Notes: generated from the sequence alone by a model not told the origin. Shown: positions 1 to 64,000, counted from the stretch's first letter. The stretch: 64,000 bases of DNA from an uncultured archaeon (GCA_964342815.1 CAYFHS010000003.1:96001-160000); one strand, 5' to 3'. Translations and numbers: made by a program.

Positions 1-345
1 GCCATCAACCCGCTGACCGCGATCCTGGACATACCGAATGGAGAACTCCTCGAATATTCAGAAACGCAGGAATTGATGAAACAGGTGGTGGCCGAAGGGG
101 TGGAGATTGCAAAGGAAATGAATATGGACATCTGTGCGCTCACCGTTCTGGAGATGGTGAAGGACGTTGCCAGCAGAACACGGGAAAATATATCGAGCAT
201 GCTCCAGGATATCAGGAAGGGGAACCGTACCGAGATCGATTGCATCAACGACTCTATAGTGAGGTTGGCAAGGGAGTATGGGCGGGAAGCCCCTGTGAAC
301 GAGACCCTGACGAGGCTGGTGAAGGTGAAGCAGGGTCGGAGTTGA
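1..345 (+). CDS. panE: Ketopantoate reductase, C-terminal part (5' truncated by window edge)
   Basis: Frame 1 is open from base 1: AINPLTAIL...SSMLQDIRKGNRTEIDCIN, the ApbA/PanE C-terminal motifs (NPLTA, SMLQD, TEID.IN). Confidence 0.85.
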   Translation, partial: AINPLTAILDIPNGELLEYSETQELMKQVVAEGVEIAKEMNMDICALTVLEMVKDVASRTRENISSMLQDIRKGNRTEIDCINDSIVRLAREYGREAPVNETLTRLVKVKQGRS

Positions 346-370
346 ATTTTTTACATCAATAGCGTTTTCC

Positions 371-814
371 CTATAAAAAATCAGAGAATCTAATTAGATT
401 CGATGAAATCCGTTCATCATCACCAATGGATATTATTGCAGAGTAAGAAAGGCTTATTCTTTCCTTGATTGCAAGTCCCGCCTTTATTATTCGGTCACTG
501 CACTCGTTAACAAAACCTTTGACTAGAGAAAATAATGTCCATTTGTCTTCTGGAGCACGCCAGTATTTAATAACTCCGATTGCTGCCAGAGATTTCAGCA
601 CCCTTACAGTGCGTCGATTTCCCCAATGGAATCTCGAAGACATATGGTCAATTACTAGTTGTTGCTGGTTTGCATAACCGTCGAAATGAAAAATCAATCG
701 ATGAAGCAATAATTTTAATTCGGCCCTAGGTATTTTTTCATTATATTTTCTTTCGATAACCTTTACTTGTCTTCGGTATTCCATTTGTTTCTGTTTTTTC
801 CTAATTTTTTTCAT
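371..814 (-). CDS. Hypothetical basic protein, possible winged-helix DNA-binding protein
   Basis: AT-rich ORF; ATG at 814 (TTG at 856 is the alternative). HMSSRFHWGNRRTVRVLKSLAAIGVIKY resembles a wHTH recognition helix plus wing. Confidence 0.5.
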   Translation of the reverse strand: MKKIRKKQKQMEYRRQVKVIERKYNEKIPRAELKLLLHRLIFHFDGYANQQQLVIDHMSSRFHWGNRRTVRVLKSLAAIGVIKYWRAPEDKWTLFSLVKGFVNECSDRIIKAGLAIKERISLSYSAIISIGDDERISSNLIRFSDFL

Positions 815-876
815 GGTATCAATCCCGTTTGTTTTTTTGATCTGTTTCAAGGACAACGGAAATCCCTTGACTGATG

Positions 877-1093
877 GACAAATGTCCCGGGTAGATATAT
901 AGGTTTATCGGAGGGAGGGGGGTGAGTGAAAGTAAAATAATTTTGGTACTGGCAGTGGAATATGATGAGTGAAAGTAAAGTCGGATTTAAGTAGTCTCGA
1001 AAAATTGAAATAAGCGAACATTTGTTGCCACTTTAACTAACATTTGTCAGGGTACATTACGGACATTTGTCGAATTTAGGTAGAGACATATGA
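877..1093. promoter_or_regulatory. Phased ACA-NN-TGT operator/iteron-like boxes
   Basis: AACATTTGTT at 1017, AACATTTGTC at 1039, GACATTTGTC at 1062, degenerate GACATATGA at 1085 (22-23 bp spacing), plus inverted copy GACAAATGTC at 877. Confidence 0.5.
923..979 (+). repeat. 14-bp direct repeat TGAGTGAAAGTAAA x2
   Basis: Exact copies at 923-936 and 966-979. Confidence 0.6.
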
Positions 1094-1310
1094 GCTAAAT
1101 AGACATACAGGAATTAATTTCGATCCAGAAATCTAATTGTGGTAATAAACAGAATAACCACACTAATACTTAGGCAAAAGTTCGGAGACACCCTTATCAA
1201 TACAAGAGAATTATAACTATATAATAATCCATTTTACAAACCTAGTTTTCATCACAGGACACGTTCCAGTTGTTTAAATTATTTATATCATCACGGACGT
1301 ATAACGCTCC

Positions 1311-2609
1311 ATGAGCAAAAAGAGGGTGAAACTGAATCTCGGCTGTGGCATAGTCTACAGGCCAGGATACATCAACGTGGATAAGTTCGATAAAAGGGTG
1401 GCCGATGAATTCGGGGATGCGATCTCGCTTCCTTATAAATCATCCATTGCAGATCTTATCGAGGCTATTCACTTACTCGAACATTTCGATCACATTCATT
1501 CTATTTATGCATTAAGCGAATGGCTCAGGGTACTTCGCCCAGGGGGAAAATTGATAATTGAAACCCCTGATCTGGAACTTTCGGTAAAAAAGATCAAGGC
1601 CAATGACAGTTCCGGGCAAGACTCCACTTTAAGGTGGATATTTGGTACAGGTAGCTCCGGAATGAGTCATGGAACAGGATTTTCTTATAAATCATTGAAA
1701 ACCACTCTTGAGGAGATCGGTTTTACCGGTGTTACCAGGAAAGAACAAAACACGCACAAATATGAACCGGGGATGCGTATGGAATGCATTAAACCGACGA
1801 AAAAGGACAACGAGTACATTTTTTCAATGTTCCGAGCAAGGATACTGAAAGGTGAGTCTGATTACGATTCGGAGATGCTGGATTCTCTGGAGGAACACTG
1901 CCTTCATGAGATAAGAAAATCTTTCATCGAAAAAGGTAATGGAACACTTGCGGTGGCGGTTGCGAAATTGGCCGTATGCATCCCGGAAATTTCACGGGTA
2001 TTTCTTGATACCTGTCATAAGTTTGAGCTAATTGAGAATGAAGGTTGTGCCCGGATTAGGAACTTACTAAATTATCTGATCGAGATCGATTTTCACAAGA
2101 AATTACTTCCATTATGGGAAAAGGCAAAAAAGAAATTGGGTAATGCTGACAAAGATTTTCGTCAATTTCTCAGGCGAATAGAGGACCTTATAGCGAAATT
2201 GGCTAGGGAAAAAATCAGTTACAGAGAAAGACTTTCTTATATATCTAATCTCAAAGCATCCGACATTCCCATGTTCAATTTCTATTACGTTCAACTGGAG
2301 GCAAGGATACTATTCAACAAAGGCGTGAAATGCTTCGACCAAAAAAAATACTCAGAAGCGACGGTACTATTCGAAAGGTCCGCGAAAATCAATCCTGAAA
2401 ATTTCTTATTGTACTGGAACCTGGCAAGATTGGGTGCGATCATGTCGAAAAAGGACTTCTGTATTTCTGATAATTACAACAAAGCTTCTCTGTTGATTTC
2501 AGATAATAAGATTAGAAAAATATTGGAGGACGAGAAGAAATCCTTCGAGAACCATGGGGGGAAAAGCGTACCGCGTGGGCCACAATCGGAATTTTCGGTT
2601 CAAGTTTAA
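1311..2609 (+). CDS. Class I SAM-dependent methyltransferase with C-terminal TPR region
   Basis: LNLGCG motif I, HLLEH and LRVLRPGGKL motifs; TPR-like helices (KKYSEATVLFERSAKINPENFLLYWNLARL). Confidence 0.8.
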   Translation: MSKKRVKLNLGCGIVYRPGYINVDKFDKRVADEFGDAISLPYKSSIADLIEAIHLLEHFDHIHSIYALSEWLRVLRPGGKLIIETPDLELSVKKIKANDSSGQDSTLRWIFGTGSSGMSHGTGFSYKSLKTTLEEIGFTGVTRKEQNTHKYEPGMRMECIKPTKKDNEYIFSMFRARILKGESDYDSEMLDSLEEHCLHEIRKSFIEKGNGTLAVAVAKLAVCIPEISRVFLDTCHKFELIENEGCARIRNLLNYLIEIDFHKKLLPLWEKAKKKLGNADKDFRQFLRRIEDLIAKLAREKISYRERLSYISNLKASDIPMFNFYYVQLEARILFNKGVKCFDQKKYSEATVLFERSAKINPENFLLYWNLARLGAIMSKKDFCISDNYNKASLLISDNKIRKILEDEKKSFENHGGKSVPRGPQSEFSVQV

Positions 2610-2713
2610 CGAGATTTAGAACTCTCAAATATGGAGTAAAATTTGATGTTCATACCAAAAAGGATATAAACATGTAAGGAGATTGGATTTATACTACGGG
2701 AGGTGTCCCGGTT

Positions 2714-3190
2714 ATGATAAAAAACAGATTGAGCGATATCGGTGGGAAATTGAACGTCAGCTTGGAGGATATAAGGGGCATGAAGGGCGAACGTCGTAAA
2801 AAGAAATATTTATATCCGTTTCTTCTCGCGGTAGTTGGGGGAATTGCAGCTCTAATGGGCTGTTTGAAAAGTGGAAACGGCGGTGGTGGGGGCGGTAATG
2901 GAACGGTGGTGAATGAAACCATAAATACTGAAAATAATTCCGGGACTTATCCGTACATGATCCCGTCATTCATCGGTATTATGGGGGTGGGAATGGTTTT
3001 CAGGGCCAATAAATACCGGAAAAAGCAGTTGATACTCGTTTTATCGGCAGTAGCGATACTGATTATCGGTATTTTACTGCTCTTTAATGGATCCGATTTG
3101 GTTGAAGCCGCAGAAAATCTTGTCAGGAACGGTAATGAAACCGGGAACTTCAGCGAGGCAGTGGATTACGGAGTTTATTCTAGGAAGTAA
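2714..3190 (+). CDS. Array paralog 1: 3-TM membrane protein with YPY and C-terminal YGVYS motif
   Basis: Leader RLSDIGGKLNVSLEDI, lipobox-like LMGC, TYPY, ends DYGVYSRK; several N-x-S/T sequons. Confidence 0.8.
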   Translation: MIKNRLSDIGGKLNVSLEDIRGMKGERRKKKYLYPFLLAVVGGIAALMGCLKSGNGGGGGGNGTVVNETINTENNSGTYPYMIPSFIGIMGVGMVFRANKYRKKQLILVLSAVAILIIGILLLFNGSDLVEAAENLVRNGNETGNFSEAVDYGVYSRK

Positions 3191-3195
3191 AATAA

Positions 3196-3588
3196 ATGGA
3201 TAATGGAAAGCTGAATGAGATTGGGATGAAACTTGAAGTCTCGGAAGAAGACATAATACAATTAAAAAGAAGATACCTACTGATAAAGATATTATGCCCA
3301 ATTATCGGTTTATTAATTTCAATGTTTATTCCAATGACGATAGATTCAGTGACATCCACATATAATCACCAGAATAATTCTTCGTACCCTTACGCAATTC
3401 CGTTTTTGCTTTTTGTGGGAACCGGAAGTTTGGAATCACCCGATAAAATAAAACGAAGGGGTAAAATTATAATTCTTATTACTGCAATCATTACTTTATT
3501 TCTTTCGATAATGATATGGAAGGAGGGTTCCTTTCGAGTATCATCATTGTATGGTGTTTTTTCAAGTAAAAAATTGAAGATCAGATGA
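3196..3588 (+). CDS. Array paralog 2
   Basis: Leader KLNEIGMKLEVSEEDI, SYPY, tail LYGVFSSKKLKIR. Confidence 0.8.
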   Translation: MDNGKLNEIGMKLEVSEEDIIQLKRRYLLIKILCPIIGLLISMFIPMTIDSVTSTYNHQNNSSYPYAIPFLLFVGTGSLESPDKIKRRGKIIILITAIITLFLSIMIWKEGSFRVSSLYGVFSSKKLKIR

Positions 3589-3638
3589 TAAAAGCAACAG
3601 AGAGATATGAGTTATGCATTCAAAGGAACGGTAGGTTC

Positions 3639-4097
3639 ATGGACAAAGGAAAACTGAATGAGATCGGCGGGAAATTGGATGTCAGAATTGAGGATATACG
3701 GGGGATGAAGGATGAGCGTCGTAAAAAAAAATATCTCTATCCGTTCCTTCTTGCTGTGGTGGGAGGTATTGCAGCACTTATGGGTTGTTTGAAGAGTGGA
3801 AACGGCAGTGGAAATGAAGCTTCGGCGAATAATACTACCGGGACTTATCCATACATAATCCCGTCCTTCATTGGTATAATGGGTGTGGGAATGGTCTTTC
3901 GGATCAATAAAAACCGAAAAAAGCATTTGATACTCGTTTTATCGGCAGTGGCGATGTTAATTACCGGTATTTTTCTGCTCTTTAAAGGATCCGGTTTGGT
4001 GGAGGCAGCAGAAGATGTTGTCAGAAACGGAAATGATTCCGGGAATTTCAATGGTTCGATAATTTACGCAGCATATTCATTGGAGCAAAATACATGA
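3639..4097 (+). CDS. Array paralog 3 (recent duplicate of paralog 1)
   Basis: Start placed at ATG 3639 by alignment to the family leader (MDKGKLNEIGGKLDV); LMGC, TYPY, tail IYAAYSLEQNT. Confidence 0.8.
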   Translation: MDKGKLNEIGGKLDVRIEDIRGMKDERRKKKYLYPFLLAVVGGIAALMGCLKSGNGSGNEASANNTTGTYPYIIPSFIGIMGVGMVFRINKNRKKHLILVLSAVAMLITGIFLLFKGSGLVEAAEDVVRNGNDSGNFNGSIIYAAYSLEQNT

Positions 4098-4513
4098 ACG
4101 AAGATAAGCTAAATGAGATATGCAAGAAATTGGATTTGCCCCAAGAGGACCTATCGAAAATAAAACGGCAATACCTTACTGTAAAAATTGTATCGCCCTT
4201 TATTGGAATTTTCATCACAGCGCTCGCCACTCTCGGGGGATATTTAATGGGGAAAAATGCCCACACGAAGCTCGTCAATAGAGAGACCGGCTCTGTATAT
4301 CCCTATGTAGTACCATCTTTGTTTTTACTGGGCAGTACCTTTAATACCTCAAAAAAATCCATCATCAGAAAACGGAACTTGATTCTCATTTTCGCTGCCG
4401 TTTTGACGACCATTCTATCAGTTATCGCGTATACCGTTGCATTTGATGCGGGACAACCCGTGGAATATTACAGCGGTTCCATAATGTATGGTGTGTATTC
4501 AAGAGAACAGTAG
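4094..4513 (+). CDS. Array paralog 4
   Basis: Leader KLNEICKKLDLPQEDL, VYPY, tail VEYYSGSIMYGVYSREQ; ATGA overlap with paralog 3. Confidence 0.8.
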   Translation: MNEDKLNEICKKLDLPQEDLSKIKRQYLTVKIVSPFIGIFITALATLGGYLMGKNAHTKLVNRETGSVYPYVVPSLFLLGSTFNTSKKSIIRKRNLILIFAAVLTTILSVIAYTVAFDAGQPVEYYSGSIMYGVYSREQ

Positions 4514-4640
4514 GGTCACGAACGAGGAAATGTGGGCAAAGATAGGCAAGAAAAATTTGTACTATGAGAAGACTTATTGAAACGTAATATTGAAAAAAAT
4601 TTAAACACCTTTAAAATAATACAAAAACATAGGATAAACG

Positions 4641-6038
4641 ATGAAAAAACGTGTAACGGTTGTCGTTCTCGGTCACGTGGATCACGGTAAGTCAACCCTA
4701 GTGGGACGCTTTCTGTTCGAAAAAGGCGCGGTCCCCCCCGAAGAGATCGAGCGCTACGCCGTCCTGGGGGCCAAGACGGGAAAGACCAGCTTCAAGTATG
4801 CCTGGGTCATGGACCGAGGCGACGAGGCACGAAGGCGAGGGCTCACTCTGGACCTCAATTTCGCCGACGTGGAGACACGAAAAAGAGAAATACATATCAT
4901 CGACGCACCGGGTCACAAGAGCTTCTTGAAAAGCATGATAACCGGTACCACCGGCGCCGACGCCGCACTCCTGGTGGTGGATTCCCAGGAAGGCATAATG
5001 CCCCAGACCAGGGAACATGCCCAGCTCGCAAAGCTCATGGGTATCCATCACTGCGTTGTAGTCCTCAACAAGATTGACAAGGTGGGTTACAACCCAGAGG
5101 CGATAGGACGCTCCGCCTCCGAACTTAGAGATATGCTGATAGACCTGGGAATTCCAAAAGTTGACGTAATCCCGGTTTCGGCATGGGAGGGCCAAAACCT
5201 CACTTTGCGCGGGGACGCCATGTCCTGGTACAACGGCCGAACGCTAGAAGAGGTGCTGGACAACCTGGAACAGAAGGGAACACCTGCGGGGGGTCCGTTC
5301 CGGATGCCGGTCATGCAGGTGATGAAGATAGGGGGTGTTGGGATCGTGGCGCTGGGGCGGGTGGAGAGCGGGGAGATATCGAAAGGCGACGAGGTGATCG
5401 TAGCCCCAGGAAATAAGATAGGAGTGGCAAAGTCCATAGAGGCCTACGGAAAGAAAATACAGAAGGCCGTGGCCGGTGAGACCGTAGGAATTGCACTTCG
5501 AAACATCGGTCGTTCGGATATTAGCAGGGGGGACGTGCTGGGGCCCGTGGACGATCCGCCGCGCCCCGTTGAGGAGTTCACGGTAAAGATGGTCCTTTTC
5601 GGCGATGCGGGCGTGGTGAAGGTGGGCTGGTCGCCCTATATTCACTGCCATACCGCAGCAGTACCAGTGAAGATCGTTGCCATAGAAATGAAGTACCGGC
5701 CCGACAGCGGCGAGGCCGAGGGAGAGGCGGATGCGGGATTCCTGGTAAAGGGTGACGCGGCGCTGGTTCGTTTCAGGCCGTTGAAGCCGCTGATCATAGA
5801 ATCGGGTGAGAAGTTGCCGGACATGGCACGCTTTGCCCTCAGGGCCGGTAAAACAACCCTTGGTGCCGGGTCCTGCGTCTCCAAACGCGCAGCGGAGGGG
5901 CAGGGGGTGGCAAGGGGCGAACCGAAAAAGAAGGGTTTCTCCTACAAATGGCAAAAAGTAGGAAAGGCAGCGCGTGACCAGAAGCGGCGAAAGAATAAAG
6001 AGAACCTCGACATCTGGGGCAGGCCTATCAGAAAGTAG
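4641..6038 (+). CDS. Divergent EF-1A (aEF1A)-like translational GTPase with basic C-terminal extension
   Basis: G1 GHVDHGKS, G2 RGLT, G3 DAPGH, G4 NKID, G5 SAW; EF-1A-type SFKYAWVMD insert; domains II and III present; extra ~45-aa Lys/Arg-rich tail. Confidence 0.85.
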   Translation: MKKRVTVVVLGHVDHGKSTLVGRFLFEKGAVPPEEIERYAVLGAKTGKTSFKYAWVMDRGDEARRRGLTLDLNFADVETRKREIHIIDAPGHKSFLKSMITGTTGADAALLVVDSQEGIMPQTREHAQLAKLMGIHHCVVVLNKIDKVGYNPEAIGRSASELRDMLIDLGIPKVDVIPVSAWEGQNLTLRGDAMSWYNGRTLEEVLDNLEQKGTPAGGPFRMPVMQVMKIGGVGIVALGRVESGEISKGDEVIVAPGNKIGVAKSIEAYGKKIQKAVAGETVGIALRNIGRSDISRGDVLGPVDDPPRPVEEFTVKMVLFGDAGVVKVGWSPYIHCHTAAVPVKIVAIEMKYRPDSGEAEGEADAGFLVKGDAALVRFRPLKPLIIESGEKLPDMARFALRAGKTTLGAGSCVSKRAAEGQGVARGEPKKKGFSYKWQKVGKAARDQKRRKNKENLDIWGRPIRK

Positions 6039-6053
6039 AAGAGGTCATAGATC

Positions 6054-6494
6054 ATGAACGAGAAAAAGCTGGCTGAGATCGGTGATAAACTGGACATCTC
6101 GAAAGAGGACATTAGCACGGTAAAAAGACAATACAAATTGACGAAAATTATTTCTCTCATTACTGGAACTATCACGGTTTTCCTATCCTATGCAATAGGT
6201 AGTTACCGAGGGAACGCAATGGGGGAGAAGGCGGCTCAAGAGATCTTTGATAGAAATCTTGCGACATACCCTTTAGCAGTACCAAGTCTATTCTTTTCCA
6301 GTACGGTCATTATAGGATCAAAGGATTACTTGAAATCCATCAAGATGAAAAGAAATATCTTTCTATTGGTAATATTCGTACTGACGATCATTCTTTCAAT
6401 TCTGGTATATTCATCAGCCTACGAAAACGCTTATGACGCGGCCCAGGAGCACATTCCTTTTCCCGTATACGGCGTATATTCAAAGGAACGGTAA
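6054..6494 (+). CDS. Array paralog 5
   Basis: Leader KLAEIGDKLDISKEDI, TYPL, tail VYGVYSKER. Confidence 0.8.
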   Translation: MNEKKLAEIGDKLDISKEDISTVKRQYKLTKIISLITGTITVFLSYAIGSYRGNAMGEKAAQEIFDRNLATYPLAVPSLFFSSTVIIGSKDYLKSIKMKRNIFLLVIFVLTIILSILVYSSAYENAYDAAQEHIPFPVYGVYSKER

Positions 6495-6498
6495 CTCA

Positions 6499-6924
6499 AT
6501 GGATAAAGAAAAACTAGCGAAGATCGGCGAGAAGCTCAACGTTTCCAAGGATGAAATAAATAGATTACGGAAACGCAGGATTTTAACAAGGATATTCGCA
6601 CCAATCTTGGGAATCCTGGGAGTCTTTTCCTCTCTGGTAACCGGGCTCGTCCTGGGTCGGGGTGGCGGGCCCTATCCGTACGGAAGGCCATCATTTGGTT
6701 TTTTAGGTTGCTCCATTAGTGGGACTATAAGCTTTGGAAGTATTATTGGCATTCTAGTTATGATACGAAAGACCAAAAAGAACGGAAAGTCGGATAAATA
6801 TCTCCTAGTAGTACTGATAGCCACATTATTACTATCTCTAATTACACTGGTTGCGGGTTTAGCTGTGGGTGAGGATAATTTTTCTGCAACGCCGAAATAT
6901 TCAGTATATTCAATGGAACGGTAA
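6499..6924 (+). CDS. Array paralog 6
   Basis: Start placed at ATG 6499 (MDKEKLAKIGEKLNVS); PYPY, tail KYSVYSMER. Confidence 0.8.
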   Translation: MDKEKLAKIGEKLNVSKDEINRLRKRRILTRIFAPILGILGVFSSLVTGLVLGRGGGPYPYGRPSFGFLGCSISGTISFGSIIGILVMIRKTKKNGKSDKYLLVVLIATLLLSLITLVAGLAVGEDNFSATPKYSVYSMER

Positions 6925-6928
6925 CTAT

Positions 6929-7390
6929 ATGAATAAAGAAAAACTGGCCGAGATCGGCGGAAAACTCGATATCACCAAGGAAGAGTTTAGAAATATCCAC
7001 AAACAGCGTCGCAAAGAAAAGATTAACACCATTCTCACAGGTGGCATAATCTCAATAATTTCTATGCTAACAGGTTATTTCATTGGTAAAAATAGTGAAC
7101 CAAGAATGGAGCATCGGGGATACCCTTATGGAATGTTGGGAAGTAGTTTTTGTTGTGGTGCCGGTATGGGGGGAATAATGGGAGGCTTTGGTTTCCTTTA
7201 CTTACTGACTTACCTTAATGGAAAAAAGAAACATAAAACGATGATGTCGATTCTGGTATTATTCTTCATTATTTTATCGGTAATAGCAATCATTTTTGGA
7301 CATGAAGTAGGACGACCTGTGGAATATTACAGTGGGGCGATCGATTATGGTGTTTTCTCGAGGGATCAAAGAGTTGTAAATAATGAATAA
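6929..7390 (+). CDS. Array paralog 7
   Basis: Start placed at ATG 6929 (MNKEKLAEIGGKLDIT); GYPY, tail VEYYSGAIDYGVFSRDQ. Confidence 0.8.
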   Translation: MNKEKLAEIGGKLDITKEEFRNIHKQRRKEKINTILTGGIISIISMLTGYFIGKNSEPRMEHRGYPYGMLGSSFCCGAGMGGIMGGFGFLYLLTYLNGKKKHKTMMSILVLFFIILSVIAIIFGHEVGRPVEYYSGAIDYGVFSRDQRVVNNE

Positions 7391-7847
7391 TGAGAAATTG
7401 ACCGAAATCGGCAGTAGGCTGGACGTTTCCGAGACGGATATGGATGGTATTAGGAAACGTTATCGTCTCACAAAGATAATCACAACGATAGCAGGGGGAC
7501 TTGTTGTCATCGTTTCGGCAATAATCGGTTACATGGCGGGTAACAGCGCAGCAGGGAGGGATGCAGCTAACGACGCCGGGGCGATACTAGTGAACCGCGA
7601 GACTGGCGAGGTTTATCCTTATATGATACCTGTCTTTCTGGGACTGGTGGGCGGTATGTCCGCGTCCGGTCTCAGAAAAAGGACAAAACTGGTCATAATT
7701 GCGGGTATGATCCTGACTACAATACTCGCGGTCTTGGGTTATATGCTTGCGCATGGTATGGCCTACGACAACGTCTACGACGCAGCACGGGGAATAGAAT
7801 ATTACAGTGGGGCAATCGAATATGGCGTTTACTCGAAAGAAAGGTAA
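7383..7847 (+). CDS. Array paralog 8
   Basis: Leader KLTEIGSRLDVSETDM, VYPY, tail IEYYSGAIEYGVYSKER. Confidence 0.8.
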   Translation: MNNEKLTEIGSRLDVSETDMDGIRKRYRLTKIITTIAGGLVVIVSAIIGYMAGNSAAGRDAANDAGAILVNRETGEVYPYMIPVFLGLVGGMSASGLRKRTKLVIIAGMILTTILAVLGYMLAHGMAYDNVYDAARGIEYYSGAIEYGVYSKER

Positions 7848-8916
7848 TAAAAAAACCGCTCCCGATTACAGCATCGGATGCGCCGTGTGGGAAACCACCC
7901 TCGCGTGCAACATGAAATGCACACATTGCGGCTCAAGCGCAGGCAAGGCTCGTCCCGACGAACTTGACACCGGAGAGTGTATCAAACTTGTCGAGGACCT
8001 AGCTCAATTGGGATGCGGGACTGTGGCCCTTATGGGCGGCGAGCCTCTGGTGCGGGACGATTGGAAACAGATCGCCGGGTGCGTCAAAGACCTTAATATG
8101 GACCTCTCCATCGTGTCGAACGGTCTTCTTATGGAGAAATACATGGATCGGATAAGTTCACTTGAGCCCAAGGTTGTGGGAATAAGCCTCGACGGACTCA
8201 AGAAAACCCACGATTCCATCAGGCGAAAGGGATCTTTCAAAACCGCTATGAATGCTATAAAACTTCTCAGAGATAATGATATTCAAGTGACCGTAATAAC
8301 CACTGTTAGTAAGAAAAATTTCAATGACCTCACCAGGATGAAAGACCTTGTAATCAAAAAGGGCGTGAACTGGCAGATACAGGTGGCCATGCCAATGGGC
8401 AATTTCGACCGGGAACATCTCATAAGCGACGAGGACTACTACGCCGTGGCCATGTTCATAGCCTCCCAGCGGATAAAACACCCTTTTGAGGAATTACCCG
8501 TTATCGGCGCGCACTGTTTCGGTTATCATTCAAAACTGCTTCCGGACTCTAACACGTGGAAAGGATGCACCGCAGGTATAAGCAGTCTTGGTATTACGAG
8601 CAACGGCGGCGTGGCGGGATGCCTGTCAATGGGAAATAACAGGTTCATCGAAGGAAACATCAGGAAAAGATCGATAATAGATATCTGGAAAGATCCGAAT
8701 TCTTTTCGCTACAACAGAAAATTCAAGACCTCCGACCAGGGGGGGAATTGCTCGGGGTGTCGCTACGGTGAAAGCTGCAAGGGAGGGTGCAACTCCATGT
8801 CATACAGCCTGACTGAAAAGATGCACAACGACCCGTACTGTTTCAAAAGGATAGAGGAAGAGATCATAGGAGTCAAAAAGGGGATCTTCGAACGGATAAA
8901 GACTCGTCTCCGGTGA
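7822..8916 (+). CDS. Radical SAM/SPASM domain protein (peptide/protein maturase-like)
   Basis: CNMKCTHC (CX3CX2C), GGEP, SPASM CSGCRYGESCKGGC-X16-C plus upstream Cys residues; first ATG at 7822 overlaps paralog 8 by 26 nt (GTG 7807 is the alternative). Confidence 0.9.
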   Translation: MAFTRKKGNKKTAPDYSIGCAVWETTLACNMKCTHCGSSAGKARPDELDTGECIKLVEDLAQLGCGTVALMGGEPLVRDDWKQIAGCVKDLNMDLSIVSNGLLMEKYMDRISSLEPKVVGISLDGLKKTHDSIRRKGSFKTAMNAIKLLRDNDIQVTVITTVSKKNFNDLTRMKDLVIKKGVNWQIQVAMPMGNFDREHLISDEDYYAVAMFIASQRIKHPFEELPVIGAHCFGYHSKLLPDSNTWKGCTAGISSLGITSNGGVAGCLSMGNNRFIEGNIRKRSIIDIWKDPNSFRYNRKFKTSDQGGNCSGCRYGESCKGGCNSMSYSLTEKMHNDPYCFKRIEEEIIGVKKGIFERIKTRLR

Positions 8917-9081
8917 AGGTAAGCTTGATATGGCAATTGGACATTGATTTTTACAGTAGTGGATAAAATCTAAAAAGGTCCGCTCTCATCTATGAGTACC
9001 AGAGAAAAAATATGGTACTCGAATGCCAAACGCAGGGGCCTGACGACTCCTTATTTGTTTTCTTATTATTATTTTGATATC

Positions 9082-9170
9082 GGGCCTGCGTTTCTTACGT
9101 CGCCCGTAGGCTGACTAGCCGAGGGCTCAGGTGTGACGCAGTTACACCGGAGTGTAACGGGAGCAGGCCC
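9082..9170. ncRNA. Candidate structured RNA (89 nt, closed by an 8-bp helix)
   Basis: GGGCCTGC 9082-9089 pairs with GCAGGCCC 9163-9170; internal hairpins GGCT/AGCC, GGTGT/ACACC and GTTACAC/GTGTAAC; GC-rich island in an AT-rich intergenic region. Confidence 0.35.
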
Positions 9171-9262
9171 TCTATATAAAGAATGTCCGAACGCGGCTCC
9201 AATGAATTAAAAAAATTCCCGTTCTGAAATAATATAAATAATCCATAATTAATAAAAAAAGG

Positions 9263-9344
9263 TGCGGAAGACCGGATTCGAACCGGCGAACCACTGAGGA
9301 ACAGATCTTGAGTCTGTCGCCGTTGACCTCTTGGCTACTTCCGC
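9263..9344 (-). tRNA. trnL: tRNA-Leu (anticodon CAA)
   Basis: Acceptor stem GCGGAAG/CTTCCGC, D-arm AGCCAAGAGGTCAACGGC, anticodon arm ACAGA-CTCAAGA-TCTGT, long variable arm, T-loop GTTCGAATC; T-tract downstream. Confidence 0.95.
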
Positions 9345-9421
9345 TGTGAGTTAACGGACTAAATGGAACTTTTATTATTTTAATTTAGTTTGGTAATGAT
9401 ATTTGGTCTATCACAATACTG

Positions 9422-10015
9422 CTAAAGCAGGTCCATGGCCGCTGCCAAGGCCCCCTTTGTTGCATTCGTTCCATTATCGGCGGTCCCGATAATGACCACA
9501 TCATCATCCTTGAAGGGCGATCTCATTACGTTCTTCAACTGGTGCAATACGCCCTGATCCTGCATTGGTTCTTGATCAGGTGGGAAAGTAAGTCCTTCGT
9601 TGCGATAGACCAGAGTGGTAGCGCCCAGAGCCCCGGCTCTAACTGCCGCGTCCCTCTGTGAGAAACCGTCAGTAATAGAATTACCCTTTCCGGGAACTAT
9701 CACCGCCACATCTTCCGTACCCACGGAGGATTCACCACCCTCTATGGGAATCACCTCGATTCCAATGTCGGTCAGCATCTCTTCGCCCGCGGGTGTTATA
9801 ACGTTCCCGCTTCTTTCGGTTTTCACAAGGCCGGCTTTCGTCAGGCGCCTCAGCATACTTCTGACGCTTCCCTCACCCATGGACAGCTCGCGGGAGAGTT
9901 GTTTGCGGCCGATGGACCCCTTTTTCCGGATAACAAGGAGCGCCATCAACAAGTGGTACTGCTGGAAATACGGCATTGGTCCTGGTGCGCCAGCGGTGGC
10001 GATCTCCATTTTCAT
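9422..10015 (-). CDS. HTH + DUF4443-like protein (putative transcriptional regulator)
   Basis: N-terminal wHTH (IGRKQLSRELSMGEGSVRSML); C-terminal QRDAAVRAGALGATTL motif. Confidence 0.7.
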   Translation of the reverse strand: MKMEIATAGAPGPMPYFQQYHLLMALLVIRKKGSIGRKQLSRELSMGEGSVRSMLRRLTKAGLVKTERSGNVITPAGEEMLTDIGIEVIPIEGGESSVGTEDVAVIVPGKGNSITDGFSQRDAAVRAGALGATTLVYRNEGLTFPPDQEPMQDQGVLHQLKNVMRSPFKDDDVVIIGTADNGTNATKGALAAAMDLL

Positions 10016-10031
10016 TCACCTTCGGGGATTG

Positions 10032-11081
10032 TTACACATGCTGATTTGATTCCAGCTTCTGCCCACTTATCGTTGTCCCGTCACTTACCGTAATGTTATC
10101 ACCGAGAACCGAATCCTCCACATGAACACCTTTCCCGATCTTGCAGGAATCACAGATAAACGAATTTTTTATTGTTGTATTATGATCCACAAGGGTCTGT
10201 CGAGACAGCACCGAGTTTTTAATTTTCACCCCGTTACCAAGAATGCAGTCATCGTAGAGATAAGCATCCTCCACATGCACGTTTTCCCCCGTCTGGACAC
10301 CCTCTCCAATATAGCACCTTCCAAGTAATGCAACCCCTTCCTGCACTTCGGACGACACGTGGATGTCGGTCTCAAGACGGCGGGTAAATACGCGGAGATG
10401 TGACTCAATAAGGTCGGAGGGCCTCCCTATATCGATCCAGAGACCGGAAAGTTCCGTCCCAAATAGAGGAAGTTCTCTTTTGAGGAGTTCGGGAAACAGC
10501 GTCCGCGAAAAGTCCATTTTTTCATTCAACTTAAATAGTTCGAATACCTCGGGCTCGATCACGTATATACCCGCATTGATCAGATTGGAAAACACCTCTT
10601 CGGGAGCCGGTTTTTCGCAAAAACGCTCGATTCGGCCGTCCTTGTGCAATCCCACTATTCCGTATTCCGTGGGATTCTCGACAGTGGTAAGTGCAATGGT
10701 GGCAATCGCCTTTTTCTCCTTGTGAAATTCATATATCTCAAGGAAATTCACGTCAGCGAGAACGTCCCCGCTTGCAACCACGAAGGTTTCATTGAGAAAT
10801 CCCTCGTTCTTTTTCACGCCTCCGAAGGTTCCCAATGGTGTTCTTTCGATTGAATAAGCAATATTCGCTTCCCAGGCATTTCCACTACCAAGGTGCCTAA
10901 TGATGTCTCCCGGTCGGTAGTACATAGTTACAAGAATATCGTTGAACCCATCTCTCACGAGAGCCTCTATCACATGCTCAATGCACGGCTTATCATCGAT
11001 GAGCACGAATGGCTTTGCCTTCTTTTCCGTAACCGGTCTCAGACGGGTTCCTTCCCCCCCTGCGAGAATAACTGCCTTCAT
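10032..11081 (-). CDS. NDP-sugar synthase / mannose-1-phosphate guanylyltransferase-like
   Basis: MKAVILAGGEGTRLRP, EKP, INAGIY and WIDIG motifs; C-terminal left-handed beta-helix repeats. Confidence 0.85.
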   Translation of the reverse strand: MKAVILAGGEGTRLRPVTEKKAKPFVLIDDKPCIEHVIEALVRDGFNDILVTMYYRPGDIIRHLGSGNAWEANIAYSIERTPLGTFGGVKKNEGFLNETFVVASGDVLADVNFLEIYEFHKEKKAIATIALTTVENPTEYGIVGLHKDGRIERFCEKPAPEEVFSNLINAGIYVIEPEVFELFKLNEKMDFSRTLFPELLKRELPLFGTELSGLWIDIGRPSDLIESHLRVFTRRLETDIHVSSEVQEGVALLGRCYIGEGVQTGENVHVEDAYLYDDCILGNGVKIKNSVLSRQTLVDHNTTIKNSFICDSCKIGKGVHVEDSVLGDNITVSDGTTISGQKLESNQHV

Positions 11082-11104
11082 TTTACACACCTATATTTGT
11101 TGAA

Positions 11105-11797
11105 TTATTTATCGATTATCTTTATCCCATCGTCTCCCGCTACGATCACCCTGGCGGTCATACCGAGGAATAGTCCGTTCTCAACCACTCCGGGAAGATT
11201 GTTCAGCTCTCGCTCTAACCAGGCCGAATCATCAATGCTCTCGAAATGCAGGTCATAAACGTAATTACCCGAATCAGTTACGAAGGGAGTCGCATCATTG
11301 AGCTTTCTGAGAACCGGGCGGCTCCCAAGTTCAATGAAAACATCCACCAGAGTAGCGTGGCCGAAGGACAGAACTTCCACCGGGAGTGGCGAGCGGGTAC
11401 CAAGTTTGATCACCATTTTGCCTTCATCCACCACTATTATCTCCTCCCTGGAGTTCTTCGCGACGATCTTCTCTCTGAGAAGCGCTCCACCCAGCCCCTT
11501 GATGAGGTTGAGGGCCGGATCAACTTCGTCCGCACCGTCTATGGTGAGATCGATAACTGGATGTAGCTCAAGGGTAGTAAGTGGGATGCCCAGCTTTTGG
11601 GCGATGGATTCGGTGGCCTTGGAAGTGGGAATGCCAATAAATACCAGATCTTCGCTTTTCATTCTTCGTGCCAGCTCCAAAAGAGTATAGTAGACGGTGG
11701 AGCCTGTGCCGAGACCTACCACCATACCGTTTTCAACGAAATGGGCCGCACGCTCCCCGGTGATCCGTTTCAACTCTTCCTGATTCATCTCGGCCAC
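11105..11797 (-). CDS. rpiA: Ribose-5-phosphate isomerase A
   Basis: GLGTGST, DGADEVD, KGLGGALLREK and PGVVENGLF motifs. Confidence 0.95.
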   Translation of the reverse strand: MAEMNQEELKRITGERAAHFVENGMVVGLGTGSTVYYTLLELARRMKSEDLVFIGIPTSKATESIAQKLGIPLTTLELHPVIDLTIDGADEVDPALNLIKGLGGALLREKIVAKNSREEIIVVDEGKMVIKLGTRSPLPVEVLSFGHATLVDVFIELGSRPVLRKLNDATPFVTDSGNYVYDLHFESIDDSAWLERELNNLPGVVENGLFLGMTARVIVAGDDGIKIIDK

Positions 11798-11938
11798 GCT
11801 TCCATATATATCTGACTCAAGGGGTATTGTATCTTCAGAGATAATAATTTCGGTTTGAGTTCGACCAGTTTCGCGAAAACAAAAACAAGCAAAATAATAT
11901 ATAATGAAGTAAAAATTATATTATTGCGAGGGATTTTT

Positions 11939-12373
11939 ATGAAAATATACAGCAAGGATTTCCAGCACGGTGGCATGATCCCCCGAATATTCACGTGCCA
12001 GGGTAAGAATATAAATCCTCAATTGGTATGGTCCGGGGTGCCGCCGGAGGCAAAGAGCCTGGCATTGATTGTGGACGACCCGGACGCACCAATGGGTACC
12101 TGGGTTCATTGGCTCGTCTGCGATATAGATCCCGCTTCCACGGGCATTGGTCGCGATTCGGTACCGCGGGGAGGAGTACAGGTCAACAACGATTTTCGAA
12201 AACCCGATTACGGCGGTCCCTGTCCACCTTCCGGTATTCATAGATACTTTTTCAAGTTGTATGCACTGAACGTCGAAAAGCTTGGAGCGGCTAACAAAAA
12301 AAAATTTTATAAATTGGTCAAAAAACATGCAGTGGATAGAGCGATCCTGATGGGTAAATACACCAAGGGATGA
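11939..12373 (+). CDS. YbhB/YbcL (PEBP/Raf kinase inhibitor-like) protein
   Basis: DDPDAP, WVHW, YGGPCPPSGIHRYFFKLYAL motifs; ATG 11939 preferred. Confidence 0.9.
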   Translation: MKIYSKDFQHGGMIPRIFTCQGKNINPQLVWSGVPPEAKSLALIVDDPDAPMGTWVHWLVCDIDPASTGIGRDSVPRGGVQVNNDFRKPDYGGPCPPSGIHRYFFKLYALNVEKLGAANKKKFYKLVKKHAVDRAILMGKYTKG

Positions 12374-12497
12374 TGAAAATCCGTTTCTTTAAATAAAACG
12401 GTCAAAAAAGATTCCATGATTCTTTGCCCCATATGATAAAGAATATAATCCAGTCAAATTTAATGTCCAATAAATTTCACCATAATTAACATATAAA

Positions 12498-12959
12498 ATG
12501 CTCAAGCTCACCGGAGAGCATATGGGCGATGGGAATAAAGGCGAGATCATAGATTTCAGATTTGTAAGATCGTGGCCGCCGGAGGATATCGTTTCTCTTT
12601 ACAAAGCGGGAGGATGGTGGAAGGATCATTACGACCCGGCGGGAATTTCGTTTCTGCTTGAGAAAACATTTGCATTCGTAGTCGCTGTGGAAGGTAATTC
12701 CAGGCGGGCAGTGGGTATGGGTAGGATCATATCGGACGGGGTGAGCGACGCATATATTCAGGATATCGTAGTTTTACACGAATATCGAGGAAAGGGGATC
12801 GGGAAAAAAATACTTGAAAAGTTGGTGGATCACTGCCGAAAACAAGGCCTCGTATGGATCGGCCTCATTGCCGAGGAAGGTACCGAGGATTTTTACCTCC
12901 CTCTGGGATTCAACAGGTTCTCCGGGCAGCCAATGGTGTATGAGCCAGGTGATAACTGA
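12498..12959 (+). CDS. GNAT family N-acetyltransferase
   Basis: GRIISDG..AYIQDIVV..EYRGKGIG acetyl-CoA motif A. Confidence 0.85.
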   Translation: MLKLTGEHMGDGNKGEIIDFRFVRSWPPEDIVSLYKAGGWWKDHYDPAGISFLLEKTFAFVVAVEGNSRRAVGMGRIISDGVSDAYIQDIVVLHEYRGKGIGKKILEKLVDHCRKQGLVWIGLIAEEGTEDFYLPLGFNRFSGQPMVYEPGDN

Positions 12960-13840
12960 TGTTATCTACCGAAGATTTCAGACATGTATCTTTTGAACAC
13001 AAGACGTTTTTCATGGAATTCCAGTCCCGATATCCTCCGGTGCACTCTGATTATATATTCTCAACCATGGTATGTTGGCAGCATTATATGCGTTATTCTT
13101 ATACGAAATATCACGATTCCGTAATCATCATGACCGAGCATGAAGGCGAAGTCCGTTTCAGGCCCCCCATGGGACCGAGAGATTGCGTGGTATTGGAAGA
13201 GGTCATAAAGCTGTGTAAAGAGATAAACGGCGAAAATTCATTTTCAGTTGTGGACCCGGAAATGAAGGATTGGCTGGAGGCGGAGTTCCCGAATATGGCA
13301 TTTCATCCACAGCGAGATTATTTCGATTATGTTTATCTTGCCAGAGACCTTGCGGAGCTTCCTGGAAAAAAATATCTTAAGATACGAAATCAACTCAATT
13401 ATTTCCTGAAGCATAATTCTTTCACTGTGGAACCGATTCGTGAGGAAAACATTGCCGAAACAAGGGAATTTCTCATAAAATGGTGCTTACAGAAAGGATG
13501 CAGTGAAGAACCCCTTCTCAATAGCGAAAGAATCGCCGTCCAGACAGCCCTCGCGAATTTTTCCAAACTAGGATTATCGGGCCTGATCCTTCGCATAAAT
13601 GGCATCGTTGAAGCGTTTTCAGTGTTTGAGAAAATGAGCAAAGATACCGCGGTTGTCCATTTTGAAAAAGCAAACTTCGATTTCAAGGGTATATACCAGG
13701 TCATCAACAGGGAAACCGCAAAGTTTCTCCGGAACGATTATAAATTCATCAATAGAGAAGCGGACATGGGTATAAAGGGACTGAGAAAAGCAAAGGAAAA
13801 ATATCATCCCCATCACTACGTGGAAGTTTACCACGTATAA
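12959..13840 (+). CDS. DUF2156 / phosphatidylglycerol lysyltransferase-like domain protein
   Basis: DYVY..DLAELPGKKY, HFEKAN and INREADMGIKGLRKAKEKYHP motifs; TGATG coupling to the GNAT gene. Confidence 0.8.
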   Translation: MLSTEDFRHVSFEHKTFFMEFQSRYPPVHSDYIFSTMVCWQHYMRYSYTKYHDSVIIMTEHEGEVRFRPPMGPRDCVVLEEVIKLCKEINGENSFSVVDPEMKDWLEAEFPNMAFHPQRDYFDYVYLARDLAELPGKKYLKIRNQLNYFLKHNSFTVEPIREENIAETREFLIKWCLQKGCSEEPLLNSERIAVQTALANFSKLGLSGLILRINGIVEAFSVFEKMSKDTAVVHFEKANFDFKGIYQVINRETAKFLRNDYKFINREADMGIKGLRKAKEKYHPHHYVEVYHV

Positions 13841-13889
13841 GCCAAGCTGTATGAATAATCATAATGGGATCGTGGAAATCAGCATTTTC

Positions 13890-15038
13890 TCAGGAAAGTT
13901 TCGGATAGGGGTACTCTTGGGCACGGTTTTGAAAACTCAATATCTTTGGATTTAATATTCGTCCGTTCTCCATCTCCACGGCATTTCGAATGGTGGGATC
14001 CTTTTCCCAGACCTCTTTACCGCCCATAACGGTTCCAATAAAGGGAATAAGAGCAGAACTTATCTCGTATGATGCAGAATACCAGAGGTAGGATGGAGAG
14101 TGGTCGACTGCGTAATATAGTAATTTACCGGCCATGAAGTTGGGTTTATCAAAGGACGTAGGGCGAGCAAATTCAAATCCCATTCCCAGATCGCAGCTTA
14201 CATCGATTATAAGAGCCCCCGGTCTTAATTTATCCAGATCCGTGTTTCGGACGAACATCAAAGGTCGATCAGTGTCCTGAAGAATGCAGTTAATAATAAT
14301 ATCATAGCTTCCCAATTCCTCGGGGCTAGGGATAATTTGGTTATCCTTTACCATTAATACATCGGAACTTCCAGGACTTTCTCTCATATACCGACCATGC
14401 TTTACAGAGGGAATCGGGGCGATTACAGCATAGTCGGGCCTCTGAGTAAATAACGTGATGTCAGTATATCCTTGTCCTACCAAAGCATGTATGGCACCAC
14501 GACCCGTTGAACCGAAACTGATAACCGCGGCTCGCTTTGCCGGGCCGTAATGTCCGGTCATCCCGGCAAGCCCAAGTGCGTGAAGCACACTGCAGTAACC
14601 GGCCATCTCATTGTTCTTATGAAAGACGTGCAGATCCTTAAACATGTCTCGTTTCCATAGATACATTGCTTCCCAGGCAATCAAGGTCATCTTTTTATCG
14701 ATTCCCATCTGTGTGATAGGTTCCCCCTGTACGCAATGCGGCCAACCCCAGAGAATTTGGCCATCCCGGAAAAAAGGAAAATCCCCCTCAGTGGGTTTGG
14801 GGAGTAGAATGATGTCGCATTTTTCGAAAAGCTCTTCGCGAGGCAAAATACCGGCTACCAATTTCTTTAGCCCTTTATCGTTCACACCGAATGGTTTGCC
14901 GTATCCTTCTTCGATATAGATACGGTTACGTAATGGACCATCCAATTCCAATAGATGGGACGGGAAAATTGGAACCCTGTGTTCATTCTCTTTTTTTGAT
15001 GAGCCAATAACACCCATTGTCAATTCATTAGAGGTCAT
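13890..15038 (-). CDS. ceo: N5-(carboxyethyl)ornithine synthase (AlaDH/PNT family)
   Basis: SSKKENEHRVP, WGWPHCVQ, NNEMAGYCSVLHAL, DVSCD and YYAVDHSPS motifs; ATG 15038 follows a GGTGA RBS (TTG 15059 is the alternative). Confidence 0.75.
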   Translation of the reverse strand: MTSNELTMGVIGSSKKENEHRVPIFPSHLLELDGPLRNRIYIEEGYGKPFGVNDKGLKKLVAGILPREELFEKCDIILLPKPTEGDFPFFRDGQILWGWPHCVQGEPITQMGIDKKMTLIAWEAMYLWKRDMFKDLHVFHKNNEMAGYCSVLHALGLAGMTGHYGPAKRAAVISFGSTGRGAIHALVGQGYTDITLFTQRPDYAVIAPIPSVKHGRYMRESPGSSDVLMVKDNQIIPSPEELGSYDIIINCILQDTDRPLMFVRNTDLDKLRPGALIIDVSCDLGMGFEFARPTSFDKPNFMAGKLLYYAVDHSPSYLWYSASYEISSALIPFIGTVMGGKEVWEKDPTIRNAVEMENGRILNPKILSFQNRAQEYPYPKLS

Positions 15039-15229
15039 TAATTTCACCTTTTCATTCAATACCTTTCGTAGAGCACCATCTGTATTGCATATAAGTAATT
15101 TGCCGCTGTTATCTGCATTTAAGTTATCCTTATAAATCTTTCACTCTATAATCTGGCGATCAAGGAACTTCACCCTGAGAATGACTTTTAAAAAAATCTT
15201 AGATGGTCCTCAAACCTGGAAAGAAAAGC

Positions 15230-18200
15230 TCACCCACCATACTTCCCATGGCCATCGTCCACATTCTTCTTTTGTAAATTCTCCGGGCTGTACCGCGAGT
15301 TGATGAACAATGGAACATACCCTTCGGGAACCCTTCCATAAGGACGAGGTTCTTCGATCTCCTGCACCGGTCGCGGTTCTTCCATCTTGCGTCTTCTTTT
15401 GAAAATATAGATTATCTGTACGACCACCAGAGCGATCAATATAACAAAAAACCAGGTCCATATAGACCAGCAGATACCACCTGAACTGACGGATTCACTG
15501 CCAGTGCCATCATCGTTATCGTCATCATCTGCCGCAGGACTCTCACCTGCCACCGTTACGGGAATTGTCAGCTCTTTGGTTATATTTTTGTAGACTGCTT
15601 TTATTATCAATTGTAAATTCCCACTGTTCATCACATCTTCAACGGAAATTCCAGGCAGATTGACGAGGCCCGAAATGCCTGTAATAACGCCAACCTTTGC
15701 AAGAATCGAAGCGGGTACGTATGCGTAATCCGCAAAAGGTCCAGCCGTATCGAAATAAAGGGTAATGGGAGCATTGCCATTGTTTTTCACGGTAAAATTG
15801 AAAGTTGCATTCACATCCCTTTCGATATCCAAACGGGAGATTTCCGTGTTAATGTCGAATTCGATTATAGGCTGAAACGAGTCGTTGACGAAAAAAGACC
15901 ATGTCGCGCTTAAACATTCACCTACATAGGGCCCGGCAACGGGGATCACGGACCAGTAGTAGATCGAAGCAACATCCAGATTCGTTATCAAATAATTTTC
16001 CTCATTTGTAACGGCGATCTCGATCAGGTTATCCATTGTCTTGTTGAGTAACACACGGTACGAGACCGGATATTCCGTTGGATTAGTGGTCTCCCATTCC
16101 AGATTGATGGAATTCGTATCGATCGTTCCTACGTTCTGGGGGAACATAAGTTTCGTTCGCGGTATCGGGATATATGCATCTATTTCAAAACTCCAGATCC
16201 CATCCATGGAAACCGACGAGGAGACATTGTCTTTAGCTTCGACGTACCAGTAGTAAGTTGAGCCGTCATCAAGGCCAGAAAGGGTATGATTAGCGAACTT
16301 GAGATCCGAAACGTTCAGCGGAGGATTTTCGGTCTTGCCTAAGTACAGGTCATAGGAAATATCCTTTGGATTATTGTCGACATCAAAAACATCCCATGAC
16401 AACGTTACGTTGGTATACTCCAGTATCCCGCCATCCATTGGGGATATGTGCCAGGAAGAGGGAGGATCGTTTACATTGTTGACGACTATATCGAAAGCGG
16501 GAGCTAGGGTGGAAATTCCGAAGATATTTTCACAGCTGACCACCACCGATGCTTTCCCGGTCCAGTTATCTGCGAGATGGTCAACGGCCAGGTAGGAGCC
16601 TGTCACGGAAAGGTTGACGTTGCCATCCTCGGAATTGCTTTGGACCGCATAAGCGGGTGGAGAAAATACCGAATACTGGTCCTCAAAATATTCCGATAGA
16701 TCAACAATATTGTCATTAAGCGTATCTTCCAATATATTAATGGTTTCAATATCTTTAATGAAGATCGGTGAATCGGGTTCTTTTAGGTAAGCCCCCCACT
16801 CTTTCAATGCCGGTGTTTCCGTTTTCGACCCTCCCAAGCGCGCTTCCAGGTAAATTGATGGATGCGCCATCGGATTCATCCAACTAAGGTCGAAAGAACC
16901 GTATGAATGGTCAGTAACATCCTTCATCAGTTCCTGGCCGGTAGCTGTATCGAACACGGAAATATTCAGATAGGTTCCCGCGGGTACGATTCTATTGAAT
17001 GAGACGGAATCCCAGACGAAACTGTCGGGCGGCTTTATTTCCACTGAACGAAGTCTGCCTTCCGGTCGAAACAACATTGCGTTACGTACCGCCATCCCGG
17101 ATGTGACGGTTGTGTTCGTGATACAAAGCTCATCAATATTACCTCTGTAATAATCACTTTTCGCAGGCCCGTCGCACCCAATATTCAGCACAGCCGAGTC
17201 CGAGGACAAGGTGCCCGCGGCAGAGATTGCGTGGTCCGCCCCCACAAGTTCACCATCGACATAGAGAGAAATACTATCCTGAGAATCCTTTGATGCTGCA
17301 AAATTATGCCACTCACTATCCTGAAAGGTACCGGTTGATGTTACAACGTCGTCGGGGCCCCACAATGCGTCATCGTCGATCCCGAAAGAGAGATGCCCGT
17401 CGGAGCTTAGCCAGACCTTGTACCCTTGATCGGAATCATAATGGGATACGATATGCTGCTCAAGGACAAAATCCACAACAAGAAGAGGCGCGGCCTCGGT
17501 TTCACCATCATAGGATTCCGCGGTCCTTAGGCCGGTTCCCACAACAATGGCAACGAGAGAATTGCCAAAGGCCCAACCGTCCCGATCCACGATCTCCTGG
17601 ATGATGGGCGATAGATCCTCCGATTGATGTTTTTCGTTAATTACGTTCCAGGGGGGAACATTGCTCCACTGAACGTAATTCGAAGTTTTCGGCCTACTGG
17701 AAATATCGAAAGAATTACTGGTGAAACCGGTGGCATCATCCGTATCCTCGCAGTAAAAACGCAGATCGGTGGCTCCCGATTCCGCCTCGTCGCATTCGAA
17801 CTCAATATACGCATTTTTTATGGTAGCCCCATTGGGTATCTCCACATTCTGAAAACGCATCCCCACGTGCTGTAGTCCCTTCCCGCTGTTATCGACCAAT
17901 TCTAGGTCGGATGAGTCAAGGTCCATTCTTCCAGCGGAGTTCATTGCATACTCCTCTGCGTCGTCATTACGCTCTATGACCCTGACGGATATGCTGCCGC
18001 CCGGATACGGGCCCGGACTCTTGAACCAGCCGGTAATCCCGAAGCTCGCCGTCCCGAAATTGAACTTATCAGTGTAAGGAACACCCACATAATCATTCAC
18101 GCCGTCCAATGCCAGCGATCCATGGAAAAGTCCACCTGCTATCATCCCCCCGTATATCGTCCCGTCATTCCCGTGACCGCTGGAATCATAAGCGGTGTTC

Positions 18201-18511
18201 CATGTCCCGTTGTCGAAATGCCATAGCCCTGCGCTGTGTTCACCCGGAACCATAAAATTATCCTGCAGCTGAGCCTGTCCGCCCGTCACACTGATATTTT
18301 CTTTGGAAGAAATGCTATCCGTATCAATAAAATTGTCAAAAAAATATTCTTCAGAGACAGCACGGGGCGAGATCGATCTTTCCAGGGAAGTGAAATTCGA
18401 ACCCGTGGTATCATGAAAACTATTTCCACCCTCTTGGGTCGAAAATGGGATGGAGATTAACATGCCCATTATGATAATGAATATTATCGGTGCGGATATT
18501 CTTTGTATCAT
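15230..18511 (-). CDS. Large secreted, membrane-anchored surface protein (LamG, inserted beta-sandwich domain, FN3-like repeats)
   Basis: N-terminal signal peptide, LamG motifs (GLWHFD..., IDEL), FN3-like units, acidic linker, C-terminal TM and cytoplasmic tail. Confidence 0.8.
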   Translation of the reverse strand: MIQRISAPIIFIIIMGMLISIPFSTQEGGNSFHDTTGSNFTSLERSISPRAVSEEYFFDNFIDTDSISSKENISVTGGQAQLQDNFMVPGEHSAGLWHFDNGTWNTAYDSSGHGNDGTIYGGMIAGGLFHGSLALDGVNDYVGVPYTDKFNFGTASFGITGWFKSPGPYPGGSISVRVIERNDDAEEYAMNSAGRMDLDSSDLELVDNSGKGLQHVGMRFQNVEIPNGATIKNAYIEFECDEAESGATDLRFYCEDTDDATGFTSNSFDISSRPKTSNYVQWSNVPPWNVINEKHQSEDLSPIIQEIVDRDGWAFGNSLVAIVVGTGLRTAESYDGETEAAPLLVVDFVLEQHIVSHYDSDQGYKVWLSSDGHLSFGIDDDALWGPDDVVTSTGTFQDSEWHNFAASKDSQDSISLYVDGELVGADHAISAAGTLSSDSAVLNIGCDGPAKSDYYRGNIDELCITNTTVTSGMAVRNAMLFRPEGRLRSVEIKPPDSFVWDSVSFNRIVPAGTYLNISVFDTATGQELMKDVTDHSYGSFDLSWMNPMAHPSIYLEARLGGSKTETPALKEWGAYLKEPDSPIFIKDIETINILEDTLNDNIVDLSEYFEDQYSVFSPPAYAVQSNSEDGNVNLSVTGSYLAVDHLADNWTGKASVVVSCENIFGISTLAPAFDIVVNNVNDPPSSWHISPMDGGILEYTNVTLSWDVFDVDNNPKDISYDLYLGKTENPPLNVSDLKFANHTLSGLDDGSTYYWYVEAKDNVSSSVSMDGIWSFEIDAYIPIPRTKLMFPQNVGTIDTNSINLEWETTNPTEYPVSYRVLLNKTMDNLIEIAVTNEENYLITNLDVASIYYWSVIPVAGPYVGECLSATWSFFVNDSFQPIIEFDINTEISRLDIERDVNATFNFTVKNNGNAPITLYFDTAGPFADYAYVPASILAKVGVITGISGLVNLPGISVEDVMNSGNLQLIIKAVYKNITKELTIPVTVAGESPAADDDDNDDGTGSESVSSGGICWSIWTWFFVILIALVVVQIIYIFKRRRKMEEPRPVQEIEEPRPYGRVPEGYVPLFINSRYSPENLQKKNVDDGHGKYGG

Positions 18512-18683
18512 GTATCAAGTTCTCCCAAATATGTGAATCGCTTATATATTATTCATAATATTATATTCTATTTTCTCTTGGAATTAGTTTCAAAGAAAGC
18601 TCGTACTCTGCGTTTGCTCGCTCGGGTAGTGCCGCCCCTTTGTGCTCTTCGATGTGGTATTTGTTACAAATTCTCTCAAGTGA

Positions 18684-19388
18684 CTATTCCTCGACACCCC
18701 TTCTACCGTGGAGCTCTTTTGCCATACGAATATTCACATCCGCCTTGTGAATAATTATAAGTGCAGTACCCAGCAGTAACGTCGAAATTCCAAAACCGAA
18801 GGTGAACATCCCCGTCACACAAAATATCTTCGCAGCTCGATTCCTTCCATTCTTTAAAGCTAAAATTCCCAATAACTGAGTTATAGTCGTTACCGAAAAA
18901 AACAGAGTGAAACCGGTGCAGTAATTTCCCATACGGGCTGACGATAGATGGCCGGATTCCACGACACCAGTTTCGTTTCCTATCACGAAATCGAGATGAT
19001 AGGTTCGGTCCGGTTCATTGAATACGTTATACGTGGTCAGGAGGTGAACCCGTCTTAATGAACCGTTATAATAAATCTCGATTGTGGTATCACCTGGCTC
19101 CACCTGCTGCACCGAAAAGAAACCGGTACTGTTCGTCGAGATGTTCGCCGTGACGCCGGAGATCATAATTTCCGCACCCAAGACAGGAGCCCCGTGCTCA
19201 TCCACCACATCACCGGATATGTTTACTCCGGCACCAAGACTGCCCAGCCTGTTTCCCAGTACCAGTAGAAAAACGATAAATACCACGGACCAGAAAAGTG
19301 ACATGAACATCATTATCCGGGCTCGCCTCAGAAGCGGTGCAGCCGATTCTTCCAAGCGTTTAGCACCCTCGGGTACCATAATAATCAT
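18684..19388 (-). CDS. Membrane protein with carboxypeptidase-regulatory-like (Ig) domain
   Basis: TM helix, ISGDVVDEHGAPVLGAEI...TNSTGFF motif, further TM helices. Confidence 0.7.
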   Translation of the reverse strand: MIIMVPEGAKRLEESAAPLLRRARIMMFMSLFWSVVFIVFLLVLGNRLGSLGAGVNISGDVVDEHGAPVLGAEIMISGVTANISTNSTGFFSVQQVEPGDTTIEIYYNGSLRRVHLLTTYNVFNEPDRTYHLDFVIGNETGVVESGHLSSARMGNYCTGFTLFFSVTTITQLLGILALKNGRNRAAKIFCVTGMFTFGFGISTLLLGTALIIIHKADVNIRMAKELHGRRGVEE

Positions 19389-20044
19389 TCCTTCGGAGGT
19401 TTTAATTCAGGAAGTTCATCCAGAGAACTAATGAAGAATGTGGGGTTGGTCTTGTCGTAATTGTGAAAATGGCTTCGGATAAGATGAGCCGTATAAACCC
19501 CTGCGGCATCACCCGCCATAACGTCCAGTTCGCTGTCACCGATCATCAAAGCCTTGTCGGGTGAAACACCCATTTTTTCCAGGACCACATTTATACCGTG
19601 GGGATGCGGTTTTGAATATTCTTCATTGTACTGTGTCGCGTACAAAAACTCGAAATGATCCTTGAGACCGGTTCTGCGCAGCTCCAGTCTCGCGACCGAA
19701 TCCGGAGTGTTGCTCACCATTGCGATCCGGCCCTTGAGACGGTCCAGTGCTCCCACGTCCGGATAGGCTTTCAGGAATCCTTCATCGAGAAGCCGTTCCC
19801 GCTCCTTGTAATCCTCCTCCTCCAGCCTTTTCCAGTAGTCCCGCGGTTCCTTTATACCCAGTCCCCGGAGATAGAGATTCGACTCATGGTTGGGCAGCTT
19901 GAGAGCAGTGTAGAGATCGTCGTCGGGAGGAAGAAATACACCAAATTCCTCGTAAACGCGTCTTTGAAACTTTCGAAACCAGGTAATGTCCTTGATATCG
20001 ATGAGGGTTCCGTCCAGATCGAAAATATAAGCATCGAACATCAC
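19385..20044 (-). CDS. HAD-superfamily hydrolase (phosphoglycolate phosphatase-like)
   Basis: FDLDGTL, SKPHP and MIGDSELD motifs. Confidence 0.85.
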   Translation of the reverse strand: MMFDAYIFDLDGTLIDIKDITWFRKFQRRVYEEFGVFLPPDDDLYTALKLPNHESNLYLRGLGIKEPRDYWKRLEEEDYKERERLLDEGFLKAYPDVGALDRLKGRIAMVSNTPDSVARLELRRTGLKDHFEFLYATQYNEEYSKPHPHGINVVLEKMGVSPDKALMIGDSELDVMAGDAAGVYTAHLIRSHFHNYDKTNPTFFISSLDELPELKPPKE

Positions 20045-20326
20045 CTGCGTTAAGGGAACGATTATATTTTAATATTGTTTCCAATGGTCAATGGAATTGT
20101 GCTGGGTTGTTGTGTTAACGGCGATAGTGCAAATTGGATTTTTTTATATCGTGGACGAGAGCGCCGTTTGCTTCAGCTCGGCGCTCTCTTAAGATAAGAA
20201 AGTCGGTGCCACTTCATAGAAGTTCAGGCAAAGAAGATTTCCGGACTGAGCCAGAACCCCCTAATTTTTTGAATATAAATCAAAAATATCAAATAACCCA
20301 AATTTCATTCATACCTGTGTGATACA

Positions 20327-22042
20327 TTGAGAAATGCCTGGATCAGCTTGGTAATAATAACGATCTTTCTTGTTGCCACGCTTTTCGTCGGCTGCACGGA
20401 TGATCCTGATGAAAAGGACGACGGGAAAGATTTTCCAGATAACAAAGACGATGACGACATGGAAGATGACGATAATACCGGCGATGATGATGATGACGAT
20501 ACACCGAAAGACCCGCAGATATCCGGTTTCGATTTCAAGCTTGAGACTGGCACTTTTTGGAATTTCTACTGGAAGACTGAGGACTACTCCTGGGTTCAGG
20601 GAAATGATCCAAACACGGATACATTTATCGGTGATTTCAAGGTCGAACTGGGGGTCTCTGTGGACATTGACGGCGTTAATGCTTTTGCGGTGAGCGTATC
20701 CGGAGACAGCACCGACGAGGATTTCGATTTCGCTCCGATATGGACTCACCTTGCCGTTGACGGAAATCAGCTTCTCGGATCCACCGACGGCCTAACGCTC
20801 GAGATAGTATTCGACGGCATGACCGGGAAATGGATGGGAGGCGGTTTCTTCACATCTTTCCCCGATGATACGGAGCTCACGGCAAAATCGGGCCAGATCA
20901 GCAACGAATACATAGAAACACCGGCATACTCGGTGGGGCGGTCGGACAGCCAAACCGGCACGGTGTATATACCGGAGACCGGGGAGACCATCGACACCGG
21001 TGATGACGATATCACATACAATGAGAATGAATACTTCAAAGGAGGTCTGGGGCCGGTGGGATACTATTATTACTATTCCTATTCAAGCGACGGCGGCGGA
21101 TTTTACACGTCATTTTCCACCAAACGGATCGTGGGACTGGTAGAAACCACACTTACTGCAGATGACGGTTTCGTGCCCAAGCTGCCTCCGTGGGTCCGCA
21201 AGAGCGACATGCCGGTATCCAGGAACAAGGGATCCGCTGCGGCGGTGGATGACATAATATATCTGGTTGGTGGTGGTGTTACCGGAGTGGATGCATATGA
21301 TCCAGTCACTGACACGTGGTCGGAAAAGACTCCCATGCCAGTTGTGAGATACGAGACTACAAGTGCATCGGTGAGCGGCAAGATATACGTTTTCGGAAGC
21401 GAGAGCACCCGGGTGGACGTCTACTATCCCACCATGGACAGCTGGACCACTGCCGGAGATATGCCGAAGGAGTATGAATACGTGAGATGCGCTGCAGTGG
21501 GGGACCAGATCGTTCTCATGGGTGATACCAGCTCAAAATGGTACGACCCGAACATCGAGGTCCAGATGTACACCCCAGGCGAGGAAAAGTGGGAGCTCAT
21601 GGGAACTCTGCCCAGCGATCTGGAAAGGACCGCCTTTGCCCTAGCCGCCGTGGATTCGTACGTATTCGTCATCGGTGGTTACAAGGGGGATCTCGACCCA
21701 AAGCAGACGCTTCGGTATCATGCCGGAACAGAGATAATTGAAGAGGAAGGATGGCTCAATGAGGCCCGAAGCTTTTCCACGGCGGCCTCGGTGGACGGCG
21801 AGATATTCGCCATCGGGGGCCATACGGATGCCGGTTACAAGGATGCTGTGGAATCTTACGACACGTCATCTTCCGGGAACTACTGGTTCGAACGCTCGTC
21901 CATGTCAACGCCCAGATCGCATATAACTTGCGCTGTTGTTGATGACGTAATATATGTTTTCGGCGGGCAGAACAATGACAAGCTTAAGTTGGTAGAGAAA
22001 TACGATCCGGCAACGGACGTGGAGATAAACGTCGTTGAATAA
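20327..22042 (+). CDS. Kelch-repeat lipoprotein
   Basis: Signal peptide with FVGC lipobox, Asp-rich linker, about six kelch repeats (IYLVGG, IYVFG, VFVIGG, IFAIGG, IYVFGG). Confidence 0.8.
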   Translation: MRNAWISLVIITIFLVATLFVGCTDDPDEKDDGKDFPDNKDDDDMEDDDNTGDDDDDDTPKDPQISGFDFKLETGTFWNFYWKTEDYSWVQGNDPNTDTFIGDFKVELGVSVDIDGVNAFAVSVSGDSTDEDFDFAPIWTHLAVDGNQLLGSTDGLTLEIVFDGMTGKWMGGGFFTSFPDDTELTAKSGQISNEYIETPAYSVGRSDSQTGTVYIPETGETIDTGDDDITYNENEYFKGGLGPVGYYYYYSYSSDGGGFYTSFSTKRIVGLVETTLTADDGFVPKLPPWVRKSDMPVSRNKGSAAAVDDIIYLVGGGVTGVDAYDPVTDTWSEKTPMPVVRYETTSASVSGKIYVFGSESTRVDVYYPTMDSWTTAGDMPKEYEYVRCAAVGDQIVLMGDTSSKWYDPNIEVQMYTPGEEKWELMGTLPSDLERTAFALAAVDSYVFVIGGYKGDLDPKQTLRYHAGTEIIEEEGWLNEARSFSTAASVDGEIFAIGGHTDAGYKDAVESYDTSSSGNYWFERSSMSTPRSHITCAVVDDVIYVFGGQNNDKLKLVEKYDPATDVEINVVE

Positions 22043-22086
22043 GACCCCTTCGGTCGCTATTCCGTCCCGGACCTGATAAGTTCCAC

Positions 22087-22142
22087 AGTTATCCTACTTT
22101 ATAACGATAAATAAAAAATAAAATAGAAATAGTGGGATAACT
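22087..22142. promoter_or_regulatory. 12-bp inverted repeat flanking the TATA region upstream of the fic gene
   Basis: AGTTATCCTACT (22087-22098) and AGTGGGATAACT (22131-22142), 11/12 complementary, around TTTATAA and an A-rich spacer. Confidence 0.55.
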
Positions 22143-22154
22143 ATTAGATAATGT

Positions 22155-23303
22155 ATGGTATCGGTGAAAACCAGGACCGTGAAAGGAAATGATTACGTAT
22201 ATGTTTCCGCAACGGCATCCTTTAGAGGAGAGAAGAAAAGTTTCGAGAAGATGGTGGGGCGGAAAGGTACGGACGAAAGTCTCCTTGCCGACAGGATAAA
22301 ATTCTATTCGGAGCTGATGTCTCTAAAGGCCGATCTATACCGAATGTATCTTGAGATAAAAGGCACAAAATTGGATCATCTGGATAAAAAATGCGCGATT
22401 TTTCTGGTACTGCTGCCATCGTTCTACAGAAAATACCTGTCGAACCTGTACCCTTCCGAGTTGGAAAAATACAGAAATAATTTCGATGTACGTTATATTC
22501 ACAATACAAATGCAATAGAGGGAAATACCATATCACTAAAAGAAACTGCAATGATGCTGGACCACAATCTATCACCCAGATCGAAGAAATTAAGAGAGAT
22601 CCACGAGATAGAGAACTTCACGAAGGTTCTTAATTACGTAAGAAAATATGATAAGGGCATCAACAAGAAATTTATGCTGAAACTTCATGAATTGATAACC
22701 AGGAACATAGACGACAACACTGCAGGGAACTTCCGAAGGATAAGCATAGGTATCTCGGGAAGCAAATGGGAACCTGTCCCCGCCATCTCGGTACAGGAGG
22801 AGCTGGATGATCTGCTGAAGTGGTATAAGGGGGGAAAAGAAAAAATAAATCCATTTGAGCTCGCAGGCATATTCAATCATCGGTTCCTTCAGATACACCC
22901 CTTCGTGGACGGGAACGGAAGGGTAGCGAGGGAACTTTTTAATTTCATACTCCAAAGAGCCGGATTCCCACCCATCATCGTTCCGGTGATAAGACGCGAC
23001 GACTACATGGATTATCTTGAAAAGGCGGATGAAGGCGATATCAGGCCGTTACTTAGATTCTATTTTCAATTATTGGTTACAGATTATATCATGGTTGTAA
23101 GCGAGGTATTCGCGCAGGAACAGATGAAGTTTACCGATAGTTTGAAAAGTGTCGATGAGGATGAGATCACCGGTTCTGAATTAATGGAATACTTCGAGAT
23201 ACTAAGATGGTTCTTTGGTTTGCTGGGTGAGTTGTACGAGGGTGATGTCTTCAAGCTCGAGGATGTGGGGAAGTTGATGGAAGGATTGTCAATATCGCAA
23301 TGA
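22155..23303 (+). CDS. Fic family protein (class II-like, with inhibitory helix)
   Basis: Canonical HPFVDGNGRVAR motif; TNAIEGN inhibitory (S/T)xxxE(G/N) motif. Confidence 0.9.
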   Translation: MVSVKTRTVKGNDYVYVSATASFRGEKKSFEKMVGRKGTDESLLADRIKFYSELMSLKADLYRMYLEIKGTKLDHLDKKCAIFLVLLPSFYRKYLSNLYPSELEKYRNNFDVRYIHNTNAIEGNTISLKETAMMLDHNLSPRSKKLREIHEIENFTKVLNYVRKYDKGINKKFMLKLHELITRNIDDNTAGNFRRISIGISGSKWEPVPAISVQEELDDLLKWYKGGKEKINPFELAGIFNHRFLQIHPFVDGNGRVARELFNFILQRAGFPPIIVPVIRRDDYMDYLEKADEGDIRPLLRFYFQLLVTDYIMVVSEVFAQEQMKFTDSLKSVDEDEITGSELMEYFEILRWFFGLLGELYEGDVFKLEDVGKLMEGLSISQ

Positions 23304-23368
23304 ACTCTTCTTTCACAGCGATCCAACTTGGGTATTTTTCCATGACCTCTTTGCTATTTTCTATCTTC

Positions 23369-24073
23369 TTACATACTTCTCCCAACCTTATTTATTTTAG
23401 AAAATAATGCATCTTTCATAATATCTTGTTCATTATCTATAACCAACATCCATTTTTGTTCATCCGGGTGGGGCCACTCAATGATATTACAATACAAATC
23501 CTGTTCCCCCGCCAGATCTTTCATTTTTTCTATCGTATAGAAAACACAGGGAGGATAAACCCATTCCTCACCCGAATAATTTTCTTCCCCTTGACTGAAG
23601 GTTGCAACAATTATTGAGTTTTCTTTCATCGATTTTCTAATTTCACTAAAGCACCTTTTTATCTGCCTTTCGGATGCATGAGTGAAAATAGATTGAGCAA
23701 GGAAGAAGTCAAATTGCACTCCGAAAGTAGTGCATGAAAAATTATTATCATTGATTATGGTTGGTTCTTTGATCTTGAAAATATCCTTACCCAATTCCAA
23801 TTCAATTCCCTCTTCGATTAACCATTGATTTGGTTCAATCCCATAATACCTTCCTGGAAGTAAATATGGAATAAACAATTTCCCTCCTCTCAACGAACCG
23901 CACCCAATGTCTAATAGATAGTGCTCCTCTCTAAGACCAAGTGAGGTTAACAAATTGAACTGTATTGCTGAACATAGGTCGTAGTTCTTTGCCGGTCCCA
24001 CATAGGCCCTGTAATGTCTTGCTCCATTCTCCAAGTCAAGTCCCAATCGAGCTTCTTCTGAAATCACTTTCAT
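23369..24073 (-). CDS. Class I SAM-dependent methyltransferase
   Basis: LLDIGCGSLRGG motif I; QSIFTH. Confidence 0.85.
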   Translation of the reverse strand: MKVISEEARLGLDLENGARHYRAYVGPAKNYDLCSAIQFNLLTSLGLREEHYLLDIGCGSLRGGKLFIPYLLPGRYYGIEPNQWLIEEGIELELGKDIFKIKEPTIINDNNFSCTTFGVQFDFFLAQSIFTHASERQIKRCFSEIRKSMKENSIIVATFSQGEENYSGEEWVYPPCVFYTIEKMKDLAGEQDLYCNIIEWPHPDEQKWMLVIDNEQDIMKDALFSKINKVGRSM

Positions 24074-24085
24074 AAAACCATGCTC

Positions 24086-24775
24086 CTAACCAAACAGTAT
24101 TGTAATTTGTTCCTTCAAATCTTCAATAGAGATTTTATTTATATCGAACGCCTCCAGCCCCCCGACTCTTGCTGGTATGATATCAAAATCCAGTGAATCA
24201 CCCACCATGGCAACAGCACCGTATTCTTCTCTTAGATATTGATATGTCCTAGCTTCCTTCTCCATACCCAATGGAATAATTCGAGGATTGGATGAAATCT
24301 TATCAGTAACGAAGACGTGTGGATTTCCCGGTAGAAAGTCGTCTGGAAATCGGTCCAGTTTGAATCCCGCTTCAGTTGCAGATGAATCAGTAAAAAGATA
24401 ATATATATGTTCATTTCCAATGATAGTATTAAGAAGATCAGTTATTTTGGGAAAAACCTTCATTTCTTCAAGACTTTTCCAATAAATATTATTAAGTTCT
24501 GGTAGGTGATTTTCAATAAGCCTCTCTTCAACACCGAGGAAGCTAAGAAGCATTCTGAAACGTATGTTTAGATCATTTTTATCATTCATTCGGAAGACGC
24601 TGAATTGTACATTGGTGATTTTATTCAACAGTTCTCTGTTTATCTGTACTTCAAATTGAGGAAAACACTTCTTTAGGTATTCCAAACACTGCTCATAAGC
24701 AATTATTTTTCGCTCTTGGGCATCGCAAATGGTACCGTCTATATCGATTAATACGCTTTTCCCTCGTTTGCACAT
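24086..24775 (-). CDS. HAD-superfamily hydrolase
   Basis: IDIDGTI motif I, MVGDSLDFDI motif IV. Confidence 0.75.
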   Translation of the reverse strand: MCKRGKSVLIDIDGTICDAQERKIIAYEQCLEYLKKCFPQFEVQINRELLNKITNVQFSVFRMNDKNDLNIRFRMLLSFLGVEERLIENHLPELNNIYWKSLEEMKVFPKITDLLNTIIGNEHIYYLFTDSSATEAGFKLDRFPDDFLPGNPHVFVTDKISSNPRIIPLGMEKEARTYQYLREEYGAVAMVGDSLDFDIIPARVGGLEAFDINKISIEDLKEQITILFG

Positions 24776-24781
24776 TTCAAC

Positions 24782-25528
24782 TCATTCCCTGATCACTTTG
24801 ATGATATTCCCACGCTCATCGATCCATACAATTCTGTCGTCGATTTCCTCTGCCCATGCAAATCCATTATAGAAATTATCGACCAATCTGAAACGGTGGG
24901 AGTATAATTCTTCACCATTCTTGTTGATATGAAAACAACCCTGCTCATCTTCAGCGACAGCATACCTTTTATGGAATATTCCAACATTGATAAAGGTTCT
25001 CTCATACACTCTATTTCCATTGCGATCTATATGAAAAACTCCTTCGGAATCTCTAACTCCCGCTACTCCTTCATTGAAATCGCCCACATGAAGATATCTT
25101 TCAGGGTATGTCCTATTTCCATCTAATTTGATATGGAAGAAATTTCCATCTCGATCGCAAACAGGGGCCAATCCCTCATTGAAATTTCCCGCCCACACAT
25201 ATCTATCCTCGTATACCTCGTTTCCATCAAGATCTATGTGGTAGTATTCACCGTTCTCAACAACTGCCGCTAATCCACCATAATACCCGAAGGTTCTGCC
25301 GTATCGTTCAGGATATAACGGCTCTCCGTTTTCAAGAATGTGATATGCACCGCTATCATCCAAGACTGGTGCACGAGAGTAACGAAATGCCAAAACGGAT
25401 AGAAAACGTTTCTTATAAGCCTCTGTACCATCGGGTCTGATATGATGTGTCCCATCACTGGATACTCGTAGGTTTTTCCAGTATACCTTCTTCTCGACAA
25501 TCTCGTTATTTGCCATATTAATTTTCAT
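24782..25528 (-). CDS. WG-repeat (KWG-like) protein
   Basis: Six ~35-aa repeats (F.EG.A.V.D..G.FHI...G...Y). Confidence 0.8.
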   Translation of the reverse strand: MKINMANNEIVEKKVYWKNLRVSSDGTHHIRPDGTEAYKKRFLSVLAFRYSRAPVLDDSGAYHILENGEPLYPERYGRTFGYYGGLAAVVENGEYYHIDLDGNEVYEDRYVWAGNFNEGLAPVCDRDGNFFHIKLDGNRTYPERYLHVGDFNEGVAGVRDSEGVFHIDRNGNRVYERTFINVGIFHKRYAVAEDEQGCFHINKNGEELYSHRFRLVDNFYNGFAWAEEIDDRIVWIDERGNIIKVIRE

Positions 25529-26552
25529 CCTTATGTTCGTCTGGAGGGCGTCTCATATTGCATTTTCCGCATACTTCACTAACACCCCATTTCCTTATGA
25601 ATTCCGAATATTTCCTTCCTTTCCATAATTCGATGAAATCATCATCCTTTACATTTCCAAAATACCCGAATTTCTTCCGAAGCGCATCTGGAGAACAGCA
25701 CACATTAAAGGTTCCGTCCCATGCTATCCAGGCCTCATTTCCTACAAAAGGACATCTCCAATGAGATGGCACTATTGAGGATATATCATCGGTTTTGATT
25801 TTATAAACGTTCTCCAGTTTGAACTTGTTGCCGTTACTTAAACGGGAATTCTCTGCAATCTTGTGGAGTATTTCTACCATCGAGTTCCATCGCTTGATAC
25901 TATTCTTGTTCCTTCTCAATGACTGAATGGTTAGTTCTGGCCATGTTACCCATAGATGATGTCCCTTGAATCGATCCACATCCATATCTATGGCCATCTT
26001 CAAAATAGCAGGCAACTCTTTCAAATTGTTCTCCATGTAAGTGACCTGGAAAGTAATGGTCGGTTCGTTCCAATTGTTCCTTCGAAACGAGTCTCTGATT
26101 TTTATAAGATCCGTAATATTTTCGATCAACTTCTCATGTGAGATTCCATTCATTATCATCTCAGATGTGTATTTCGTAGCTCCGTTAATGGATATTTTCA
26201 CATCGCTGGCCACGGGAAGAATCATTCCCCCCCACTCTTTCACCCCTCTTCCCGAAAAGGTCCCATTCGTTGTGAGGTTCATTTTCAAATCGAACTTTTT
26301 TACAAGGTCGATTATCCTTTCGAAATCTCGATATAGCAGAGGTTCTCCCATAGTGCTAGGTATTATCTCTCTAAGGCCACGATCTACTGCGCTTTCGACC
26401 ACCTTTTCAATGATTTGAACGTCCATTATCCGTTTATACTTTCTTTCAGTGGTTCTATAATTGCTATGTTCTTCACACATTATGCAGTTCAGATTGCATA
26501 TGTCGGGATTGGTATCAAAGGTTATTCTCCAAGGGGCGTCCATGGAGCTCAC
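25518..26552 (-). CDS. Radical SAM protein with twitch/SPASM-type C-terminal domain
   Basis: CNLNCIMC, STMGEP, C-terminal CPF...DGTFNVCC...CGKC. Confidence 0.85.
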   Translation of the reverse strand: MSSMDAPWRITFDTNPDICNLNCIMCEEHSNYRTTERKYKRIMDVQIIEKVVESAVDRGLREIIPSTMGEPLLYRDFERIIDLVKKFDLKMNLTTNGTFSGRGVKEWGGMILPVASDVKISINGATKYTSEMIMNGISHEKLIENITDLIKIRDSFRRNNWNEPTITFQVTYMENNLKELPAILKMAIDMDVDRFKGHHLWVTWPELTIQSLRRNKNSIKRWNSMVEILHKIAENSRLSNGNKFKLENVYKIKTDDISSIVPSHWRCPFVGNEAWIAWDGTFNVCCSPDALRKKFGYFGNVKDDDFIELWKGRKYSEFIRKWGVSEVCGKCNMRRPPDEHKDEN

Positions 26553-27754
26553 TTCATCACCTTTTCGTACAATTTCATAACGGACCTTGCATCATCCTCT
26601 ATTGAACGGACCTTTGAAGGTCTGATTTCTAGTTCGTTCAGAACCGTAGGATTCGAAATTATCCCTTGAAGCACTTTACGCAGGGAATCACTGTTTCCGA
26701 CATTAAAAAGGAAACCATCATTTCCATCCTCCACAAGTTCCTTCATTCCACCTATATCCGATGTAATCACCGGTACTCCCGCAAGAAAGGCCTCTTGAAT
26801 TACTAACGGGGAATTCTCGTACCATACGGACGGTACTATGAGCACGTCCATGTCATCCAGAACCGTCTGTATCTCCCAATTGTTGTAACAACCCTTAAAA
26901 TGAACATTTTCATTTGCATATTTTTCCAGGAAAGATTTATCCAGTTGGCTGTTGCCGTAGATGATTAGATTGGCACCTTTTGTATTCCAAAATGCTTCAA
27001 GCATCATTTTAATTCCTTTGACCGGGATTACGCGCCCCATAAAGCCAAAACTGATATTTTCATCACCTGAGTAGTGTTTCTTCTGATACTCAATTATATT
27101 CTTATCGAATCCATACTTGGAATAAGAAATCTTGCTTTCATCGACACCATTGCGGATAAAATACTTCATAAGGTATTTTGACGGGGAGAGGAAATAATCG
27201 ATCTTCTTAATAATTCGATTCATATGATTGACGTATTCCATATATCGTTCCCGAGTGACACAGTGCTTGAATTTGGCCCTTAAACATTGATAGCACATTT
27301 CGTGTTCTGGATTTGGGCATAGGTCTAAATTTTCCTTTATTGCCTGCCCCCTGATGCACCTCAGCCAGAAATCGTGAAGTGTGTAGATCACCGGAAGATC
27401 GAATTCATCTTTGATCACGTTGATAATATTCGTGGAAAGATGGGAAAGATGACCTATGTGGACGACATCTGGATGGATTCTTTGGATATATTTTCTCAAA
27501 GCAGCATCCATCTTAAGGTCAAGATATTTATCCTCAAGTGTATAATCCCGAAGAGGTTTATTTATTCTTCGAATTTTAACCTCGTTTATTACTTCATCGA
27601 GATGTGAATATGCATTCTCATATGGATTCTCCATACGCGTGAAGACGTACACTTCGGCGTATTTGGTTAATTCATTAGAGAGATTATATGTGTAAACTTC
27701 GGATCCTGCCATGTAATAGGGCGGATAACCGTGAATTATCTGTAACACCCTCAT
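26549..27754 (-). CDS. Glycosyltransferase family 4
   Basis: GGSE-like start (MAGSEVY), TLHDFW, PSVWYENSPLVIQEA motifs. Confidence 0.9.
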   Translation of the reverse strand: MRVLQIIHGYPPYYMAGSEVYTYNLSNELTKYAEVYVFTRMENPYENAYSHLDEVINEVKIRRINKPLRDYTLEDKYLDLKMDAALRKYIQRIHPDVVHIGHLSHLSTNIINVIKDEFDLPVIYTLHDFWLRCIRGQAIKENLDLCPNPEHEMCYQCLRAKFKHCVTRERYMEYVNHMNRIIKKIDYFLSPSKYLMKYFIRNGVDESKISYSKYGFDKNIIEYQKKHYSGDENISFGFMGRVIPVKGIKMMLEAFWNTKGANLIIYGNSQLDKSFLEKYANENVHFKGCYNNWEIQTVLDDMDVLIVPSVWYENSPLVIQEAFLAGVPVITSDIGGMKELVEDGNDGFLFNVGNSDSLRKVLQGIISNPTVLNELEIRPSKVRSIEDDARSVMKLYEKVMK

Positions 27755-28686
27755 TTTGTAAATTCCTCCTTGTAAAGACCAATGGTACGATCAATGCCCT
27801 CTTTTGGAAATATTGTGGCACGGTATCCAAGTAATCTTCTTGCTTTTTCAGGGTTTCCAATAAAGCGTTCCACATCATAATTACGCGGATCGGAATAAGT
27901 TGTCTTTGGCCTGTTCTCCACATTATTCGATATGATATCCAAAACTTCCTGAAGTGTTGTTCCTTTTCCTGTGAGAATGTGGAATTTGTCATAATATCGG
28001 ATATTCGTGTTAGAGAGAAGTTCACTCATCTTGATTATACCGGTTACAGTATCGTCGATGTGGGTGAAATCGAATATCTGAGCTCCTCCATGAATATTCA
28101 GTTCTTCATCGTTCAGGGAATTCAGGATAAAACGGGGAATTACCCTATCCAGGATATCATATACTCCACCGTACACATTTGAGAATCTAAGTACACCAGT
28201 TCGAAGACCGTATTTTTTGAAATACTCATTACACATTCGCTCCCCGTCTATTTTCGTTTTTCCATAGACATTCGCTACCTTGTAGGGTGCGTTTTCCGAG
28301 ACGGGAAGTACATCCGGTTCCCCGTATACTTCCCTGCTGCTCCCAAAGATAACCCACGGATTATTGCCCGACAACCTTGCGGCCTCCAATACATTGGAGA
28401 TTCCGTTGACATTGATATTGATACATTCATCCGGTCTTTCATGTCCCCATATAACCCTCGATACGGCTGCGAGGTGAATGATACCATGAACATTCTTGGA
28501 GATATTATTCACCTTTTCAGAATCCCTGATATCGACATCATGATAAGTGATTTCATTCTGGATTTTCCGTAATGAACCGTGGTCCTTTCGATTGTCAAGA
28601 ATATCTACGGTATGTCCCATTTTCAGCAGAACCTTTGCCGTGCTGGAACCAATGAATCCTGCTCCACCGGTAATTAATATTCTCAT
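27751..28686 (-). CDS. NAD-dependent epimerase/dehydratase
   Basis: GGAGFIG, HLAA, SSREVYG and YGKTK (YxxxK) motifs. Confidence 0.9.
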   Translation of the reverse strand: MRILITGGAGFIGSSTAKVLLKMGHTVDILDNRKDHGSLRKIQNEITYHDVDIRDSEKVNNISKNVHGIIHLAAVSRVIWGHERPDECININVNGISNVLEAARLSGNNPWVIFGSSREVYGEPDVLPVSENAPYKVANVYGKTKIDGERMCNEYFKKYGLRTGVLRFSNVYGGVYDILDRVIPRFILNSLNDEELNIHGGAQIFDFTHIDDTVTGIIKMSELLSNTNIRYYDKFHILTGKGTTLQEVLDIISNNVENRPKTTYSDPRNYDVERFIGNPEKARRLLGYRATIFPKEGIDRTIGLYKEEFTK

Positions 28687-28731
28687 TCACTCATCCTTTT
28701 GGTTTATTTCTATTGTTGTTGATATGCAGAT

Positions 28732-28760
28732 AAAAAAGCTTTGGGAATAAATCCCAAAGC
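28732..28760 (-). terminator. Hairpin + T-tract terminator downstream of the 40-aa gene
   Basis: GCTTTGGGA-N5-TCCCAAAGC 9-bp stem (28738-28760) followed by T6 on the minus strand. Confidence 0.7.
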
Positions 28761-28775
28761 CCAACCAATGGTTTA

Positions 28776-28898
28776 TTATTTTTTATTCTTCGCCGCTGCT
28801 CGCTGGGCTCTTGCCTTGAAGCCTTGGTTTCTACCTGACTTGTCGGCACTAGATTGAATCCTAGCTGCAGCTTTCGCTGACATATTGGATTTTGTCAT
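28776..28898 (-). CDS. 40-aa basic Ala-rich small protein (SMP/LEA-like), absent from the ORF track
   Basis: MTKSNMSAKAAARIQSSADKSGRNQGFKARAQRAAAKNKK; GGAGGT RBS at 28911-28906; own terminator. Confidence 0.75.
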   Translation of the reverse strand: MTKSNMSAKAAARIQSSADKSGRNQGFKARAQRAAAKNKK

Positions 28899-29354
28899 GG
28901 ACTTTACCTCCGTTCGTATATTTTATAGGGGAAAGCCCAGTTCTATGAACAAAGTTCACTAGAAAAGACATTCTATTCCGATAAAACCTTTCTACCTTCA
29001 CAGGCATCCAGAAAATCGATGCTGAATATCCTACGATATCCTCATCGAAGGATATATTGGTATTTAAAGTATTTTTTACATCATTGGGCATAGTCCCCAT
29101 TCTCCTAGGAGTACGCGCACCTCCCGGAGAGTTTCCAGAATGGAATGACTAGGTTTCCACTAAGGGTGACGTATTCCTGATGATATATATTTAGATAACA
29201 GGTATTAAAGTTTTCTTATATATTCTTTATAGAAGGTGTTTTTCTACCACTATGAGAATGATAATCCAGATTTTGAATAAACAGATGGAACAAATTAAAA
29301 AGGTATTGATTACTATTCCCTCCCATTGTCACAATTTAATATGGATGAACTTGC

Positions 29355-30880
29355 ATGTCAAGCAGCGAACTGGACATTAAAACCCTTGAGAACTGGCTAT
29401 GGGAAGCAGCCTGTAGAATACGGGGGGAAATCGACGCAGCGAAATACAAGGATTACATACTTCCACTAATATTCTTTAAAAGGCTATCGGACGTTTTTGA
29501 GGACGAAGTCATCAAGCTATCTCGAAATTACGGCAACAGAGAAGTTGCTGAGGAATTTGTGGAAGGGGACCACGGCCTCGTAAGATTCTTTATTCCAAAA
29601 AAGGCGAGGTGGGATGAATTAGCAAAGCAAACTACTGGTGTGGGAGAATATCTCACAGACGCGGTCCGTACAATTTCCAGAGAAAACCTGAAATTACAGG
29701 GAGTAATAGACATTGTGGATTTCAACGCCACAGCTGCGGGACAGCGGATAATCAGCGATGACAAGCTGAGATTACTGATAGACGTTCTTGGACGGTATAG
29801 GCTTGGAATAGACGATGTGGAGCCCGACATACTTGGAAGAACGAGTACCTTCTTAGAAAGTTCGCGGAAGGATCCGGACAGAGCGCCGGAGAATTCTATA
29901 CGCCGAGAGAAGTGGCAATATTGATGTCACACATTCTCGATCCCGGTGCAGGCCAAGAGATATACGATCCTTGTTGCGGTTCAGGCGGTTTGCTGATAAA
30001 AAGCTATCTTAGATTCAGAGAAAAATTCGAAAATCGCCCTAACGTAGAGCCGTTGAGATTCTTCGGTCAGGAAATTCTCCACTCCACCTTTGCCATGGCA
30101 AAGATGAATTCATTCATACATGATATGGAGGCGAACATAACGCTCGGAGACACGATGAACCGCCCAGCTTTCAAGAATAGGGGTGGTTCGCTGAGAAAGT
30201 TCGATCTCGTCACTGCTAATCCAATGTGGAACCAGAAATTCTCGCAGGATATCTTCGAGAATGATCCGTATGAGCGATTCGATATGGGTTATCCACCGTC
30301 AAGCAGTGCAGACTGGGGCTGGATACAGCACATGAACAAATCATTGCGGGATGACGGTAAGATGGCAGTGGTACTCGATACGGGAGCTGTATCGCGGGGA
30401 AGCGGGAATAAAGGAAGGAACAGGGAGCGGGACATAAGAAAAGAATTCGTTGAGAAGGATTGGGTAGAGGGAGTAATCCTGATGCCCGAGAATTTATTCT
30501 ATAACACCACTGCACCCGGTATAATACTTGTTATCAACAAGAATAAGAGAACTGAAAACGAGATAATGCTAATAAACGCCTCTAAGCTGTTCAAAAAGGG
30601 AAGACCGAAGAACTACCTTCCGGATGAAAGTATCAAACAGATCTCGGGGATATACCTTGGATGGAAGGAAGAGGATGGTATCGGTAAGATAATCAAGAAA
30701 GAGGAAGCGGCGAAGAATGATTATAATCTGAGCCCTTCAAGATACGTAGCACAGGATGAGGAGGACAAAACCCTGCCGGTGGAAGACGCACTGCTGTTGC
30801 TACGGGAAGCCGAAAAAGAGAGAAAAGAAGCGGATGGGAAGATGAGGGAGATATTGGAAAAATTGGGGATGGAGCTATGA
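29355..30880 (+). pseudogene. hsdM: Type I R-M methyltransferase subunit, frameshifted
   Basis: HsdM N-domain (LWEAAC, YKDYILPLIFFKRLSD) in 29355-29924; frameshift at ~29840/29841, after which [25 protein letters not shown] continues in the frame of 29912-30880 (DPCCGSGG, NPMW). Confidence 0.85.
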
Positions 30881-31272
30881 AATGGACCGATGAGAGATTG
30901 AAATTACTCATCGAACAGGGGGAAGGTTATGATCTGGAATTCAAAGAGTCCTTTTCAAAGAAGATCGGGGTGGAAATCTGTGCATTTGCGAACGGTAACG
31001 GTGGAAAAATACTGCTGGGAATCACCGACCGCGGGGTCATGAAAGGGGTAAATACTACCCAGAAAACTACCCAGAAAACTACCCGGAAACAAGATGAAAT
31101 AATTGATTATTTAAGAGAACATCCATTTGCCAGCAGGAAAGAATTGGCCGAAAAGATAGATAAAATAACAGAAAATGGTGTGAAATATAATCTTAAGCGT
31201 TTGAAAGAATTGGGTATAATAAAGAGAGTCGGCCCGGATAAAGGCGGTCACTGGGAGGTAATCACATCCTGA
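30877..31272 (+). CDS. Short AlbA_2 (Schlafen-like) fragment fused to HTH; probably internally deleted
   Basis: GEGYDLEFKES...CAFANGNGGKILLGITD, then TTQK repeats, then HTH (SRKELAEKI...VKYNLKRLKE...GGHWEV). Confidence 0.7.
   Translation: MKWTDERLKLLIEQGEGYDLEFKESFSKKIGVEICAFANGNGGKILLGITDRGVMKGVNTTQKTTQKTTRKQDEIIDYLREHPFASRKELAEKIDKITENGVKYNLKRLKELGIIKRVGPDKGGHWEVITS
31054..31089 (+). repeat. 12-bp tandem repeat ACTACCCAGAAA x3
   Basis: Two exact copies plus one ACTACCCGGAAA, encoding TTQK-TTQK-TTRK. Confidence 0.85.
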
Positions 31273-31355
31273 AGCACGATAAAAAAATCTACGATTCATT
31301 CCAGCAGTCCGTAATCCGAGCGAAGGCATTGGCGGAGCTTCAGGATGGGGTGGAG

Positions 31356-32156
31356 ATGGTGAAGGAAGTGATCGATTTAAACTGGGATGTAATGGCGTAT
31401 TTTCAAAAGAAAGCTCCGGAAATTGCTCCATTATTTGAGATTCATAAAAGAATCCTTGATCGGTCAAAAAAGCCTCCTAAAAAAGTTAAGAAAATATTTC
31501 TTGATGAGTTTGGTGAAGAAATTCAAAAGGAGGCTGATGGATATCAAGCGTATGTAGAATCAATAAACACAAAGGAAGGGAGAAAAGGATTGAAAAAAGC
31601 ATTTGCACCAATGGCATATTTATTCAGGTCTTCAGAGATAATTTCAAAAAAACCGCTCTACTATGAAGCAGTAGTTTCAGCTGTGACGGCGTTTGAAACA
31701 TATCTAAAAGATACTATAATCAATCTAATCACCGATAATAGAAAAGTTGAACAGAGGTTCTTTTTAGAATTGAATGACAAGCTTAGTTATGAGAAAATCA
31801 AGAAGTATGACTATGATTATGATAAATTAATGGGTTATATAGTAATAGAGAATTTCGATTTTTTCAAACTGGATAAAATCAACTCCCTGTATCGAAAAGC
31901 GTTGAGTGGGCAAAAAGACTCATTCTCAATTTTTCAGAATGAAAACCGTAGAAAACGGATTGAAAAATTCTTCAAAATACGTCATTTAATAGTACATAAT
32001 TCCGGAATTGTGGATCATAAATATCGGAAAGAAACAAATTCTAAACTTAAAGATGGAGATTCAATCCAATTGACAAGGAAATATATACTTGATATAATAG
32101 GCTCAATGAAGAAAATCGTTGATAATATTGAGAACGAGATTGAAAATGCAAAATAA
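31356..32156 (+). CDS. HEPN-domain protein (putative RNase)
   Basis: VSAVTAFETYLKD helix and RHLIVH (R-X4-H) motif; AT-rich; ATG 31356 preferred over TTG 31329. Confidence 0.65.
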   Translation: MVKEVIDLNWDVMAYFQKKAPEIAPLFEIHKRILDRSKKPPKKVKKIFLDEFGEEIQKEADGYQAYVESINTKEGRKGLKKAFAPMAYLFRSSEIISKKPLYYEAVVSAVTAFETYLKDTIINLITDNRKVEQRFFLELNDKLSYEKIKKYDYDYDKLMGYIVIENFDFFKLDKINSLYRKALSGQKDSFSIFQNENRRKRIEKFFKIRHLIVHNSGIVDHKYRKETNSKLKDGDSIQLTRKYILDIIGSMKKIVDNIENEIENAK

Positions 32157-32176
32157 GCAAGAATGGGGCTTTCAAT

Positions 32177-33790
32177 ATGAACAATCAATCAAAGAACTCG
32201 CGATTAATCCCTCAAATACAATGTATCAAAGATAAGATATTTGTATTTTCAAAAGGTGTTAAAGAGGATAATGTGAAACATTCAATTATTGACCGTTCTA
32301 GTGATATAGATAAAATTGTCGAAGTCATATCAAAGTTGCCAACTGGAAGTCAAAAGGGATTTCATGAAATTAATCTTAACACAAATCCGAAACAATGGAT
32401 AAAAGTCTTACTTGAGAGTGATTCAAATCCGAGTGAAGGGAAGATGAACAATCTGATTAATGATTTTACAGATGGTATGAAAACAAGAATGAGAGAAGAA
32501 GAAAAGTATGTTATTGGAATACTTCAGAAGAATGAATTATTATTGGCCCATAGCTATTTTGGGGAAAAAACCATTACACCAGAATGGAAAGTCATTCCGA
32601 GAATGCTAGATTTTGATAATGTCATTCGATATGCTCTATTTATAATGGAAAGCGATGGTAAAATCTGTGTGAAATACTTTGAGAAATATTCTACAGATTC
32701 TTTTGTTGACTGGCTGGGATTACCTCAGAGAGACGCCTTATATCATTTTGGGGGAAAATATAGAATTTCGACAGAAGTAGATGGAATTGTTAATACATTA
32801 GAAATTCCAATAGAACAAATAGATACATGGATCAGCAGTCATAACGAAATCAAGAAATCGGAGATTGAGTTTGCAGCTCCAATTACAAAATTAAAAATAG
32901 TTCAAATAAGGGTTGGGCGAAAAAAATATGACAATGCCGGTGATTTCCTGCAAGATTTTTATGCCGAAAAATACAATATCAATTATTACAGAATGAAATT
33001 TACCGAAATTCAAAACTCAATGAAGCCATATTCATATAAATTCATTGATGAAAAAGCCCGAGTCATTATGATAGATGGTGATAATACAATAGCTGTTGTT
33101 GAAAAAACCAATCCACATTTCGATGTTCTTTTCTGCTGTCATCTAATTTCAATAAGAGATAGTTATATGAATGACATATATCGAAAGTTGCGAAACGGAG
33201 AAAATATAAAAATATGTCATGCAGGTCATTCATTTTCCCATCAACCCTTAATAATAAAAAATATTGAAATATGGAATGAACTAGTGTTATCCACGATTTT
33301 TTCCGAGATAAAGGGTTATTTTGAGAGTGTTGATTTAACAGATAAAAATCTTACACAAATCTTCGAATTAATACTGTTTTTTCTACTAAAATCTGATAAT
33401 AGGATGAGACACTTATCTGTGTTTTTCAACGAGTTATGTACAAAAATTTTGGAAAATATGGAAATCATAAATAACATTACGAAATTTGAAGATGACATCA
33501 TTGAATTTAAAGCAAGTGATTATTTTACTGGTAAAGACAAGGATATCACGAATAAAATATCGTCCGACTTAGTAAAGAAATTTAATTCCAATTCCATAAA
33601 AATATATCTTCTCGGGGTTAATGATGACGGTTCCTTGGACCCCATACCAAATGGACGTCTTGCCAGTGATCGGGTAAATCGTCTTCAAGAAACAATTAAA
33701 AAAATTTCACAAGCCAGTATTTTATATCTATTTCCCGTAAAATGCCAGAATAACAAAAGCATAATCATCTTGGTCGGGGGGAAAAAATGA
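32177..33790 (+). CDS. Hypothetical protein with C-terminal AlbA_2-like domain
   Basis: IIEFKAS...YLLGVNDDG motif at the C-terminus; N-terminal ~420 aa unrecognised; ATGA overlap with hsdS. Confidence 0.6.
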   Translation: MNNQSKNSRLIPQIQCIKDKIFVFSKGVKEDNVKHSIIDRSSDIDKIVEVISKLPTGSQKGFHEINLNTNPKQWIKVLLESDSNPSEGKMNNLINDFTDGMKTRMREEEKYVIGILQKNELLLAHSYFGEKTITPEWKVIPRMLDFDNVIRYALFIMESDGKICVKYFEKYSTDSFVDWLGLPQRDALYHFGGKYRISTEVDGIVNTLEIPIEQIDTWISSHNEIKKSEIEFAAPITKLKIVQIRVGRKKYDNAGDFLQDFYAEKYNINYYRMKFTEIQNSMKPYSYKFIDEKARVIMIDGDNTIAVVEKTNPHFDVLFCCHLISIRDSYMNDIYRKLRNGENIKICHAGHSFSHQPLIIKNIEIWNELVLSTIFSEIKGYFESVDLTDKNLTQIFELILFFLLKSDNRMRHLSVFFNELCTKILENMEIINNITKFEDDIIEFKASDYFTGKDKDITNKISSDLVKKFNSNSIKIYLLGVNDDGSLDPIPNGRLASDRVNRLQETIKKISQASILYLFPVKCQNNKSIIILVGGKK

Positions 33791-35100
33791 ATGCTCAAAA
33801 TTCCCCTGGCACACCTCAGAATAATGTCATTCCAGAGGGTTTTAAGATAATAAATATTGGATTAACTCCTGATGATTGGAATTTATTGAAGCTAGACGAG
33901 TTCATAGAACAAATTAAAGATTCTGTGGATCCCAGTACTACAAATATTCAAAAATATGTGGGATTAAAGCACATGGATTCTGGCAATTGTCAAATAAGAC
34001 GATGGGGTAATCCATCAGATGTCAGAAGTACTAAATATGCTTTTCAACCTTCGAATGTTCTATACGGTAAACTCCGTCCGTACTTGGACAAGGTAGTTTA
34101 TGCGGAGTTTGATGGAATTTGCTCAACCGACATTATAGTCTTAAAAGCAAAAAACAATGCGAATAACATATTCATTTCTTATTTATTACATCATCCCTTG
34201 GTTCTTAACCATGCAATAGCAACAACTACGGGTGTAAACCATCCCCGAACATCTTGGAAAAAGCTTTCAAAACTTAAAATCCTCCTTCCTCCACTCCCCG
34301 AACAACGCAACATTGCTCAAGTACTCTCCACAATCCAGACCGCCCGCGAGAAAACCAAATCAGTCATCCAGGCCACGAAAGAACTCAAGAAGTCCATGAT
34401 GAAGCATCTTTTCACGTACGGCCCCATTCCCCCGAGCAAGGCGGGAAGCGTCCCGCTGAAGGAGACTGAGATCGGCATGGTACCGGAGGGAGGGGATGTG
34501 GTAAGGTTGGGGGATGTAATTAAAGGAACGCAATATGGTATATCAATGCGGGGAAATCCAGAAGGTGATTATCCAATTCTTAGAATGAATAACCTAATCG
34601 ATGGAAGAATAGAAACATTAGACTTACAATACGTTGATCTAGATGATGATGCTTTTGAAAAATTTAGAGTGAATCCAGGGGACATATTATTCAATCGTAC
34701 AAATAGCTTCGAATTGGTGGGAAAGACCTCTTTATTTAACATCAGAGATGTCTTTGTTTTTGCATCTTATTTAGTACGGGCCGTCCCCGACATTACCAAG
34801 TTATCACCGGAATATATTAACTATTATCTGAATTGGGATAGTACACAAAATCGATTAAAATTCTTGGCTACAAGAGGTGTAAGTCAGTCAAATATTAATG
34901 CGACTAAACTACGGAACTTTATTGTGTCAGTTCCCTCTCTTCCCACCCAACAAAAGATCGTCTCCATCCTAACCTCCATCGACGAAAAACTCCGCTCCGA
35001 AGAGAACAAGAAAAAAGCTCTCGACGAAATGTTTAAGACAATGCTAAACAATCTCATGACCGGGAAAATTCGTGTAAATGATCTGGAGGTTGACACTTGA
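33787..35100 (+). CDS. hsdS: Type I R-M specificity subunit
   Basis: Two TRDs with conserved PPLPEQRNIA and PSLPTQQKIV spacers. Confidence 0.9.
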   Translation: MNAQNSPGTPQNNVIPEGFKIINIGLTPDDWNLLKLDEFIEQIKDSVDPSTTNIQKYVGLKHMDSGNCQIRRWGNPSDVRSTKYAFQPSNVLYGKLRPYLDKVVYAEFDGICSTDIIVLKAKNNANNIFISYLLHHPLVLNHAIATTTGVNHPRTSWKKLSKLKILLPPLPEQRNIAQVLSTIQTAREKTKSVIQATKELKKSMMKHLFTYGPIPPSKAGSVPLKETEIGMVPEGGDVVRLGDVIKGTQYGISMRGNPEGDYPILRMNNLIDGRIETLDLQYVDLDDDAFEKFRVNPGDILFNRTNSFELVGKTSLFNIRDVFVFASYLVRAVPDITKLSPEYINYYLNWDSTQNRLKFLATRGVSQSNINATKLRNFIVSVPSLPTQQKIVSILTSIDEKLRSEENKKKALDEMFKTMLNNLMTGKIRVNDLEVDT

Positions 35101-37985
35101 TCGGTGGCGAACTTGCTTCTGTACAGAATCCGATGATCAAATACGCCATCGAAGCGGGCTGGGAATACGTTCCACCGGATGAAGCGGCTCGATTAAGAGG
35201 AGGGGGAGCCGGTTTCGTCTTCAGGGAAATCCTCACCGAACAGATTACTCGATTCAATTCCCACTTCATTACTCCTGAAATCACCACCGAAGTAATTCGA
35301 AAGATAGAGATGGTTCCGCCCAACATCGAAGGAAATCTCATCGCCTGGGAGTATCTAAAGGGCTTTCGAACCGCTTACGTCACAGCCGAAAAATGCGAGC
35401 GAAACGTAATTCTTCTCGATACCAAAAACATCCGGAATAACACTTATCATGTCACCGACGAGTTCAGCTTCACCAACGGATCAAAGACAATTCGCCCTGA
35501 TATTGTCTGTCTTATAAACGGCATTCCCATAATTATTATCGAGACAAAAGCCGCGCACAAAAGGGAGGGAATGGTTGAGGCGTTAAAGCAGATAAAGCGA
35601 TACCACCGCCAATGTCCCGAACTTTTATCGGTATTGCAGTTATACGCCATCACCCATATAATCAAATATTACTACAGCGGCACATGGAACACTTCCCGGA
35701 AACTGCTTTTCAACTGGAAGGAGGAAGTGGAGGGAAATTTCGAGACGCTTGTCAAGGCGTTTCTGGACAAAGAACGAGTGATTAAAGTGCTTTCCGATTA
35801 TCTGATGTTTGCACGCGAGGACGACGAACTGAAAAAAATAATTCTTAGGCCGCATCAGATGAGGGCAGTACGGAAAATACTCGAAAGGGCTGCGGAAGAT
35901 AAAAGCCGCGCTCTTATTTGGCACACGCAGGGCTCGGGAAAGACCTACACCATGATGTTCGCGGCAAAACGGATAATCGAGAATCCGCAATTTGAGAATC
36001 CAACCGTCATCATGCTCGTTGACCGGAACGAGCTGGAGTCACAACTTTTCGGCCATCTTGCATCCGCAGAGTTCGAAGTGGAGGTTGCCGACAGCAAGAA
36101 AAACCTACGAAAATTGCTGGCAGAAGATCGCAAGGGCCTCATTGTCACAATGATCCACAAGTTCGATAAGATGCCCGAGAAGATCAATCTTAAGAAAAAT
36201 ATATTCATTCTGGTGGACGAGGCGCATCGGACAACCGGAGGAAAACTCGGAAACTATCTCATGGGAGCTATTCCTAATGCCACATACATGGGATTCACCG
36301 GGACACCAATCGACAAGTCTTCTGTAGGAACCGGGACCTTCGTCACTTTCGGGAAGGACGATCCCCCGCATGGTTATCTCGACCGATACAGCATAGCCGA
36401 GTCAATTGACGACGGTACAACCGTTCCGCTCCACTATACCCTTGCCCCCAATGTCCTTCAGGTTGACAAGGATACTCTGAACAAAGAATTTCTGGAGCTC
36501 TCCGAAGCGGAAGGTATCAGTGACATTGGAGAGCTGAACAAGATACTTGAGAGAGCCGTAACACTCCGGAACATGCTTAAGAACACCGAGAGAATGCAGA
36601 GCATTGCAAAATACGTTGCGAATCATTTCACTGAAACAATTGAGCCTTTGGGATACAAAGCGTTCCTGGTCGCCGTAGACCGGGAGGCGTGCTCTATCTA
36701 CAAAACTGAGCTGGACAAATATCTCCCGAAGGAATATTCGGAGGTGGTATATAGTCCCGCCCAAAATGATTCTGAAAAACTTACGCGCTTTCACCTTTCG
36801 AAAGAGGAGGAAAAAAGGATTCGAAAGGCATTTCGGGACCCGGAAAAACTTCCGAAGATACTTATCGTTACCGAAAAGCTCCTTACAGGTTTCGATGCTC
36901 CGGTATTGTATTGCATGTATCTCGATAAACCCATGAGAGATCATGTCCTGCTTCAGGCGATAGCACGTGTCAACAGACCGTACGAGAACAAGCAGGGAAA
37001 GCACAAACCGTCGGGATTCGTTCTCGATTTTGTGGGTATATTCGACAATCTCGAAAAGGCTCTTGCATTCGATTCCATCGATATAGAGGGAGTTGTTCAT
37101 GACATAGAGGTATTGAAAGGTAGGTTCGCTGAGATGATCCATATTGCCCAAAAGGAATATCTATCCCTCATAAAGGGTAAAATCCAGGACAAGGCGGTGG
37201 AAGCCGTACTAGAGCATTTTCTGAACGAAGAAGAGCGACAAGCTTTCTATCAATTTTTCAAGGAGATATCTGACATTTATGATATTATATCACCGGATGC
37301 GTTCCTGCGACCTTTCCTGGACGAATTCGAGATAATAGCCCGGATGTACCGAATGGTAAAGGAAGCCTATGACAAAGGGATCTCGGTGGATCTGGATTTT
37401 TCTAAAAAGACCGCAAAGCTCGTGCAAAAGCATACAAAAAGCGGTTCGATTAAATCATCACTAGATGTTTATGAGATAGATGGCGAGACCATTAAAAAAA
37501 TAGAAGAGGCAAATACCTCGGATACCGAAAAGGTATTCAACCTTCTAAAGAGTATAGAAAGGGTAGTTGTTACCGACGCAGACGCGGAGCCTTATCTTAT
37601 ATCCATTGGAGACAAAGCGGAATTGCTCGCGCAGCTTTATAAGAATCGACAGGAAACCACGAAAAATACCCTGGAAAAATTAAAAGAGATCATCAAGGAG
37701 ATTAACGATGCACGGAAAGAGCAAGCCGCTCGAAACATGACGAAAGAAATATTCTCAATTTTCTGGACTCTCAAAAGGGAAGGCATAAAAGGATCGGCGG
37801 ATAGGGCAAACGATATGAACGCGGTTCTGGAAAAATATCCTCATTGGCGTACAAGTGAAGCTCATGAGAGAAATGTCAAACAGGAACTCTATGGCGTTTT
37901 GATAAATTCAGATATTGTGACAGTCGCAAAGGTCAAGGAGATAGCCCAGAAAATAATGCGAGCCATAAAGGGGGGTGCCCATTGA
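35097..37985 (+). CDS. hsdR: Type I R-M restriction subunit
   Basis: PDIV...IETK nuclease motif, HTQGSGKT Walker A, DEAHR, TGFD, QAIARVNR. Confidence 0.95.
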   Translation: MIGGELASVQNPMIKYAIEAGWEYVPPDEAARLRGGGAGFVFREILTEQITRFNSHFITPEITTEVIRKIEMVPPNIEGNLIAWEYLKGFRTAYVTAEKCERNVILLDTKNIRNNTYHVTDEFSFTNGSKTIRPDIVCLINGIPIIIIETKAAHKREGMVEALKQIKRYHRQCPELLSVLQLYAITHIIKYYYSGTWNTSRKLLFNWKEEVEGNFETLVKAFLDKERVIKVLSDYLMFAREDDELKKIILRPHQMRAVRKILERAAEDKSRALIWHTQGSGKTYTMMFAAKRIIENPQFENPTVIMLVDRNELESQLFGHLASAEFEVEVADSKKNLRKLLAEDRKGLIVTMIHKFDKMPEKINLKKNIFILVDEAHRTTGGKLGNYLMGAIPNATYMGFTGTPIDKSSVGTGTFVTFGKDDPPHGYLDRYSIAESIDDGTTVPLHYTLAPNVLQVDKDTLNKEFLELSEAEGISDIGELNKILERAVTLRNMLKNTERMQSIAKYVANHFTETIEPLGYKAFLVAVDREACSIYKTELDKYLPKEYSEVVYSPAQNDSEKLTRFHLSKEEEKRIRKAFRDPEKLPKILIVTEKLLTGFDAPVLYCMYLDKPMRDHVLLQAIARVNRPYENKQGKHKPSGFVLDFVGIFDNLEKALAFDSIDIEGVVHDIEVLKGRFAEMIHIAQKEYLSLIKGKIQDKAVEAVLEHFLNEEERQAFYQFFKEISDIYDIISPDAFLRPFLDEFEIIARMYRMVKEAYDKGISVDLDFSKKTAKLVQKHTKSGSIKSSLDVYEIDGETIKKIEEANTSDTEKVFNLLKSIERVVVTDADAEPYLISIGDKAELLAQLYKNRQETTKNTLEKLKEIIKEINDARKEQAARNMTKEIFSIFWTLKREGIKGSADRANDMNAVLEKYPHWRTSEAHERNVKQELYGVLINSDIVTVAKVKEIAQKIMRAIKGGAH

Positions 37986-38260
37986 TTACACCAGGGGAGT
38001 TCAAAACGGAAGTAATGGCCTGGGCAGATATCGTTGGAGTGAAACCTAAAGAGATACACATACGGAAGATGAAAAAGAAATGGGGTAGTTGCTCCAGTAA
38101 AGGAAGGCTTACATTCAATGCAGCGTTATTAAACGAAAGCAAAAAAGTTAGATGGGAAACCATTCTCCATGAACTTCTTCATCTGAGATATCCTAAACAT
38201 GGGAAGATGTTTAATAGGTTGCTTGAGACATATTCAAGGAAAAGTATTAATGATCGCTGA
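37982..38260 (+). CDS. Short YgjP/DUF45 (M48-like) metallopeptidase domain protein
   Basis: KWGSCS...HELLHL (HExxH); typical position after hsdR. Confidence 0.75.
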   Translation: MITPGEFKTEVMAWADIVGVKPKEIHIRKMKKKWGSCSSKGRLTFNAALLNESKKVRWETILHELLHLRYPKHGKMFNRLLETYSRKSINDR

Positions 38261-38354
38261 GATGAGGATTTAGAATAAAAAAGCAATTTATCACACCTAT
38301 TACCTAGAATTGCAAGATTATGGAATTGAGTATACTATAATATTGGTCTTTGTT

Positions 38355-39629
38355 TTATTTTTTCATTTTAATATTTGGTTTGCCATATCTCCTTTTTGGA
38401 AAAACCAACTCTTCTGTCATAAAATATTGTACTATATCACCAATTTGTTGGGGATCAATAGTTGCAGTAATAGAGTTAAGCCACCGATAGAATCCTACGA
38501 AGACAGGGATATTTTTTTCAAATTTGAAAGTATCGATGGAGTGGGCCCCACATTTAAGATATGTTTTTTTCCTTTTTACTTTTAGGAATTTATTTTGAAC
38601 TTTAAGATATAATGTAAGCCTTAATTCAGGTAAACTTACCGCAAGGATGAATTTGCTAATATATTTGAAAACGTCCTCTTTTTTCATGAGTCTATCATCA
38701 ATGATTATTTTCTTTTCTCCACAAAAAATTTTCACTCCACTTGGAGGTAAGGTACCTAATAATACTTTTGTAACGATAGACGAAGTTCCGATTCGACTTC
38801 TCAAATTATTAAGGGATTCTTTTTTCTTCATGGATTTGAATAACATTCTCCTACATCGATCATGTCGTTCCTTATAGTTAAAATTTGGATTCATTTCAAC
38901 ATCAGTTAATCCAATGAGTTTTGTAGAATCACTTCGGTATTTATTATAATCACGGACCTCCTTGAGACCGATAATAGAACTGACTTCTTCAAAGGGACCT
39001 GTACAAACATAATAATTATTTGGTGAACTTAATAAACGTTTTATTAAAGAATTCCTTGAAAGATCAATGGAAGAGATTAATAGAAATGAAATTTCTTGCT
39101 GGCCGGTTACTTCTTTTATTAATTTTCTCTTAAAAAAAATCTCTTTGTCAAAATCCTTAAGATTCTGCTTTGAGATTGATACTTCAATAAAAGTAATATT
39201 AAAATCAGCATCCAATAGCAACAAATCAATTTCAGCTAAATCTTGCCCATTTCCTCTAATAATTATATTACCTGATAAATCATATGAGAATCCATTCTGG
39301 CCCAAATGATGTTTTTGCTTTTTTGAAGGAGCATCCGCCCCTTTCCGGATAATCCAAAAAATATTTTCCGATTTTTCCGATAGAACTGAAATCTTCTCAT
39401 ATATCATTGCTTCAAACCAATGACCTTCAGCATTTTTTTGGGAGTGTTTATTTTTAGAGAACAAATCTTTTTTGTGGGATTTACCCATATGACGAATTGC
39501 TCTTAAAGAAAGTTGCTTCGATGGTTTCAAATCCTTAAGTTCTTCTACTAGAAATTTCAATAATTCCATATTGTTCTTCATATAGTCTAATCTTTTATTA
39601 ATATTTATTGAGTCGATATATATTATCAA
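38355..39629 (-). CDS. Putative PD-(D/E)XK nuclease domain protein
   Basis: GHWFEAMI...EIDLLL...FIEVS pattern; AT-rich. Confidence 0.55.
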   Translation of the reverse strand: MIIYIDSININKRLDYMKNNMELLKFLVEELKDLKPSKQLSLRAIRHMGKSHKKDLFSKNKHSQKNAEGHWFEAMIYEKISVLSEKSENIFWIIRKGADAPSKKQKHHLGQNGFSYDLSGNIIIRGNGQDLAEIDLLLLDADFNITFIEVSISKQNLKDFDKEIFFKRKLIKEVTGQQEISFLLISSIDLSRNSLIKRLLSSPNNYYVCTGPFEEVSSIIGLKEVRDYNKYRSDSTKLIGLTDVEMNPNFNYKERHDRCRRMLFKSMKKKESLNNLRSRIGTSSIVTKVLLGTLPPSGVKIFCGEKKIIIDDRLMKKEDVFKYISKFILAVSLPELRLTLYLKVQNKFLKVKRKKTYLKCGAHSIDTFKFEKNIPVFVGFYRWLNSITATIDPQQIGDIVQYFMTEELVFPKRRYGKPNIKMKK

Positions 39630-39776
39630 ATTTTACCGTACAGCCGCGATAATCTTAAAATAAACTTTCACATCTGCGGATTCAATTGCCACGGTGTAGA
39701 CAAATTCATACTCACTTCCCACTACAAAATCCATTCACCAAAAACCTTCAATACCACATCCGCCATTCTCCCATCC

Positions 39777-40685
39777 ATGACTACCCCTCCCCTTCCACCC
39801 ATGTCCAAGCCAACACCCGACCCATCACTCCACCTCATACCCCTGGACATAATCGAGCTTGGCTACACCGATTTTATCTCCTCCTGGCTCTACACCGGCC
39901 CTGAAGGTTCATTTCTCATCGACCCCGGCCCCGCATGCACCATTCCGGTCCTCATCTCCGCTCTGCGCTCCCGAGAAATCGAAAATCTGGATTATATTTT
40001 ACTGACCCATATCCACATGGATCACGCCGGCGGCATTGGTCATCTCATCGCCGAATTCCCGGCCGCGAAGGTCGTCTGCCATGAAAAGGGGGTCCGCCAT
40101 CTCATTGACCCGCAAAGATTGTGGGAGGGCTCGAGAGCGGTTATCGGTAAGGTCGCCGACGTCTACGGCGGGATTTTTCCTGTACCGGAGGACAAGATAA
40201 TTGTTACTGACCGAATAGATTTCGGGGACGGAATTACCGTCATACCTGCCCCCGGCCACGCGTCGCACCACCAGTGTTTCGCCTTCCGGGATTATATATT
40301 CGTGGGCGAGCTTCTGGGCACTTACGTTCACCTGGAAAATGAGCTGTATCTGCGGCCGGCAACGCCCTCGAGGTTTGTCCTTGAGGATTATCTGACGTCC
40401 ATGGACCGGGTAGAAAAGTTTCTACGGAAAAAAATCTGTTTTGCGCATTACGGATCAGAAGATACTGGAGATATCCTGAACACGGCACGATCTCAGCTGA
40501 GGCTCTGGGTGCGTCTTATCGACGAGAACCGAGATCGGGAATTGGACGAGATTCTTGTAGTACTGCTTACCGAGGACAAGATATTCAGCAGACTCGGAAA
40601 ACTCTCGCCTGTTCTACAAAAGAGAGAAGTTCATTTTGTCAGGAATTCAATATCGGGGATACTCGAATATTTAAGGTCGAAATGA
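39777..40685 (+). CDS. MBL-fold metallo-hydrolase
   Basis: IDPGP, THIHMDHAGG, PGHASH and FAHYG motifs; start uncertain. Confidence 0.85.
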   Translation: MTTPPLPPMSKPTPDPSLHLIPLDIIELGYTDFISSWLYTGPEGSFLIDPGPACTIPVLISALRSREIENLDYILLTHIHMDHAGGIGHLIAEFPAAKVVCHEKGVRHLIDPQRLWEGSRAVIGKVADVYGGIFPVPEDKIIVTDRIDFGDGITVIPAPGHASHHQCFAFRDYIFVGELLGTYVHLENELYLRPATPSRFVLEDYLTSMDRVEKFLRKKICFAHYGSEDTGDILNTARSQLRLWVRLIDENRDRELDEILVVLLTEDKIFSRLGKLSPVLQKREVHFVRNSISGILEYLRSK

Positions 40686-40690
40686 GTTTT

Positions 40691-41020
40691 TTACTTGCCC
40701 CCAAGGGCGATCTCCACCGACTTCTCCGCCCATTCCACAATTTTATCCATATCATCGAGAATATCGCCCGGTACCTCGTAGTACGGCATTTTCATTCTGC
40801 GCTTCCCGAAGGGCGGAATGAAGGGGTTTGAGCCTTTATCGGAATATTCTTTCTCGTTCGATTCATCCACCTTGAAATAAAGAATCCCGCCGTGAATGAG
40901 TGCAAACATCTTGCCGCCGGAGAAGAGACCCGCGCCTCCGAACATCTTCTTCACCGTCAGATCCTCGAGACCATCAAGTTTCTCAGTCACAAAATCAAGA
41001 TATCCCTGGTCAACTGCCAA
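40691..41020 (-). CDS. TfoX/Sxy N-terminal domain protein
   Basis: KKMFGGAGLF, LYFKVD, PYYEVP, EWA motifs; TTG 41020 follows a GGTGA RBS (ATG 41038 is the alternative). Confidence 0.85.
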   Translation of the reverse strand: MAVDQGYLDFVTEKLDGLEDLTVKKMFGGAGLFSGGKMFALIHGGILYFKVDESNEKEYSDKGSNPFIPPFGKRRMKMPYYEVPGDILDDMDKIVEWAEKSVEIALGGK

Positions 41021-41161
41021 TTTATCACCCTGTTTCATGGATGCAAGAAATGGTTTATTAGATGAACCGTCATTATGTTCGTCACGGAGAATTATGTGTG
41101 AATCATTTAATATTGGCAAAGCGATTATTATGCTCACGTTGAAAAATAAAAAGGTGCGTTA

Positions 41162-41665
41162 ATGAAAATCAAAATAAAAGCCTCACTGCTGTGTGCAGCT
41201 CTGCTTCTCGTTATATTTAGTACCGGCTGCATGAACGATGAGGGACCTGTGGTCTATGAGTCCGCCCCCGACTTCACTCTTACCGATACCGATGGCGAGA
41301 GATTCAGTCTCGGCAAGTATTTGGGAGAGGTGATCATACTGGATTTCATGGCCACGTGGTGTGGACCCTGCGTCGAGGAAATGGATCACTTGAAGAAGAT
41401 ACACACCAATTACCAGAGTAGGGGAGTCCGCATAATATCCATCGACGTGGACAACGGTGAAACCAAAAAGGAGTTGAACGATTTCAAATTAAAGCATGAA
41501 TGCGACTGGCAGTTTGCCACCAACGGCGGCTCTGTGGGAAATACCTACGGTGCCAGTTCCATTCCAATGATTTATATTATAAACAGGGAAGGAGCCATAG
41601 AGTTCAAGCAGGTTGGTCTCACAGATTATTCGGTGCTGGCAAATGAGGTGGATAAGCTATTATGA
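41162..41665 (+). CDS. TlpA-like thiol-disulfide oxidoreductase lipoprotein
   Basis: Lipobox STGC, APDFTL, FMATWCGPC (CxxC), cis-Pro SIP. Confidence 0.85.
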   Translation: MKIKIKASLLCAALLLVIFSTGCMNDEGPVVYESAPDFTLTDTDGERFSLGKYLGEVIILDFMATWCGPCVEEMDHLKKIHTNYQSRGVRIISIDVDNGETKKELNDFKLKHECDWQFATNGGSVGNTYGASSIPMIYIINREGAIEFKQVGLTDYSVLANEVDKLL

Positions 41666-41707
41666 AAAACCACTTTTCTACGATGACACGGCGCATCGAA
41701 GATACGC

Positions 41708-41886
41708 CTGCACCCTCGGAATCCCAGATGGGATTCCTGCGGGAAAGCGGGGCCACCCGTAGGTTTTGTTCGCAAAACCGAGGGTGCAGCTAAATCTCTG
41801 ATTTAGCGGAACGAAGTGGGCATCCCCCCCAAATATATCCCTTCGGGATGGGCTCCCTCGGGGAGCCAAATTCCAAAGGAAATTGG
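41708..41886. repeat. Cluster of nested inverted repeats (REP/MITE-like or structured RNA)
   Basis: 12-bp CTGCACCCTCGG/CCGAGGGTGCAG stem enclosing 8-bp and 7-bp hairpins; further 8-, 5- and 7-bp hairpins with 3-nt loops. Confidence 0.65.
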
Positions 41887-41988
41887 CGACTTAGCAGAGT
41901 TCCACTCCTGCGTTATCGCAAATACTTGATTGCCTAAATAAAGTACAAATCGACTGGATGGTCTGTATTTCCTATATGATAAAAAAAA

Positions 41989-42903
41989 TTAACCACCGGA
42001 ATACCCTAGGTGTTGAGATCTCTCAGAGCTGTGATGGGTTATATCGAAGTAAACCGTGCCCTGGTCGCTAATGGAGCTGGACATCATCTTGTGTATGAAT
42101 TCCCTGTTATCCGCCCTGTTGTACATATCGTTTATAAAGAGGCCTGAATTGCCGAAAATGTATACCTGTCCGTTTCCCTTTTTCACCCGATAACCCATTC
42201 CGATAGGCCCGTCGAGGTCCCAGTTGTCCTGGTTCTCGTTATCGTTCATATCTATAAACGAATAACTGGTGATCTGAAGGTCTTTTACCACAACCGGGGA
42301 TGACGCCATCATTAGAGCTATATTCTCATCCTCTATTGGTTCATCGTCAAGGTCAACCGGCCCCTCGTGGGAGTCGTTCATTCCTTCACCGGAATCCGTA
42401 ACGTTCAATCCCCTGGGGCCGTTAAATAATAAATTCATTTCGGTACCAAAAAAATCAGATTTCGTTGTTATGAAATCCCAGTTATACGTGTAGCTGGTAT
42501 CGATCAATCGATGATCATAATATCGTATCCTGAAATATCTTGTAAAGGGTTCCGCAAGGTCTTCACGATCCGAAGCGAATACAAGGGTTCCCCCTTTTTT
42601 CACGTATTCGATGAGAGATATCCTTTCCTCCGGCGATATGGCAGAGTCCAACCCGAGGAGGAACAAAATGCTATCGGACGGGCTGAGGATATTCTCCGCG
42701 TTACTGGTGTTCGATAGAAAGCGGAACTTGTACGGAAGGGAACTTTTGATATCTTTCTGCATCTTCGATAGATTATTCCAGCCGTCGGCGTCCTCCTCGG
42801 GCTTTTCATCGTCATTCGTACACCCGGCGAACATGACGACGAGGAGGAACAGCAGCACTGTAAACAGCGGCATGATAAACTTGCTGGATTCTTTCACGGT
42901 CAT
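41989..42903 (-). CDS. DUF4350-like lipoprotein
   Basis: Lipobox FAGC; YVKKGGTLVFASD, FGNSGLFINDM and YFD..H motifs. Confidence 0.65.
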   Translation of the reverse strand: MTVKESSKFIMPLFTVLLFLLVVMFAGCTNDDEKPEEDADGWNNLSKMQKDIKSSLPYKFRFLSNTSNAENILSPSDSILFLLGLDSAISPEERISLIEYVKKGGTLVFASDREDLAEPFTRYFRIRYYDHRLIDTSYTYNWDFITTKSDFFGTEMNLLFNGPRGLNVTDSGEGMNDSHEGPVDLDDEPIEDENIALMMASSPVVVKDLQITSYSFIDMNDNENQDNWDLDGPIGMGYRVKKGNGQVYIFGNSGLFINDMYNRADNREFIHKMMSSSISDQGTVYFDITHHSSERSQHLGYSGG

Positions 42904-43017
42904 TCACCATATCCAGTTACTTTAACTTTCATATCTATAATTGAACAATATAAATGATAGCTGCCCTTGAACATACTTGAAACATAATCCTCATGAACCT
43001 ATTACGAAAAAATATCC

Positions 43018-45264
43018 CTAGTCGCCGTCCCCGCCTTTGCTCTCTTTTTTCTTTCTCGCCAAGGTTTTCGAGCGCTTCATCAATCGTTCCTTCCTTCCGG
43101 CCTTACCCGGGCTGCTTCTCGACCCGGTACCCATGCTCTCGTAATCCTTGTCCGTGTAGTATGATTTCCGGTCAGAGATGAAGAAATCATCTTCCTCCCG
43201 TTCCCTGCGGCTCTTTCTTTTTTCAGGTTTGTCCTCAGCATCCTCTTTGCCCTTTTTTACGCTTTTTATGACAAAGATAATGAACACTCCTATGGCTATT
43301 ATGAATATTATCGCAAGGATCACGTATCCCGTACTGAGCCGGGTCTCCTCCTCAACCGCCGTCAACTGTACCGAAATGTGGCCGGCCTCGACAATATTTC
43401 CCCCCTGATCCGTCACCGTGAACTCAAGCATTTGCTCTTCGCCGGTACCCAAAGATTTCGTTTTCCACGACAATACCACTGTAGACTCTGCTCCCGGAGC
43501 GATCTCGTCAATACTTTTCAAAACCACATCTTTCTCGCCGTCCACAGACAGATGCATTTTTAGTCCTGTTGCCTTGACGGTCAATTTATTTTTTATTACT
43601 ACGCTGAGGGTTTGCTCACTGTCCTCGGTCAATTTCACCTTTGCTTCATCATCCACGGTCTTATCGTCCAAAATTATGGAGATTATGTCCACCTTGGTGC
43701 CCATTATCTGAAATTGTACGGCCTCGCCTTTCGATACATTAACCATAGTACCATTGATCAGGACCAGTGCGCTGTTCTCGCCTTCCAGCGGTATACCGTC
43801 GAACTCGATATTCACCCACACCCATATCTCCTGGTAAGGAGCAAGAGTCAACTGAATGTCCGTCATCTTCTGGTCCGGAAGCGGTTTGATGATACCTGTG
43901 ACCCCTTCCAAGTTTAGAAAAGCGGCAAAGTCCTTTGAGATGTTGTCCCCTTCAATACCGGTGTACACGCCGTTGAAGTATCCGCTTAATGAAGAAGGAT
44001 TGCTGCCAAGGGATATCACCACGTTCCTCTGTGCATTACTGGCGCTCTGAAGGTGAAAGGTCATCTCACGGGAATCGCCCCGATATAGTGTATCCACGGG
44101 AGCAAAGGTCTTTGTAAGCGCAAAATCGATTATGGGATTGACAAATATTTCAAGACCCATAGTCTCCCACAATCCACCCTGCGAGGTGAAGTTCAGCTTC
44201 ACTGCATTCGTCCCGGTAAGTGATCTGGAAGCGATTCCTATACGGATCTCAAACACCTGCTTATTTTCGGCGGATATCTTTGCGAAGGATGGAGTAAATA
44301 CTATGGTCCAGTTCTCGGGAAGCGAAACTGTCTCGGGGGTAACCGTTATTTCATCGTTCCCCGTATTATGGACGCCTATCTCGTATAGCAAGGTATCACC
44401 GGGGTTTCCCACCTTTTCCAGTACCGCGGTGTAAACATCCATATTTAAGTTGGACCGGATCACAACCTCCAGCTCCATGGTATATTCTTTATCACCGTTT
44501 TGTGAATCGGCACTCAAACCCACCACGATCTTTTGTTTGGGTACACCCAAGTTCGGAGAAAATACGGTCAGTACAATATGTTTCACGGAATTCCCGGGTA
44601 TGGTCAGAGAATCATCTGAAAGCGACCCGATCCATGAGTTGTCATCCGCATTATTCCCCTCAACAATATTGTTCGAAAGGGTAAGCTCAACGTTATCTGC
44701 CTCCGCCAGGTTATTTTCGATGCTGACGTTGAAATCCGCCCGCCCGCCAGGGTCCACCACCAGAGAGGTTTGATCTGCGGAAAGTGTAATTGAAGGGGGA
44801 AGGGAAACAAGCATCAATGCCTGTACAGTATATTTGCTCCCCAGGGTAATATTGAGATAGATTATTTTTTCTCCCACTACCGTTGTGGTGATCCAGATAT
44901 CCGATGTTTCTGTCGCTTTCCCGTCAACCCACAGGGGCATGGTATCTGAAGATGTGGTAAATGCTATGTTCCAAGGAGTAATATTTTCAAGCTTGAGATG
45001 AAATTCCTGACCCGACGCAAGATCATTCTGGACTTCGAATCGGATCACCGAACGCAGCCCGTTAGTGACCTTTATGTAATCATACCCGTCGTACTCGTTG
45101 AAATCATCCGTTTTGGCATCGGGAAAATTTGCGCTGAACTGCTCATCCGCCCTGGTTTCAACCGGGGAGCAGGAGAAATCGTTAACACCAAAAACTACAA
45201 AACACTGGAACATTAAAATTATAATTGCCGTAAAAGTCATTACACTTTTTTTCAACATATTCAT
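43018..45264 (-). CDS. Membrane-anchored surface protein with NEW3/CARDB-like Ig domains
   Basis: Signal peptide, repeated V.PG...F.V.I.N.G...D units, C-terminal TM, charged tail. Confidence 0.75.
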   Translation of the reverse strand: MNMLKKSVMTFTAIIILMFQCFVVFGVNDFSCSPVETRADEQFSANFPDAKTDDFNEYDGYDYIKVTNGLRSVIRFEVQNDLASGQEFHLKLENITPWNIAFTTSSDTMPLWVDGKATETSDIWITTTVVGEKIIYLNITLGSKYTVQALMLVSLPPSITLSADQTSLVVDPGGRADFNVSIENNLAEADNVELTLSNNIVEGNNADDNSWIGSLSDDSLTIPGNSVKHIVLTVFSPNLGVPKQKIVVGLSADSQNGDKEYTMELEVVIRSNLNMDVYTAVLEKVGNPGDTLLYEIGVHNTGNDEITVTPETVSLPENWTIVFTPSFAKISAENKQVFEIRIGIASRSLTGTNAVKLNFTSQGGLWETMGLEIFVNPIIDFALTKTFAPVDTLYRGDSREMTFHLQSASNAQRNVVISLGSNPSSLSGYFNGVYTGIEGDNISKDFAAFLNLEGVTGIIKPLPDQKMTDIQLTLAPYQEIWVWVNIEFDGIPLEGENSALVLINGTMVNVSKGEAVQFQIMGTKVDIISIILDDKTVDDEAKVKLTEDSEQTLSVVIKNKLTVKATGLKMHLSVDGEKDVVLKSIDEIAPGAESTVVLSWKTKSLGTGEEQMLEFTVTDQGGNIVEAGHISVQLTAVEEETRLSTGYVILAIIFIIAIGVFIIFVIKSVKKGKEDAEDKPEKRKSRREREEDDFFISDRKSYYTDKDYESMGTGSRSSPGKAGRKERLMKRSKTLARKKKESKGGDGD

Positions 45265-48200
45265 TCCTCCTCGTCGATGCCCAGTATATCCATTATATCA
45301 TCAAGGGCGCTGGAATCGTCACCGGCGGCTGTTGCGGCATCCTCCTTTTTCACCTCGGGAGCCCCATCCATGGACTCCGGAGGAAGCGGAGTGTCCGTCG
45401 TTGCCGGATCCTCGCCGGAGGGCTCTGTTATCTCAGCCTCGGTAAGGGGGATTTCTGGCTCCGGCTCTGCCTCGACAGCTTCAGGTGCTTCGGGACCGGC
45501 GGGCTCGGGAGAAATATCTGGCGTATCCAAAGTTTCATCCGAATCGGCAGGATGGGCGGGTTCTTCATCGACATGGGATTCATCAGTCTCGGTGGGCTGA
45601 ACCGCGTCACCAGCTTCTCCGATATCAGGCTCAATGGGCGCCGCATCCGGCATGCCCGAATCAGCATCATCTTCTGCGGGCTCCAGGGAACCGGTATCTT
45701 CCGATAACTCACCCATTGTCTTCGCATCAGCTTCCACATCTGCGGCTGATACATCCTCGGGCGTTTCAGCTAATCCCTCGGGAATTTCATCACCGGTCAC
45801 GTCATCCACCAACGGAATCTCGGCAGTGTCCGCTTCCGATTCTACCGGTTGTTTCGAAATCTCATCCGGCTCGGGGATTTTCTCGGTGATTTCCTCTGCA
45901 TCAACTATGGTATCCCCAATAGCCACAGGCGCCTTGTCGGACACTTCGGGGGGAATGTATTCCATCTCCGGAGGAGGAAGCTCCTCTTGCGTAACGTCCT
46001 CACCCGGCGGAAGGAACTCAACACGTTCCCCGGGAGGCGGGGGCATTTTCTTAACTTCTTCCGGATCAGTTGTGCCTGGAGCCGGAGGCGGAAGCGCCGG
46101 GGTCTTCTTCCCCCCCTTGCCATTGGCCAGGGCCTTGCCATCGCTCAAAGCCTTGCCCTTTTGACCCTTCACCCTGGATTTCGTTCTTATACCGTGAGCC
46201 TTGAACATTTTAAGAAGAGTCTTGTCCAGTGCTTCAAATGTGCGCCGATCGCTTAAGCGTTGGGTGGAATAGATGCTGGTGGGTATGAGATCGTCGATCA
46301 CCACCCCCTCGGATCTTTTACGCACCTCTATTACTTCGAATCGCTCGCGCTTACCCCGCTTTGCGCGCTTTATAATCAATATCAGAAGAATGAAGAGAGC
46401 CAGCAGCAGGACGATGGAACCTAGAATGAGGTTCAGGTTCATACCCAGCGAAGAGGTCCATGATTCTTCCTCAACATCCTCCCTTGCGAATCCCAGAAGC
46501 TCGGACTGAGCGGTAGAACCATCCGTCGAAGTGGCTATTAGAACGATCACCGAGTCCCGGTTCACATTGGCTGAATCGGGTATGTTCACTGTCAGAATAA
46601 CGCTCATCATCTCCCCGCTTTTGATATGAAGCGGTTCTCCTGGTACTTTGACGTATTTCGCAAAAGTACCTCCCAAACCCAGTTCCACGGTAACGTCATC
46701 CCGGCCGCTGTTCTTGATGAATCCGCGGATGGTCTGATTGGTCTCTCCGGTGATGGTATAGATATAGTTCGTTTCGTTGAATCCGACCGTGATAGAAAAA
46801 TCACCGATCCGCAGAGCGAATAGTGAAACTTCGGAATACTGGTGCCCGTCGAATGCCTTGATCTCCACGTATACGGTATCGCCGCGTTTGATGGGTTTTT
46901 CAACCTGGAAACTGGTGGCATTGGAAACAAGGGTCCAAGGGAGTATGTCGCCAAGGGAAGGGTCGCTCCCGATCCGAATTTGATATGAAAAATTTACATC
47001 TGTTCCGGGGCTGTCGCTATAATGGGCCCCGCTCCAATTTATGAGAGGCGTGGGATCGATCGAGTTGCCCGGCATGATCTCTGTGGGTCCGGAGATTTTC
47101 CTTGGCGCTTTCACCTGGAGAACAGCCTCGAATACTCCCGAGAATGCCATGCCGTCATAGCATTTCACCTGAACGTGATAATCTCCAGGTGTCAAGGAGT
47201 CTTCGATCTGGAAAAAATTGTCCTCACCGGTACTCCTCCAAGGAATAAGGTCCCCTGAGCCGGGACCGCTGCCCATCTGAAACCAGAAGAGTAAGTCGTC
47301 ACCGTTCAGGTCCACAGCACCTTCCCACCGGATCATGGGGGAAGGATTACGGGTTACCGTGGGCGCGAGTGACTTGGGTGGGAACGGCTCGATGTTATCC
47401 GAAGGATCGAAGATGATTATACGCTGCTCTCTTACCGGCGAAAACTCGTAGCCGTCGGTGGCCATCACCTGGACGTAATAAGTCCCGTATTGAAGCATGA
47501 AAGGTAGCTGATAGATAGTGTTGACGCTGGTGGGTGTGCTCTTTATGATATCGCTGGCATGCCAATCCGTTCCGATACTTATAAAGTACTCGATGAGATC
47601 GTTGACGTCCAGATCCGTACAGGCACCCCAGGTGATGGTGGGATCTCTCCGGATGGTGTAAAGCGGACTGATAGTACCTGGTACACCGGGAGGGTGATTG
47701 CCATCGGAGGCGATGGTCATGATGGAGCTAGAAACTTCGGAGTAAAAATCACCGTCAAAACTCTTTACCTGGATATGGTAAACTCCTACTGCCAGTTCTT
47801 CCAGCACCTGATAGGTCGTTGAATGACCCGTACTGTACCAGGGCAGTACGTTATCGTCTACACCGGATGTTCCTATCCTTATGGAATACTCCAGCTCTTC
47901 GTGGGGTGTTTCCAGGTCCAATGCCCCCCACCAGCTTATCAATGGAAGCTTATCGGTAGTGCTGTTGGGCCATATCTTCGATGGGGGAGACGGTATGTAA
48001 TTGTAGAAGAAAGTAAGGTTCAGGTCATTCTCACCGTAAGCCAATCCATCAATACCGCCCCATTTGTCCCGGACATTGAAAGACAGTCCGTAAGAGCCCT
48101 CTGTAAACGAAGTATCTGGGTCAATATCATAGGAGAATATGTAGCTCAAACCGTCTACCGGGGCCAGATACGGTATGCTTGCATTGGGTCCTTCCATTTC

Positions 48201-50120
48201 ACCGTCCACCAATATGAATTCGTTTCCTTCCTGGTCTCTGATGGTAAGATTAATAGAGAAATTACCCATAGACTCGGAATCCAGATCTGTAAAGACGATG
48301 CTGAGCCTCGCGGAATCATCGCCGTAAATGTTCACTACTGATTTACTGAGAGTAGGCTCGTCAATGGATGGGCTGGTGTTGTTGTAAAGAAAAATTTCAT
48401 CGCTGTTATTATCGAATCCGTCAAAGTTCAAACTCGAATCTCCATCAAAAACCCCCATGTAAAGATCATATTCACCGGTTATCATGGAAGCCGGGGGATT
48501 GAATTCATAACGAATCTGCCAAATAGTTCCATTCTTTTCCACGGTCAGTCCGTCCTCACCGTTCTTAAGACCGTCCGCAAGAACTATCTCATTATTCAGC
48601 CGGTCGCGGATCCTCAGATAAATCTCAAAATCCTGAAGAGAAAATGTATCCAGGTCTGAGAATATCCCTCGTATGACCAGATGTTCCGAACCGGTAATAT
48701 TAACGCGATAGGGATCGCATGAAATAGAAAGAATCGTGGGAACATATCTTTTGACGATTGTGACCTTTCTGCTTAAGTTGAACATATTCAGATCGACCTC
48801 ATGGCCCGAATCCTCGCGAAGGAGAATATTACATGCGTATTCACCTTCGGATACTGCCTCGGAGTCTTCCGGAAAACAGGTATATGTCACGTTGTACCTG
48901 CCGTTGGGACCCTGAGTGACATTTAGTCCGGATGAATTGGATAGGCCCTCGAAAAGTGTGATGTTGTGGTTCGTGCCGTTCAGGTAAAAGCTAAGGGTGA
49001 AATCATCGGGGGGTTGCGAATCAAGGTCATAGAACACTATGTTAATTCCGATACCGCGATGATCGAGAATATTCACCGGTTCTTTATCAAAGGATACTGC
49101 ATCTTCCCCGAAGGACGGAGGTATTGAAAGAAGCGTGAAATTCGCTTCTTGCTCATCATAGTTCAAGATACCTTCCCATCCTCGTACATTATATACATGA
49201 AATTTCATATCATAATTACCAAAAATTAGATCAAGCGTGGGGGTCCAATTATAGAAAAAGGAAAAATTTCCGGCTGTGATCTTTTTCACAAAAAGTGAAT
49301 CGTTTCCACTGGTCTTGTTGTCGAGGATTGTACTGGTTTTTGATTCGCTGTCACGTATTTCGATGATCACTTTGTACTCATATGGTTCATATTTTGGTAT
49401 GTCCGAAAATTTACCGGAAATATTGATGCTGCCGTTGTAGCGATAGGTTTCCAGAGGAGCGATATTGATTTCGTCTCGGTGGATTTTCACCTCGGGTACG
49501 CCGGTGATGCTTATATCATCGATTAGCCAATACTCGGCCGCCGAAGAACTGGTGAATCTGAAGCGGATCCTTACATGACTGTTATCATCATATGCCGATA
49601 GGTCTATCTTAAACTCCCCGTAATTTCCGGTTCTCAATGCTTGACCATCCCAGTTCCCCACTGCCTGCCATGTGCCACCTCCATCACCAGATACATCCAG
49701 ATGATAAAGGTCAGAGTTTTCCGTCTCTATGGTATGCTGATAAAACGATATCTCCACATTAAAATAATTGGTCAGATCGATATTTTCCGTCAAAGTCAGA
49801 GTACTGTCCGTCACATGGGCCATGGCATTTCCACGATAGGTACCCGTTCTCGGACCGGTATTGGAAACCGACCAGCCGTTCCCTCCGATCCATGGACCGG
49901 CATCGAAATCACCCGACTCGAAACCTTCCGTGAAAACGGGTACCGGATTACCCCTTGTCAATTCCACACTTTCGGCCTTAACATTAACGGGGATTCCACC
50001 GTTTTCGCCATCAAATGAGGAATCCCTGCTGTAGTGTAGAAAAATGGAAAACTGCGAAAAGCATATGATCAGGGCCATTAGACCCGCAGCGACCGAAAAA
50101 TTTCTCCCCGACGGAGTCAT
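45261..50120 (-). CDS. Very large membrane-anchored surface protein (MAM-like, Ig and FN3 repeats) with Pro/acidic cytoplasmic tail
   Basis: Signal peptide, FTEGFESG domain, 3 Ig-like and 4 FN3-like repeats, TM, long P/E/D-rich tail. Confidence 0.8.
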   Translation of the reverse strand: MTPSGRNFSVAAGLMALIICFSQFSIFLHYSRDSSFDGENGGIPVNVKAESVELTRGNPVPVFTEGFESGDFDAGPWIGGNGWSVSNTGPRTGTYRGNAMAHVTDSTLTLTENIDLTNYFNVEISFYQHTIETENSDLYHLDVSGDGGGTWQAVGNWDGQALRTGNYGEFKIDLSAYDDNSHVRIRFRFTSSSAAEYWLIDDISITGVPEVKIHRDEINIAPLETYRYNGSINISGKFSDIPKYEPYEYKVIIEIRDSESKTSTILDNKTSGNDSLFVKKITAGNFSFFYNWTPTLDLIFGNYDMKFHVYNVRGWEGILNYDEQEANFTLLSIPPSFGEDAVSFDKEPVNILDHRGIGINIVFYDLDSQPPDDFTLSFYLNGTNHNITLFEGLSNSSGLNVTQGPNGRYNVTYTCFPEDSEAVSEGEYACNILLREDSGHEVDLNMFNLSRKVTIVKRYVPTILSISCDPYRVNITGSEHLVIRGIFSDLDTFSLQDFEIYLRIRDRLNNEIVLADGLKNGEDGLTVEKNGTIWQIRYEFNPPASMITGEYDLYMGVFDGDSSLNFDGFDNNSDEIFLYNNTSPSIDEPTLSKSVVNIYGDDSARLSIVFTDLDSESMGNFSINLTIRDQEGNEFILVDGEMEGPNASIPYLAPVDGLSYIFSYDIDPDTSFTEGSYGLSFNVRDKWGGIDGLAYGENDLNLTFFYNYIPSPPSKIWPNSTTDKLPLISWWGALDLETPHEELEYSIRIGTSGVDDNVLPWYSTGHSTTYQVLEELAVGVYHIQVKSFDGDFYSEVSSSIMTIASDGNHPPGVPGTISPLYTIRRDPTITWGACTDLDVNDLIEYFISIGTDWHASDIIKSTPTSVNTIYQLPFMLQYGTYYVQVMATDGYEFSPVREQRIIIFDPSDNIEPFPPKSLAPTVTRNPSPMIRWEGAVDLNGDDLLFWFQMGSGPGSGDLIPWRSTGEDNFFQIEDSLTPGDYHVQVKCYDGMAFSGVFEAVLQVKAPRKISGPTEIMPGNSIDPTPLINWSGAHYSDSPGTDVNFSYQIRIGSDPSLGDILPWTLVSNATSFQVEKPIKRGDTVYVEIKAFDGHQYSEVSLFALRIGDFSITVGFNETNYIYTITGETNQTIRGFIKNSGRDDVTVELGLGGTFAKYVKVPGEPLHIKSGEMMSVILTVNIPDSANVNRDSVIVLIATSTDGSTAQSELLGFAREDVEEESWTSSLGMNLNLILGSIVLLLALFILLILIIKRAKRGKRERFEVIEVRKRSEGVVIDDLIPTSIYSTQRLSDRRTFEALDKTLLKMFKAHGIRTKSRVKGQKGKALSDGKALANGKGGKKTPALPPPAPGTTDPEEVKKMPPPPGERVEFLPPGEDVTQEELPPPEMEYIPPEVSDKAPVAIGDTIVDAEEITEKIPEPDEISKQPVESEADTAEIPLVDDVTGDEIPEGLAETPEDVSAADVEADAKTMGELSEDTGSLEPAEDDADSGMPDAAPIEPDIGEAGDAVQPTETDESHVDEEPAHPADSDETLDTPDISPEPAGPEAPEAVEAEPEPEIPLTEAEITEPSGEDPATTDTPLPPESMDGAPEVKKEDAATAAGDDSSALDDIMDILGIDEEE

Positions 50121-50246
50121 ACTATCACCATATTTCTTCAGTAATTTTAATAGTAAAGTATAGCGAGATGGTCCTATTTCAGTAATAAATCTAACGGGTA
50201 TATTAACGATTAGCTAGATGTAGACCGATTTCAGCTTCCGCTTGCA

Positions 50247-51944
50247 TCATCCCAAGAGGGATTTTATCACCCAAGGAGCCAGCTTGGACATTACCGCTCC
50301 GATCCAGATCATTATGACAAAATTCAAGAACGCACCGTATTTGTGACCGGCAGCTATAATGATGTGGATGAGCGCAGTTATGCCTGCGTGGACGATCACG
50401 AGAACGAACATCAAATTGATGAAAAGATCCAGGTTATATGCCTGTGAAAAAAGTACTTCCACCTCGATATAGCTTTTATCCGCTCCTGTTTTCGTTACAA
50501 GAGCCTCCAGTACCTCCACAAGGGCCGAAGCCATGAACATGACGATACTTATAACGATGGCGATACCTATAAAGAGACCAGAAAGAGAGGATGCTATCGT
50601 ATACCTCTTTTGTCGAAGCCCCAGCAATTTTGTGAAATTGAAGGAAATAATGTTCGCAGCTTTTCCGGGCTTACCTCCTGCCTCGAGACCCCTGACGAAC
50701 ATTCCCGAAAACTTCGTAATGAGGTCCGAACCAGTTTCAGCCCCGAAATATTTCCATGAAAGAACCGGATCTATACGCAGATTAACTCTGTCATAAAGGG
50801 CCTTCACGTTCTGGGTAAGGGGCCCGAAATCATGATTGAGCAATCTCTTCAATGCCTGGACCGGGGCAATGGAACTTGTCTCCGTGGTGGAGCCTAGAGA
50901 ACGGATGAACGCTGCAAAGTTGTTATCTCTCCTGATGATCTCCTCTTCCATCTTCCTCGTATAATAACCCGTAACCATAAGAGGCGACAAGGTTATTGCA
51001 GTGCTTATGGGAAAACTATTCCCCACCAATGGCAGAGTATGATCCATGAATACGAAAATGATTATACCCATAATTACACAGGCTCCCAGAGAGCCGACGA
51101 AGTAAAAATCTAGTTTCTGACTAACCTTTGTCCGCAAGTCCGTATCCTCCCATACCCTCTCACGGGGTACGTAGGCCACGAAGACGTAGAGCATCAGACA
51201 TTCAACAGCTATGAAGAGCAAGGCCGAAAGGTAGAACATAGCAGTGGTATTGATCCCCAGAATAAAGGGCAGAAGAGCCACTATCAGGATAAGGAAGGTC
51301 ATCACCATTGAAATGGCAATGAATATCTCCCCTGCCATGGCTATTGTGTCGGCAGCCTGCCCGTAGAGAACCTTGTATTGTTCGAGTATTATCTCCTGCT
51401 CGGCTGCAAAGAAGTCTTTGGGTTCCTCGCCGGATTCCACCGCATATGCCAATCTCTCAAGGAAATCGCCGAACATGATGGAGGGCGTTGATTTCGCAAT
51501 ACGCCTGCAGGCATCCCCGATGGAGAGGCCCCATTTATCCAACAAGACATATATCTTGTTGATCTCTCGAGCGAGTTCGCCGTATTCCTTCATTTCCAGC
51601 ATGATGTCGAATATCCCCTTTCGGGATATATCTGATGTGGAAAGGACACCAACCCGGGTGATGAACAAGTGCATCTCCTGCTCGATCCTTTTCCTCCGGT
51701 TCTGCCATTTCGCAAATGGTAACAGAATGAATATGGAGATGATAACCGCCACAGATATGGAAAATAGGATCACGAGATAGGGGCCGCCGAATATATTCGG
51801 GAGAAGAACGACCATGAGAATAAAACAGAGGGCCGACCCTAAAATGGTTGGCAGTGCCATACGGAAAATATATTTAGTGGGGTCAATGTTGGAATCTTGG
51901 AGGCTCCGGATCCAAACAGGTTTCAAATCATCGCCCTCCCACAT
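50247..51944 (-). CDS. arlJ: Archaellum assembly membrane platform ArlJ/FlaJ
   Basis: Two T2SS-F-like cytoplasmic domains with many TMs; ATG 51944 is TGATG-coupled to arlI (ATG 51977 is the alternative). Confidence 0.9.
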   Translation of the reverse strand: MWEGDDLKPVWIRSLQDSNIDPTKYIFRMALPTILGSALCFILMVVLLPNIFGGPYLVILFSISVAVIISIFILLPFAKWQNRRKRIEQEMHLFITRVGVLSTSDISRKGIFDIMLEMKEYGELAREINKIYVLLDKWGLSIGDACRRIAKSTPSIMFGDFLERLAYAVESGEEPKDFFAAEQEIILEQYKVLYGQAADTIAMAGEIFIAISMVMTFLILIVALLPFILGINTTAMFYLSALLFIAVECLMLYVFVAYVPRERVWEDTDLRTKVSQKLDFYFVGSLGACVIMGIIIFVFMDHTLPLVGNSFPISTAITLSPLMVTGYYTRKMEEEIIRRDNNFAAFIRSLGSTTETSSIAPVQALKRLLNHDFGPLTQNVKALYDRVNLRIDPVLSWKYFGAETGSDLITKFSGMFVRGLEAGGKPGKAANIISFNFTKLLGLRQKRYTIASSLSGLFIGIAIVISIVMFMASALVEVLEALVTKTGADKSYIEVEVLFSQAYNLDLFINLMFVLVIVHAGITALIHIIIAAGHKYGAFLNFVIMIWIGAVMSKLAPWVIKSLLG

Positions 51945-53605
51945 CAGCTTCGGTACTTCGAGGGTAGAGCATTCCATCCCCTCTCGTAGAATGTCTTGAA
52001 TATCGTACGCACTTCGTCATAACCCACGAGGTTATCGTCCGCGAGATTCTGTATGAACTTCTTTCTCTTCATCATCTCGTCGTAGATGTCCCGAATATTC
52101 GGAAGACCCATTATGGGTGCGACCTTGTTCTCCAGAATGTGACTGTTGTACATACCCCTGAAACTGTGAACGTCCGATACCGGGTCCCACTGGAATACGG
52201 CCCTGTTCAGCACACCGCCCTTGACGCTGGAGAATCCGATTATCTCCTCGATTGAAGAGCACCTCCGCACTATCATTCCGCCTCGATAGATCAGCTCCTG
52301 GAAGCAGGCTATGTTTAGATTGTCCATGAAACGAATGGGAACGCGGATGGGATCGCCTGTGAATCTCTGGATCATCTTCTGAATTGATGAAGCGTGGAAG
52401 GTGGAAAGGACCGCATGTCCGGTCTGTATAGCCTGGAATGCCACGGCCCCCTCGACGCCGCGTATCTCACCCACTATGATGTAGTCCGGGCGTGAACGGA
52501 GAGCCGCCTTAATGAGATCGAAAAGAGTGACACGGGACGCTTCGGGCCCCGATTCACGGGTGATCAACCTTTGCCAGACCGGGTGCGGAACAATAACCTC
52601 GGGGGTATCTTCCGCTGTAAATATCTTGGAATTGTAGTTAATAAAATTCAGCATGGAGTTTAGTGAAGTGGTCTTGCCGCTTGCAGTCTCTCCGCTCATG
52701 AAAAGCGACATCTTGTGCTCGAGACATAGCCACACATAGGCGGCCATTGCAGCGCTGAAGGTCCCCCATTTTATCAGCTGTATCATGGTCGGCGGCCTTT
52801 CGGCGAACTTCCGGATCGTGAAGGATGCACCGCCCTTGGAAACGTCCTCACTGTAAATGATATTGATACGGGAACCATCAGGTAGCGCGCCGTCAACCAC
52901 AGGTGAAGAATCGCTCACAGGCCGCCCGATCCTCTCACTCATGTTACGTAGAAATTTATCCAGTTCCGGTAGTGACTGGAAGGCAACGTTGGTAGGGGTC
53001 ATACCCAGTACCTTGTGGACGATATTGACATTGGTGATTCCTATGGCATGGATATCCTCGATGAAGGGGTCGCGAATGAGAGGTTCCAGAGGACCGTGCT
53101 CCAGAAGGTCTCTGAAAATGTGGTATCGTATATTGTCGTACTCCTTCTTGGTGACGAAAACACCACCGCCCTTAAGCCTGCTGAAGAAACCCTGCCTTTT
53201 CGTAAATGCAATGCTCTCTTTTAACAGCGTCTCCAGGAGCTTTTCCATGTTTTCCTCTTCCCCCTCCCCTTCGACGGATGCCTTTCTCGTGGGCGCCATG
53301 TCGAGAATGTTATTCAAGATCTTTTCTTTCTTCCCCATTTCGGTGGCATTCAATATGGGCTCGATCCCAATGTAATATATGCGGTCCCGCTCTACGTTCG
53401 TTATGTGGATGAAAACAGGATCTCCCACGGGATATATTATGTTCACAACAGGTTTTCCCCGCACCATGTCCTTCGTAATGTAACCCTCGAACCCAACCTT
53501 GGCCTTGGTTTTCTTTTCGAACTTTTCAATATACTCTTTCAAGTGGGGATTCCTTTTTCTCGCAATCGAAAATGCATCAGAATCTATTTTTTCAGCCGGT
53601 GACAT
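51944..53605 (-). CDS. arlI: Archaellum ATPase ArlI/FlaI
   Basis: GETASGKT Walker A, RSRPDYIIVGEIRG, TGH..LSTFHA. Confidence 0.95.
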   Translation of the reverse strand: MSPAEKIDSDAFSIARKRNPHLKEYIEKFEKKTKAKVGFEGYITKDMVRGKPVVNIIYPVGDPVFIHITNVERDRIYYIGIEPILNATEMGKKEKILNNILDMAPTRKASVEGEGEEENMEKLLETLLKESIAFTKRQGFFSRLKGGGVFVTKKEYDNIRYHIFRDLLEHGPLEPLIRDPFIEDIHAIGITNVNIVHKVLGMTPTNVAFQSLPELDKFLRNMSERIGRPVSDSSPVVDGALPDGSRINIIYSEDVSKGGASFTIRKFAERPPTMIQLIKWGTFSAAMAAYVWLCLEHKMSLFMSGETASGKTTSLNSMLNFINYNSKIFTAEDTPEVIVPHPVWQRLITRESGPEASRVTLFDLIKAALRSRPDYIIVGEIRGVEGAVAFQAIQTGHAVLSTFHASSIQKMIQRFTGDPIRVPIRFMDNLNIACFQELIYRGGMIVRRCSSIEEIIGFSSVKGGVLNRAVFQWDPVSDVHSFRGMYNSHILENKVAPIMGLPNIRDIYDEMMKRKKFIQNLADDNLVGYDEVRTIFKTFYERGWNALPSKYRS

Positions 53606-53620
53606 GATTGCGCCCTTTTC

Positions 53621-54325
53621 CTATGCTACACTGGTAATATCAACTATGAATCCCGCCCCCGGAACGACCCTGAATCCCACGGTATCCCTTACAGGTCCCG
53701 ATGCGGCACTGAATCTTTTTACGAACATAGTATGCTCGAGATTTCCCTCCACTGCCTCTGATTTCAGTTCGATGTATATATCACAAACGGACCGGAAAGG
53801 TGCCACAACACTCTCGCTCAATTCATCAGGATCCATAGTTATTATTATGTTCTTGCTTTGTCCGGATAGTTTTTGAAAGAAACCGATCACCATGAAAGCC
53901 CTTTCCTCGTCTATATCGTTCTTGATGAGAGAAGAGAAAGTATCCATCATGATTACGTCGCTGCTGTACAGCTGCTTGGTGTTCATCAAGCGGCCAAGGA
54001 AATCCTCCCTGGCCATTGCCTGTCCGAAAAGTGGGAATACCGGGATGAATTTCAATCTCCCGTCCAGAAGATACTCCATAACGTCATAATCCAATGACCT
54101 CATCTGGTCGATGAAACCCTTGGTGGTAAGCTCGGTGGAGATCAGGGTTACCTTTATACCGTTCTTCAGAAGTGAATACGCCAACCTCTGGCAAACGGCA
54201 CTCTTTCCCGCACCGTCCTTGCCTGTCATCAAAAGGGTCGTTCCCTTCGGCAGACCGCCTCCTCCGAACTGCGTATGCAGGTTGTCCCGCTCAAGGGTTA
54301 TAGATAGATAATCGTCTTCTTCCAC
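53621..54325 (-). CDS. arlH: Archaellum RecA/KaiC-like ATPase ArlH/FlaH
   Basis: GGGLPKG, GKDGAGKS Walker A, STEL, MDTFS; position in operon. Confidence 0.9.
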   Translation of the reverse strand: MEEDDYLSITLERDNLHTQFGGGGLPKGTTLLMTGKDGAGKSAVCQRLAYSLLKNGIKVTLISTELTTKGFIDQMRSLDYDVMEYLLDGRLKFIPVFPLFGQAMAREDFLGRLMNTKQLYSSDVIMMDTFSSLIKNDIDEERAFMVIGFFQKLSGQSKNIIITMDPDELSESVVAPFRSVCDIYIELKSEAVEGNLEHTMFVKRFSAASGPVRDTVGFRVVPGAGFIVDITSVA

Positions 54326-54335
54326 GGCTGAATCA

Positions 54336-54839
54336 CTACTCGCTTACCTCGGTTATTCTGAAATATGTGGAATCGCCCACGTTGGAAAACTCGGAGGCAA
54401 TGATCTTCATATGATATTGATTCCCCTCCTCGAGATAGGAAGGTGCGGTTATGTTATAGGTGAGACGAAGCGTCATACCAGGTAAAAATGCACTACCGCT
54501 GAGCAAGGTCATGTCGGTGGGAATATAATCCGGATCTTTTATGTTGGGACCTGTAAGGAACATAAGGAACGTGTAGTTCACACCTGAGAAATATATTTCT
54601 CTTGATCCGACGTTCTTTATATAAACCGTGAGATTACGACTGGTGTCATTGTAAGGTACCATTGTCACATCGTTCTCTATGGAGATGTCAGAGGACAACT
54701 CGCCAGCCATGCTTCTACCGCTGCTCTCAAGCCTATCGGCCACCTCTAAAACCGAACTTACCATCACTCCCGATATGGCTGTCGCGGCGATAACCGCCGC
54801 AATGAACCAAATGATGTGCGACGCAGATGTTGCAGCCAT
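54336..54839 (-). CDS. arlG: Archaellum stator ArlG/FlaG
   Basis: SASHIIWFIAAV N-terminal TM, YIKNVGS; position in operon. Confidence 0.85.
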   Translation of the reverse strand: MAATSASHIIWFIAAVIAATAISGVMVSSVLEVADRLESSGRSMAGELSSDISIENDVTMVPYNDTSRNLTVYIKNVGSREIYFSGVNYTFLMFLTGPNIKDPDYIPTDMTLLSGSAFLPGMTLRLTYNITAPSYLEEGNQYHMKIIASEFSNVGDSTYFRITEVSE

Positions 54840-54877
54840 TAATCATCCTTCCTGATTTATAGGGTCATTATCAATAC

Positions 54878-55336
54878 TCACTCAATGGTCTCATATATCG
54901 ATATCCCGTTGGGACAGCATAGTTTTATTTTGACTGGTAGGTCCAGTGGAGCCGACGTCAAATCCACAGTTATATTCACAATTTCCATAGGACCCCATAT
55001 ATCCGTATTCGTCATTGCCTGACCCGTTGGGTCCGAAACAATGTATGTTTTGTTGTAATGTGTTCCGTTCAGATAAACGTCCGTATACCGGAGGTCTATA
55101 ACTGTGGAACCGTTGTTCGAAACGTTCATACTCACTATATTCGAGGGAGCGGCGAAGTACGACGTATTTACAAATGCTACAGATGTATCTAGCAGTTCAC
55201 GATTCCTTTTGACATTATCCCGCCTTGCCTCCTCTACCACCCGTTCCTTGGCATCTTCAGCGTACCAGACTATTCCGAAAGAGATTATCGCAGTGACAAA
55301 GATCACTCCTGCGGCCATAGAGACGCTGATGCCCAT
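54878..55336 (-). CDS. arlF: Archaellum stator ArlF/FlaF
   Basis: MGISVS N-terminal TM, NNGSTVI..TDVYLNG; position in operon. Confidence 0.8.
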   Translation of the reverse strand: MGISVSMAAGVIFVTAIISFGIVWYAEDAKERVVEEARRDNVKRNRELLDTSVAFVNTSYFAAPSNIVSMNVSNNGSTVIDLRYTDVYLNGTHYNKTYIVSDPTGQAMTNTDIWGPMEIVNITVDLTSAPLDLPVKIKLCCPNGISIYETIE

Positions 55337-55351
55337 GGCATACCTCCGCTA

Positions 55352-56485
55352 TCACTCCTTAGAATAGTATTTTAAGATCTCTTCGATATATTCCAGGGAT
55401 TTGGAATGATCCTCGATGGATAATTTCCAGCCGTCACTCTGGCCGATTACGGCACCGTCCTCTGAAATATATATATCGCCTTCCATGTGTTCCAGATTGG
55501 GTTCCGATTTCGCGCCAGTTAGAAAGTTCATCGTCGTGATCTCGATATCCTCGTTGATCCAGTCTATCTCCCGGTAATACTTCAAGAGATTGGGTATGTC
55601 CTCCTGCCTTATCTTCGATGTAAGGAACTGGATCCATTTCAACACGCTGGCCTCAAAGTAGAACTGTCTTCGCGAGGAGGGGATGGTCACATTCCTTGGC
55701 TTCTCAGGCGCAAGCTCGCCGTCAAACCGTTCCTCCGCTCCAAGCAGCTCATCAGGCATTCCCTCTACTTTCAGACGGACCTTCTCTACGTTATCCTCTA
55801 TGCCATCCCAACGAAATACTTCCGGCGAATTCCCTATACCGTCCATGTCGATGAAGGGATTTATCTGGGCGGATATAAGATCGTAGAGGGCAGCCAGTTC
55901 CCTCATGGTCTTGTCCACCTTGACATAGGAATCCCGTGTCTCTTCCAGTTCCTTTATGATTAGGTCCACCCTTGAATATCCTTCTTTGATAAGTTGCAGG
56001 TCCGAGAGTACCGAGACCATGGATTCATTTGTTGATGATACCTTCGTTTCAAGTTTAGAAACATCTTTCTCGATATTGGAAAACCTCGCCTCAGCCTTCG
56101 GGTCCATGGTCAGGACTACCTCTCCGAGAGAAGCTCTAACTACCTCTTTTTCACCGCGTTCCTCCTTCTTTTCCTCTTTCTGCTTTTCCATCCCGGTCAC
56201 CTTCGGCGAACCCACCTCGATCTCGAAACGATCGAACTTGTATTCTTTTTTTGCTTTTGGTTCGCGTTCCTTCGGGGACTTTTCCCCATCAGGTGGTTTC
56301 CCCCTTGGACGTCCCCTGCCAGGAGGTCTCTTTCCAGGGGGTCTTCTTTCTCCCCTCTTTGGAGGTCTTCTCTTGTCCCGTGGAGGCCCTCGACGCCTAG
56401 ACGCCTTGCTTCGGTCGCCCGGAGGTGCTCTTCTCGGCGGACCGCGCGAAGCCTTTCCCTCTTCCTTCTTGGAGAACATCATCAT
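55352..56485 (-). CDS. Fused ArlC/D/E-like archaellum switch protein with Arg/Pro-rich N-terminal extension
   Basis: Coiled coil with LYDLISAQINPFI (ArlC-like); WIQFL...LKYYREIDWI and DHSKSLEYI (ArlD/E-like). Confidence 0.75.
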   Translation of the reverse strand: MMMFSKKEEGKASRGPPRRAPPGDRSKASRRRGPPRDKRRPPKRGERRPPGKRPPGRGRPRGKPPDGEKSPKEREPKAKKEYKFDRFEIEVGSPKVTGMEKQKEEKKEERGEKEVVRASLGEVVLTMDPKAEARFSNIEKDVSKLETKVSSTNESMVSVLSDLQLIKEGYSRVDLIIKELEETRDSYVKVDKTMRELAALYDLISAQINPFIDMDGIGNSPEVFRWDGIEDNVEKVRLKVEGMPDELLGAEERFDGELAPEKPRNVTIPSSRRQFYFEASVLKWIQFLTSKIRQEDIPNLLKYYREIDWINEDIEITTMNFLTGAKSEPNLEHMEGDIYISEDGAVIGQSDGWKLSIEDHSKSLEYIEEILKYYSKE

Positions 56486-56561
56486 GTTAGTACTCCCGCT
56501 GATACCCATAAGGGCAATGATCGTAAAATTGAAAAAAGAAAAAAAAAGATAGGTAAAGTCC

Positions 56562-57245
56562 TTAGTAGAACTCTACCCATCCGCCGCCTGCCGGGAAGGA
56601 CCCGGGTACGTTCCATCCTTCGATGGTGGGTGTCATACCGCTGGAGATCACGAATTTGAACATACCAGAGGATGACTGGTCAAGTCCCTCATCTACTCCA
56701 AACTGACCCGCCGGTATCAAAGGATTCTCTAATATTTCCCAACAGGATACGTTGAGCATAATCAGTGAATCCTGATCCAGTATGCCGCTATTCTGAAATG
56801 ATCTATGGGGATCAACTATGGCAGTTGCTGCGAATTTTGCATTCATACCATCTTGGGCAGCCTTGGTGTTGTTTGCCTCCACCAGGTCAATGGTTCCGCC
56901 GGTTGCTCCAAGTGGTTCGGCGTCCTGCCAGGTCATATGGATCGTCAGTTCTTTGTAGACGTCGATGCCATCGGTACCTGCATGGAGAGCCAGGTAAATC
57001 CGAAGATCGGATATTGTTCCACCGGTTCCATTGACCAAACCTTCGACATGCTGGACCTTTATTCCACCGGATACATCCTGAGTGGCCTCAGAACCCGTTT
57101 TCTGTGCTCTGTCTTGCAGACTGCCAGAGGTGTTGATCAACACTGCTGCAGCTATTGCTGCCACGAGTACCATCGCTATGAATACGATAAGCGTACCGAT
57201 ACCCACGGCACCATTCTCTTTCTTTCCGAATCTTGTTTTTTCCAT
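56562..57245 (-). CDS. arlB: Archaellin ArlB/FlaB
   Basis: Class III signal peptide KKENG|[25 protein letters not shown]; ATG 57245 follows a GGTGA RBS. Confidence 0.95.
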
Positions 57246-57313
57246 TATTCTCACCTTTTTACTTGCTTTTTACCTTCTGGTTTTTTATTTTCTGGTTATA
57301 TACTATGCTCGTG

Positions 57314-57327
57314 ATATAAATCTTTTT
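57314..57327 (-). promoter_or_regulatory. BRE/TATA promoter of arlB
   Basis: Minus strand AAAAAGA-TTTATAT about 70 bp upstream of the arlB start. Confidence 0.5.
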
Positions 57328-57378
57328 CTGCTGAAGGCATTATGATAGAATCGATGTTCAGTCATCCTATTTTCTCTA

Positions 57379-58780
<1,402 letters not shown>

Positions 58781-58788
<8 letters not shown>

Positions 58789-61700
58789 GTTTCACACCTC
58801 CCGGCGGCCTCTTCCCTCTTCTTTTTCCCGGCGGTCTCCGCCTCGGTGGTCGACGACCCCGCCCCTCCTTTGGAGGCCTTCTGCGCCCAGGCTGCTGAGG
58901 TCGTCCGGGGGGGCGTTGCCCAGCACCATGACGCTCTTCCCCACGGGGCTGCGGCCGGGCTCCCTCTTCGGGTGACATGGGCCTTACCTCAAATCGCACA
59001 CTGCCCAGCGTATCCTCTCTAATATCGTCGATGATCTTCTCTGCTTTGGTTATATGGTCGTAGACAGACAGGTTGATCTTGATAAAACCATATACGGCGC
59101 CAAAGGCTATAACACCATAAATCAACCCATAAAGGATCTTTGAAAATACAATCGAGACGCTCAATCCAGTGCTTATAAGGAAGAAAAATATCGGTATCTG
59201 AATGAAAGCTGCGATACAGGCTATAAGATAGGGTTTAAATTTCTTATCATCGGAGATCAATTTTCTTCTTCCATGGCCTTCCTCATCTTTAGCAAAGAAT
59301 TCGTACTTCAACCTGTCTTTCTTCGCCTTGGCCGTTATAAGATGCTCGATATAGGATCTTGAAGTAAAGGAAACGAACACCGCCACCGCAGAAAATACAA
59401 GGATTAAAAAGAACCAAATTATAATTTTGCCCATGGTAGTCGCTCCGCCCGAGGAAAAACCAAGGCTGTCCCAGGGGAGGGCGAACAGACTTCCGCCGAG
59501 AACGGCAGAAAAGACGCCGTAAACGAGATACAGACTCCGGTTCTCATTGAGACGACGGAAAAGGTACAAACCGCCGCCAAGTGAAAAGAACAGAAGAAGT
59601 ACGCTGATAACCGGGTGCATGGTGGCATCCCTTACCACGATGCTACCTGAAGCCTCGTTATTTCCCTCAGCATTGACTTTTGAATTGGGATTCGTTTCAT
59701 ATATTGCCCCATCTTCATCGATCTTTAGCACTATGTTGTATTCCTCAACCTTTTCATCCCATTCGAGGTTCGGTATGTTCCAGATGAACTTTATGGGCCT
59801 CCTGTCCTGCTTAATGCTCTGACTTAGATTGAAGGAAATAAGAGAACCTTGGGAAGATTTCAACTCGTCATTGACATAGAGCTTGATCGTAAAGCCGCTT
59901 ATGGGTACGGTTCCCACGGCGATCAGGGTGGTAGTTATCTCAAGGGTGCCGCCTTCTTCGAATTTCTCCTCATTGAACGTTATCTCACCTGTAAAATACA
60001 GGTCAGCGTAAACCACATGTGTGACTGTAGCGATACTCTCGTCCATGGATCGTGACTGGGAGGCGGCCCGGATGTCGATGAGAATATCATTCCCAATCTC
60101 ATCTTTTGAGTTGGGTGAGGTTACGGTTAGCTTGAAACTTGCCGACACATAGTAATCGCTGAATGAAATTGCCAGAGAACGGGAGTCGTTCCCTTTGATT
60201 CCCGCACCTGAAAGATCGTAATTCCAATTTCGCGATTCAAGGCTTCCCTGGGTGGAGGAAGCAGTCACCATGATGCTGTCATTGCGTTGATTATCGGCCC
60301 CGGGGTAGGGAACGTTCATTATCTCGAAATCGTATTCGACGCTCTGAACACTGCCTGATTTGGAAATATTTATATTCGCTTCCAATGCACTGGAGGAAGC
60401 AACGTTCATAAATACAATTGTGGTAACGAACTTCGTGGAACTTCCTCTTTCCAGTGTGGTTCCGGATATAGGTGTCAGGGTGTTGGTGTACTCATCGCCA
60501 ACGTAGGGGTCCAGATCGGTGCGGGGTGTGACCGAGAGGGTTATGCTTATAGAAGTTCCCGGACCCAGCTGAATATTTGAACTGGAAAGAATGCTGAAAT
60601 CGGTGTAGAGCGGACCTTCGTTGTTCTCCAAGGTGATATTATCGAATCCGTTTCCCTTATTGATCACATTAACATTATAGACGGCGGTCTTTCCGGGGAG
60701 AATATTCTTCTTCGAGATGCTCGCCGAGAGACGTGGATCGAACAATGCATTTACCTGGACCTGAACCTTGGTCACATCACTGTGGTTCGGGTCCACTCCC
60801 GATACGGTCTTCAGATTGATATTGTTTATCATATCGACGACTATACCTTTCGCTTCCAACTGGTCTTCCATGTCCCCCTCATCTATAGCGGGAATGGTTA
60901 CCTCCATATAAATCACCGTTGACTCGAAGGGGGAAACCGCCTCCTGATCTTTATCCAGAGTGACGGTCCAGTTCTCATGGGGAGAAGCTTCCGTACTGAA
61001 GTTGAAGGTATCATTACCGTTCCCGGTATTCTTTATCTGGAATGAAAATTTTATCACCGCTCCCGGAGTGCCAGTTTGCAACTCGGGCGATAGTACCGTA
61101 ACTTCGATCCCCGCTCTTCTTTCCACCGAGGTGGTCATGTTCACCGTATCGGTTTTTTCCGAATTGCCCTGGGAAACGCCCTGGACCTGGACAAGGAAGG
61201 GAAGATCTGCAGATGCGAACTCTCCGGCTATTATGGTAATATACAACTGCTTCATCTGACCTTTCAACAGGAATATCGTGGTTACGGGAAAGTTCACCTC
61301 CCATCCGGTTGTCGTCCCATAGCTCTCCACAAGGTTCACGGTGTCGTCCCCGTTCCCCTGGTTCGTTACGTTTATGGTGTATCTTATGGATTTACCTTTT
61401 TCCACTTCCGAGGAATTGTTATTCGGATCAAGATCGATACCAAACCCCTGGATCACATCCGTTGTGGCATTATCATAGTCGAAAACGGATTTATCGAACG
61501 TCGAGGTGACCGTCAGAGTCAAATTACTCTCAGCTCCTATATAGGTTGCATCTTTCAGGGCTGTTGCGGCGACATAAGGAAGTACTGATACCTCTACCTG
61601 GACGATCTCGGTCTCATCGGGTGTGATATTCATTTCTCCGCTTATCACCTTCGAAGACCAGTTATGCTCGGATGAAGTTTCAAACAAATATGTATCTTTC

Positions 61701-63808
61701 CCATTACCCGTATTCGTAACTGCGAACGAATAGGTAAGATTATCCGTGGGTGCTCCTTGCTGGCGGATGGGGTCCTGAGTGGTAACGGTAACCCCCGCTA
61801 TTTTGGTCACGTAAACATAAATCTCCAGAAAAGCCGGCTGGGCAAGGGGATCGTCACGGGGTACTACCGAAACCGAAACGTAACAGCTGCCGTTATACGG
61901 ATCACGGGGTACGAATATTGTCAAACGTACCGTGCTGTCGATCTCGCCCCCTCCCACTGAGACATTGGACTTCGATGTGTCGGCAGTCCATCTGTCGCTC
62001 TCGGAACCGAACTCCAGACCCGTCCAGTTTGCAAGGAACTTGACTGAACGGACTGTGATATCGATGGTATCGAGACTGCTCATACCGCCCAGCTTCGCAT
62101 TGTTGATATTTCTTATGGAGAGATTGACATCCACTGTCTGTGTATTGGGTTTTGGGTCCACGACATCCCAGGTGGGTTCTCCCCATACATCCGCGGTACT
62201 CACTGAATTGACAGTTGTAACCACAGTTCCCGAGTCCGAAGTATGGGGCGATGAGGCTTTAAGCGTCAAATAACCGATAGCGCCCCCGTATGTATGGTCC
62301 TCGATCCTGGTCTCGTAAACCAGCTCAGGTATCATTACGCTAACGGTGATGATCTCGGATCCTTGGGGGGGAATATAGGGAGTCACATACGGCTCATCCT
62401 GTCCGCTGATATAAGCCTGCCACTTGGGAGGCGAGGTCGACAGCTCAAGATCAAAGATGTCGCCCTTATTCCCATTATTCTTTACGGTAAACTGATAATC
62501 GATCTCTTCGCCGGGATCACCATAGGCACCCAGGGGTGGCGCTGTGACCTCAACGTCGTTGATCTCATATGTATAGATATAAGAAACGTTTGTGCGGTAT
62601 ACTGAGTTATTGCCTATTGAGGTTACGGTTGTGTTGACGCCATCAATACTTTCGGAATCCGTACCATCCGGAACCTGTACATCAACTGATAGAACGGCGG
62701 TGGCCCCGGGATCCACCGGACCAATTGTGCCTGTATCCGGGTTACTGGCTACCAACCACCCCTTACCCGACTGGATGAAATAAGTATAGCTGTCCGGAAG
62801 TGTTCCTATGTTCTTGACGGTGAAACGCACTTCCACCGACGCCCCTCCCGGCTCGGCATACTCTTCCGTGGGATCCACCTCCACTTCGAAATCGTAATAA
62901 TAGACCGGTGTGATGTTCACAATTATTGAACTTACATTGTTATTGCCGTTCCCGTCTCCGGGCATCATTGTGGTAACGTTTACACGGTACAATCCCGCTG
63001 CTGACGGGGTCCATACCGAAAATGTAACGAGTGCTCCACCTCCGACATTGAGCGGTGTGGTGGATGCAGGAACCGTCTTGACGTTGCTAAAATCGGAGGC
63101 GTTGGTGGTGTAGTTGAATATTTCAAATTTCACCGGGAAGTCTTGAGTAATATTACTATTTCCTGTGTTGTTGACCCATGCTTCTATAGGAAAACTGCCC
63201 ATTTCGTATTTCTTCCCATCTTCGAGACTGGATATCTCCGCGCCAACGTCAGTCATGTTCTGGATCTTCACAGTAAGGTTGAAGTAATTATTATCAAGAT
63301 CGGGATCATCTGGCCACCCCGCCTCGTTTGTCGTTGTGATGTTTATAGAAAAGTTACCTTCCTGGGAGGGAGTCCACCAGAGGCTGTGGTTCCTAGTGCT
63401 GTTGATGGGTATCATGTAGTCCGACACGTTCCCCGAGGTATTCGCCATAGCCTCAAATTGCCCCGTGTCTATGCACTTCACAGTGAAATTTACAGTTACG
63501 TTTATGGCAAAGGAATCGTTGTAATTCGCCAGTGTTATGTTGATCTCCTGCATTTGAAGGGCGTAAGTCATACCCCCTGAATGTGTGTTAACTGACTCAA
63601 TAGTGGTATCGTTCCCCGGGTCTCCAAAACCACGCGAGGCCGCGGCCTGTATCTCGCCCGATGAAAATGAAAATGGCAGCACTCCGGCGGGTATCCCGAT
63701 AAGAAGAATTGCGAGCACGAAGAAGATGGACCGACAAGCAGTAGCATTTGCCTGGCTCTTTTTTGCGAACAGTGCGGACCGCTCCGGGGGGTTGTGGGTG
63801 ATTGGCAT
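58781..63808 (-). CDS. Very large surface protein with CARDB/NEW3-like repeats, multi-TM C-terminus and Arg/Pro-rich tail
   Basis: Signal peptide, repeated F.V.N.GN..D..L units, about six C-terminal TMs, tail RPPGRPQQPGRRRPP. Confidence 0.8.
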
Positions 63809-64000
63809 CTAATTCCTCTTCGAAACGATTATGGAACCGGATAATGAGATAACTTCATCCAAACTGGTTGTCCAAGCAAATGAACAATATCTGTTTTGGA
63901 TACATTTTACACTTAATAAATGTATGTATTTGATTTTTCCTTTTCAATATAAGATATATTAACAGCATCTGCGCTTTTACGCGATTCCGGGAAGATTTTC

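Follow-up and report, generated by a model that had tools for sequence, protein, structure and literature searches.

The window analyzed here (64,000 nucleotides from a Thermoplasmatota archaeon) raises the question of what a radical SAM/SPASM enzyme (rSAM) does beside a row of small membrane proteins that end in similar tyrosine-containing tails. The genes concerned (positions 1311 to 8916) encode a methyltransferase, eight small membrane proteins (P1 to P8), the rSAM, and an EF-1alpha paralog, as follows.

1311..2609, + strand: SAM-dependent methyltransferase, 432 aa (Pfam Methyltransf_11/23 and TPR_1)
2714..3190, + strand: precursor paralog P1, 158 aa, tail D-Y-G-V-Y-S
3196..3588, + strand: precursor paralog P2, 130 aa, tail L-Y-G-V-F-S
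3639..4097, + strand: precursor paralog P3, 152 aa counted from an internal Met, tail I-Y-A-A-Y-S
4094..4513, + strand: precursor paralog P4, 139 aa, tail M-Y-G-V-Y-S
4641..6038, + strand: EF-1alpha paralog, 465 aa, within the array, intact GTPase motifs
6054..6494, + strand: precursor paralog P5, 146 aa, YPL variant, tail V-Y-G-V-Y-S
6499..6924, + strand: precursor paralog P6, 141 aa, tail K-Y-S-V-Y-S
6929..7390, + strand: precursor paralog P7, 153 aa, tail D-Y-G-V-F-S
7383..7847, + strand: precursor paralog P8, 154 aa, tail E-Y-G-V-Y-S, overlapping the rSAM start
7822..8916, + strand: radical SAM/SPASM enzyme, 364 aa, CxxxCxxC at C29/C33/C36 (Pfam)

The original prediction described eight co-oriented paralogs of 130 to 158 aa that ran in tandem into the rSAM. 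The paralogs are real open reading frames with low overall identity (25 to 32%, the P1/P3 pair excepted), and the leader, the internal YPY (YPL in P5), the tails, and the EYYSG[SA]I element in three of them (P4, P7, and P8) are as it listed them. A ribosome-binding site (GGAGGTG) lies 8 nt 5' of the P1 start. Adjacent paralogs are spaced by 5, 50, -4, 4, 4, and -8 nt, and the overlap of P8 with the rSAM spans 26 nt; the rSAM ATG (7822) lies, as had been noticed, within the TAT-GGC codons for Tyr147-Gly148 of P8 (an alternative GTG start is found at 7807). The array thus does run into the rSAM, but it is not continuous, since the EF-1alpha paralog separates P4 from P5 and splits it 4+4. Neither this gene nor the upstream methyltransferase had been mentioned.

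Each putative substrate consists of an N-terminal leader of two helices on the cytoplasmic side (K-L-x-E-I-G-x-K-L-x-V-x-x-E-D-I), two to three hydrophobic segments, a Tyr-Pro motif, and a C-terminal tail that is flexible and follows the consensus X-Tyr-Gly-Val-[Tyr/Phe]. In the paralog alignment, leader positions L6, I9, and L13 never vary, and the same is true of the Y-P pair and the tail Y..S. X-Y-G occurs in six of the eight paralogs and Y-A or Y-S in the other two, and the residue X is of seven kinds (D, L, I, M, V, K, and E). P3 is 74% identical to P1, yet its tail has diverged. A chance origin of the array is excluded because a search with the paralog profile turned up arrays in 7 additional related genomes (E-values down to 1e-45).

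Both tyrosines were near-invariant among the 93 precursors compared: Tyr78 and Pro79 of the Tyr-Pro motif were each kept in 91, and the tail Tyr147 was kept in 92. Gly148 was kept in 72 (swapped for N, D, S, A, or E in 23%) and Val149 in 81 (otherwise T, A, I, or S). The residue preceding Tyr147 was highly variable, and Tyr-Pro was followed by Y, F, I, L, H, A, or W. At position +3 of the tail, Tyr and Phe were used interchangeably (48 and 35 precursors, respectively), never at the C terminus and always with 2 to 9 residues more. The substrates are membrane proteins of 120 to 170 aa; in bacteria they are membrane-anchored, lipid-anchored, or secreted. Soluble precursors of 46 to 67 aa occur in some other lineages and either have little besides the two motifs or combine the motifs with a leader helix. 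In bacterial members, a Kunitz/BPTI protease-inhibitor domain is fused to the same tail (L083, E-value of 3.9e-15; L102), and this fusion was also recognized by eye in L098 and L103. One bacterial precursor with duplicated motifs (L023) has as many Tyr-Pro motifs as tail motifs.

The Pfam search assigned residues 24 to 173 of the rSAM to Radical_SAM and 249 to 313 to SPASM and detected no RRE domain at the N terminus. The eight C-terminal cysteines of the SPASM region are invariant in 19 orthologs, in agreement with the full SPASM set and missing RRE originally described. Homologs (n = 1476) show 57 to 65% identity across archaeal phyla. Among 78 matching NCBIfam families, the two best were TIGR03913 (GDL motif peptide-associated radical SAM/SPASM maturase; 220 bits against a cutoff of 591.75, i.e., ~592) and TIGR04103, the PlpX-family model (206 bits against 725). 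TIGR03913 was also the best model, well below its cutoff, for all three divergent clade members tested (TIGR03913/TIGR04103, 220/206, 177/165, and 211/182 bits; next families, 119 to 156). Only positions 20 to 368 of its 477 positions are matched by the rSAM, and the GDL motif is absent from all eight paralogs. To our knowledge, the function of the TIGR03913 family has not been established. TIGR04133 (rSAM with a lipoprotein partner, Bacteroidales) ranked third (156 bits; cutoff, 425), which bears out the resemblance to Y_X(10)_GDL and lipoprotein-associated rSAMs suggested in the original prediction. That system likewise has a membrane-tethered partner protein, but the lipoprotein is without a leader helix and there is no methyltransferase partner.

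Judged by sequence, the rSAM is related to TIGR04103 but lies outside that equivalog. We take TIGR04103 to map to InterPro entry IPR026482. PlpX has been assigned to this entry (PMC11002830). Because the scores are far under both splicease-type cutoffs, the enzyme represents a clade of its own, possibly with a different reaction. A mycofactocin system was rejected as a candidate: the MftC model (TIGR03962) scored 136 bits where 265 are required, the tail aromatic is not C-terminal, and there are no MftB/D/E/F neighbors.

Methyltransferase, precursors, and rSAM are found together again in Thermoplasmatota, Asgard, Undinarchaeota, Elusimicrobiota, Chloroflexota, Syntrophus/Smithellaceae, and Nitrospiraceae. 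The cassette is widespread in Asgard and Thermoplasmatota archaea and also in several bacterial phyla; an architecture that had at first seemed unfamiliar is therefore not peculiar to this organism. In a synteny sample of 79 rSAM-clade loci from these lineages, a methyltransferase homolog adjoined the rSAM in 64, and at least 59 had recognizable precursors sharing the leader and tail. No gene families besides the module's own recurred around these 79 loci, and no recurring protease or transporter family was seen among their neighbors. A Y protein was found neither at the locus nor recurring around cassette loci, and no heme or mycofactocin genes were found near the rSAM. Among 41 related genomes, the precursor profile and the rSAM matched exactly the same 8. 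We found no paper or family model for the cassette in the literature covered (Scott et al. 2022 lay outside it). The Asgard carriers include the cultured Promethearchaeum syntrophicum.

The cassette does not look like a classical multi-precursor RiPP pathway, in which a pathway protease cuts the leader from a short precursor and the core peptide is exported. The precursors here are membrane proteins of 130 to 158 aa, and the absence of a conserved protease or exporter points to protein modification instead. The recently described CrpC/CrpA of Methanococcus voltae likewise pairs an archaeal rSAM/SPASM enzyme with a protein substrate in place of a short peptide; it differs in its Cys thioether (ranthionine) links, the presence of an RRE, and an unrelated substrate and enzyme clade (PMC13692751).

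The model of the P8-rSAM complex had an ipSAE of 0.77 (runs, 0.83, 0.77, and 0.76), compared with 0.00 for the best control. Of 80 solved complexes, 58 scored at least this high, as did 2 of 110 mismatched pairs, a calibration that is only rough because the input alignments were self-made. The runs shared at least 83% of contacts, with a partner pLDDT of at least 56. In the model, the leader helix docks on the enzyme surface (precursor residues 1 to 30 on rSAM 204 to 219 and 348 to 352), the Tyr-Gly tail lies in the barrel (precursor 139 to 153 at strand ends 19 to 22, 67 to 69, 94 to 98, 117 to 120, 155 to 159, 183 to 185, and 226 to 235), and the Tyr-Pro motif is outside the interface. Given the synteny in 79 loci, the genome-level co-occurrence, and a complex model that passed its controls, it is very probable that the adjacent rSAM takes the paralogs as substrates and acts on them at the tail tyrosine, as originally proposed. 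The RRE-less enzyme would dock directly on the leader helix and thread the tail into its barrel before tail export. The positive-inside rule and three membrane segments predict that the tail is outside the cell; modification would therefore have to come before membrane insertion.

Among experimentally tested enzymes, the nearest family is that of the tyramine spliceases, whose action on X-Tyr-Gly brings a loss of 135 Da. They include ternary (PlpX/PlpY-PlpA and PcpXYA) and binary (RhaX/RhaA, RcsX, and RasX) systems (Morinaka 2018 and Scott 2022, cited in PMC11414181, PMC11626197, PMC10533398). Their sites follow an X-Y-G logic (PMC11414181, PMC10533398), and the characterized spliceotides are protease inhibitors (PMC11626197). 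The cassette resembles spliceotide systems in several respects: the PlpX-family model is one of the two top matches of its rSAM/SPASM enzyme, the Tyr of X-Tyr-Gly is invariant and follows a variable X, several precursor genes are served by one enzyme, and there is a protease-inhibitor theme (here, the Kunitz fusions of bacterial members). The binary spliceases also work without an RRE, and models of their activation by the leader helix and of the placement of XYG (PMC11414181) resemble the leader helix and barrel-bound YG site predicted here. By analogy with these nearest characterized relatives, the rSAM may act like a tyramine splicease; we place tyramine excision at X-Tyr-Gly only slightly short of an even chance, and it displaces the originally suggested aromatic cross-link (-2 Da) as the best guess. 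Several features speak against splicing or are left unexplained by it. Gly is not strict, even in this array (Y-A in P3 and Y-S in P6), and splicing accounts for neither Val149 (87% conserved), nor the equally invariant second motif, Tyr-Pro, nor the obligatory methyltransferase partner. Spliceotide substrates are Nif11 or NHLP peptides, whereas those of the cassette are membrane, anchored, or secreted proteins, and the cassette is mainly archaeal and without a protease or exporter. The literature searched gave no confirmation that TIGR03913 members are spliceases.

With the same enzyme-substrate pairing, the product might instead be a tyrosine-centered cross-link, e.g., a triceptide-type three-residue cyclophane at Tyr-Gly-Val and perhaps Tyr-Pro-[Tyr/Phe] (-2 Da per site), which we consider unlikely. 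In a triceptide cyclophane, the aromatic ring of residue 1 is joined to the beta-carbon of residue 3. Such an aromatic-X-X triplet fits both invariant motifs, the +2 residue always has a beta-carbon, and the conservation of Val149 and Tyr-Pro is better accounted for than by splicing. The triceptide synthases (XyeB, GrrM, and FxsB type) also use short aromatic-X-X motifs, often repeated or distributed over several precursors, and cross-links of this kind are common among rSAM/SPASM enzymes (PMC11851443). The sequence similarity to them is far weaker, however: the XyeB, GrrM, and FxsB-type models are absent from the 25 best NCBIfam matches of the rSAM and therefore score <74 bits, compared with 206 to 220 for the top two families. 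Furthermore, cyclophane motifs are not Tyr-restricted, and their first position usually tolerates Trp, Phe, or His; in the precursors compared here it is Tyr in 92 of 93, and a cross-link at Tyr-Pro would form outside the modeled interface.

The upstream methyltransferase is a conserved partner of the rSAM and part of the system. It has a catalytic domain (residues ~1 to 165) and a helical TPR-like domain (~187 to 415; AF2 model pLDDT, 92.9), and a Foldseek search with the model returned only generic class I methyltransferases. Across 28 orthologs, G11, G13, and D24 of its SAM motif do not vary. It may carry out a methylation, perhaps at the Tyr-Pro motif, or have a scaffold role. The two equally invariant tyrosines and two co-occurring enzymes would also suit another tyrosine-directed radical reaction (beta-hydroxylation/oxidation, epimerization, or C- or O-methylation of one tyrosine, performed by the methyltransferase once the radical step has activated it) combined with methylation, each enzyme serving one Tyr motif. 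The retained SAM-binding residues and the equal motif numbers in L023 favor this arrangement; however, homology favors no particular reaction of this kind, and some lineages have two tandem rSAM paralogs, yet a single methyltransferase. We regard it as quite improbable.

The EF-1alpha paralog is probably a genus-specific passenger inserted in the cassette. It is very unlikely to be a working part in the genus (in aminoacyl-tRNA delivery, in translation-modification coupling, or as a resistant target copy), although it is co-oriented, lies 15 nt 5' of P5, occupies the same position in two independent assemblies (G000 and G001, genus g1), and has intact domains II and III and a conserved basic C-terminal extension in addition to its GTPase motifs. 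It is 40% identical to the canonical EF1A of the same genome, and its GC content (0.58 versus about 0.40 around it) and 5' TATA-like box speak against a role in the system. Its position inside an array is confined to genus g1; in a sister genus, it and the arrays are on different contigs, and elsewhere it stands alone in variable contexts (three further metagenomic ones are unrelated). Four of the seven sampled genomes with this paralog have no rSAM, and all other lineages have the cassette without it.

It is extremely unlikely that the membrane proteins are partners, immunity proteins, or regulators of an enzyme acting on a small molecule or cofactor, like the heme- or mycofactocin-pathway relatives: the AhbD, NirJ, and MftC models do match (136 to 146 bits) and the tail resembles the G-V-Y C terminus of the mycofactocin precursor, but the internal Tyr/Phe at +3, the neighborhood free of heme and mycofactocin genes, the modeled tail in the barrel, and short soluble precursors with little beyond the motifs all argue against it.

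As a whole, a three-part cassette with a splicease-like enzyme, eight substrates, and a methyltransferase is the best explanation, held at about even confidence. Under this explanation, eight paralogs with seven X residues would yield a membrane-anchored set of ketoamides, a known protease-inhibitor pharmacophore. The tails could be surface-tethered protease inhibitors, each with a differing alpha-keto-beta-amino acid "warhead" that a new splicease clade would make and the methyltransferase would finish; or the two tyrosines and the methyltransferase could lead to an undescribed tyrosine-derived modification. This proposal is speculative and somewhat unlikely. If it is true, archaea, including Asgard relatives of eukaryotes, and several anaerobic bacteria would display an encoded panel of backbone-edited membrane proteins.

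The region comprised a methyltransferase gene, an array of precursor genes, and a radical SAM/SPASM enzyme gene (rSAM), together referred to here as the cassette, and a gene for an EF-1alpha paralog inside the array, as follows.

1311-2609: methyltransferase with a helical repeat domain, 432 aa, 104 nt upstream of P1
2714-7847, + strand: eight precursor paralogs, P1 to P8
4641-6038: EF-1alpha paralog, 465 aa, splitting the array into four plus four precursors
7822-8916: rSAM, 364 aa, with Pfam domains Radical_SAM (residues 24-173) and SPASM (residues 249-313)

The original prediction described eight co-oriented paralogs of 130 to 158 aa and the rSAM gene; ORF listing and alignment confirmed both, while the methyltransferase and the EF-1alpha paralog had been overlooked. 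Junctions between array genes were 5, 50, -4, 4, 4, and -8 nt, and the rSAM start codon (ATG, 7822) indeed lay inside the Tyr147-Gly148 codons of P8. As also predicted, all paralogs shared three elements in the alignment: an N-terminal helix (K-L-x-E-I-G-x-K-L-x-V-x-x-E-D-I), a Tyr-Pro-Tyr motif at the onset of the second hydrophobic segment (Tyr-Pro-Leu in P5), and a C-terminal tail, X-Tyr-[Gly/Ala/Ser]-[Val/Ala]-[Tyr/Phe]-Ser, where X was D, L, I, M, V, K, D, and E in P1 to P8, respectively. Overall identity was low, as had been claimed, and measured 25 to 32%, except between P1 and P3 (74%). P3 (3639-4097), with this protein identity and 82 to 85% DNA identity over 157 to 220 nt, is a recent duplicate of P1; its tail has nevertheless diverged to I-Y-A-A-Y-S, and as a substrate it may be altered or in decay. 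No model in Pfam or NCBIfam fitted the precursors. Scans for bacterial-type promoters and terminators gave chance-level results and, being unsuited to an archaeon, were set aside.

We fetched 79 loci of the rSAM clade for neighborhood comparison. Their archaeal hosts were Thermoplasmatota, Promethearchaeota (including the cultured Promethearchaeum syntrophicum MK-D1), Undinarchaeota, Heimdall-, Hod-, Hel-, Hermod-, and Thorarchaeota, and a MAG labeled Nanohalarchaeota; the bacterial hosts were Elusimicrobiota, Chloroflexota, Syntrophus/Smithellaceae, and Nitrospiraceae. The MK-D1 cassette, at approximately 1.571 to 1.588 Mb of NZ_CP042905.2, has three precursors. A methyltransferase homolog adjoined the rSAM in 64 of the 79 loci. 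Precursor-like genes were recognized in at least 59 of 79, a count for which automated detection was too low, short leaderless peptides and Thorarchaeota-type leaders having been found by a second pattern and by eye. Clustering of the neighbors revealed no fourth conserved gene (e.g., a protease or exporter) and no other recurring family. The precursor profile and the rSAM matched the identical 8 of 41 related genomes, and the rSAM was present in 17 of 201 sampled genomes of the phylum. Given this synteny and shared distribution, arrays did not routinely occur without the rSAM, nor did the rSAM occur in unrelated contexts. In one Thermoplasmata subgroup (L062-L067, L070, L073, and L074), two tandem rSAM paralogs accompany one methyltransferase and short (57 to 85 aa) soluble precursors. 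In a same-genus assembly, the rSAM is split into two frames with internal stops, covering residues 1-183 and 179-364 (L027:7798-8888, equivalent to G001:C92; L060:7986-9094), which reflects either a pseudogene with a frameshift or a mistake in the assembly; this locus retains fewer precursors.

The EF-1alpha paralog is a member of a distinct, unnamed subfamily of translational GTPases (approximately 57 clusters with full-length identity of at least 51%) found mainly in Thermoplasmatota, annotated in the source records only as GTP-binding protein or EF-1alpha. Its GTPase motifs are intact, and it is 40% identical to the canonical EF1A encoded elsewhere in the genome. The subfamily carries a conserved basic C-terminal extension of approximately 50 aa, ending in D-I-[W/H]-G-[R/K]-P-[I/V], which the genome's own canonical aEF1A lacks. 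The deviating G+C content of the paralog gene in the array (0.58, versus approximately 0.40 in the surroundings) and a TATA-like TTTAAAATAA that precedes its start by approximately 25 nt are consistent with insertion of a gene equipped with a promoter. As the main reading, we rejected a role for the paralog in the system. Only the window genus has it within the array, as seen in two assemblies that are independent of each other; elsewhere it stands alone, the sister-genus copy lying on a contig that encodes no precursors. In 4 of the 7 sampled genomes with the paralog, no rSAM was seen, and three metagenomic contexts of the gene are mutually unrelated. A function in the cassette thus seems very improbable, and we treat the gene as a passenger. 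Because of its position, its promoter may now drive transcription of P5 to P8 and the rSAM.

Downstream, a tRNA gene (9263-9344, - strand; Rfam, 57.5 bits) lies approximately 350 nt after the rSAM stop, near a stretch flagged as a structured RNA candidate (9028-9180). Also downstream, and divergently encoded, is a DUF4443 protein that begins with a winged-helix domain (9422-10015, - strand); it keeps its cassette-side position in the same-genus genome (L027; 88% identity) and could be a local regulator.

Across 93 archaeal-type precursors, only Tyr78 (91/93), Pro79 (91/93), and Tyr147 (92/93) were near invariant. Val149 was conserved in 81 and Gly148 in 72, the latter being otherwise N, D, S, A, or E, and the position before Tyr147 varied widely (D, R, E, L, K, M, Y, or A). 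The surrounding protein is free to change across lineages. A Helarchaeota locus encodes soluble Lys/Pro-rich peptides of 46 to 65 aa with little besides G-Y-P-[F/Y] and Y-G-V-Y. Some Thermoplasmata with tandem rSAMs have peptides of 57 to 67 aa consisting of the leader helix and G-P-x-Y-P-G-x-x-Y-G-T-[V/I]-S-x-x-D-F, and one precursor (L062:7606-7863) carries three copies of the core Y-K-A-G-T-x-Y-G-T-[V/I]-S. Elusimicrobiota precursors (L094:10527-10838 and other loci) combine a leader helix, a hydrophobic segment ending in L-A-A-C (a putative lipoprotein signal, judged by eye), and a compact Cys-flanked core (C-G-P-Y-P-G-Y-P-C-G-T-R-Y-Y-T-V-S) in which Tyr, not Gly, follows the conserved Tyr. 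In four Syntrophus-, Smithellaceae-, and Nitrospiraceae-type loci, the precursors look secreted, and a Kunitz/BPTI protease-inhibitor domain is fused directly before a Y-P...K-Y-G-x-[V/S]-x-R-D-F tail.

L083:7574-8014: Kunitz-fused precursor, Pfam E value of 3.9e-15
L102:7595-7999: Kunitz-fused precursor, Pfam 22.5 bits (cutoff, 21)
L098:7571-7999: Kunitz-fused precursor, domain recognized by eye
L103:7595-7999: Kunitz-fused precursor, domain recognized by eye

Since the contexts vary in this way, what stays invariant is the docking helix together with the pair of tyrosine motifs, the pattern that would be expected of substrates.

Regarding the rSAM itself, the CxxxCxxC motif (C29/C33/C36) was found, the eight C-terminal Cys residues were invariant in the ortholog alignment, and a domain search agreed with the prediction that it has no N-terminal RRE. 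Among 1,476 homologs, identity to Asgard archaea members was still 57 to 65%. The best NCBIfam model was TIGR03913, a GDL-motif peptide maturase model, followed by TIGR04103, for the window rSAM (220 and 206 bits), an Elusimicrobiota member (177 and 165 bits), and the second paralog of a tandem pair (211 and 182 bits); heme-pathway enzymes, MftC, and TIGR04133 came next (119 to 156 bits). We take TIGR04103 to be the PlpX family through our own mapping to InterPro IPR026482. This InterPro entry is the one given for PlpX in PMC11002830. Both the rSAM and the methyltransferase fell below the cutoff of every specific NCBIfam family, and the solved structures nearest to the rSAM (SkfB and PqqE) had low scores.

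We modeled the complex of the rSAM (19-row alignment) with P8 (28-row alignment). The ipSAE was 0.77 (runs, 0.83, 0.77, and 0.76; best of three controls, 0.00), and the runs shared at least 83% of contacts with a partner pLDDT of at least 56. For calibration, 58 of 80 solved complexes and 2 of 110 mismatched pairs attained this ipSAE mark, counts that hold only roughly here because our own alignments were used. In the confident predicted interface, P8 residues 1-30 contact rSAM residues 204-219, 239, and 348-352, and P8 residues 139-153, including Tyr147-Gly148, face rSAM residues 19-22, 67-69, 94-98, 117-120, 155-159, 183-185, and 226-235. By spacing and conservation, these tail-contacting residues are where the barrel strands end on their C-terminal side and where the linker to the SPASM domain runs. 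The Tyr-Pro motif was absent from this interface. The complex is a prediction and not a measurement.

Of the candidate chemistries, we rank first the tyramine excision performed by spliceases (e.g., PlpX, RhaX, RcsX, and RasX), which cut at X-Tyr-Gly and leave a ketoamide, tentatively giving it somewhat less than an even chance. Five likenesses place it there. The invariant Tyr, mostly conserved Gly, and diversified X of the cassette precursors resemble spliceotide systems. In binary spliceases, which have no RRE, an alpha-helix of the precursor leader activates the enzyme, and structure models put the XYG site in the active center (PMC11414181); the cassette rSAM similarly lacks an RRE, with the leader helix on the enzyme in the predicted complex. 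Protease inhibition by characterized spliceotides acts through the ketoamide (PMC11626197), which the Kunitz fusions of bacterial members recall. A tetrazine reaction of ketoamides has been published (PMC10533398). Our estimate is held down because the rSAM scores are far below the curated cutoffs, because Gly148 is not strict, and because splicing leaves Val149, the invariant Tyr-Pro motif, and the obligatory methyltransferase unexplained. In addition, both tyrosine motifs are compatible with the aromatic-X-X triplet of cyclophane-forming enzymes, as the main rival would have it, namely, an aromatic-X-X cross-link by cyclophane-type chemistry; this reading, near the cross-link of the original prediction, we consider unlikely. 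Mycofactocin-like G-V-Y chemistry was rejected, the +3 aromatic residue being freely Tyr or Phe and never C-terminal in the 93 precursors.

The AF2 model of the methyltransferase was confident (pLDDT, 92.9) and showed a compact fold of the class I methyltransferase type, after which comes a helical repeat domain of approximately 230 residues. The enzyme is probably active, because the SAM-binding glycines and acidic residue, as well as E57, H58, G112, G117, H120, and R373, were invariant in 28 orthologs. Pfam and NCBIfam gave generic methyltransferase and TPR matches and no named family; Foldseek returned only generic small-molecule and protein methyltransferases, and the model thus gave no clue to the substrate. 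The helical domain may hold the precursor. By hydropathy analysis, the N-terminal segment of the precursors is Lys/Arg-rich and therefore probably cytoplasmic, hydrophobic segments 1 and 3 are strong, the weaker segment 2 begins at Tyr-Pro, and a short Lys/Arg-rich loop precedes segment 3. If the precursors span the membrane three times, the two tyrosine motifs would lie on the outer side, and the apparent signal sequences of bacterial homologs point to an exported tail as well. Radical SAM enzymes are cytoplasmic, so modification of the tail would need to come before membrane insertion or export.

Our literature search, with the splicease survey of Scott et al. 2022 (Chem) outside the comparison, found no paper on the rSAM clade, and searches on the family models and on Asgard with SPASM found nothing specific to this cassette. 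That large bioinformatic survey reportedly lists 939 predicted systems. Because it is said to span bacterial and archaeal genomes (PMC11626197), the clade may be among its uncharacterized predictions. New with the window are an eight-precursor array (the largest among the loci examined), the diversification of its X residues, the host being a member of Thermoplasmatota, and the insertion of the EF-1alpha paralog.

Under either chemistry, the cassette is directly testable because it also occurs in the cultured P. syntrophicum MK-D1. If the chemistry is not splicing, the cassette would be a large, conserved, and completely uncharacterized tyrosine-modifying system. If the rSAM is a splicease, backbone tyramine excision would reach from bacterial peptides to archaeal membrane proteins, and protein engineering might gain a compact enzyme that has no RRE and works with a short docking helix plus a tail tag of approximately 15 residues. 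The system would then point to a widespread, unrecognized means of protecting or arming the cell surface in anaerobic archaea.
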